Below, one piece after another: positions 1-64,000 of a stretch of DNA of 64,000 nucleotides. This DNA is from Phallusia mammillata (taxonomy: Eukaryota): positions 24,924,001 through 24,988,000 of the forward strand of contig OZ281495.1 in the NCBI GenBank assembly GCA_965637545.1. The letters are read 5' to 3'. How positions within the stretch are numbered: position 1 is the first letter of the stretch; each line of letters starts with the position of its first letter. The translations under genes and the position numbers were made by a program. Below the pieces are notes generated by a model. That model was not told where the DNA came from. It saw only the letters and a list, made by a program, of their open reading frames with translations, and ran no database searches.

Positions 1-24
1 ACCGTTTTATGTTTTGTTTTGCAG

Positions 25-1058
25 GTTGCTATGCAGTGGAGAGCAAAATCCAGGACCGTTACCAACAACCGTATTTCCAGTGGAACTGGTGGTTTGAAGT
101 GACAAGCGGTGATCGACAAGTCGATGCTGCAGCGCGTGAGGTTTACTGGAGGTAATATTTGTGTGTTGGACGCTTGGTTCGAAAAATACGGTGTTTTACT
201 GAAAAGTTTGTCGGTGTAAAGGCCGGCAAAAAGCGATCAGGTTGTGCGGACAAAGTGGAAATTAAGCCACGCTGTGTTAATATGTGTATGTTATCATTGT
301 TTGTCACTAGGAAACAAATGAACGACAATGCCGTACAAAGAGCAAACAGCAAAATGAGTGATGCCCGTCAGCAAGAAGCAAAACAAGCTAAAAGAGAGAG
401 GGAGTTTCAAAAAAAGATGGCGGAAATTCATGTGAGTAATGTAAAATAAATATTAGAATTGTCAAACTAGGTTAGTTACGTCGAATTGGAACATACATTT
501 ATATAACTTTGGTGGACTCGTATTTTTAAAATGTATTGATATGGTAGGCTACTTGACTTAACCAACTTCTATTTCAGCGCAACGACCTGCGAATACAAGA
601 AAATCATTTGAAAGGGATAAACGAAAAACCTAAAGCAGTCGAAGTGGAAAAGCCACCGGTAAGTGTAATATTTTTCACCCAAAAGTACAGCATGAAGTGT
701 AATTTTGTTTTGTTTTTGACTATTTCATTGCCATAAAAATCAAATGCTGTTTATGATTTATACCGACAGTAAATGGGCAACTTTCAGTGTTTGCAAAACA
801 TAATGTATACGTGTGTTTACATGGTTACAGAAACGAAACAACGTGAGAGAAGACATAGACGATTATGAGCGGGCACCTAAAGAGTCGTTGCCCATCGAAG
901 TTTACGACCCGATGAAAACAATTGCACCAGTAATTCAAGGAAAATATACTTCGCCAGCTCCTTTCAATGTTGGTGGTCCCGTACACAGACAGTTTCATGG
1001 CGCTCTGCCTAAGCACCTCAAAGAGAAGGCCGCAGCTAAAAATCTTCAAAAAGCGTAA
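25..1058 (+). CDS. 3' part of an unidentified spliced protein-coding gene (exons ~25-149, 311-432, 577-658, 830-1058)
   Basis: Four segments bounded by AG/GT join in one frame (CYAVESKIQDRYQQPYFQWNWWFEV...KQMNDNAVQRANSK...RNDLRIQENH...KRNNVREDIDDYER...NLQKA*). No family recognised. Confidence 0.6.
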
Positions 1059-2270
1059 AACTCGGTTGTAAATCCTGAAAGATGGATTGAAGACGTGAAA
1101 CATCAGAGCATCCAATGGCGTGGTGGCCAAGCCCTTAGCCCTTACCCCAAATTTGAAATTGCATATGCAGCGTAATATGAGACGGAGTTTTCAATCAACT
1201 GGTCCTCTCGTTTAAAAGTTTGGATTGAAAATCAACTGTAAGCGTTAATGCGCTGGATGTGTTGTGTATGTTCGAGTAAAAGATGATGGCTATTACAGGC
1301 GCCTGGCAACAATTTGGCTCCTATTTTTTCCTTATTTGCAATCGTTTTATATATTGCTTTTATTTGTTTTTCACGTTAACCTCAGTTAGGTTTTTACCGC
1401 AGTGATTGGTGAAATTATGGACAAACTGCTCATTGTTTTAAGCCATGTTGACGATATGCGGGTTTGTATAACAAATCTCAATCCTCAATCGGTCGGATTT
1501 TTATATCAACAGCAATTTAATATCAATGTGTTCTTATTCTGCAAAATGTGCCACAACAAATAGTTTGGTAACCTGTCGAAAGTGTGACAAACACAGTTTT
1601 AACGAATACTGCAAAACTCGTTTTAATTTTTTTGCTGTACTATACTTCTCTGGACAGATATTTGTAAGAGAGGCTTTGGTTGCGGCAGTGCTGTAAAGAA
1701 GAGGTTTTGGGAACAGTAGTTACACCCAGTGTTTTGGGGACCGTTTCTCCAGCGGTTTCCCAAAATCTGCCAGTAGCCTAATAAATAATTCGTTTAAGCA
1801 AATATGGCTATTTTTTGGTATTTAAATGAAAACTTGCGGTCTCTTAAAACTACTTAGCGGTCACCCAAACCAAACCTTAAAAAAACCCTGGTTACACCCA
1901 TGGATTGTAATTCAAATCTGTAAAATGTCCACATTTATGCAACAACACTTTCCATTTGACATCATCACGTCAAGTCTTAAAGGCCTAAATTCAAAATCAA
2001 CAATCACGTTGTTTTATTACTCGCATTCAACAGTAATATACACAAGCAGTATCGAATAATCATTTTAGGAGCAGAGCTTGATATTGTTGCTGAGTTGAGT
2101 TTATGTCATTATGATGAGAGGGCATACTAAGTACACGTGCAACAACTGACACTTTAAACGGGGAAGATTGGCAAAATGTTTTTTTGTGCTTGTCAGTTCG
2201 CGCTGAGATTGCATGGGTGTGCCCAGGAAAATTTCTGCAGGGTTTAAAACGGCTTTCATTGCTCGGATCG

Positions 2271-4074
2271 TCACGCGTCAGGCGTGTCCTCTTGCTTCGT
2301 TGTACTCTCTTCTAATTCCGGGATGTCTGTAATATTTCAGTTTTAGATATGTTGGAAACGCAAATAAATACGGGACAGAATATGTGCGTCAGGAGGGTTT
2401 AGTAACGTAACTGCCAGAGAACTTGTACATATACAATAGAACACGTCTTGCAGACGTTTCAACAATCGCTGTTGTCATTATTAGTGCAGGTTGTCAACTG
2501 TGCTTGAATAAGTTTTACATAAGCAATAAGGGGAAAAACATGCTTGATATGGAGGGTGATGTCAGAGAAAGCACACGGAACTGGCAATTATACATGTGGT
2601 GGTAACGAATGGGTTAGGTGTTGAACAGATATAAAGACATTATGTTTTCATTTAAATTCCTTAGTTCTTAAGTTTTAGTTATTGTTTGGCACCTTAACAG
2701 CAATTTAAAAAAATGTAAAGCAGATTAAGATCAATGTTACGATTGAACATGGCAGTTCCTAAAGTTCATAATAAGTCAAATGACTACACTTTATAGTTGC
2801 ACTTATGTGTAGGTTGTACGTTTGGGCCAAAAGTTGCCATTTGCGAAACCACTTTGTATCGTTTGTGCCTCAAATAATAAAGTGAAGCCTTCCTGCTTAA
2901 TAATCCAGGACACCACTACTTTATCAACATACCATCATCATCACTGTCCTCCTCTTCTTCTTCCTCATCCATACCATCCATGTTCATCATCCCACCACCA
3001 GGCATTCCTTGACCCATTTGAGCCATCATCTAAAGGTCAAATACAGTTTTAAACACAGTTCTTATCCAATACACATCAAAAAGCAAGAAGATTCAATTTA
3101 AAACTTTTTTGGGGAGAAAAACCAGGTTGAAATGTTTCAGAAGAGCAAGGCCATTCCAAATGCATATTTTTTTCGATTTTGCCCAAACCTAAAGAGCTAG
3201 ACTTCATTAATAAACATCTCTGTTTTAAGTTTGTAGATTAGGATTGCTTACAATATATAACTGTTGTTACAAGATCAAACATGCTTGCAAACCTGTGACA
3301 AATCTGGCTCTCCTCCCCCTTTTTCTTCCTCACTTTCCGAGTCATCTTCATCTTTCCATCTTTGGAAATCAATTTTCAACCAGTGGTTCTTTAAAGTGAA
3401 CAAAGGGTTTTTAAAAAAGTAAGCTCATTTGCATTAATTGCAATAGAGATTTTGGAATTTACCTTGGCAGAATCCTTTAATAATCGCTTCCAAAATCCTG
3501 CAGTTTTTTTCTGAATATTACATTCCACTCCAAATCCCTTTTTTGACCACACACATCCCTAAAATAACCACATTATGGACGTGTTACATAGGGCAACATG
3601 TATGATAAAAACAGTTCACAAGTTTTAAATTTGTCTCTTTTTCGTTAAACATACCTCAGGTTTAATTTCACTAAATAAGGTCAAAATATTGCTGAATGCA
3701 ACAGATGCCCTGTCTCGTCCAGAAAATTCAACACAGTCTGGTTTAAAAGCAACTTCCACATTTTTGCAATCCTGCACATTGAAGGTGAGGAACAGGCTGT
3801 CATTTGATTGTGCCCACAGAGTTGGTGCTGGTCGTGTTCTAAAATACACGGTTTGGTTAATCATAGAACAACACAAAGTCTAAAAATGGTGCAATAACTT
3901 GCTCTTGTATTGACATTTATTGAAATCTTATTGCCATGATTTGATTTACAGTGAACATTAGCAATGGAAGAATTTTTGATGAAATAAATTACAGAACTTT
4001 TATAATATCTATATTTATTCCTGGCGACGATTGATCCTGCCAATAAAGCAAGTTACCAACTCACACTTTTGCAT
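2271..4074 (-). CDS. PTGES3: p23 / prostaglandin E synthase 3 (Hsp90 co-chaperone, CS domain)
   Basis: RPAPTLWAQSNDSLFLTFNVQDCKN exon (~3653-3840); later exons give the WLKIDFQRWKDEDDSE motif and an acidic tail; last exon 2271-2326 reads DIPELEE...DA*. The ATG at 4074 is tentative. Confidence 0.85.
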
Positions 4075-4796
4075 CTCCGTGGCCGTTCGTGTCTTGCGTC
4101 ATGCTTTTAAAAAAGGTAAAATAAAATAGCCTAAATTTCAACCTCACGGGTCTGTGCCACAGATATCTGTACAAATATAATAATTTAACACCACTTCATA
4201 TTTTTATTCGAAAAACATGAACTTCTCAACGTGAAATAATAAGCCACTCTTCCTCAAACATGAAATTTGTCAAAACCAAAAACGTTTTTCTTTGACAACA
4301 TGCGGCAAGCATCTGTCCCATGAGAACAAAGTAACTACAAGAAAAAGTGCGAATTCTTTTTGTTTATTTTTTTTCAATAAAAAAACTTCCAGCAAAAATA
4401 TCTAACAAATATTTGGTAGTTGTTATACATAAAAAAGAAGATGCTTTTGGTTTTATGATTAAGAGAAAAATAGGTTTATCTTGACCAAAAATGTAAAAGT
4501 CGAATGAGCTGAGCATAAACTTTCCTGCGTTTTTCTGCTTGTAGTTTTGAGTTTTGTCTTTCGAATTCGAGATGATTCTTTTATAGCAGATTTTTTTAGA
4601 TATCAGAGAGTTTGCCAAAAAGCAACAGATAAATTTATTTTTGACTGTGTTAAAACATTGAACTTCGTTTTAATGTACCAGTGTAAACGTAAAATATAAA
4701 CTTAATTTGTCTTTTCTTTCAAATGCATATTAGCAAGTTAATTTATGTCACTATTATTTGACAAATGTGTATTTTTCAGTTTTTTTGGCAACTAAA

Positions 4797-5336
4797 ATGC
4801 AGGTCTCTCCATCTGGACAGCAAAAAATTGGCAAACGAAAGGAAAAATGGACTTTAGATCTATCCATGCGACGTGGAGAACAAAGAAATGATTTGCCTTC
4901 GCCACCAGGTTATCTAACAGAGAAACTACCAGCAGCAGAAGTGGCAGCTGCAAATGAAGGCAGTCATTTAGATCTTGTTGACAAACGATCCTGGGATATT
5001 GCCCTTGCACCAATCAAAGGCCTGCCAATGAACATATTTATCATGTACATGGCTGGCAACACCATATCCATTTTCCCCATCATGATGGTGGGCATGATGT
5101 TCTTTAGGCCCATACAAGCACTAATGGGTATTCGTGCCACCACAAGAATGCTTGAAAGATCAAAACAGTACATTCTTCAAACCCTTGTATATTTTCTTGG
5201 AAACTGCCTTGCTCTCGGTCTTGCTGTATATAAATGTAACAGCATGGGACTTCTGCCAACATATACTTCTGACTGGCTTGCTTTTGCAGACCCTGTTCAG
5301 TCAATGGAACATGTTGGTGGTGGTTTTACCTTATAA
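4797..5336 (+). CDS. EMC4: ER membrane protein complex subunit 4 (single coding exon)
   Basis: KWTLDL...LPSPPGY...KRSWDIALAPIKGLPMNIFIMYMAGNTISIFPIMMVGMMFFRPIQAL is the EMC4/TMEM85 signature. Splice acceptor TTTTTCAG at 4779 lies just upstream of ATG 4797. Confidence 0.93.
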   Translation: MQVSPSGQQKIGKRKEKWTLDLSMRRGEQRNDLPSPPGYLTEKLPAAEVAAANEGSHLDLVDKRSWDIALAPIKGLPMNIFIMYMAGNTISIFPIMMVGMMFFRPIQALMGIRATTRMLERSKQYILQTLVYFLGNCLALGLAVYKCNSMGLLPTYTSDWLAFADPVQSMEHVGGGFTL

Positions 5337-6423
5337 AAAGTGTTTGTGTTTGCATTCTAAAAGTTATTGTTAATTTTTTAACTATTGTGCAATGCACATA
5401 ATTTATGTATTGTTACTTGCCTTGCATCTAACATATTTTCAGTGAAAAGAGTAAATCTTATCAAGAGCAGTATGTAAAAACTCCTATTAAAACAATAAAA
5501 ATCTGACAAACAATATTCCTCAATCTATCATTTTCACTAAACTGTTTGTTTAACCCATTGGTCTATGAAAAACATACTAGCATTGTTGTGTTTTAATAGT
5601 CCTATATGCTGTGTTAAACAGTACCTGTTTTTGACATGACATGGTCCAAATTCTTCTAATCCATTGCAATTTACATGTGTGGGGTATTAATAACGATAAG
5701 CTCAAGTCTGCCACTAACATGTCTTTATTTCAGTCTGCCACTGACATGATATGTAAGTGTATGCAGAGAATTGGGAAACATATGTTCTAATCTGCCACAG
5801 TAAAGACCTTCAATCTGTCATATTAAGGTCATTGCTTGGAATTTGGTAATCTTACTAAAATTTTGTTTAAAGCATGTTGTCTGTGTTTGTAACATCTGTA
5901 TATGTTTGTAACATTTATATATGTAAGCGCAGAAAGAGAATATTGTGAATCCACCATCTAAATGCATATATTATGTTTTTTGAAATCTGAACATATAAGC
6001 AGCTAAACATAAATGGAGCAAAGCCGAGCAACCAGTTTGTTTTTCAGTCATTAAATATTGCATGGTATTGAAAAAAAAACAATCCGAAGAGATTTTACAA
6101 CGATCATTACACAAACACCAAATGTATTAACTGCTTGTAAACCTGGTACACAAATGTACATGTTTGACTCCACTAAACTGTAGTGCTTTGTTAAAAACTA
6201 CACTAAACTGTAGTGCTTTTTTTAACAAATTTTAAAAGATTGATCAAACTGCAATCCCGAACTATTTAAACAAAACATTTTACGATTAAGTGTTCTGTTT
6301 GACTAGTTTGCGGATCCGACGTCTATAATAGCAGAGGATCGCTTGAACAGAACTTATTGCATTAGGCCGGCAGTGTCACACTCTTCTTTACATTGAATGA
6401 GTCCACTGTTCGTGCACAAGGAG

Positions 6424-9400
6424 TTATTTTTCAGATGTGTTTGCCTCGTTGCTTTTACCTTCATTGGCAATTTGAAGCATTTCATCGCAACTGACAACCT
6501 TCTCCCGGACTTTACCAAGTTTTTGACCACGTTTAATTTCAAAACTATCTATCGTTTTCCAATCTTTCCAAGAAGTAATTTGTAATCCTAATTCAAAAAA
6601 AAAATCGTTAAGAAATAATATACCTCCAGTGAAAGAAAAGCTTTGATTTACCTCTTTGTAAAATCTTGGGTACGATGTCATTACTTCCGTTGCAATTCTT
6701 GTCGCTTGCAAGTTGGTCTAAATTGCTTAACACCGAAGCACCAGTGACAAGGCTATCATTTGAACTATCGGCCAGTACCCCCTTGGCTCCGTGGCTACAC
6801 CATCCACACGTGAAGAGGTCTTGTAAACAAAAGGTGGTTGCAAGCAAAACAACTGATATAGCTCGGTTCCATTCAGGCCGCACCAATGTTTTTCAGTTGT
6901 GTAAGATACGTTGGACAAGAAATCAGGAGTTACAATGGTAAAATAGTTTGCTTTTCGAGAGAGTGGTAAGTTGCAGTAAAAGACAGTTTTTGGCAATGTG
7001 CTCAAATATTTTCTAGCAGATTAGTATTTGAATATTTCGACGTTTTTTTAAGTCTCAACCGCGTCTGTTAAACCGCATGCGGATCATAACTAACCATTGC
7101 CTCTTTAATTTAGCTCAATGTTTTGAATTTGGCTAAAGAGGAAAAAGTGATAAGGTCTATTGCCGTTAGTGATGGGACGAGTACCCGGTACTCGGTATCG
7201 AATGATTTCAGTGGTATCATTACTCGTACTCGGTATCGAAATATTTTGCCTCAATTTTCGATACCGAAGGTCGGTTTACACCATAAGAATACGGGCAACA
7301 TTTGCTTCGGACAGCACGAAATCGGGAAAAAGTTCTGCCAGGTTACGTATATTTTTTTCGTTATTGTGTGGAAATCACATTATACTACATGCTTCTGCAT
7401 GTCGGTGTGCGGGCATGTACCTCGGCCATGGCAGATAAATTAGCTAGTAGATAAATTATACAACTAAGTACAACACTATATTTAAGTACTCGGTAATCGG
7501 TATCGAAGGTATACACGTGGTACTCGTACTCGGTATTGGTACTCGCTTCAAAATCTGGTATCGTCCCATCACTAATTGCCGTTTTTAGATAACCAAGTTG
7601 TTCGACAAGAGACCACTTTTAATCAATAAATTATGTTCCCTTGTACATTCGGTCACCTTTTCGATCATCAACTTTGCCATTCTTGTTCATAATTTTTCCA
7701 TCAACGAAGGGAATGTCATCCGATATTACTGCATTTTGGTAACCTATGCATGATACAACAATATCACAGGGCAGATTTTCAACAACATTTGTATCAGTGA
7801 AGGTTGGATTGAAGGCGTCTTCCCCCTGACAAATTTTGAACGACTAATTGTTTTGAAACAGGACGAAGGATACAAGTTTGATATCACAACAGTAACAAAA
7901 CGTACCTGCATTTCTCGTTTTATCAGTTTCACGTTGGCAATTAAATCGTCGTTTTTCGATTCTAATGCGACAGGTGATCGCAATAATTTTAGGTAAAGTT
8001 TTTTTGTGTCTTCAGAAGTATCATCTTTGACCTGTTTCGAGACTTTTTGCAAATATGCCACCAACCTCCTCTGCTTTCGTCGTGCCAAATCTATAACGTT
8101 TAAATAGATAAATAAAACGTTTTTGAAAAGTAAAAAAGATTTACATTTGTTGTCCCAAAAAAATCGCAACATCTCAGTGAAAAGGGCCGCCGCTAATTTT
8201 AAAATATGAATACAAGAAAACTTAGTTGCCAAATAGCGCGTGTGCCCAAAAGAAATAGTTTGGAAATTTTTTCAACATTATCTCAACGAATATATAAGTT
8301 TACATTTCCCTCGTTTAGTTGCGAAACGTCCATTAGCTGCTAATGTTTTAGCTGCTCTTGCTAATGATTAGCAATCACCCTGTCACGAACCTTTGCTCTT
8401 TAGTGCTGTTTCCACGGACTTCGAAAAACAATTTTCTTCAACAAATGTGTTGACACATTCCAATCCAGCGACTTCCGAAAGTTCCTATTGAACACAATTA
8501 CGACAAATATTTCAGTTGTTTCCAAGAAAACCAAATTGTATTCACATGCTCACTTTTCGAGTGCAAGCCATTTGCATGGGACCTCGCCTTCCCACAAGGT
8601 AAACGCTCTTTATATTTGATTTCTGTAAGGTTTTCAGTGCGCTGCTGGTAATGTCAGTTTCCTAAAATTCATAAAAGTAAGTGCATGCTAACTTGTACTT
8701 TACCAAACGGACAAACCTGAAGCTGTTCTGTTGGTTTTAAAAGCATTCTTGCACAATCCAGTGCCACATTTCCCACCCCTATTATCGCTGCTGATTTTCC
8801 AGATAAGTTAACATCAAGCTATGATAAAGAATGAGAAAATAATGAAATAATGAAAAAAAAATTCTTTTTAAGAGACCCACATTCTGGAATTCAGGGTTTC
8901 CATTATACCATCCAACAAACTGCTTGGAGGAAAAGACATTTTTCAGATTCTGCAGACATAAAAAACTTTGGGGTAGATTTCTACCATTAGGGACAAATAC
9001 AATAAACTAACCTTGCCAGAAATATTAAATGTAGCTTCCTCCTGAGCACCATAACACTAAAACAGTTAATAGATAGAAGGATTACTATAACAATATGTCA
9101 GTAGATAGAAATTCACTTGCTGATCAATACAATATTTTCAATTTCTCACCAAAACTACAGCATGATAGGCTGAGAGAAGTTCTGGAAGTGAAACATCTTG
9201 TCCGATATCAACATTTCCAAAAAAACTAAATCGCTCGGATGTTGCTGTTTGACTGTAACCATTTATGGCATTCTAAGCAAAGCATAGTTTTACAATGATG
9301 GCCAAGTTACAACGCATTCTGAAAAACCTACTTTTACATCTTGATGATCAGGAGAGACTCCATACCGTATTAACCCAAATGGAACGGGAATTTTTTCAAA

Positions 9401-9917
9401 CATATCAACTTGAACTTGCTCATGATTCTGGAAACGATTAAAAAGATATATACTGACAAATATGGTTAATTGCATAACCAATTTTTCAACCTTTTTTATG
9501 CAATTAACCAGATAATTTACTTAATAAATGACTATGGTTGGGTTTATGATCCAAATACACTAAAACAGAATAGAAATTTATCCAGATTTGACATTATTAC
9601 TGTTATTGCAGTAAGAATGTGATTGTTAATGAACATTTTCAAGTCCAATACCTTTAACAAAGTTTGTGCCACCCCAAAACCAGCTGGTCCACTTCCAACA
9701 ATACACACATGAGGTTGTGTGTTTCCAAGAGTCGAAAAACCAAAACTTGCAACTAAAAATATTTTTTCAAATTTATTCATAATAGAATTACATTGCTCTT
9801 TTTCTTTGGTGCATATCCTTGGTCTCCCTAAAGCAAAAATTAAAAAAATAACTTACCACAGTAAAGTTTGGAAACACTACATTTTGTGGTAATCTGTTTC
9901 AAAACATTTGTAAGCAT
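6424..9917 (-). CDS. FDXR: NADPH:adrenodoxin oxidoreductase, mitochondrial (multi-exon)
   Basis: [14 protein letters not shown] motif; [23 protein letters not shown]; LKLLRSPV; [16 protein letters not shown]; C-terminal [27 protein letters not shown]. Exon 1 (9857-9917, [20 protein letters not shown]) resembles a transit peptide and joins exon 2 in phase 1. Confidence 0.93.
7167..7574. mobile_element. hAT-type MITE in an FDXR intron
   Basis: TIR TAGTGATGGGACGA / TCGTCCCATCACTA; perfect 8-bp TSD ATTGCCGT (7159-7166, 7575-7582); clustered subterminal TACTCGGTA(T/C) motifs at both ends. Confidence 0.9.
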
Positions 9918-10143
9918 TTTAAGCAACAGTCCTTATTAACCTGCAAAACAAAATCAACTACAGATAAAATTTGAGATGAAAAATTTAATAGCTAGAGCAC
10001 ATTTGCATGTAATTTCACAGTCAATGGTATAATCACAGTAATTTAAACTCATAGAAACACAAATTATTTGGTCTACAGTGAAGAAAATATACAGTGATAA
10101 CACAAGTAAAATAATTGGAAATCTGCCAGTTTGAAAGTTTGTT

Positions 10144-12552
10144 CTACTTCCTCCTTGGGGGTCTTTTTCTTGCAATTTTATCATCTATGCCCTGTAAATA
10201 AGGTGTTTTAAGATAACAAAACTTAAAACAAAAACTATTCAGTAAAGTACCATAATTGACCCATCTGGTGCTGCTAATGCCAAAGCACGAATCTTGCTGA
10301 CTGAAAGTCCATTTAACTCCTCTGCAGACAGTGTGTCAATGTAGCTAAACATTGAAGCCATGATATTTTGTTTACTTACATGTTGTGCCATTCATCATAT
10401 TAGGTAATCCTAGTTTATTAAGGCAATCCTAAACTTGATACTGTCACAAGTTTATTAAACTAGTTTAAATATTAGATTGGATGTTGCAAAAACTAAAGAA
10501 TCTACAAAGTATTATGTGGATCCTCCAAATTGCACATGTTTACAGGTTCTACTTATATTATGAAAATGATACTACTAAAACTGGATTGACAGTTATCCAA
10601 TTGGGCAAATAAATATTGTGAGTAAGGAAAGTTAGAATGCACTAGTAAAAGAAGACCCAGTTATGATGACTACAAAAATATTTTAACATTCTTTAACACA
10701 ATGTTCATGTGGTTGCTTGGTTACCTGCACCATGCCTCTGTGTCAACTTCTGTTTGCTCTCTGAATTCATCCATATCCACAAGCATGTTACTGTAAGAAA
10801 AAAATAATGATTTGCATTTATTTTGGTCATGTAGTCAATCCAAAGATTTTTTTTAGATAAATGTAAATGACCCCAGTTGTCAGATCATCGATGTAAATTG
10901 TTGAAAGCATTTGCTGCCTTAAAGGAAATCCACAAGGGCAAATAAACTGGGGATTGGTAGATATTTTGTTAAGTAGAATTTTAAAATAATTTTAACTTTG
11001 CATTCAAACAAGACCTTTAATAGGTTGGTTACAATAAACATGTTAAAAATAGTATTGTGATTACTTACAGAAGTTTTTTGTGCATGTATCTAAGATTGCT
11101 GTTGTGCTTTTTTTCCTGTGCTTTCAGGTTATGCCACATTGCTTCGCGCACAGCCTGTTTCAGAGTAGACTTAAGGGGTTCATCTGCAGGTGGAGGTTTA
11201 CTCATTGGTAAAGTAGAAAACTAAACAAAAAAAACATATACAATTAACCTTATAATCTTATTGTATAATCGCTCTATTCAAAGCTATCAATATTTTCTTT
11301 GTTTTTTTCTGTTTATTGCATGCTTGTCAGATGGACATTTCATGTATTACATGCAAAATCCAACACTGTAGCCAATTTTTCGTTAAAAATATTGTGGTCA
11401 ATCATATGTTGGACATGTTATTAACAATATGCCTCTGTTAATACTCAACAAAAAGACATATTTACTTGATCTTTCAAAGAGCCAATGTTCACACCGTCAA
11501 GTAATGTTACAGTTGTGTATTCAACCACTTCAGCTTGCAGCTTGATATTGTCGCTACATACTGGATTTCCATCCACATTGAGCTGCTGCATCTGTGGCAA
11601 ATGCTTGAATACTTCCACAAGATCATGAATCAGGGGAATTTCATTTCTTGACAAATCCACTTGCTGTAAGCTGACACATGCACTCAGACTGACAACATTT
11701 TCCTTTAGAAAACATGATGTTACCAGTATTTAATAGCCTGCATTTAATGATAAACTACTGCTGTTTTGTAGGAATGGTTGAATACACTTAAAACATTTTT
11801 TAATTTCCAAAAAATACATTTTACCAGTTGGTTGTCATTTGAAAAGAGCTTTTTGAGGGATCGTAAAGCTTGCAGTCCATCTAACGATTTCAAAATGTTA
11901 TGAGAAACATTTAATCTTTCCAGTTTAGTGAGATTGGGAAACTTTGATAAGTCACTGATTTGGTTTGATCCTAAATCCTTAAAATAGTACAAATTTGATT
12001 GAAACACAGTTTTAAATTTGTAGTACAAAAACTACTTACCAAATTGTAAAGATATTTGCACTGTGCTAAAGAATCCAAAGGTAAACTGGCGATGTTATTA
12101 TAAGCAAGGCATAAACTTGTTAACTGGGGACATGACAAGATCCCAGAAAATTGAGCTATGTTGTTAAGAGAAGCATCCAAACTTCTAAGCTCAGCAAATG
12201 CTTCTAAATCTCCCACCATAAGCGATTCAAGGTTGTTTAAAGAAATGTCCAGTTTTAGAACCGTTGAAGGATTTTTAAACCACTGCTCTGTAACATCAGC
12301 CTCAGCAGCTTGATTTATGCTTGGTTTAGCTGGTTGTGCCTCATTTTCATCAGCAGTGATGTTCCTGGATTGTGACACATCAAAGAGATAACTGCATTGG
12401 ACTTTCAAATTTAACAACTCTGCAACCCTTAGGTCAAGTTCACAGTATTTTTGTTCCAATGCATGGGGTACATGCCATATGATTGGAACTGATACAATCT
12501 CCTTCATTCGTGAAGCTACAAAGTTTTTTGCCAGTCTTTTTTGTTTGGACAT
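10144..12552 (-). CDS. Leucine-rich-repeat protein (SDS22-like LRRs) with an unrecognised C-terminus; orthology unknown
   Basis: LxxLxLxxNxI repeats in ORFs 11971-12552, 11744-12028 and 11445-11660 (LDLGSNQISDL, LNVSHNILKSL, VDGNPVC cap). Further exons at ~11070-11220, 10725-10793 and 10250-10345 end ...RKRPPRRK* at 10144. Assignment of the distal exons to this gene is tentative. Confidence 0.75.
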
Positions 12553-12838
12553 TTTGTATTTAACTTTACAGTTTGAGTAGTTTTTTACATAACAGAGTTT
12601 AACCAGCTGTCATTACCATGTTTACACACTAAATTGAAACATAGGAACAAGGTTCATCACAACGAATCATAACATTTACAGAAGTGAACACCAATTATAT
12701 TTACAAATTACGTTACTATAAGTATAAACTATTTTTCGTCCATATGATTATATGAAGTTGAAAAGTTTAAGTTTTTGTCACAAAAAGTTTTGAATTTCCA
12801 GGTGATTTCCTGAATGGTGGATTCCCTACTTAAAATGC

Positions 12839-12850
12839 CGCGCATGCGCA
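12839..12850. promoter_or_regulatory. NRF1-like palindrome in the divergent LRR/FDXR - COX10 intergenic region
   Basis: CGCGCATGCGCA matches YGCGCAYGCGCR in otherwise AT-rich DNA. Motif match only. Confidence 0.45.
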
Positions 12851-13937
12851 ATATGAAGCGACACGCGACAAGCAAGCAAATATTGTTTTTTGCTTTAAGT
12901 GTTATTAATGATCAATCTTAAACATGTCAAAAAATTACATTATTTACAAACTTCATGTGGGCAAACCACCTGTACAACTACAGCATACAGATTGCCGAAA
13001 CGCAACAACATCATTCATGTCGCATCACGTGTGTCAAATAAAATTTGTCTCCTACGTGACAAATGAATGTCAGATGGCAGATTTTAAATACCGTAAGCAA
13101 TTTGTTTTCAATCACGTTTATGCAGGAACAATATAGCAGGATGTTGTTAGGTGGCGTGAAGTATGATTTAGAAACTAACTATTTAAAACAAATTAAGGTT
13201 CAAAACAGTCCTAAATTTCAACGAAAAACCTCCAACGAAACTTTGCATTGAAGTCATGTTATACATACTAACATGCTAGGAAAATTGTTGCGGGGATGAT
13301 TAGAATCATGTATTGGTCGATTGCATCGTATGCTCAACGTTTTTATATGTTTAGATGTACGATTTCTGTTTATATCAGTGGTTCCCTATGTTTTTTCTAT
13401 ACTGCCCCAAACAACTTGATGAAATGAAAACGACCACTTCTTCACCTGACTTATCACAACAAAATTAGTTTATGTCTTCAATTTTTATTGTAATGTTCCA
13501 TTGTAACTGTCCTACTATTCTCAGCACCCCTCAATCTTTCAGTGATCCAACCACCATTCAGTGATCCCATCACCATCATATATATGGTGACACTTGTGGT
13601 ACCTGTTTTTTCACATTGTTTAAACAAAAGGTATACAAAAAGTCTTACACATATAGCCATACTAAGCTGGTAATACTCTTGCCATTCCCACAAAATCTGT
13701 TTGAAAATTAGAATATTTATCAAAATAGTAACGTTTACTTAATATACATGTCCATGGCCGCACATTCTCGTCTCTGCAGCCACAGGTTGTAATTACAACA
13801 ACCACTTTGATATAAAGTGGATCAAAGTCTTTAAATATCTTCTTTTCAGCAGGTCATGTTGAGTGGTTTGTAATACTAAACTGATCCTACTGGGTATGGA
13901 AATTAATATGCATTGCTCATACATGTAATTTCGCACC

Positions 13938-16900
13938 ATGCATAGAATATGCAGAAACATTTTACCGACAGCATCAAGAATTGGACACAATTCATTTCTT
14001 GGGACAAACACCCTCAGTCACAAACCAGCAACAGTTTTTGCTGTGAAACAATGTATATCGCTGTCAGGGCCAACAACTGGATATAAAAAGCAAGCAAAAA
14101 GTTTGCACCACAGTGATGTGAAAGTGTTGCAAAGCAACCCTTTTTTGGATCAAATCAACACTTCAACACTCCACAAGATACCTCAAGACACTTTGCTAAA
14201 ATTTGAACTTACAAAACTTCCAGGGGTGTATGCATCACTGTCAAAATGGTATCTTACACGTACGTATTTTATTCGCTCTTGCCTAGTCTGATTACTACTA
14301 ATTTGGACAGGTTTGGGATCAAATTGTTCTAGCAACATCCATGCCTATTTATAAGTCCATTGAAAGAGATTAAATTGAATTTTTGTAGTATTAAAGTTGG
14401 TGACTTCAATTTGCTTTAACCCATTATGTTCCACGGGGTGGCAACAATGCTGCTTATATTTCTTTTTTTAAGGAAATATAAGTGATTTAAGGAAATATAA
14501 GACAGGATTAGAACCCATAACCACTCAAAAAACAATGAATTGGGTGACTGTTATAAATAATCGTCGGTTGGAAATGAATAATCCAACATATTATTGCTAA
14601 ATATCAAACTATCTTTTGTTGAAATTTTTGTCGATCAATGTGTCTAAAAAATTTCAGTGTTTGTTGTGATGACTGCTGATGCTGGTTACTGTTTGGCCCC
14701 AGTGCAATTCCATCACTTCACATTTTTCTTGGCTACGATAGGAACTGGTCTATGTTCATGTTGTGCCAATTCCCTAAATCAGGTCAGCAGATTGTTAATA
14801 ACATATAATATTGGACCCCTTTATTTGTGATGAACATTATTTATAATGCCTTCTACAGATTGCAGAAGTTCCTTATGATGCACAGATGGATAGAACTAGA
14901 AACCGACCATTGGTGCGTGGAGTAATTACTCCCTTACATGCCCTTGGATTTTCAGTGTTTTCAGGAGTATCAGGCGTTGCCTGTCTTTACTATGGTTTGT
15001 GTACAATGTAACAATATTAAAAAGATTGGACTATTTACCACATAATTATTTGTTGAACAGGCACAAATTTATTGACTGCATTGCTTGGCTTATCAAACAT
15101 TTTTCTGTATGCGGCTGTCTACACTCCGCTGAAGAGACGGCATTGGTTCAACACCTGGGCAGGAGCAGTTGTTGGAGCCATTCCACCACTTATGGGATGG
15201 ACTGCTGCAACTGGACGCATTGACACAGGTGTTTGTTTTTCTTTAGTGCAGATATCAATTCAATAACATTTTTAAAACAAACAAATAAAGTTGGTATCCA
15301 GCCTAATTGTTTCTAGGTCTTTGGTTGTTTTTGAACTGTGTGTACATTGTCCTGCTATGACCAAAGTGGGCTAATAAACAGAACAAACATTTTGAGTTTA
15401 AGCTTTTTACAGATAAGATTGAATTAGCAGGCAAAAACCTTTGCTGTCATATTTCTAGCATAAATAAAATTCTGTTTTGACACAACCCACTACCACTATG
15501 TGTTGGGACCTATGCTTACATATTTTTATACATGTATTTGGAAACAGCTATGCCTTTAACCTAAAACAAAGGGACATGTATAATATAGGTCATATAATTG
15601 GGAAACTAAACCATGTTGCAAAACTTTCTGAAGTTTTTAATACATTTATGTATGAATTGTAAATTACAATTTCTATATGATTCTGTTTTTAGGGGCATTC
15701 ATTTTTGCCGGAATACTGTATGCATGGCAGTTTCCACATTTTTATGCACTTGCATGGAGGAGAAGAGGAGATTATGCTCGTGGATCATACCACATGTTGC
15801 CTTTGTCTCACCCTGGTGCTACCAGATATGTTGTACTATCTCATTCTTTGGCTTTATGGGGCCTGTGTGTTGCTTCTCCATTTACTGGTGTAACATCCCT
15901 GCTATTTATCCCTATGTCAGCACCAATGAATGCTTGGCTAACATACTCATCTCTGAAGTTTTTCAGGTAATTATTATATTTCACCATACAGAAGTACACA
16001 GCAACATGTTAATGTGTATGTTATTATGGGTCCCCTTCCCTGAAGGGGACACATATTGTTTTTGTCCGTATTTTTTTTTTCTTTTTTCTGTCTAACGCTG
16101 GCTTGTTAGACGCGTTTGGTTAAGAAAGAGTGCTTCAAATTTATTCAAATTTGCACAGATGTTAGTTATTAATCTAAATTTAATCCTCCTGAAGTTTGAC
16201 CCCGATTGACCCAGCGGTTCACCCACAGGCCCCCAAAATGCAAAATTTTTAAAACATGGTTTGTTATATGCGTTTGGTCAAGAAAGAGTGCTTCAAATTT
16301 GTTTAAATTTTGTCAGATGTTAGTTATTAACCAAAATTTGATCCTCTTGAAGTTTGACCCTGAATGACCCAAGGGTTCACCCACAGGCCCCCGAAACGTA
16401 AAATTTTTAACGCTGGTTTGGTAAAGAAAGAGTGCTTCAGATTTATTCAAATTTGGACATATGTTAGTTATTAATCCAAACTTGATCCTCCAGAAGTTTG
16501 ACCCCGAATTACCCAGTGGTTCACCCACAGGCCCCCGAAACGTAAATGTGTCTAACGCTCGTTTGGTCAAGAAAGACACTGTAGGCAGAAGTCCCAAGAG
16601 AGTAACTCACTGGTTTACGATAGCAGGAGGGCTCAGCTTGACGTCGGACAGACGTTTTACGAGACATCGTTTTGGTGATCAGAAATCAGCTGTTTTGCAC
16701 AGCAATGCTATTTCGTTTTATTAAGTTATCACTCACATTTTCAGTTTTGGCAAAGGTTTCACACCTATGACGTGATTTAAACCTAATAAGCGTGCTTCGG
16801 TTTCGTATATGTCAAGCAAAACTTGTTAATCAAAACAAAGTTGAAAAAATAAACTTGACATTTTTGCAAGATAAATGTTTTTTTTAAATGCTCGTTGTCA

Positions 16901-17797
16901 GGTCGGCCGCCGCATGACCACGGGTTACTTAAGGTCAACTAGTAGGTATTACTAACACAGTTCAGAACTTTCTTTCATCATAACGTAGCGTTTTTTTGGC
17001 AATAAATTTAGGAATCAACACTCAAGGCATGTATAAATTAGGTTAAACGGTGTTGTTGAACAGTAAGGACGGCGTATTGAAAACGGTGTCAATAGGTCAA
17101 ACAGTCGTTGCACCCTGAGAGGTTACTACAGGTCAATGGTTTTGCGAAACAAAGTTAAATGAAAAACAATTTCTTATGTGTACACTTGTAGCAAATTGCT
17201 TTTTAATTTAAAGTGTCTGTAACACAACTGTTACAGCTTTCTAGAAAAAAATGTGTTTAAAACCCGACCTTAGACGACAATATCTGGGTCAAAGCAAGAG
17301 ATTAAATTAAAGTATTTGTTTCGTTCTTTTTTAATGTTTTTGTAATTAAATGACAATAATAGTGCAAAAAGAATACGAACAAAAAATGTTTATTGTTGGG
17401 TTAATGCTTTCTAAAAATTTGTCCTTAAAAATCTAAAAGTCACCGCAACATTTGTTTACTGTAAATCCGCACAAACACGCGTGTGGGGACCCATTAGTTT
17501 TTGTTTACAAAAACAATCATATGTGTAGATCAAATGATGTGTATAGTAAATTGGTAAATATCGTATAGAATATATAAAATGGAAGTATATCAGAAAGCCA
17601 CCCTTCTAGTTTTAACACTGCATTTGTAATGTCTTTGTAGGCAGAAAAACAGCAAAAGTGCACAAACACTGTACAGGACAAGTCTGTATTACATCTTGCT
17701 GCTTTCAATTGCAATATGTGTGGACCGAAAGCTTTTACAAATTGATGAAGTCAAAATACCACCAAATGATTGTCAACTGGCAATGTCCAATATGTGA
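13938..17797 (+). CDS. COX10: Protoheme IX farnesyltransferase (heme O synthase), mitochondrial
   Basis: [15 protein letters not shown]; [27 protein letters not shown]; [32 protein letters not shown]; [13 protein letters not shown]. Last exon 17641-17797 ([22 protein letters not shown]...NM*) joins in phase. Confidence 0.93.
16094..16580. repeat. Tandem repeat, ~144-158-bp unit, about 3.2 copies, in the last COX10 intron
   Basis: AAGAAAGA(GTGCTTC) recurs at 16122, 16280, 16424 and 16569; GGTTCACCCACAGGCCCC is present in each full unit. Confidence 0.85.
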
Positions 17798-17965
17798 CAT
17801 AATAAAGTTCATTTTTGTAGTACAAAAACATGTGTGCTTTTTCTTATATCATGACAAAAGAAAGTTATGATGAAGCACAGTGAAGTAAATCAGAACAGAC
17901 AAATGTTTCCATTATATTTGTCATTTCCAGCAATTGATGAGGAAAAAAATGTAAAATCTGCGAGG

Positions 17966-18295
17966 TCACTTGTTTTTAAATTTTAAACTAACTTCCAATC
18001 GTAAAAACCCTTTGAGACAGTCATCCTCCACTTCCTTTTCAATAACTTCCAAAACTTTGGCTTTCACATCGCTAGAATTCTCATAATACTTAAGCAGTTC
18101 TTCAGCATGTTGTATCCACACACAGTTGGCACATCCTGAACCACAGCAAAGAGTGTCCAGTGGTTTGGGTGGAGGACCAACAGGGCTACCATTTGGCACT
18201 TTGGTTGATGCAAGCAAGTAAGGTATTCTGCATTTAGCAAGAATCTCTGTTCGCAGCAATGCAGAACAGGGCAGCAGGTACTTGAAGGAAAACAT
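17966..18295 (-). CDS. OXLD1: Oxidoreductase-like domain-containing protein 1 (intronless)
   Basis: PPPKP...CCGSGCANCVWIQHAEEL is the Oxidored-like motif; basic, hydroxylated N-terminus resembles a mitochondrial presequence. Confidence 0.88.
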   Translation of the reverse strand: MFSFKYLLPCSALLRTEILAKCRIPYLLASTKVPNGSPVGPPPKPLDTLCCGSGCANCVWIQHAEELLKYYENSSDVKAKVLEVIEKEVEDDCLKGFLRLEVSLKFKNK

Positions 18296-18298
18296 TGG

Positions 18299-19057
18299 CT
18301 AGCTTGTTACAGTCAAATATGTTGAAAGCAATTCTTCTTGTTTTAAAATGTCTCGAGTTGCAATCAGAACAACTGTTCTTGATGAGGTGTGGCATTCAAG
18401 TCCGTTAACACTGATGTTTGGTATAAACTCTCTGAGGTGAATGGGAAAATCTCTTGGAAAATCAAACTCCTGGTAATGAACGTTTGCTTTATATTCTTGG
18501 TTCTGGTTGTTGACATATTGGCCAACATTAAGTGGACACTTAAGTTTGTTTGTAAGCCATGTTATATCACAAAGTTCATATGGTCCTACTCTGTCTCTTC
18601 CAGCACAAGACTTGTATGTATACTTTGACAATCCACTGTCTTTTCCATCAATGTATATGTGGTCCTTACATCTAAACACAAATGAATTCCTGATGGATTG
18701 AAAAAATATGGCATTAGATGGGGTGTAAACAGTTCCAGGATATATTGCTGCTATGTTTCCCTTTGTTATGCACCCTGATGAAACAAACACACCTAAACCG
18801 GCATCAACAATGTTACTCCTTTGGCGAGATAACTTAAACCCCATTGATGACTCCATTACTTGTTCAATATCAGCGTTACCACATTTTTTAGCATTATGCA
18901 ATGCACAAAATAGGGATTCAAGTTGTTTTAATACAGATTGATCATCAACAGAGTTAGTTATGAGTGATACATTTCCAGTGTTTTGTTTGTATTTTGCAAG
19001 TATCCATGGCAGCAGACGTTTTTTGTATGAATTCCATGATTTAGCAAAATTCACCAT
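18299..19057 (-). CDS. SETD9: SET domain-containing protein 9 (intronless)
   Basis: GFKLSRQRSNIVDAGLGVFV...IYPGTVY...IFFQSIRNSFVFRCKDHIYIDG...PLNVGQYVNN...VVLIATRDI...EELLSTY. Confidence 0.88.
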   Translation of the reverse strand: MVNFAKSWNSYKKRLLPWILAKYKQNTGNVSLITNSVDDQSVLKQLESLFCALHNAKKCGNADIEQVMESSMGFKLSRQRSNIVDAGLGVFVSSGCITKGNIAAIYPGTVYTPSNAIFFQSIRNSFVFRCKDHIYIDGKDSGLSKYTYKSCAGRDRVGPYELCDITWLTNKLKCPLNVGQYVNNQNQEYKANVHYQEFDFPRDFPIHLREFIPNISVNGLECHTSSRTVVLIATRDILKQEELLSTYLTVTS

Positions 19058-19872
19058 GGTTTTTAATCACTAAGCATTTTATCCCTAAACAACAAGTTTT
19101 GAAATAAACAGCAATATCGTCCTATTTATTTGGTGACCTATACGCAGAAACCACAAACCTTACGGGTAAAATATATAAACAAAGTAATAGGGCACACAAA
19201 AACAAAACATGATTAACCACAGTACAATCCTATTGATGGAACGAAAACATGTAATATTCGTTTGTACTCCCATTGTTCAATTACTTGTAAAACAAAATTG
19301 CAAGAAATGTCACAGCTCGCCTCTCACAAACATACCCCTAATTTTGTTGCCAAGTATAAAAGATGACACAAGCTTCGGCAAAGTAAATGACCCAAATGCG
19401 CAATCATAGTGACGCAATACTACACACCTTCGCGCAATCACATTATCACACACCCCCATTGGCTGAGTGATCTCGATTTGGCAAATTGAAGAAAAATATT
19501 TAAAAAAATTGTTAACCCAGCACTAGCAAGAAAATTATTCTGTTTAAAAAAATTAAAATTATTCTCTGTATCTGCGGCGCAATAACCAACGATGCGTGCA
19601 AACTGCGGCAATACAGCTTTATTGCAGACTTGCAGCGGATTGTGTTTTGTTTACATGCACTTCGAGTTCGACGTTTTGAGGTAAGTTTGTTTTACTGTGT
19701 CCTTTGTGCACGTAGCCCCAAACCTGACTAGGTAAAGCTGTTCAAATGTTTGCTTGATGCAATTTCGTAACCTTAGACAATATTGCCGATATTGCTGAAC
19801 AGCTTGTAGTCGGTGCTTTTTATTTAGAAGGGACCTGAGAGGTAATTAATCACGTAGTTAACTTTTTGCAAA

Positions 19873-22800
19873 ATGGCGAAACGGAAAAGACAAGCCAATA
19901 AAACGAGCGAGAAATCCAAAAAGCAGAAGGTTCCAACAAAAAATGAAGAATACGCATATTTAAAAGAGAAGCAGGATCCAATGCCCGAAGTTTACACCAA
20001 GAAACCACCTCAGCCAACTGAGAAAAAGATTGGCCAACTCACCGAAAGTCAAGTTAACCAGTTTTTTGACAAAGTATGTAATTTGTAGTACTCTAAATTA
20101 AATGTGCCAACATATTTGAACAAAACCATCCTGCATAATTTTAGGGTTTCGTTTTAGTGAAAGATTTTTTTGCCCCCCATCGACTTGATGTTGTACGTGA
20201 AGCTGTGAACAAGCTAGTGGATACTGTTGCAAATAAACTGTACAAGGCTGGAAAAATTCAAAGTAAACAGTTTTTTTTAATGAAGTATGTTAGTTATTTG
20301 TTCTGGTAAAATGTAATGTTTTGAAGACAAGCACGAAGACAAAGGTTTCAATGATCGGTTAACACACCTGGAAAAGGAATTTAAAGGCACAGCAGTTATT
20401 CTTCATAAAATGGGTATTCTGCCCAAAGAATTTCAAGATCTTTGGTCTGATGAAAAACTTCTGAATGTTGCTGAACAATTAGTTGGACCCGAACTAGCTG
20501 GTCACCCTGTATGGAATTTAAGAACCAAGGTATGTTGAATTTTGTACTTCAAAAGTGCTCATTCTAAAACAGAAACTATTGAGTGAGCATACATTTCGCT
20601 TTTTCAGACACCTCACAATGAACAAACTACAGTTCCATGGCATCAAGGTGTGTTGGGTTGGATAGACAATGTTAAAAAGTAATTCATTTCAATGGGTACT
20701 TTCTCTGATTTTCTTTGTGTTAAAATAACAATCTATTCAAACCTTTAGCTGTGTCTTGCTGTGTGCAGATAATGCCTACTTGGAGCCCTGTAGTTTAGAA
20801 GTGATGCAGCTGACAGCATGGATTCCACTTGTTGATGCTAATATGGTTAATGGATGCATGCAGGTTGGGTTTTGCTTTAAAACAGCCCAGTTAAAAGCTA
20901 ATCTGAATACAATGTGTTATTGCTCAGGTTGCATCAGGTGGTCATAAGAAAGGATTCACTGCCAAACATACATGCTGTGCAGGAGGAACTTGGTATGTGC
21001 AGTTAAGTGAAGAAGCCATGGTGGATGAGTTGGGTGTGGATTTGAAAAAAGATATTGTCACATGTGAAGTTCCCTATGGAGGTGTTTTGTTTTTGAATAA
21101 TGCTGTTCCTCATCAAAGGTAATAAACTTAGTTAATGTTGTTTGTTACATCTCCACGTTCAGTTACGCATGATTAACTTGTCTCATTATTCCACTGCTAT
21201 GACGTTACAATCGCCATGTGCGTAACAGTAAAATTAGAAGGCCTTTGTCTGTATGTTGCAATGATTAGTTCATTTTACTGTACAACGTGGTCGAGTAAGG
21301 TGATTTATTACTGCATTAAGTAAATTCGTTTGTGTTGCATTTTTAGAGACGAATAAGGCTAAATTAAATATTGTGACGACTGACTAATTAATCTTCAAGT
21401 GAAGGCTGTTTACCGTGATTGTCGGTGAGTGTTTAATTCGATTTGTGACCTAAATTAATTCATGGCTTTATGTGTGACTTATGGCATGCTGTATTTTCCT
21501 ATAGTGATTGCAGCGATTGTTTCATCGTCTTGCAACTGTTGATACGTGTACTGTACCTGTTGACCTGTGTCGCAAAATAGTTGGTAAGTTAGTCATTGGC
21601 ATTTTTGTGCGTTGACATATGTCAATGTGTTTCGTTTTCTTGTTTAGAAAACCGTTCCCGTACCCGTTCCCGTTTCGTTCTCAACCCTGTTTCTGTCCGT
21701 TCCTGATTGTGTACGACGTTGTGGTTGTTGCCGCTGTTGTCGCTGTGGATTATTACACGTGATTCGGGAAGTGTGATTTGTGTGGGAAAGGGCGGGGCGT
21801 GTTTCAACGTGACAAACCCCTTTGTGAGGCTCAGCCTTGCAGGTCGGCCGTTCAGAGTCTACATAAAGAAGTTTTCAACTGTTGCTCGTTGAAAAGGAAG
21901 TTTCAACTGTCGCTGATTGAGAGAAGCTTTCTACTCTTCCTTATTGGAAAGAAGCTGTTGCTTGGTTAAAAAATGAATTCCGACACGATTGAAGAAGATA
22001 AGGGTGAACAGCTCATCAAATTGCAACGTTTATTGCAAGAATCCTACACCCAAACGGAACGTTTAATGGTCAGTCCCAATAACTTAGTTTCTGTACATTC
22101 ATCGGTGCGAATTATAAATGAAAGGTACCGACTTCTTGTGGAGCATATTACTTCAAATTCACCTGAAAATGAAGACCTTGTCAAGGATTTGTTAAAGCGA
22201 TACGCTGAGGAGAAGACGGAGTTTGATAGCAGGGTTGCTGAATGGATCGAAAAGGCCCAGCCTGCTACGTCCCCACCGCCACAAGTTGGTTCAAAAAAGT
22301 CGGTTAAAAGTTGCACTTCTAGTTGCCCTACTTCAGCAAGTACGAGTTCCAGTGTTCGTAGAACTGAAGCACGAATTAAGCTTGAGATGGCTCGCGCAAA
22401 ACTTCGTCAGGCCAAGGAAAGACAGGACGAGGAGAACGAGCGACGAAAGAAGCTGCTTGATGACGAACGCAAGTTGCGTGATGAAGAACGGAAGTTGCGT
22501 GAGTCAGAGCGCCGATTGACAGCCGACGCAGAAATTCGCGAGGTACAACGTCAAGCCGAACTAGCCGAAATCGAAGCTCGCGGATGGGAAGGTAAATTCG
22601 AAGCGGAATTCGTTTATCCGCCAACCGTAGAGAGGCCTTTTGTGCAAACGGTCACCGAATGTCTAAAACCTGTACCGCGTTGTGATAGGCAGGAGCTGCC
22701 TAAAGTAAGTCATCAGCCTCCTATCTATGCTACTCCGCAATACGATTGTCAAAATAGGAATAATCCCACAGTAGCGCAGGAACCTCGTTACAGCTCAGAT

Positions 22801-25800
22801 GAGCGTTTTCTACCGCGTCCGAAGATAATGTCATTTAACGGCGATCCAATGGAATACTGGACGTTCATTCGCAACTTTGAAGCGCACGTTGCCACTAAAG
22901 TTCACTCTGACGATTTGCGGTTGGTTTATCTGCTGCAACATTGTGATGACAAAGTGCGACCTAAAATTGATCACTTGACGAAAAGGCCAGTCGAGGGTTA
23001 CCGACAGGCACGTCAAAAGCTATTTCATGAGTACGGACAGCCGCACATTATCGCAAATGCCAGTGAGCAGCATTTGAAGAAGAGTCCTCGCTTGAAAGGA
23101 GATCAACCGGAACGACTAATGCAGTTTGCAGATCTGCTGGAAAAATGTCTCACTACACTGGAGGATATCGATGAATATGCCGGTCTTAACTCACTTGACA
23201 CCATGCTGCAGCTCATTGACAAGTTGCCCTATCGCTTGCAGGAAAAATGGATAGAGCGATCAGTCGAAGTTCTGCATCGCACTAATCGTGAAGCCGGGTT
23301 TAGCCACTTTGTTCAGTTTGTTTCGGAACGTGCAGAGGTGGAAAATTCCCTCTACGGAAGTAGGATTATGGGATATAGGCGCGACAAGGATCCTGGTCCA
23401 CCGATGAGAAAGCCAAGAGCGTCTGCGTACGTTGTGAACCCAGTTGAAGTTCGACAGCGTCCGACAGAGAGGCCGACTACTTCCGCTACGTGTCTGTTCT
23501 GTGGTAAGGCTCACGATTTGCCTAAGTGCTTTGAGTTTAAACGTAAAACGTACTCCGAACGTGTGGAATTCGTCAGTCGTAAGAGATTGTGCTTCAGATG
23601 CCTTACTCCAGGTCACCGTGTTAGACGATGCAAGGCGAGAACTGCCTGCGAAGAAAACGACTGTTCGAGTCACTACCACCACACATTGCTGCATAGGCCT
23701 GCTCCAGCCGCAAAGCCAGAGTCACAAGCGACACCAGCTGAGCCGCAAAAGGTCGCTTCATGTTCAGTGGCAACGCCGGGCGAATGTGGTTACGAAGACG
23801 TGTATCAATGCGTCGTACCGGTCGAGGTAAAATACGAAGGCCGGAAGGTTTTAACTTACGCATTTTTGGATATCGGCTCTACCGGAACCTTCTGTAACCA
23901 AAGGTTGATTAAAGCCCTGGGCATGAAAAGTGAAACTAAGGAGATTGTTTTGCAAACACTGACAGATGAAGCCAAAGAGCATACGGCTGTTTCGGTGAGT
24001 TTCTCTGTTTCTCCAGTAGGTGGCGGAGATGATATATTTCTCCCTAAAGTAATAACCGTTGGTGAAATCCCCGTTCGTCCTAATCCGATTCTTAGCAAAG
24101 AAGCATTAAGGGGTGCCCCACATTTACGTGACTTGGATTTTCCCTTAATAGAGAAAGGAACTGTAACATTGCTGATTGGTCTGGATAATCCAGACGCCTT
24201 GTTCATTGAGGAGATGCGTCGTGGTCCAAAAGGGAAACCGTTTGCTGTCAAGACACCTTTTGGATGGACATTATTTGGCCCTTCACTCCTTCCGTGTGCA
24301 TCATCGAGGTATCAGGTAAACTTCGTGAAGTCTAGAGACAGCTCTTTACAGAAGCAAATCTCTAGTCTGTGGGAGACAGATTTTGGGAACGAAACTGCTG
24401 TTCTAGATTTCCCCACGTCGCGCGAAGACAGAAAGACGTATGGTATCATGCAAAAGAACGTGAAAATGGTGGAAGGTCACTATGAGCTGCCGTTGCCGTG
24501 GAGAGAAAGCTCAGCTTGTTTGCCAGATAACAAGCCAATGGCCGAAAGACGGCTGACGTACTTGAAGCGACGCCTGGAGAAGGATCACTCACTGAAGGGA
24601 AAGTACGTGAGCACAATACAGTCCTACCTCGAGAAAGGGTACGCAAGAGAGATACCTCGAGAAGAAATCGAATCGGTTGATGGTGTTTGCTGGTATTTAC
24701 CACACCATCCTGTACTTCATCCCCGTAAGCCAGACAAGGTTCGTGTAGTTTTTGATTGCGCTGCAAAGCACAAGGGCGTTTCCCTCAATGATGTGCTGAT
24801 GCAGGGCCCGGATCTCGTAAACAGTTTGGTGGGTGTTTTGACTCGATTTCGCAAAGAGCGGTACGCTTTGGTGGCCGATATAGAATCGATGTTCCACCAG
24901 ATTCGTGTTACCCCTAAGGACAGGGACGCCTTGCGATTTCTGTGGTGGCCAGGAGGGGATTTGACAAATCAACCAACAGCGCATCAAATGACTGTGCACC
25001 TGTTCGGGGCGACTTCATCCCCTAGTTGCGCGAGTTTTTGCTTGAAGCAAACAGCCTTGGATTTTGGTCAAGATTTCAATGCACAAGCGTCTTCGGTCGT
25101 CAGAAGAAATTTTTACGTGGACGACTGCCTGACTTCGGTTGCATCTACAGTGGAGGGAATTCAAATGACCAAAGAGATTTCAGATTTGTTGTCACGCGGA
25201 GGATTCCACTTGACAAAATGGCTCAGTAATAACCAGAAGATTCTGTCAAAAATTCCTGAAGAAGAGAGGTCAAAGGCAGTGCGAAACAAAAGCTTGAGTG
25301 ATGACGTCACAGAGAGAGTGCTTGGTGTCCACTGGAACGTGCACGAAGATACGTTTGGATTTAAGGTCAACCTTCCTGAAACGGCGAAGACTCGAAGAGG
25401 ACTTCTTTCTGCATTGAGTTCACTGCACGACCCTCTTGGATTCGTTGCACCGTGCACGCTTGGAGCCAAATTATTACTCCAAGGTTTGTGCAAGCGTGGA
25501 GTTGGCTGGGACGACTGCATTTTGGAATCGGAAGCAACACAATGGAGCGAATGGCTTGGGCGTTTACCGAAGCTTCATGACCTGTGTCTTCCTCGTTGTT
25601 TTAAGCCCGATGATTTCGGCGATGTGCAAAGTTGGGAGTTACACCACTTTGCAGATGCTTCCTCCGTGGCCTACGGAGCTGTGTGTTATCTGAGGATAGT
25701 CGACGTCGGTTCGCGTGTTCACTGCGTGTTTCTTGTTGGCAAGTGTCGACTAGCGCCGCTGAAAACAGTGTCAATTCCAAGACTGGAACTGACGGCGGCA

Positions 25801-28800
25801 GTTCTATCCGTGAAGCTAGATGAAATGATGCGACGAGAGCTTGGCCTACCGGTGCATCGGTCTGTGTTTTGGACAGACTCCACTGCCGTCCTACAGAGCA
25901 TCAGGAATTCGAAGAAGAGATTCCCTACGTTCGTTGCTAATCGAATTGCAAAGATTGAAAGGCAAAGCGATCCTTTAAGCTGGAGACATGTTCCTTCAAA
26001 GCTCAATCCGGCAGACGAGGCGTCACGTGGATTGACGTCAGAAGCGTTAGTGACGTCTGGCCGCTGGTTGCGCGGTCCGCAGTTTTTGTTGGAATCTGAG
26101 GATCACTGGCCTGTGAGTCCGATTGTTTTACCCGACTTGCCTGCTGAGTTCAGTCCCGTAAAAAAGCAGGAAGTCTCCATACATATGGTCGTAGAGAGGC
26201 AGTCCATAGTTGAGAGGATCATCCATCGGTACTCTTCGTTGCATCGTTTGAAAAAGAGTATCGCCTGGCTGCTTCGATATAAGAAGTTTTTACTGTCGCG
26301 TGTTCGCGGTAACAAGGCTGTGGTGGAGAATCGTGGATCATTATCTGTTGAAGAATTAAATGCTGCCGAACTGGAGTTGATTAAATATGTGCAGCGAAAG
26401 CATTTCAGCCCTGAGCTTGCTGCGTTGGAGAAGGGATCTCTTTCCAAGACCTCTGTGAAACGTCACATGTTCAAACTAAATCCAATGGTTGTTAACTCCG
26501 TGCTTCGAGTTGGTGGTCGACTAGAAAAGGCTTTCATTCCGTACGATGCCAAACATCCGATTCTTCTACCACATTCGTGTCATTTTACTGACTTGGTTAT
26601 CGAGAGACATCATCGTCTTGTCGGACATTCTGGGATGGGCCACACTTGGTCGTCGCTGCGCCAAAGGTTTTGGATACTTAAAGGTGGAGTAGCCGTACGC
26701 CGAGTGATTGGGAATTGCCTGTTCTGCAAGAGAAGAAATGCTTCCGCTGGAGTACAGAGGATGGCAGACCTTCCTTCAGCAAGACTGCATCCGGACGAGC
26801 CCCCGTTTTCACACGTAGGGGTGGATTATTTCGGTCCCTTTCCAGTTAGGCAGGGACGGAGCATCGTGAAACGGTACGGGGCAGTGTTTACCTGCCTATC
26901 AATTCGAGCTGTCCATATCGAAGTTGCCCACAGCCTATCTACAGACTCGTTCATCGACGCGCTTCGTCGCTTCATTGGTCGGCGTGGGAATCCTGTAAAT
27001 ATATATTCCGACAATGGGACGAACTTTGTCGGTGCAGAACGGATACTGAGAGAATCACTGCAGTCTTGGAACCAAGTTCACATTGAGGAGTACCTGAAAC
27101 AAAGCGGAATTCGTTGGTCGTTCAATCCCCCGACAGCCAGTCATATGGGAGGTGCGTGGGAACGAATGGTGCGCTCCATCCGGCGAATTCTGACGTCTCT
27201 GATGACACAGCAAGTTGTTTCCGACGAAACATTGTCAACGCTTTTTGTTGAGGTTGAGTCAATACTCAACTCGCGTCCTCTTATTCCTGTCACCTTTGAT
27301 CCCCGCGATGATGAGCCGATCACACCCAATCATCTCCTGCTCATGAGATGCAACTCGAATTTGCCTCCTGGCTTGTTCGACAAAAAGGACTGTTACGTGC
27401 GGCGCCGTTGGGCGCAAGTGCAGTACTTGGCGAATCAATTTTGGATCCGCTGGGTTCGCGAATATCTACCGAACATCATTTCCAGGCAGAAGTGGTTCCA
27501 GAAGAGGAGAGATCTCCAGATCAACGATGTGGTTCTCGTCGTGGATGATTCACAGCCACGCTCCAAGTGGTTGATGGGTCGCGTTGCGGATACATTTCCC
27601 GATAAAACGGGAACTGTACGCTCGGTGCTTGTGCAAACGCGATACAATCGTGTCAAACGACCGATTGCAAAACTTTGCTTGATTGTCGCCGCTGAAAGTG
27701 ATGCTTAGTGTGCTGTTTTGTTTATTGAATTTCGTTGAACGTTCGATGTTTGTTTGTGTGTGAAATGTATTTACCCGGGTCATACATTTAGGTGGGGGTA
27801 TGTTACATCTCCACGTTCAGTTACGCATGATTAACTTGTCTCATTATTCCACTGCTATGACGTTACAATCGCCATGTGCGTAACAGTAAAATTAGAAGGC
27901 CTTTGTCTGTATGTTGCAATGATTAGTTCATTTTACTGTACAACGTGGTCGAGTAAGGTGATTTATTACTGCATTAAGTAAATTCGTTTGTGTTGCATTT
28001 TTAGAGACGAATAAGGCTAAATTAAATATTGTGACGACTGACTAATTAATCTTCAAGTGAAGGCTGTTTACCGTGATTGTCGGTGAGTGTTTAATTCGAT
28101 TTGTGACCTAAATTAATTCATGGCTTTATGTGTGACTTATGGCATGCTGTATTTTCCTATAGTGATTGCAGCGATTGTTTCATCGTCTTGCAACTGTTGA
28201 TACGTGTACTGTACCTGTTGACCTGTGTCGCAAAATAGTTGGTAAGTTAGTCATTGGCATTTTTGTGCGTTGACATATGTCAATGTGTTTCGTTTTCTTG
28301 TTTAGAAAACCGTTCCCGTACCCGTTCCCGTTTCGTTCTCAACCCTGTTTCTGTCCGTTCCTGATTGTGTACGACGTTGTGGTTGTTGCCGCTGTTGTCG
28401 CTGTGGATTATTACACGTGATTCGGGAAGTGTGATTTGTGTGGGAAAGGGCGGGGCGTGTTTCAACGTGACAAACCCCTTTGTGAGGCTCAGCCTTGCAG
28501 GTCGGCCGTTCAGAGTCTACATTGTTGTTGACAGAGGGTAATTTTGAAACTTTTGCAGTTTAGAAAATCAATCTGAGATTATTCGTTGGAGCCTTGATTT
28601 GAGATGGCAAAAACCTGATAAACCAAATGGATTCTATAGCCTGAAAGACAGTGTCTTAATGAGGACTAAAAAGGATAAAGACTACAAAATTAATTGGGAT
28701 AAAATGGCAAACACTGACCGAACCAAATTGCAGATGGAAAAGTTGGTATGTTGATTTTGTGTTAGAAGATTCTTGCATTAAATGCTTTCAACTACTTTCC

Positions 28801-29238
28801 TGTAAAGATTCCAAGTTTCTTCCTGTTGGAAACAATCATGCTTAGTGAGGTTGTGTGCTTGTTGAACCAGTAAAATGAAATGATAAATTTCTAGCATAAC
28901 CAAGTAATATATATGTAATAATGCCTGTGTTATAGCAACATGGTGAAAGCCTAGTTTCTAGTGTCGTTTGCTTTTTATTTCACTGAAATGAGAAACTAGT
29001 ATTTGTATCAATTAAATTTAAATAATGAAGGATTGTTGGGGCTAATTACAAAATAAGCAAAGCAACCAAATTCAGGTTAATTTAGGATGTTAAAAATTGT
29101 TGTCCATTTCAGGATGAAGATAATGATGATCTAACCCCGGAGATCGGTGGTCCATGGATGAAACGTTGGGAAATAGTACATCACAATCGCCACACAGAAT
29201 CTTTGCAAGGGAACACAACGTCTTGGCACAAAGCATAG
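19873..29238 (+). CDS. PhyH-family Fe(II)/2-oxoglutarate dioxygenase, copy A (8 exons, 386 aa); intron 6 holds the BEL element
   Basis: Exons 19873-20073, 20145-20262, 20327-20529, 20608-20647, 20769-20863, 20928-21118, 28559-28745, 29113-29238 total 1161 nt in frame. PWHQD (HxD), LTAWIP, distal VPH, RWSLDLRW. Confidence 0.88.
21143..21863 (+). repeat. 5' LTR of the BEL/Pao element
   Basis: TGTTACATCT...GAGTCTACA; no difference from the 3' LTR found by eye. Confidence 0.95.
21973..27708 (+). CDS. BEL/Pao gag-pol polyprotein (1911 aa)
   Basis: Coiled-coil gag; three Cys-His knuckles (CLFCGKAHDLPKC, CFRCLTPGHRVRRC, CEENDC..HHTLLH); protease LDIGS; RT YVDD; RNase H HHFADAS/WTDS; integrase HH-CC, GVDYFGP, SDNGTNF, GGAWERMV. 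Order is PR-RT-RH-IN. Confidence 0.97.
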   Translation: MNSDTIEEDKGEQLIKLQRLLQESYTQTERLMVSPNNLVSVHSSVRIINERYRLLVEHITSNSPENEDLVKDLLKRYAEEKTEFDSRVAEWIEKAQPATSPPPQVGSKKSVKSCTSSCPTSASTSSSVRRTEARIKLEMARAKLRQAKERQDEENERRKKLLDDERKLRDEERKLRESERRLTADAEIREVQRQAELAEIEARGWEGKFEAEFVYPPTVERPFVQTVTECLKPVPRCDRQELPKVSHQPPIYATPQYDCQNRNNPTVAQEPRYSSDERFLPRPKIMSFNGDPMEYWTFIRNFEAHVATKVHSDDLRLVYLLQHCDDKVRPKIDHLTKRPVEGYRQARQKLFHEYGQPHIIANASEQHLKKSPRLKGDQPERLMQFADLLEKCLTTLEDIDEYAGLNSLDTMLQLIDKLPYRLQEKWIERSVEVLHRTNREAGFSHFVQFVSERAEVENSLYGSRIMGYRRDKDPGPPMRKPRASAYVVNPVEVRQRPTERPTTSATCLFCGKAHDLPKCFEFKRKTYSERVEFVSRKRLCFRCLTPGHRVRRCKARTACEENDCSSHYHHTLLHRPAPAAKPESQATPAEPQKVASCSVATPGECGYEDVYQCVVPVEVKYEGRKVLTYAFLDIGSTGTFCNQRLIKALGMKSETKEIVLQTLTDEAKEHTAVSVSFSVSPVGGGDDIFLPKVITVGEIPVRPNPILSKEALRGAPHLRDLDFPLIEKGTVTLLIGLDNPDALFIEEMRRGPKGKPFAVKTPFGWTLFGPSLLPCASSRYQVNFVKSRDSSLQKQISSLWETDFGNETAVLDFPTSREDRKTYGIMQKNVKMVEGHYELPLPWRESSACLPDNKPMAERRLTYLKRRLEKDHSLKGKYVSTIQSYLEKGYAREIPREEIESVDGVCWYLPHHPVLHPRKPDKVRVVFDCAAKHKGVSLNDVLMQGPDLVNSLVGVLTRFRKERYALVADIESMFHQIRVTPKDRDALRFLWWPGGDLTNQPTAHQMTVHLFGATSSPSCASFCLKQTALDFGQDFNAQASSVVRRNFYVDDCLTSVASTVEGIQMTKEISDLLSRGGFHLTKWLSNNQKILSKIPEEERSKAVRNKSLSDDVTERVLGVHWNVHEDTFGFKVNLPETAKTRRGLLSALSSLHDPLGFVAPCTLGAKLLLQGLCKRGVGWDDCILESEATQWSEWLGRLPKLHDLCLPRCFKPDDFGDVQSWELHHFADASSVAYGAVCYLRIVDVGSRVHCVFLVGKCRLAPLKTVSIPRLELTAAVLSVKLDEMMRRELGLPVHRSVFWTDSTAVLQSIRNSKKRFPTFVANRIAKIERQSDPLSWRHVPSKLNPADEASRGLTSEALVTSGRWLRGPQFLLESEDHWPVSPIVLPDLPAEFSPVKKQEVSIHMVVERQSIVERIIHRYSSLHRLKKSIAWLLRYKKFLLSRVRGNKAVVENRGSLSVEELNAAELELIKYVQRKHFSPELAALEKGSLSKTSVKRHMFKLNPMVVNSVLRVGGRLEKAFIPYDAKHPILLPHSCHFTDLVIERHHRLVGHSGMGHTWSSLRQRFWILKGGVAVRRVIGNCLFCKRRNASAGVQRMADLPSARLHPDEPPFSHVGVDYFGPFPVRQGRSIVKRYGAVFTCLSIRAVHIEVAHSLSTDSFIDALRRFIGRRGNPVNIYSDNGTNFVGAERILRESLQSWNQVHIEEYLKQSGIRWSFNPPTASHMGGAWERMVRSIRRILTSLMTQQVVSDETLSTLFVEVESILNSRPLIPVTFDPRDDEPITPNHLLLMRCNSNLPPGLFDKKDCYVRRRWAQVQYLANQFWIRWVREYLPNIISRQKWFQKRRDLQINDVVLVVDDSQPRSKWLMGRVADTFPDKTGTVRSVLVQTRYNRVKRPIAKLCLIVAAESDA
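27801..28521 (+). repeat. 3' LTR of the BEL/Pao element
   Basis: Offset 6658 bp from the 5' LTR; the ORF track gives the same 61-aa translation in both LTRs. Confidence 0.95.
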
Positions 29239-29374
29239 ATTGCAAATGTGCCAATCTTTTAAAGTTCAATTTATAACCTAATTCTGTGTTATTGTTTTTA
29301 CCCTTTGAAAGTTCCATAAATGCAATTATTGTGTGGTGCTATTGCGTAAAAGTTTATAAATACAATGTGCAATT

Positions 29375-29475
29375 ATCACTGATGATGGCATGAGCATTTG
29401 CCGAAACGTTTGAACTATAAAGCATGTCGCTTTTTACGTCTATTTTCACCATTAAACTTATGAACAGATCCGTAT
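29375..29475 (+). ncRNA. Putative minimal type I hammerhead ribozyme-like repeat, copy 1
   Basis: CTGATGA-T-GGCA[TGAGCATT]TGCC-GAAAC-GTT (core 29379-29410). The downstream ~65 nt are shared with the copy at 57422-57545. Confidence 0.5.
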
Positions 29476-30277
29476 ACAGTGTTCCAAGGTGCAATTAAAA
29501 GTGCAAAAAAATGTAATATGAGTTGACTCGTAAACATATCTTGTTTGTCAGACTGAAACGTGCAGCATCATCGTAATACCTGACGTCAATTAAGCGTTAA
29601 GGTTGAAGGCACATATTTGTTTGAGCGCACACAGTCAACAGCGCTTGTGCAAGCGATACAGGCAGTGGTAATATTTTATTGCCCAATAGTTTTGAAAGGC
29701 TTGACCAAAGCGGCGACCCACTAGCAAGTTTTATTTGTGTGACGTTTCAAAAGTAGACAAGCTAGATGCCTATCGTCACAAATTAAAATCAATTTTAGAA
29801 ATGTAGTATATGAGTAATACACTGAAGGTCACTCAATAGTGGTAAAGCTTTTCCAAGGTCACTGGCCAGGTTAGCCCTTATGCATGTTTCTAAATGGGTA
29901 AAGTGATTTTGTACGTCACCCTTTAAAGTTTAAAGAGAAAGTCCAAGCGCTCGTGGATTAAGTTAAGTGCAAGTTTTGGGATCAAGATAAATTGACATGT
30001 TTATTCGAGCTTGACCCAAAAGAGAAAAACGCAATAGACGAATACGTCACATCGGCGGTTAGGTAGTTCGTCAAGTTTGTTGTAGGCTGGTAAGGTAAAT
30101 TGGAATGCAAGACACGTGCAGTGAGATAGGTTGCTATACGACTTCCGCCACAAAGTTATCACGCGAAAAAGACTGTAGCAATAAATGTTTTGCCTTTTGA
30201 TTCACTGCTCATTTACGATAATGCTTTGAACCTTAGCGAACTTAGTGGTGGCAAAAAAACGTAAACGAATTAATTCA

Positions 30278-32636
30278 ATGGAGAAACGCACCAGATCAGC
30301 TCGTGAAAATGGCATAAAAAAACAAAAAAAGTCGGAAGATTTTTCTTACTTGCATATTGAACCGCCGCCTTGCCCTGAAGTTTACGTGACCAAACCACAT
30401 CAGCCAACAGAAAAGAAGAAAGGGCAACTAACAGAAAAACAATTGGATCAATTCTTCGATAAGGTACAGTGGACCATTGTTGAAATTTGCACGTTTTGAT
30501 AGTCAATTGTCTTTTCACTATTACGTGTAAATTTAAATACAGTTGTTTCGATATTATTTCCAGGGCTTCGTCGTGGTAGACGACTTTTTTGAACCGAATC
30601 GACTTGACGAGGTGCGAAAAGCTGTGGATGCGTTGGTGGACAAAACGGCAAATAAGTTGTTTAAAGGAGGGAAAATTAAAAGTAAACATGGGCTCTAGCC
30701 CCAATCATGATACATGAAACGCGTTTATTTGTTGGTAACTACTAACTTTGTTTCTAGACAAACACGAAGACAAAGGATTTCTTGATCGCCTGTTACACCT
30801 AGAAAAAGAATTTAAAGGGGCCACAATTGTAATGATTAAGTTGGGCTTACTTCCTGAGGAGCTGCAAAACCTCTGGTCCGACGAGAGACTTCTTAATGTC
30901 GCCGAGCAGATCGTTGGACCCGAAATTGCTGGACACCCTGTTTGGAACCTTCGCTGTAAGGTAACATACATGCATCCTAAAGCCAGATAGAAACCGCGTT
31001 TTTCGGTGTTATCAATTTTCAGACTCCCCATAACGAGCAGACAACTGTTCCCTGGCATCAAGGTAAAATGTATATCATACCTAGGAATTATATTGTATAA
31101 AAAGTAGATTTTGTGTGCAAAGATTTATGCAAGCTTTGTGTAATTATCTGTAAAACGTAAGTTTTTATAATTTTTGTTTCAGACAACGCTTATTTGGAAC
31201 CACGCAGCGTGGAAGTGATGATGCTTACTGCATGGATACCGTTGATAAACGCTAACAGCGTAAACGGATGTTTACAGGCAAGTGTATAGATCCTTAGTTT
31301 TGGTGTGTCCAGTATCGCTTTGGCTCAAGTACCTTACACTGAATTAGACGACGGACCACTACAATTGGTTTATGAAATCGTTTAAATTACCTTCATATTG
31401 AAGTGTTATTACGATTTAATTACCACATCCGAAATGCTTATAACCAAGGTTTGTTTGATGGGTATTATAAAATAATATACCAGCAACCAACGCAAAAAAG
31501 GTGTGCATGTCGCAGCTGGCACATTCTGGTGGTGTCAAAATGCCTGCTTATGGGGCTCTGATTTTGAACACTAAACAGGAATAAATAGTTGCCTAATTTG
31601 ATTTGACGTTACGCAGGTTGCATCAGGTGGGCATAGAAAAGGCAAGACGGCTCGCCATACATGCTGCGCGGGAGGGACTTGGTATGTTGAAGTTGACGAG
31701 CAAACAATGGCTGCTGATTTGGAAGTTGACCTGGAGAGAGACCGGGTAACATGTGAGGTTCCTTATGGAGGAGTATTGTTTATGAACAATGCTATTCCAC
31801 ACCGAAGGTAACTGCCAATATGCGTGAATAGTAAAAACAACCTTAAACCGTATCAATTGCTCTTTGCAGTTTGGAAAATCGATCAGAAAATGTTCGATGG
31901 AGTCTTGATCTCAGATGGCAGCGTGCAGACAAACCAAACTACTTTTACGGCCTAAAAGACTCCGTGCTTTTGAGAACGGCTAAAGACAAAGACTATCAAA
32001 TAAACTGGGACAAAATGGCTAATATTAACCGAAATAAGTTGGAAATGGATAAAGTGGTAATTTTGTAGTGACACAAAATCCGAGGCTTACAGATATGTCC
32101 GGTAGTCCTTCCTAAAGCAGTCGTCCTTCACCGATTGCAGTAGTTGCGGCCTTGTAAATGAATACGAACGCTATATTCCATTTAAATTGTGTAAACTGTA
32201 AACCACTAAGTTCTTTAGCGTTTCCTGCGTTTTGCTGACATTTTAGTTCGAAGCATGATGTCGTATGGGCAAAATTTTGTAAATCTTCATGAGTGAAATG
32301 GGTCGAGGAGCAATAACTGACACTGGCATAAAGCACAAAAATAATAATCTTTGGCTGCAGTTAAAACGATGACGATGGGTTAAATTGTTTATTGAATGTT
32401 TTGTACAATTCTTTATTTTTTAGACATTTTATAATTAGACATTTGTGGAAGCAAACAGTTAACATGCAACTGCTGTATATAGTTCATCCTCTCCAGGTTT
32501 TGGCGCACCTTAGCGTTTTATTTCTCGTTTTAAGGATGAAGACACAACCGATGAATTCAACACAGAAATTTCTGGTCCGTGGATGAAGAGATGGGAAATA
32601 GTTCATCACAACCGACATACGGATGCACTCAAGTAA
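30278..32636 (+). CDS. PhyH-family Fe(II)/2-oxoglutarate dioxygenase, copy B (8 exons, 373 aa)
   Basis: Exons 30278-30463, 30564-30681, 30758-30960, 31023-31062, 31183-31277, 31617-31807, 31870-32056, 32535-32636. The six internal exon lengths equal those of copy A. HQD and IPH motifs are intact. Confidence 0.9.
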
Positions 32637-32937
32637 ATCTTACAAATCCCGTTCGTGATGACAGTTAAACGTTTTGTATACATGATTGGAGTGCGCTAAA
32701 TTCTTAACCTGTGCGTGAAAAATATACATTTTGCTTCACAAACATAATTGGAACCATATGCGCCAAATTCTTAACTAGTGTGCAAAAGAAGTAAATTATA
32801 CGCATTTTTTACGATAATTAACAAACAGAAACTGAAAACACTAATTACCAGCAAACTAATATAGCACAAAAACATTGTCCAGCAGAAATGTGAAATACAC
32901 ATACGTCAAGTGTAAGGTTTAATGCTGAAAAATTGCA

Positions 32938-34489
32938 TCAATTTGTTTCATCACCATGGCTTTTACTAAATACAATTTGTCCATTGTTGTGGAGAAAGGC
33001 AATCATAGTACATGCGGTGAACAACAACGAAGTCGTCCCAGCGAGAATCATAGTAAGCCAAAATACCGAAGTAAAGTTGCCCAGAAAGTCAACAACGACT
33101 CCTGAAAAAATATGCATAAAAGTAGAATGAAACAGAAGCAACATAACAATATTTGATCGTTTACCTGACAAAGCTCCACTGATCAGCAGGGCAAGTCCGG
33201 ATGCGGCAAAAAGCACTGTAAATGTCACTTCTCTTATGCTCGGAGCACTGCATGTAGCCGCAATCGTGATTACAGTAGTTGCAGTTACACCAAATGCACA
33301 ACCGTACGCTACACAGTAAAACACAAGCAAAGCGAAATTTGAACTTGTAGTAGGTATAAACTGCACAGCAGTCATAATCCCAAAACAAAGGCATGTCAGT
33401 TGCAAAATGCCTCTGCGTAAAAATGCTGATTTTGAAATTGCCAACCCGGAAAAAAATCTTCCCAGACAATCTCCAACAGAGATAACGGAGAGTAACACAG
33501 CACTATTCGATTCGCTAAAACCAAGCTCAAGTGAGTACGGAACTATAAATACATTTGGGAGATACATGGAAAGTGCACTAACCATATCGGCCAATATGAA
33601 ACAAAAACCAAGCCAATATCTCCTGAAAAAACGATTAATTCGGCCATCCTTAACGCTAGCCACTGAATTGTTTTCGATGCAGCTTTCCTCCTGTAGAGTG
33701 TTGTGATCTCCACCATTTTTGTCAGGATCTTTTATCACCGATATTGGGTGGATCAAAGCTCCAAATACGCAGGCATTAAGACTGATTGCCCCCAAAATGA
33801 GAAATGAACCTCTCCAGCCAAATTGGCTCAACAAATATTGGGCTGGATATGGTAATATCACTCCGTACAATGTGGATCCGCTCAGACTAATGCCGTTTGC
33901 AAGCGCTGTGTTTGTAGAGAAGTATTGCGAGACCTGAGTCATGCATGTAAAGGAAGCCAAGCCGTAACCAGTACCTAAAAGTACAATACTAAGTAAAACT
34001 ATTGCAAAATTCAGCTTTACACAAGCTTATGTAGTTCGTAGTTTTAACGTACCCATGATAAATCCACACAAGTACGCCACAAATATGTTTGGTGCGAAAG
34101 AACAAATTACCATTCCAACACATGACATAAGGCCGCCCAACATCACAATCTGTCTTTCTTCCAACCATTTTCGTAGAACTTGAGCAAATAAACCTGTGTG
34201 CACAAAAGCGTGGAATATGAAATATACCTTTAAGTGTAATAAATAAATTAATAAACTTACCAGAAAATGTAAGCGTGCTCATGATGAAGGTTAACAACCA
34301 CGATATTGCTGTATTGCCTACACCAAAGTCGTCCCTCAATTCGTTAAAATATACACCAAGACTTTTCGGAATTCCAAAACCGATTCCCATATTGTTAAAA
34401 GTAGCAAATACAACAATCCAGGCCCATCCGCCGTTCGGCGAACGTTCCACATTTTCTATTCCATTTAAAGTTTTGATGCGTAAACCCAT
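32938..34489 (-). CDS. SLC16/monocarboxylate-transporter-family MFS protein, paralogue 1 (447 aa)
   Basis: PNGGWAWIVV TM1 motif, QYF...ALANG, FGWRGSFLI. Exons 229/141/810/164 nt (34261-34489, 34053-34193, 33165-33974, 32938-33101). Confidence 0.9.
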
Positions 34490-34926
34490 TTTGTTCCAAG
34501 TCTCCAAATGTTGAAGGTTCTGATCAAAATTTTATTTAAGCAAGTTTCATTGGCAAAACTACCTCTGTGTGCAACCTTTATTGGCAAACAGACAGCATAT
34601 TTGCTTAGCCAGACAGGCGATCATAAATCGGTTAATTACGGCCCGGGAAAGAGTACTGACAGACTGTTATCACTAAACTGTAAACAAAAAACGAGACTTA
34701 CTAGTAAAGTGCTTCTCAAAGAAAACAAACAAATTTACCCAAAAATCATATTTTAAGCATATTTTAAAAATTTCTGATAACCTTGTCGTACAAACCTGAA
34801 CAGCTGCTAAACCAGTCTACTCTTGAGCTAAAACTTTGAAAAGCAAAACAGCAAGTTGAACCATGTTACTAGGGGCTGCTAAACCTGACTCGGCTCGTTT
34901 TTCGCTGCAAACATATTGGTGCACGG

Positions 34927-34955
34927 ACGCACACACACGCGCGCGCGCACACACA
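34927..34955. repeat. (CA)n(CG)n(CA)n alternating purine-pyrimidine tract
   Basis: ACGCACACACACGCGCGCGCGCACACACA; homologous tracts at 40852-40894 and 43061-43095. Confidence 0.85.
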
Positions 34956-35199
34956 AACATCAACATGTCCTAAAAAACTCCTTATCTTATCATACAATAA
35001 TGCCTCAATTTCTGTGTAAACGTCTTCCAGTTGGGGCCGATAAACCTATACTGTTTCTTAAAAAAGAGCGTTAAGATAAAAAAAGTAACTGTGTATACAA
35101 GTGTTAAGCGCATAGTACGAAGTTACTTGTGCGTGTGCGGGAAAATGCTTTCTGGAACTTGCAGCATCAGCGTTATACCTGACGTCAATTGAGTGTTAA

Positions 35200-37260
35200 A
35201 GGGCCCCGGCAGCGGCGATGTGACTTTTTCTACATTTAAGATATTTAGAATTGCCAAAAATCAGGGATTCCGAATCACTAATTTTTTTTGTCCTATGATT
35301 TCTCGTTTTCGAGATATTCAATCAAACAATGAGCTCTCGAGCGACACCTTGGTTTGATGTGTAGCAGCGATTGTTACGTCACCTCGTACCAACTTCTAAC
35401 AATGGCGTTGGTCAGCTGTTGTTTTTATTGCTTGTTTTAGCTTTGATGCGTACATTTTTTTATTGTTTACAACTGATAAAATTAACGTAGTATACGTAGT
35501 TGACAGTTAAGCAATAAATAACAACTGTTTGCTTAAAAAGGTAGGTGTTTTGTTGTTGACAAAAGGTATTTTCCACCTAACAGAAATATTGTAGGTGTTT
35601 ATGTACTAACTATGTGATAATGGAGGAGAGAAAATCATGTGTTTGCTGCCATGAAATTAGTAAGTGCAACAGCAGTTAGCCAAGTTCAACGAATATTCTG
35701 AGTCGAATCTGCTTTGTATAAAAGCATATCCTGGATTTGAATCTATATGTGTCTCAACGTGTATTAGAAGCAGCATGTTATCGATTTAAACGTCAATTGG
35801 GAAATCATGATGAGGGTAATTGACACCCGTCACGAGTAAGTTTTACTGTACTAACTACTATAACATGCAACCAGCAACCTCTATGCGTTACAGATATACT
35901 GCCTACAGAAAATTTGTTGAATGTTGCTGGGGAAGACTTCAGAGTTACGTTGCCAGACTGACAGCCACTTGTCAACTATAAGTTGTGAAATCCCTTGTGA
36001 CGTTGCTGCACAACAATACATGTGGTTGCATATGCTTTTCACCCAAGGTCCCAACTCTTTGCAATAGGCTTTGTTAGAAATGGCTGTCAGTTTCTTTTGG
36101 ATTTCTGAATTCAAAACCATAAACACAAATATACTGGTGTATGCTCATCTTTTATTTCTATCATACTTGTAGCTACATGCCAAACATATAGTTTTGTTTC
36201 TGACGATTCTTCACAAATGTATTTAATGATTTGTGGATGCATGTCAGTCACAAAGGCTTTAATAAACAATCCTTTGCTTGTGATGTTTTCAATGCATCCC
36301 AAGAATCCTTCTTTTTCCATATCATTGCTGTTTGCCACTTCATTGCTCTAGAAAATATTTTGAAATTACCAACTGAATACATGAACAAGGTTAATATCAA
36401 CAATTTTATTGTTGCAAAGATCCATCATCCATCATTGTGTATGTACCAAATTTAGCTGAGTGTCCAGGGAAATCTGCAGTTAATTTACTTCTGGTACTCC
36501 GTTTAAGAGGTAAAGAAGTTTTCCTTGACACACAATGTAATTTGGTTCATAGCTAATTAGAATGGTTTTTTTTATCACACCTTTTATTTCATAACCACAC
36601 TTTTTTGTAATTACCAAGTAAATGGCATGAAAATAAACTAAATTAGTATGACATAATGGTAATATTAAGGACTATAATGTTAAATGAGATTATGTCAGAA
36701 AACAATTAACTAAAGCATACCATATGCTACTTTTCTTGCAGCTGCTCTCAATGCCATTTCTTGCTGAAGAAGACTGTTCTAATGAATACATGGAATGGCA
36801 TTTGGCTTTAACACCAGAACTTTTGCCATACCCCTGTCTGCTGCATTTTTTTTGTGAAACATTCATCTGTGAAATGTAGGCAACAAAGAACACTGTATTT
36901 CGTTGGTTCCTTTTTTTCACTGCAACCATACAAAGAACACACTGCAGGCATTTTTGCACACTTGAGTATAAAAATGAAAACATTTAAACACCAAAATACC
37001 TAAACTGACTAACGTAATTGGCGTCGCAGAACGTTAACAACCACCGACTACAAACAAGCTCCAAACCAAGTTGGTACGAGGTGACGTCACATGACGTTTG
37101 AGCTAAGTGACAAAATATCCGCAAGGTGTCAGTGTTTTTAGATTTAAAACGTAAATATTTGACTAGTAACTTCGATTTTTGTGGTTTTAAACCTGAAATC
37201 GTGTTTATAAAAATACGACAAACAACATATTAAAAAATAATTTTCCGGTGCCGGGGCTCT
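35200..37260 (-). mobile_element. Decayed, probably internally deleted Kolobok-type DNA transposon
   Basis: TTAA TSD (35196-35199, 37261-37264). Termini AGGGCCCCGGCA / TGCCGGGGCTCT, with an inverted subterminal ACGTCACCTCGTACCAACTT ~175-195 bp inside each end. Minus-strand transposase fragments (DMEKEG...FVTDMHPQI...VWHVA; ELGPWVKSICNHMY...KWLSV). Convergent Cys-rich KolX-like remnant (CVCCHEI...PGFESIC) at ~35620-35830. Confidence 0.8.
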
Positions 37261-48458: not shown

Positions 48459-50562
48459 ATTGTTTCAAGTTGTTAAATGTTGAAAGCTATGATGAAAACA
48501 TAAGATTATGACTGTTAGTATGTAACGACTAAGGCCTTACAACTTTGCGTGTTTAGGATTGGATATTAAACGCTCCAGAAATTTGGTCGTTTTGTTTATT
48601 TCGATTCTACTCAGAGCGATCCACGAAAACCAATTTAATGCAGTACGACAGAGAATAATGACTGACTGAATGTAGAAGTGAGGTAGAATGAATGCTCGGC
48701 CTGACTTACTACGTATATATAGTTCTAAACGTAACGTTTGTAATTTTAAATATTTCTTACCAAAGCAATAAAGGAAACACTTCGTACACAATGAGTAGTG
48801 ACCAGGGGAACAAAAGACCGTTACTGCAGTCAATACATAAGCCGTTAGTGGATAAACATTATTTAGGGCGTTGGACAAGATACCAAAAGGACTATTCAAA
48901 TTCAAACGGTTCGTCGCTGAAAAACAACGGCCAAACATTTCACTTGTGGAAATTTAATAAAATCGGCACAAATTAATAAAACTCTATATGAATACGTTAC
49001 AGGTAACTCACTAAAAGGTGGTCACAGAATTGTCGGTTGATAGGACCCAGAAAACAAACATCAGCAGAATGTTACCAACAATCGGTACATTGCATTTAAA
49101 TGTTGTCTTTGTGTTGAAAACAAAACAAATGTACACAAAAACACGTTTTTAGAATGATTATTTTCGAAATGCGTAACTCAACTTTCCAAAAACTAGCAAT
49201 GTCGGTTGCTGTCAACCTTGTAATGTAAACATGTAACAACTACACAAAGCACTTTACTCCATGATAGTTTCACAAAAAAACCAAACCACCACTTGATCAG
49301 TTCATTATAGCAACAAAACCTGCTATCGGCTTATGCCAAGTGTCGTAGATTTTAGCGCAGCATACGCGTACACACAAATCGACAGCACGCCCAAGCTTAC
49401 ATGTGCTTCCTTGCGGCGAACTTCCATTCAAGGGGTTGTTAGCGGGCTGTGGCAGACCGCAGCCGAAACAACAAACGTTAATGGCGTGCACGAGTTATCT
49501 GTGGTTATGCTTGTCCAACAAGGCAGCTTCTTCTACATGCACCGTGTAAAACTTACACACTTCGGTTTTCTTGAAAAAATAGCTTTTTGACAATTTGAGC
49601 TCTTAGTTCACTAAAAAACAGTGTAAATAAACATGCTGGCTTCCGACAACTGAGCTTGTTTGTAGATGGGGATAGAACACTAACGAATGACTTCTTTATC
49701 GCATTTGTGGAATTAGCGACATATGGTTGACCTATATATTTAACAGCTGTTTGCGAACGTTGTATTTGCTTGTCGTCAAACTATCAGCTTTTCATTTGCC
49801 GCTATTTAACTCATTCCGATACCTTCTGTATTGTTATGTATATTCACCACCTTTTTCACCGCTTATATTCACATGCGTTTATACCAAACCAAAAATGGCT
49901 AACTCAAGACCCCCAAAACAGATAATTTTATAAGCTAACACAATCACGGTAATTTGCAGTATCATTTATCAGACTTAAGCCCTAACTCACACAGCAAAAA
50001 ACTTTTGGTATCAGATACATATCTGGGCCTTCATTTTAGGTTCTAACAGGTCTGTGAACCCGAACATTTTTAAGCTCGAAAGTTTAGTTACCCAATAAAC
50101 CAGTTTGGCATAGAAGGCAACATAAAGATCCGCCGGACGTGCGACTGAATGCAACAAATTAATAAACACTTTCCATGCACATGCGCCAAACCAGACACGC
50201 AAAGGCTAACCAAACTTACGAACCTCCAGGACAGCGATGCGCAACCTGCGGCAAGCTAGTCGGGCCAAGTGCGGCCGGTTGAAAAAGGTTGTGCGGCCTG
50301 AGTAGACGTTTTCTGCAGAAGCATTCCAGTCTAGTGCCAGCGAGCGATTTCAATTTGCTATTTGTTTCTTAGCAGATCAACATCAATGCGTTCGTTTCGA
50401 GACCTAACAATGCGACTAAAATCACTTACGAATTTCACAAACAGCTGTTAACTCAATAAAAGCGTGTTTGATGCGCAATAAAGTTAAGTCTACTTGTTTG
50501 GGTGCCTCCACAATATACATTATCCCTTGGATTACTTGGTACATTTTTATCACAGCTTGGCA

Positions 50563-50770
50563 AGGGTGAACGAAGCGATACAAACATGCACTGAGCGATA
50601 TCAAGGTGCACCAAGCGATATAAAGGTGCACAAAGCGATATAAATGTGCACAAAGCGATATAAATGCGCACCAAGCGATATAAATGCGCACCAAGCGATA
50701 TAAAGGTGCACAAAGCGATATAAAGCTATACCATCGATATTAAAGTGGTATTAAGACTCACCAAGCGATC
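50563..50770. repeat. 20-bp minisatellite (AAGCGATATAAA(G/T)G(T/C)GCAC(A/C)), ~8 copies plus decayed ends
   Basis: GCGATA recurs exactly every 20 bp from 50575 to 50715. Confidence 0.9.
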
Positions 50771-51508
50771 CTGTATATTTTAGTGCACCGTACTTCTTTT
50801 ATAATAGTGCGACAAGCCGGCCAATACTGTTAATTGTATTCTGCGCATTATCAATAAACGTTGCACTTCTCTCCTGTGTGGTATAAACTTTACACTATAA
50901 AGTATAATAGAAAAATATACTTTAGCGAGATAAGGTACGGCGTCGCTTAACTAACTAACACTGCACCTACCCTCTTCATTGCAGACAATATATTTGTTGC
51001 TGCCGAATTTCCCTTGCTTTTTCCCTAATGTACATCGGTTAGGTTGCTAAACGTGGAAGTGCGATCAGACTGCAAAACAGGTGGCTTGTGTTGCTGTTTT
51101 GTCTACCTAATTGTTTGCTTTTCGTGTGTGTGTCATCGTGGGTCACTAACAGACAGAGTTCGGGTGCCTAAATGCTGTAGTTAAAAATATAATAGCGCTA
51201 AACGAGTCAAAAACAAAGTGCTGTACCTCTCAGTCAAAATATGTTGGACCCAGTGAACGTTTGACCAGTTAATTAGTGATTTGGCAATTGGTGTACATGC
51301 AATGTTGGTAATTTGTTGCTGAAACACATGCACTGGAGCTGTAAGGCGTCTGCCTTTCCTGTCCTCGACATGGACTAATGGACTCCACAAAAGCTGGTTT
51401 TTAATTTATAGCAGTACACATAGTGTAGAACACAATAGAACGTTCGGAAACTAAAGTCTAGCAACTTACACACACATCAAAATCCCACGTTGGCGTTTAG
51501 GCTTAACT

Positions 51509-51891
51509 TAGGCCTACCATACGTCCTCTTTTTGGAGGACATGTCCTCCTTTTAAACAAAAAGCAAGCTGTCCTCCGAGGACCATAAAAAGTGCCCAAAT
51601 GTCCTCCTTTTTAATTTTTTGATTTACTGAATATCAATGGTGCAGTTATGCCTTTAAAAACAGACCAGAACTACATCTTCACCTTATTTTTTGAAGAAAT
51701 ATGGGTGGATTTTACACAGCACTTTTGTGAAAATATAACCTTAGTTTAGTGTGATTAATGCTAAACTTCATATTGGACCATTTGAGTGCCAAAAAACGTC
51801 TAATATATTTTGCTCTTCTTTTTGCGCCATAAGAAAGCTTTTTTTACAATAATGTGTCCTCCTTTTTGTTGATGGAAATATGGTAGGCCTA
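51509..51891. mobile_element. hAT-type MITE
   Basis: TIR TAGGCCTACCATA / TATGGTAGGCCTA; perfect 8-bp TSD GCTTAACT; repeated TGTCCTCC subterminal motifs. Confidence 0.9.
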
Positions 51892-53605
51892 GCTTAACTA
51901 AATTAGCACACAAGCAAATAAAATTGCTTTTGCTTTCTAAACTTTTTACGCTTCACGTGTGATGTGCTGAAAACAACTTATTATTGCCACCTGCGCCAAA
52001 ATCGCATTCACGTTACGTCACAACCTAAGCTCTTACTGTGATTGTTTCGTAACATGAAGGAAAACTTGTCAAAATAAGTTACAGTTTTAGAAGTCACCGA
52101 AATATCGCCCTTTATTTAAATCGATTTTGCAAACAAATGTTGCAATATATTGAGTGCACTTGCGTTATGTCTGCTGAACAAAACCCGCACTACAAGACGT
52201 TACTACACAATCAATAAACGGATTGTTGCGGGACAAAAACAATAGCGTTTAAGACAGTGTTTCGTAACCTTTTTAGCGCTCGTGCCCTTTAGCATTCATG
52301 AAATTTTCTCGTAACCCCTGTCTACAATGGCCGGCGGAAGTAAAGAAAATTGTAATAATAGGAAGTAAACACAGTGTATTTATAACTTACGTGTTGAATG
52401 CATACATTAAAACAGTCTTGTATGTTCAACTATATTTACAGCACACCAACAACCAGTCAATTCAAATCAGTCAAAGATATATAACAAAGTAACTTGTTGC
52501 GCACTCTTCACAAATATGCCTAAATAGCATATAATTTCACACTGCATGTCGTACCCCCTGCTTGGGTTGCTTCGTACCCCTGGTTAAGAACCCCTGGTTT
52601 AAGACTTTAAGTGGTGATAACCGAGGATCAAAATTCATGAAAATTTTATTAACACTATATCACACAAAATTATTACATCACAATTCAATGCGGCTCGTTA
52701 CATTACTTACAGTAAGATGTATTGTCTTCCTTGTTATATACTTCCACTTATTTGTTTTCCACTAAATCTATTTGTTTACAGATGGCGAACATGGTTATAA
52801 AGTAGCCTAGGTGCCTTGGCCAATAGAGTTGTTATTATTTCAAAAACTTGAAAAATCAAAATTCTTTAGTAAGGTTACAAAACGTCGACACGGGGGATAG
52901 GGTGAGGGGAGTATAAAGTTGATATTATTGTTTTTACTTGTATTCTGTACGTGCATAAAACTCGACTCAAAATACTAAAACACCACCGAAAAAATGACTT
53001 TGAAATATTCCTATGGTGCCCCTTTCTTACAATATGATCACTGTAACTAATAGTTCGTCCATTTGGCAAAAATAGCGAGTTACTCAATATACCCCCTTAT
53101 CATGTTTTAACATCTCCTTAACTGCTTGTTTCTAAGCCCTGGCTTAAAACAAGAGTAAAAACAAAATTAGCAAATAGGCAGCACATGCATGTTTCTTTCA
53201 CTTTAAATCAGTGGCTACCCTCGTCTCAGGTCATGGGCAACCAGTTCATTTAAAATATTGTTCAGAAAGGATTAAAAAGCATCCACAACAAGCATATTGG
53301 CTTGAAATATATTTCTTAATTACACGTTCGGGGAATGATATCAAACAACTGACAACTAACAATAAATAGCCAATAACTTAGCTTTCTTAGTACTGAATAT
53401 TTAAACAGTTACATGCAACTATTTTTTGTTTATCACCAAATATAATTAATTTCCTGTGAGCCACCGAAAAAGTCATCACGGCCCACAGACCACCAGTAAC
53501 TGCGTTAAATCATCATCGCGTCAATTTAGACTATGACTACATGTGTACACTGTGTGTAGGCTATATTAATGTTTAATATCAAGATTTAAACACTGTGAAG
53601 TCCCA

Positions 53606-55153
53606 TTAAAAATTTTCAGCGGCTTTTGACCTAAATACAATCTGACCATTGTTAAACAAAAGCGCGAACGCAGTGCATGCGGTGGATAGCACAGAAGTCG
53701 TCGAGGTAAGGATGAAAGTTAGCCAAAACACCGATGCAAAGCTGCCGATGATGTCTACAATGGTTCCTAAAACGTGGTGGTAAAAGATTTTCAAACGTGA
53801 AAAGTGATCAAACACACAAAAAATGAGAACTTACCTGATAGAACTCCGCTGACCAGCAATGAAACTCCAGAGGCGGCAAAAAACATTGTAATTGCCGTTC
53901 CCCTAATATCCGGAGCAGTATAAAGTGTCATAATTGTCATTGAAGTAGTGGCATTGACACCAAATCCAAAACCATACGCTGCACAGTAAAACACGAGAAA
54001 CGCAAAATTTGAAGTTCTAATAGGAATCAATTGTACGAGGGCCATACACCAAAGACACAAACACATTAAGTGCAAAATGCTTTTGCGTAAAAATGCCGAT
54101 TTTGATATTGCCAGCCCCGAAAAAAAGCTTCCTATAAAATCGCCAACTGAAATAGCGGATAATAACACAGCACTGTTGGATTCGCTGAAACCAAGTTGAA
54201 GTGCATAAGGAACAATATACACATTTGGAAGGTACATCGTAAGACCTTTGACCAAATTTACGAATATAAAACAAAGACCAATCCAGTATTTTCTGAGAAA
54301 CCGAACAATCACACGGTGTTTGAACCGATTTACCAAATCCTTTTTGTAGCCTTTCTCTTGTAAAATGGATTCTGATTCTATCTTTGAACTCTGATCATCT
54401 TTAGTCACTGATATTGGGTGGATCAAAGCTCCAAATACGCAGGCGTTTAGACTGATTGCTCCCAATATAAGAAATGAGCCTCTCCAGCCAAATTCGCCCA
54501 ACAGATATTGGGCTGGATATGGTAACATTACTCCGTACGCCGTGGATCCGCTTAGCCCAATGCCATTAGCTAATGCTGAATTCGTAGAGAAGTATTGTGA
54601 AACCTGTGTCAAGCAGGTAATGGAAGCCAGACCGTAACCAGCACCTAAAAAGTTTGTAAACAATTACTTAAACTAAGATATCAGCCAAATCAATTAGTCT
54701 CACGTACCCATGATAAATCCACAGAAGTACGCCACAAATATGTTTGGTGCAAAAGCGCATATTACCATTCCAGTACATGACATAAGCCCTCCTAGCATTA
54801 CCATCTGTCTTTCGTCAAACCATTTTTTTAAAACTTGGGCAAATAAACCTGTGTGGACCAATAAAGGGAGCAAAGGTTAACAAATACAATCATAGGCCTA
54901 GGCTACTGTTTAAAATTACCTTACCAGAAAATGTAAGCATGCTCATAATGAAGGTTAACAGCCACGATATTGCTGTATTGCTTACACCGAAGTCGTCCCT
55001 CATGTCGTTGAAATATACACCAAGACTTTTCGGAATTCCAAAACCGATTCCCATGTTGTTAAAAGCAGCAAATACAATGAGCCAAGCCCGTCCGCCATTG
55101 GGAGGACGTTCCACACTTTCTATTCCATTTAAAGTTTTGATTTGCAGACCCAT
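53606..55153 (-). CDS. SLC16/MCT-family transporter, paralogue 4 (446 aa)
   Basis: Exons 54925-55153, 54708-54848, 53835-54644, 53606-53766 (229/141/810/161); frame open. Confidence 0.9.
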
Positions 55154-55525
55154 TTTGTCAAAAGTCTTGACAACCTCATAACGTTCTGGTCTGATGTTGC
55201 CTGCTGTGTAGCCCAGATTGATCAAACATTGCAAAATATTTGTTTAAACACCACAGGGGCAAATGTGCAAAGGTTATCTATCCAACGACGATAGAAAAAG
55301 TCCGTCTTTTTAAAAGGAAAAGTTTTTCAACAAAATTTGCCTTATGGGCTACAAAAGTAAACTTCTGTTGGTCATTGCAAATGTACTCTCAAACAATTTG
55401 CTGTAGGTGAATTGGAAACCGTGAAAAGGTTGCTGACGTAATCTTTTAAGCTTACATCTGAAAGCAGAACGAACTGCTGTTGGTTACGTTAAGTGCATGC
55501 TTAGCTTACACCGCTGCAACTGAAT

Positions 55526-55730
55526 GATAGAACCACTAACACTGAACTTGGGGCCCGGTTTGGTAGGTGACGCAACGGAGCATAGGCGTTTATGGTGCTG
55601 ACTCAGCAATCATTCTTACCATAAACCCAAATTGCTGAGTCAGCACCATAAACGCCTATGCTCCGTTGCGCCACCTACCAGAAATTCCCAGACCGGGTCC
55701 CAGCCAAAGCTCAGTGTTAGTAGCTCTACC
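55526..55730. mobile_element. Independent insertion of the foldback Mutator-like MITE, opposite orientation
   Basis: Same arms; the central loop is the reverse complement of that at 41439; different 9-bp TSD CAACTGAAT / CAACTCAAT. Confidence 0.85.
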
Positions 55731-57230
55731 CAACTCAATAACGCCACACTACCAAAATAAATGTTACCAAAGCGGGTTGGTTTTTAATTTAAAAAAGCCA
55801 AAAAAACAGTTGTGGATGAGATAAAAAAAAATTGAATTTGAATTACCAATGCGTTTTGCCACATTTACGCCGTAATTTAAATCTGTTTCACAGTCGATCA
55901 GTTAGGTAAAAAGTATAGGCTAATAAAACACATAAAACTGTTTCTTTCGGGTTGATCATGGAATTACTAACCATTTGTCTGAGGTGGAATTACTAACCAT
56001 TTGTCTGGGGCGCACATAACACTAATGCTTGAAAATTACAATAGTTAACGCGATGTTAGTTTTTGCTTTGTTTGAAAGAGTATGTGCCAGTACGTAGATA
56101 AGCATGATAGACAGCTGTTTTCGCCTCAAAAGTTATGCTCGTAAAATATTCGGCTTCTGCTTAATCGCAAAAAAATATTCGGCAAACCGAATATAACCTA
56201 TTAGGTAAATTAGTTAAAACATGATCCAGTCGAAAAATCGCACGTGAACAATTCCTTAGGTTTGGAACTTGTAATGCAAAAAATGGATTTCTTGGTACAT
56301 GATACCCGGGCACATCTTACATAAACTTACATCTATCCGATCGCACTGGAATTAAATAGGATTGCAGAAAATCTTCAAAACGCTCGTCTCCTCCACGAAG
56401 TCCCTTTTTAGACCCCAATACCTTCTATACAAACACTGTGCACTTGTTTGGGCGCAACATCAGTAACCTATCAATTTTGTTATTTAGTTGACTTAAATTT
56501 TGGAATACGACTTTAGTGTGCGAGAAAAAGTTTGTATCGACCAAGAACTGGTTTTGCACAAATTTTACATTTCTTTTTTTCTGGTTTTTCCAATGCTAAG
56601 TACATTAAAATACAGGCATTTTCCTTTAGAAACCAAACAATTCTAGGCAAAAGTAAAGCTTTTTTGTTAACGCCGATATTACAAAGCACGAAAATATAGA
56701 CACCATCACACACAGTGATTTTAAACAATAGTTCAGTGCGGATATAGATCCATAATAACTACAGTTTGCGTTCCCTGTGTTGGTGTTCAAAAGAAGCCGA
56801 GTTTTTAAGAACATACGTTAATGAAAATCAGTTTCTCGGCAACCACAGTAGCAGCAACAGGAAGCAATATATTGCCTACATCACTACTAATTTCAGGTCA
56901 TGAACCACAGCCCAATTGAAATGATATCGTGTAGCATTCCAGTTACCAGTTAGAAATAAAAAATATTTTGTCACAACAGAACTTAGAAAAGTACATGAAC
57001 GGTTAAAATACATGTCCAGTTGATCACCAAATATAGTGGGCGTCCTGAGGACCAGTCAAAAGGTCATCATAGACAACCGGTGGTCCATGTAGGCTACAAC
57101 CAGTTGAGAACCACAGTATTTGACGTGATTGGGAAACTCGGTAATGTCAATAGCTACCAGCACGAGGCAAGGTGAATGTTAAGCCCGCTTGTACGTGCCA
57201 ACATGCAATAGGTTACAGTTTGACAAAACT

Positions 57231-59991
57231 TTATTGCTTTGCAAACACAATACTTCCTCCGTTGTAAAGATATACCACTGCTGTTAAAACGCTGACTAAT
57301 GAGGCCGTCGTACCAGACAAAAATAAAGTAAACCAAAAAGCAGCTTGAAAAGTTCCGATCCAACTCACAATGACACCTGCAATATATATAATAGTTAAAC
57401 AAGGAACAATACTGGAATGAAACACTACATATGGATCTGTTCATAAGTTTAATGACGAATATAACGTCCCAAGTAGACGAAAAAGCGACACGCTTTGTTA
57501 TTTAAACGTTTCGGCAAATGCTCATGCCATCATCAGTGATATGAGGGGCCACATCAATCAGAGCCGTTCATAACCACTTGAGTCTAATAATAGATTGATA
57601 AAAAGGTGCAACTATATAATAAAGCATCACGCATTTTACGTCTATTTGGGCCATTATATTTGTCCTTAATATTTGGATGAACATAAAACCAACCTGATAA
57701 GGCGCCACTAACGAGCAAAGCAGCACCACTGAAGGCAAAAAACATAGCCTGTGCAGTGGCAACATGTCTAGAGTCGTTATATCTTGCCAATGAGGTAAAA
57801 GACGCCGTGACCAGCACACCGAATGATGAGCCGTACAACAGTGAGTACGCAAGAAGGACGAAAAAGTTCGTATTGGTAATGGCAAGACATTGCACCACCG
57901 TCATTGACCACAAACTCGTACACAATATGTTAAGCAGTCGAGTTTGTAGGCATGTCAATTTTGAGATTAGATAACCCGATGAAACTCGTCCAATGAAGTC
58001 TCCAACAGAAATCATGGAGAGTAAGGTGGTGCCCTGGATTTCGTGTAAGTTTATTTCCAGTGCATAAGGCACGATGTATACGACCGGTGCGTACATGGAA
58101 AGTGAACTAAACATGTTGGATAAAAGAAAGCATAAGCCAAGCCAATACTTCCTTAAAAACGAGGATAAGGAAAACTGTTTAATCCTCGAATTGTTATCTT
58201 CGTTTTTGCTACGATTTTCCTCGATTTCAAAGCTTTCGGGTAGATCTTTCGTGCATGAAATAGGGTGAATCAAAGATCCAAAAACACAAGCGTTGAGATT
58301 TATGGCGCCTAAAATGAGAACAGATCCCCTCCAGCCGTACTCATCCAAAAGGTATTGAACTAAATAGGGATAAATTGTAGAAAAAACAGTCGCTCCGCTT
58401 AGCGAGACCCCAGTTGCAAGCGCAGTCCATGTGGAAAAGTACAAGGCAAGCTGACCCACACACGGTATAGCAGCAATTCCGTTTCCAAAACCTGCGAAAT
58501 AAAAAGCTTACAAAGTGAAAATAACTACTTTTGGTTTTTGAAAAATTTAGTGCTTGACTTAACACAATTAAACAATTGTTCATTGCAAAAATGTAACAGT
58601 CGCACAAACAAAAATGCTGTAACTGGCACATATTTACAAATTTACTGGAAAATAATGGTGCACCCACAATGCAAACATCTTTTAATACTTGATCAATTAC
58701 ATACAAATTCGATCTACAATGTTAATAGGGTATTCTAAATGGCATCTTTGAATTAAATCCACCATTTGCCATTATATGTAACGGAAGCACCAACATCCTT
58801 TTTTGCAAAACGCCTTTTTGATAAAGGCATTTAAGTGTTGTGTAATCATAGGAATATGATTACGTGTGACTGTTAGCGCCTAAGTACATTACAACAGTTG
58901 TTGTGTGCAAACTTGTTTATTTCATTGCATTATTATAAAGTGTTCTTTGGCTCAAATGGGTTGAAAAACACTAGTGTACTGCAGTAATTCTTAAAGTGGT
59001 CCAATTTGCCTACATTGGTTATATAAAGTAAAGGAACGTAGACATGCCTCATCACGCTAATACTCAAAATTGATTTCCTTCTTATTTCGGCGAACAAGGA
59101 TGTTTATGGGACTGTTGTCTGTTCGGTTTATGATACAAGATGCTATAAAACGCAACATGGCGCCGGTTTGGTTTGGAGAAAGCTATTTAATGAAAGCGTC
59201 TTGAATTAGATCCACTTAGATACGGTAGTCCTAATTTAGGGTGATTACAAGGGCTAAAACGAAAGTAATAGCACGTCATTATCATCAATCTGCTGCATGT
59301 AAATGTTTCATCCGAATTGGCAGCAAAAATGAAAAAAAGTTGCCTAATATGTTTGTCTCTCATATCATTGATGATGGCATAAGTATTTGCTGAAACGTTT
59401 GAATGAATAATAAACATGTTGTTCTTTACGCTAATTTTGGCCTTCATTTTACTTAGTAGGCTAAACGTGACTGAACAGATTTGTGTAAAGTATTCAAAAG
59501 GTTGTCTCTTTTACTGATACCTACTTTGCAACTTATGTTTTATATTTCTTGTCCACCTACCTAACAATAAGCCTCCAAAGTACATGACGAAAATGTTAGG
59601 GGCAACTGAACAAATCACCATTCCACTGCAGGACAAAACACCACCGGCCATGACGATCTGCCTTTCATCAAACCACCTCTTGAACACCTGGGCAATAAGA
59701 CCTGAAAAAGAAAAAAAGTTTATGAAACAAAGAATCAAATTTGAATGTAGTTAATCACTTACCAGAAAGGGTAAGGATGCTTAGAACGAAGGTTACAAGC
59801 CAAGATATAGCTGTGTTGCTCACGCCAAATTCGTCCTTCAAATCGTTGAAATAAATTCCCATACTTTTAGGAAACCCATATCCGATTCCCATGTTAAAAA
59901 ACGTGGTAACAACAAGGACCCACCCCCAACCACCGTTAGGCGGATGTTTAACTTCTGTGACTCCATTTAAGGTCTTGATGCGCAGACCCAT
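57231..59991 (-). CDS. SLC16/MCT-family transporter, paralogue 5 (437 aa, most divergent)
   Basis: Exons 59763-59991, 59561-59701, 57694-58491, 57231-57376 (229/141/798/146); PPNGGWGWVLVV motif. Confidence 0.9.
57422..57545 (-). ncRNA. Putative hammerhead-like repeat, copy 2 (last intron of paralogue 5, sense)
   Basis: Reverse complement reads CTGATGATGGCATGAGCATTTGCCGAAACGTT (57505-57536), identical to the copy-1 core. Confidence 0.5.
59360..59480 (+). repeat. Degenerate third copy of the hammerhead-like repeat (intron 2 of paralogue 5, antisense)
   Basis: TTGATGATGGCATAAGTATTTGCTGAAACGTT at 59368-59399, with a C->T change in the core. Confidence 0.5.
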
Positions 59992-60299
59992 TTTCCCCAA
60001 CAACCGAACCGGACAAAACCGTAATCTGTTTGTGTTGGGAGTTGGTATTTGGTCTATTCTGCGTAAAATCAGTAAAAGCTAACAAACAAAAGTTAGCTTC
60101 GGTATCAAGCAATCTTGATGTGGGTGGTGTCAATATACAATCACTTTTATCAGTTTTATTGCATTTTTGTTTTAAATAATTAAGTCTTTATTCACTCAAA
60201 CAATCCACGTTATTGTAAGACACTGAAAAATAATGAAAAAATTGACGACAAAAAATGCGCCCTAAAAACGAAATTGGCAATGACTTTTGAGAAAAAAAA

Positions 60300-63200
60300 C
60301 TAATTGGAGGCAACAAACTCAGTCATAAAACTTAAAAAGAAGTCGCTTAGTCTGCCTTCTGAATTGGAACAAAATCGGACGAAACTCTGCTCAATATCAT
60401 GAGCTGGATACTCCGACGTCAAGCGCCAGCGCTTAGTCTGCATATAATTAGTGGACCAGTAAAAACCGGTTGAATTCAGTTCCGACTCGGACATAAAGTT
60501 TTGTTGGTGCGACTGACTTTCACTGGGTTCAGATCGCTTGGTCGGTCGGTGCCTCAAGCTGATAGAATGGCGTTGAACCATGTGATTATGGACTGGAATT
60601 TGAGCAAAGGCCTGCCCCGTGCAGTGAATGTAGTTTTGTGAAATTGTATGCTTTGCATTTGCGTCGAGGTGCCGTGACTCCGTGTCGTCCTGGATAAAGC
60701 CGAACCTTCCAAAAATGATTTGGTTGTTGTGAATATAAAATCGATATTTTAGTGCTGTTAGCTTGGTCTATGGGTATTAGTGCAAAAACAAGGCACAAAG
60801 ATACGAAACGATCACCAAAAACAACTAACTAAACTTTAGTAGCACTTGCGTTTGAACAGTTTGCAAGATTTCGTTTAACTAACAAGCATGGGAAGTTAAA
60901 AACTTGATAATTAACAAATAAGCGAACAAATCGCATAGATTACATAAAACGAGCCCAGGCAAGTTAAGATGTAAAGTTTTTTTCCAACACCTTGATATTG
61001 CGTAGGAGGATTTGGCCATTAAAAAGAAACCACATACGTCCCAACTAAGTACCAGCAGTACAGTCATTTATTACATCAATGTCAAACACATTACTCCATA
61101 CATCATGACCACATGTTTCACAACAGCTTCCAAGCAAATTAGATAATTTTAACTGTTTAAACCAGGGAAGTACAACCTTTACACTGACGGGGCAAATATG
61201 ATTCACCAAATTAGATCCCAAGCCGCACCTTTACATAACAAAAGTTTAATTGGGCGTGTTGCGTACCAGGGCGTTTATATCGAGTTAACTGCCACCAGTA
61301 CAGGATCAAAAACAATGCATCGGACGCATTAATTATTTCATAAAAATATAATACGATGACTAACACATTGAAATGTTTTAGCGGACCACACTTCAATTAA
61401 GCCCAAAGTCTTTGCATGTCGCATGACCTTTATTCAATAACCCCATTCAGTACGCAAATTACACAACCCTTATTTAACGTTTTTTAGGCCCTATAATGTT
61501 GTGCCTGGTGGTCTACAGCAATATTGACTTTCGAACTCGCCGGAATTTGTACAGTTTTCACACGTATACCCATTGCTAAAGTTCAAGGTCCGAAAGAAGC
61601 CATTATTACACCAAGGCCCCATATCGTACCAACTGTGTAAGTTTTATTTCGTTAAATCCTGGTCTGTTTGGCCATTTTAGATCAGGCGAAGTAACTGCGA
61701 TACTATTGAAATGCATACACTTTAATGGATCTATTTCACAGTGTGTGAAAATCATACCTTACATCAAGCATTTAGCCTTCAAAACTACTGCTTAATAGTT
61801 TTATCATTGAAGGGCGGTCAATTTAATGTCATCAAACTCAATACTACTATTCACAAAATGTAAACTTCCTCTAGATTTTCAATCAATCACGTACAAATAA
61901 GCCTGACTAACGTATAAAACCGTTTTGTCTTTTTGGTTCCCTTGGGTTTATGAAGTCAATGAAACCAAACAATACACTAGAAGTTAAAACAGTGCGATAA
62001 CATAATGAGAAAAACAAATGATTTTAATTAATAACTGAACGTGCATGCGACAAATTCTCATTGGTTTTAATAAATTTTTTAATCTTAATTGATTTCATTA
62101 CGATATAACAGTGTTATGACTTCTGGTGTTTGGTTTTAACTGATTTTAGAAACAACCAAATGATTTTAACTAAAAACTGAATGTGCATGCGACAATTTCT
62201 CATTGTTACCAGACTAACAGCAATGCCAAATAAGGAAGGCTACACACCACTACAATATGTATACTTTTAAGTGTGGTACAAATCAACCATACGTTTTTAA
62301 CATAAACAAACGGGGTTTTAGTGGAAAAGGGTAAATAGATATAGCACTAACAATAAAGACAACATTTAATTGCTTTTTGAATTACAACTAAATCAGCATG
62401 CAGTTTTGAAATGAAAAAAAAAACTGTACAGCTTTTGCCTCTGACACCTGACAGCATTGTTGACTAAAAGCAGCGCCTCAACTAAAACTTTTATCTCTAT
62501 TTCCGCCTGCTTACTATAGTGTTTCAAATGCAACAGCTGACACGCAAAAAAACTTATGCTCCTGTTCAATTGGGGCAGTTACAGTCGTTCCTACACGTTC
62601 AACAGGCTAGCGCGTTGACACATCTCATCATAATCAAATGAAACAGCACAGTAAAACGCAGTCCGGAAAGCACAGCAACTGCTCTTCTCCTCTTATCGCG
62701 GTAAAAAAGGGAGTGAAAATGAGAGAGCCAGGCTGGCCACAAAGGGTATGTGCCATTAAGTGTATAGCCGGCGGTGGTAGGGTATTGGGTGTCAGGGCCA
62801 TTACAGATCTAGCCTACCCAAAATCGATTTCAATACACCTAGTTTGGTAAAATGTATTCAAACCAATACAAACGTTTACTGACTTGCACCCGTTTGTTGA
62901 TACATAAACACAAAGTTACGTGTCTAATTTGCAGCTTGCAAATCAAGAACAAGAAACATACAGGCCAATATATTCAAGTAAAAAATGACGGTTTGTCATT
63001 TTCAAACAAACAGTTTCAAATGTCAGTATATTTTTGGCAATAGGCCTATCAAGCTTCAAACACGGTGTAATGTGCGAAAAAAAGCGATGGAAAAAAGTGC
63101 CGAATGATATTTAAAGGAAGCAGCTGATTTTAGAAAATAACACAAAAACAAATACCTGTGTAAAATTGCCTCCATGAATGATATCATCGCTTCTCTGTAC

Positions 63201-63977
63201 CATGCCATGTTCTTCGCAAGCTCTAATATCACCCAAATACAAAGATTAGGAATGACGCGTGAATTCTCTTGTGTTTGAGAATACAAAGAGGGCACTATGC
63301 GCAAAAACCACAAGTATAATCCTTATCCATTACGGCTGCCAGGATTTTGTTGGCTTTGCGGACGCGTTTAAAGGAATTGTGTCAGTTATTGCTTGTTTCT
63401 TTCACAAGCTTACTTTCGCTACGTATGGCTTCAAACGAATTATTTAGGATGTGCCTTTAACAATAATTTGTCGTGTTTTGTGGTTAATGGCCGGTAGGCC
63501 AACGTTTTTTGGCAAAACTTTTAACCGCAGAACTAGAACACAAATATAACAGATTTATAGAAATTGTGGAATTTGTGGCGTCAGCATCATGTAGACCTCC
63601 TCTTTACAGGTAAATAAAGTTACATGGAAAGCTTTTGCGTGAAGCAGCAAGTCGTCAAAACCCAAAAACTTAATCCAAACTATAGCGGGCCACACGCAAC
63701 ACAACTTGAAAAACTTGGAGCACCTCTGCTGTACATTAATTATTATCTTTCTCTTAAAATATTTATATTCACACAATCCGTACTTGCTCCGCTCCGCTAC
63801 TTCTTATTTACCTTTGAATTCAGTAGTGGTTTCGAGCAAATCCTTCACATTGAGGGGAACAAACAACGGGCTCCGTAGAGGTCCACTTGCTCCACTGCGC
63901 GGGAATGAGAACGGGTCGCTAGGCACAGGTAAGAGATAGAGATCGTTTGACGATGCTTTGCGCGCCCACAATTGCAG
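60300..63977 (-). CDS. DEPDC5: GATOR1 subunit DEPDC5 (Iml1), last two exons; the gene continues beyond the window
   Basis: Exon 63812-63977 (LWARKASSNDLYLLPVPSDPF...PLRSPLFVPLN) and exon 60300-60754 (RFGFIQD...QNYIHCTGQAFAQI...GFYWSTNYMQTKRWR...FVRFCSNSEGRLSDFF) match, from memory, the DEPDC5 C-terminal domain. They join in phase 1. Confidence 0.85.
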
Positions 63978-64000
63978 CTGTACCAAGAAATGACATGTTT

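What the first reader, a model, noticed from the sequence alone, without database searches (positions are those of the whole stretch)
17966..19057. SETD9 and OXLD1 joined in frame by TAG-CCA-ATG: a bicistronic unit with no room for a normal 3' UTR or promoter
Seen: on the minus strand the SETD9 ORF ends GTA ACA AGC TAG (18301-18299), followed by CCA and the OXLD1 ATG (18295). Both ORFs are intronless and in the same frame. Established: ascidian operons are resolved by SL trans-splicing at acceptors that directly abut the upstream mRNA. Inference: three mechanisms are possible. (a) The AG of the SETD9 stop codon doubles as a trans-splice acceptor, leaving SETD9 with a zero-length 3' UTR. (b) Ribosomes reinitiate after termination. 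(c) UAG-C readthrough gives a ~363-aa SETD9-OXLD1 fusion. The presequence-like OXLD1 N-terminus favours separate translation. The pyrimidine tract before the TAG is weak.
Basis: partly seen in the sequence, partly recalled or inferred. Interest (0 to 1): 0.72.

Follow-up and report, generated by a model that had tools for sequence, protein, structure and literature searches.

The report
Sea-squirt SETD9-OXLD1 two-gene operon
In the sea squirt Phallusia mammillata two small intronless genes for mitochondria-linked proteins (SETD9, OXLD1) lie 3 bases apart and appear on one leader-capped RNA; this is a very compact case of the known sea-squirt operon, shared by at least seven tunicates, and how the second protein is made is untested.

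Summary
On the minus strand a 252-aa SETD9 ORF (19057-18299) ends in TAG, then CCA, then the ATG (18295) of a 109-aa OXLD1 ORF, in the same frame.

The genome is Phallusia mammillata. RNA contigs from four studies each cover both ORFs without a break. One contig carries the ascidian spliced leader at an acceptor AG (19086/19085) 27 nt upstream of the SETD9 ATG.

The SETD9-then-OXLD1 tandem, both intronless, is old:
- Ciona intestinalis: 76-nt gap, other frame.
- Clavelina lepadiformis: 33-nt gap.
- Four unidentified tunicates of a sister subclade: all overlap by 4 nt (ATGA).
- Three other tunicate-clade lineages: unlinked.

Neither exact spacing nor frame is conserved, so a readthrough fusion is very unlikely. 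An AG lies 1-4 nt before the OXLD1 ATG in all six junctions I could read.

My best reading is an ascidian operon whose downstream cistron is trans-spliced at the stop codon's own AG, with SETD9 read from the unresolved dicistronic RNA. No leader junction at OXLD1 was seen, but contigs cannot show one. Termination-reinitiation stays a live rival.

The scan has noted similar abutting gene pairs elsewhere in this genome. I class it as a new variant of a known kind, of moderate interest.

The parts
19087..19127 (-). Outron or primary-transcript sequence upstream of the leader acceptor. The promoter lies further upstream and was not mapped.
   Evidence: The X3 contig extends to 19127, past the acceptor. 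There is no RNA depth at 19201-19800 in any of the 4 runs.
19085..19086 (-). AG acceptor for spliced-leader trans-splicing at the 5' end of the unit.
   Evidence: The X1 contig end at 19086 carries letters whose reverse complement is GAGTACGGG + ATTCTATTTGAATA, followed by the genomic AG. That spells the ascidian SL ATTCTATTTGAATAAG (SL sequence from PMC1488885 Table 1). The X6 contig ends at the same base.
19058..19084 (-). SETD9 5' UTR after the leader. It contains a 4-codon upstream ORF (ATG 19077 to TAA 19063) and a second candidate AG (19071-19070).
   Evidence: Read directly from the sequence.
18299..19057 (-). SETD9 coding sequence, intronless, 252 aa plus the TAG stop.
   Evidence: 100% identical to Phallusia mammillata SETD9-like; E 1e-63 to named vertebrate SETD9.
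18299..18301 (-). SETD9 stop codon TAG. Its AG (18300-18299) is the only AG between the last SETD9 sense codon and the OXLD1 ATG, so it is the candidate trans-splice acceptor for OXLD1.
   Evidence: Sequence. An AG lies 1-4 nt before the OXLD1 ATG in 6 of 6 species, against a background of 0.21. Its use as an acceptor is inferred, not shown.
18296..18298 (-). CCA, the whole spacer between the two coding sequences.
   Evidence: RNA contigs of 4 studies agree with the window here.
17966..18295 (-). OXLD1-like coding sequence, intronless, 109 aa plus TGA. Met1 is the only methionine, and the N-terminus looks like a presequence.
   Evidence: PF09791, E 5e-10. Homologous ORFs lie directly after SETD9 in L001, L002, L008, L012 and L013.
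17582..17965 (-). At least part of the shared 3' UTR. The poly(A) site was not mapped. The first AATAAA is at 17394, inside repeats.
   Evidence: X1 and X6 contigs run to 17582; hexamer scan. The contigs are unstranded, so the convergent + strand gene may contribute to this coverage.
17641..17797 (+). Last coding exon of a convergent UbiA/COX10-like gene. It overlaps the OXLD1 3' UTR in antisense.
   Evidence: X3 and X17 contigs join 17639/17641 to the end of + strand exon 15677-15966. That exon hits PF01040 UbiA. The reading frame runs to a stop at 17795-17797.

Best explanation
SETD9 and OXLD1 form an ancient tunicate two-gene operon.

Shown:
- RNA covers both ORFs without a break.
- The 5' end receives the 16-nt spliced leader at AG 19086/19085.
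- The gene pair is conserved across tunicates, with spacing from +76 to -4 nt.

Inferred: each primary transcript takes one of two mutually exclusive routes.
1. It stays dicistronic. This leader-capped RNA is the SETD9 messenger, with OXLD1 sitting in its 3' UTR.
2. It is trans-spliced a second time at the AG just before the OXLD1 start. In Phallusia that is the AG of the SETD9 stop codon TAG (18300-18299). The product is a monocistronic mRNA reading SL-CCA-AUG, from which the presequence-bearing OXLD1 is made. The upstream fragment is then discarded.
For: - One contig per run spans 17582/17639 to 19086/19127 in four RNA data sets from four studies, and no second contig lies on the region. The SL plus a template-switch tail sits at 19086 in X1.
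- The SL sequence is verified in PMC1488885.
- Ciona operons are known to lack intercistronic DNA, to be rich in single-exon genes, to mostly lack AATAAA upstream of the boundary, and to have been proposed to yield either the upstream or the downstream mRNA per transcript (PMC1488885, PMC2760879).
- The pair is adjacent in Ciona (76 nt), Clavelina (33 nt) and four sister-subclade tunicates (ATGA overlap) (tree).
- An AG ends 1-4 nt before the OXLD1 ATG in 6 of 6 junctions. The background is 0.21 per ATG, which gives about 0.002 for 4 independent lineages.
- In the ATGA species no 3' end can form between the ORFs without losing the SETD9 stop. This argues that the dicistronic RNA is the SETD9 messenger.
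- There is no AATAAA or ATTAAA in the 60 nt before the Phallusia junction.
- OXLD1 has a single Met, so its mRNA must include 18295.
Against: - No SL junction at OXLD1 was seen in any of the four runs. Contigs clip such tips, so this is weak evidence.
- The acceptor context is poor. The pyrimidine tract in Phallusia is weak, and the nearest AG is an AAG (-3 A) in Clavelina and in the ATGA species.
- Contigs are unstranded, and a convergent gene overlaps the 3' end.
- The relative amounts of dicistronic and monocistronic RNA are unknown.
Confidence: 0.45

Rival explanations
1. Translational coupling. OXLD1 is made from the leader-capped dicistronic mRNA. Ribosomes that terminate at the SETD9 UAG re-start 3 nt downstream at the OXLD1 AUG (termination-reinitiation). 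This would act with or without some trans-splicing.
For: - The stop and start are 3 nt apart in Phallusia.
- They overlap as ATGA in four species, even though the two bases before it and the whole OXLD1 presequence have diverged.
- The dicistronic RNA with the SL at its 5' end is the only RNA form seen in 4 studies.
- The AGs in front of the ATG are mostly poor AAG acceptors.
Against: - Ciona has a 76-nt gap and Clavelina a 33-nt gap, so tight coupling is not a conserved requirement.
- The upstream ORF is 252 codons long. Reinitiation after long ORFs normally needs a special element, and the calicivirus-type motif TGGGA is present in only 1 of 6 species.
- There is no structure beyond chance at the junction.
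- Conservation of ATGA is also expected simply because both the start and the stop are needed.
- Tunicates already have a general mechanism, SL trans-splicing, for downstream cistrons.
Confidence: 0.22
2. Trans-splicing at the stop codon's AG also creates the SETD9 3' end, which is polyadenylated directly after UAG. The mature SETD9 mRNA then has a zero-length 3' UTR, as in canonical Ciona operons where the poly(A) site abuts the acceptor.
For: - In 19 of 19 mapped Ciona operons the upstream poly(A) site lies at the acceptor AG, and 16 of 18 lack AATAAA (PMC1488885).
- TAG supplies both a stop and a YAG acceptor.
Against: - In the four ATGA species the same cut would remove the stop codon, so this cannot be the general mode for this gene pair.
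- No contig ends or branches at 18299 in four runs.
- There is no poly(A) signal variant nearby except TTTAAA at -52.
Confidence: 0.15
3. OXLD1 has its own promoter or capped start inside the SETD9 coding sequence, and the RNA across the junction is only SETD9's long 3' UTR.
For: The data do not exclude it, because contigs cannot show internal 5' ends. OXLD1 stands alone in one tunicate lineage (L009-L011).
Against: - Tight same-strand adjacency (from -4 to 76 nt) has been kept across deep tunicate divergence. An independent gene would not need that.
- Ascidian downstream operon genes are usually SL trans-spliced: 72% have SL ESTs (PMC2760879).
Confidence: 0.06
4. UAG readthrough gives a roughly 363-aa SETD9-OXLD1 fusion protein.
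For: The two ORFs are in the same frame with no stop between them in Phallusia, and also in Clavelina (33 nt).
Against: - The frame differs in Ciona and in all four ATGA species.
- The context UAG-CCA is not a known readthrough motif, and no downstream structure is present.
- The OXLD1 presequence would be buried inside the fusion.
- None of the six longer SETD9 homologues I scanned (300-411 aa) has the Oxidored-like domain.
Confidence: 0.02

Closest known systems
Ciona intestinalis SL-resolved operons without intercistronic DNA (Satou et al. 2006, PMC1488885; Satou et al. 2008, PMC2760879)
   Same: - Same-strand genes lie less than 100 nt apart.
- It is mostly a two-gene arrangement, rich in single-exon genes.
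- The same 16-nt leader is used.
- Dicistronic RNA is detectable.
- There is no AATAAA before the boundary.
- The same gene pair is adjacent in Ciona itself.
   Different: - In the described operons the mRNAs abut but each keeps its UTRs. Here the coding sequences themselves are 3 nt apart, and they overlap as ATGA in relatives. The only acceptor outside SETD9 sense codons is therefore the stop codon's AG.
- The canonical cut-and-polyadenylate model leaves no 3' UTR, or in the relatives no stop codon.
- SL addition to the downstream gene is not shown here.
Caenorhabditis elegans SL1-type operons (no intercistronic space; cited in PMC1488885)
   Same: The poly(A) site and the trans-splice site coincide. 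Processing for the upstream or the downstream mRNA is thought to be mutually exclusive.
   Different: Those operons keep a canonical AAUAAA and normal UTRs. The phylum differs, and the origin may be independent.
Viral termination-reinitiation (calicivirus VP1/VP2 with TURBS; influenza B M1/BM2 UAAUG). This comparison is from my own knowledge.
   Same: Stop and start overlap or lie a few nt apart (AUGA, UAAUG), and the downstream ORF follows a long upstream ORF.
   Different: There is no conserved 18S-complementary motif upstream. This is a cellular nuclear gene pair, and the spacing is relaxed in Ciona and Clavelina.

Membership tests
Ascidian SL-resolved operon (operational definition of Satou 2006/2008) | Two or more genes on the same strand, with less than 100 nt between them. 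| tested here: met
   There are 3 nt between the coding sequences.
Ascidian SL-resolved operon (operational definition of Satou 2006/2008) | RNA spanning the cistron boundary (polycistronic transcript). | tested here: met
   One contig per run crosses 18295-18301 in 4 RNA data sets of 4 studies. Caveat: these are assembled, unstranded contigs.
Ascidian SL-resolved operon (operational definition of Satou 2006/2008) | The downstream cistron receives the spliced leader at an acceptor at the boundary. | tested here: inconclusive
   No SL-bearing contig end lies at or near 18299, but contigs drop short tips. An AG is present 1-4 nt before the ATG in 6 of 6 species.
Ascidian SL-resolved operon (operational definition of Satou 2006/2008) | The upstream mRNA poly(A) site directly abuts the acceptor. 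| not testable with these tools
   This needs raw 3'-end reads. The single read-laying run returned contigs only.
Ascidian SL-resolved operon (operational definition of Satou 2006/2008) | The organism uses the ascidian SL, and the unit is trans-spliced at its 5' end (optional for the first cistron). | tested here: met
   ATTCTATTTGAATA plus the genomic AG sits at 19086/19085 in the X1 contig.
Termination-reinitiation (TURBS-type coupling) | Stop and restart codons overlap or lie within a few nt. | tested here: met
   The junction reads TAGccaATG here, and ATGA in L008, L012, L013 and the P0010 contig.
Termination-reinitiation (TURBS-type coupling) | A conserved upstream element complementary to 18S rRNA (motif UGGGA) within about 100 nt. 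| tested here: not met
   TGGGA is present only in L013, 1 of 6 species.
Termination-reinitiation (TURBS-type coupling) | The downstream protein is made from the dicistronic mRNA. | not testable with these tools
   This needs a reporter mRNA or Ribo-seq.
Programmed stop-codon readthrough | An in-frame downstream ORF, a readthrough-prone context or structure, and conservation of the frame in relatives. | tested here: not met
   The ORF is in frame here, but the context is UAG-CCA, the fold z-score is +0.36, and the frame differs in 5 of 7 linked species.
SETD9 protein family | Full-length similarity to named SETD9 proteins. | tested here: met
   It is 38-46% identical over 96-100% of its length to named vertebrate SETD9, E 1e-63 to 1e-53. 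The Pfam SET model itself gives no hit for this protein. Relatives give faint SET hits.
OXLD1 / Oxidored-like (PF09791) | A Pfam PF09791 match above the gathering score. | tested here: met
   39.3 bits against a cutoff of 24, E 5e-10, residues 41-77.

The most novel reading that the evidence does not exclude
In a set of tunicate operons the inter-ORF space has shrunk to 3 nt or to an ATGA overlap. The downstream protein is then made, wholly or partly, by termination-reinitiation on a leader-capped dicistronic mRNA. That would be prokaryote-style translational coupling of two nuclear genes in a chordate. Here it would couple two orphan mitochondrial proteins (SETD9, OXLD1) whose conserved pairing would also point to a shared function.
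Probability: 0.2. Interest if true: 0.8.

Novelty: new variant of a known kind. Interest (0 to 1): 0.5.

Why it matters
How ascidian operons without intercistronic DNA are resolved has been open since 2006. The open points are whether the trans-splicing cut itself makes the upstream 3' end, and whether each transcript can give only one of the two mRNAs.

This pair gives a natural test case. The coding sequences are 3 nt apart here and overlap as ATGA in relatives. In the relatives, a cut at the boundary would cost the upstream gene its stop codon.

Three further points follow:
- A real, conserved gene (OXLD1) is missing from the gene calls shown for the Ciona and Clavelina loci, because it hides in the SETD9 '3' UTR'.
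- The deep conservation of SETD9 next to OXLD1 is a lead to a functional link. Both proteins are reported in mitochondria (PMC9006661, PMC8664129) and both are poorly understood.
- A convergent COX10-like gene lies beside the pair in three lineages.

Tried and rejected
- **Readthrough fusion.** Rejected on frame non-conservation, stop-codon context and lack of structure, and on the absence of the Oxidored-like domain in six longer SETD9 homologues.
- **Leaky scanning.** Rejected: 19 ATGs precede the OXLD1 AUG in the leader-spliced RNA, against 14.5 expected, so there is no depletion.
- **TURBS-like motif.** Not conserved.
- **Rfam scan of 17000-19600 and folding of the junction.** Nothing found.
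- **Exact-sequence look-ups of Phallusia and Ciona OXLD1**, meant to find monocistronic SL-bearing transcript contigs. Neither is on record.
- **Word search with Phallusia OXLD1.** Only one relative came back (P0073).
- **Supplement of PMC11155486**, checked for Ciona acceptor sites at this locus. Operon genes were excluded there and no entry was found.
- **Species of the four ATGA contigs.** A literature search for the four SRA accessions found nothing, so their species remain unidentified.
- **NCBIfam hits of OXLD1 to HemK/PrmB methyltransferases.** Weak (E 0.01-0.07, far below the cutoffs); treated as noise.
- **PDB sequence search with SETD9.** No hit.

Full report
**Observation**

Reading the minus strand and the ORF list confirm the finding letter by letter.
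- A 252-codon ORF runs from ATG 19057 to TAG 18301-18299.
- CCA follows at 18298-18296.
- ATG at 18295 opens a 109-codon ORF that ends with TGA at 17968-17966.
- Both ORFs are uninterrupted and in the same frame.

The upstream product is 100% identical to a UniRef entry named SET domain-containing protein 9-like of Phallusia mammillata. That names the organism. It aligns end to end with named SETD9 proteins of fish and mammals. The downstream product matches Pfam PF09791, Oxidored-like, above the curated cutoff. Its only methionine is the first residue, so any OXLD1 messenger must include 18295.

**RNA evidence**

The tools gave one reads call, and it returned Logan contigs from four runs of four different studies.
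- In each run a single contig covers the whole unit (17582 or 17639 up to 19086, 19089 or 19127). No second contig lies on 17635-19026.
- Nothing lies on 19201-19800 in any run. The runs therefore behave as RNA, not DNA.
- The contigs agree with the window at the junction.
- In X1 the contig end at 19086 carries extra letters. Their reverse complement reads GAGTACGGG-ATTCTATTTGAATA, followed by the genomic AG. This is the ascidian spliced leader ATTCTATTTGAATAAG (Table 1 of PMC1488885) preceded by a template-switch tail.

What is shown: the 5' end of the unit is trans-spliced at AG 19086/19085, and RNA molecules cross the 3-nt spacer.

What is not shown:
- any leader junction at OXLD1;
- any poly(A) end at the SETD9 stop;
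- the strand of the RNA;
- the relative amounts of the RNA forms.

Contig assembly clips short tips, so the missing leader junction is not evidence of absence.

**Relatives**

| Lineage | Locus | Stop-to-ATG spacing | Frame |
|---|---|---|---|
| Phallusia mammillata | window | +3 | same |
| Ciona intestinalis | L001 | +76 | other |
| Clavelina lepadiformis | L002 | +33 | same, no stop between |
| Sister subclade (four unidentified tunicates) | L008, L012, L013, P0010 contig | -4 (ATGA overlap) | other |

- In Ciona and Clavelina, SETD9 is also intronless and an unannotated OXLD1 ORF follows it. In Ciona an ATTAAA lies just after the stop.
- A SETD9 tree places seven further sequences in a well-supported tunicate clade with two subclades.
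- In the three ATGA junctions I could read, the two bases before ATGA differ (ca, ac, at; C-terminal Q, T, I). The OXLD1 presequence after it has diverged in sequence and length, yet the overlap is kept.
- A UbiA/COX10-like gene converges on the pair in Phallusia, Clavelina and L008.
- EMC4 lies upstream in two sister-subclade species.
- Three other tunicate-clade lineages have SETD9 without OXLD1 behind it (L003, L004-L007, L014). In the samples that gave L004, OXLD1 sits alone on other contigs (L009-L011).

So the pairing is ancient but not universal, and neither the 3-nt spacing nor the frame is conserved.

**What this means for the three mechanisms**

*Readthrough.* It needs a conserved frame, and the frame is not conserved. 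The context UAG-CCA is not a known readthrough signal. The region folds no better than shuffles (z +0.36). No Rfam family matches. None of the six longer SETD9 homologues I scanned has the Oxidored-like domain. I put it at about 2%.

*Leaky scanning.* It is excluded by 19 upstream ATGs.

*Trans-splicing.*
- The prior is strong. About a fifth of Ciona genes sit in operons that lack intercistronic DNA, are rich in single-exon genes, mostly lack AATAAA before the boundary, and have SL-bearing downstream mRNAs (PMC1488885, PMC2760879, PMC7986045).
- In support, an AG ends 1-4 nt before the OXLD1 ATG in all six junctions. The background is 0.21 per ATG in these sequences.
- In Phallusia the only such AG outside SETD9 sense codons is the AG of the stop codon.
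- Against it, the acceptors look weak. The pyrimidine tract is poor in Phallusia, and the AG is an AAG in Clavelina and the ATGA species.

*Where the SETD9 3' end forms.* The ATGA species matter here. With overlapping stop and start, no cut between the ORFs can leave SETD9 with a stop codon. In those species SETD9 must be read from an RNA that continues into OXLD1. By parsimony the same holds in Phallusia, where the leader-capped RNA covering both ORFs is the only form seen. This fits the 2006 proposal that a given operon transcript yields either the upstream or the downstream mRNA.

*Termination-reinitiation.* It remains a serious rival.
- For it: stop-start proximity is extreme in five of seven linked species.
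- Against it: there is no conserved 18S-complementary motif. The upstream ORF is long. Ciona and Clavelina tolerate 76 and 33 nt. ATGA would be conserved anyway, because both codons are needed.

**Comparison with the known**

The unit meets the operational definition of an ascidian operon: same strand, less than 100 nt apart, boundary-spanning RNA, leader use, and single-exon genes. The defining step, leader addition to the downstream cistron, could not be tested.

It differs from the described Ciona operons in one respect. Not only the mRNAs but the coding sequences abut or overlap, which strains the canonical model in which one cut serves both mRNAs.

I found no paper that mentions SETD9 and OXLD1 together, and none that describes stop-codon acceptors in ascidians. 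That search covers open-access text only.

Earlier notes of this scan, which are unchecked AI notes, list other abutting pairs in the same genome with 1, 2, 1, 14 and 23 nt spacers. This pair is therefore one member of a recurring class in Phallusia rather than a singular oddity.

**Function**

Human OXLD1 is imported into mitochondria and processed there (PMC8664129). SETD9 is listed as an orphan SET-domain methyltransferase that has been observed in mitochondria (PMC9006661). The conserved operon, next to a COX10-like gene, is a lead for a shared mitochondrial role and nothing more. From my own memory only, the human genes lie on different chromosomes. The linkage would then be tunicate-specific. 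I did not test this.

**Verdict**

This is a conserved, extremely compact ascidian operon, a new variant of a known kind. The route to OXLD1 protein is unresolved but directly testable.

Noticed in passing
window 15677-15966 (+) and 17641-17797 (+): A UbiA/COX10-like gene on the + strand converges on the operon. RNA contigs splice exon 15677-15966 to 17641, and the frame ends at 17795-17797, only 169 nt from the OXLD1 stop. The two 3' ends must therefore overlap in antisense. The same convergent UbiA neighbour is present in Clavelina (L002) and L008.
   Followed up: partly
window 17200-17635: Repeat-rich stretch inside the COX10-like intron. Many short RNA contigs with high summed depth and many variants lie on it, and all long contigs break there.
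   Followed up: no
window 19063-19077 (-): The leader-spliced SETD9 5' UTR holds a 4-codon upstream ORF (ATG CTT AGT GAT TAA) 5 nt before the strong-context SETD9 start (aaaccATGG). A second AG at 19071-19070 could give a leader junction that skips the upstream ATG.
   Followed up: no
L001 4842-5153; L002 4799-5140: The OXLD1 ORF is not among the called genes at the Ciona intestinalis and Clavelina lepadiformis loci. The Phallusia OXLD1 sequence is not in the protein collection searched. A conserved gene seems to be missed because it sits behind SETD9 on the same RNA.
   Followed up: partly
window 21973-27708 (+): An uninterrupted 1911-aa ORF of a Pao/BEL-type LTR retrotransposon. Pfam hits are Peptidase_A17, RVT_1, Integrase_H2C2, DUF1759 and DUF5641.
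   Followed up: partly
L008 1650-2186; P0010 contig 138-674: EMC4 lies upstream of SETD9 on the same strand in two sister-subclade tunicates, about 580 and 1070 nt away. This may be a longer conserved block, EMC4-SETD9-OXLD1.
   Followed up: no
window 16313-16597 (-): An ORF with an internal tandem duplication (...[26 protein letters not shown] twice). It is probably a repeat element.
   Followed up: no
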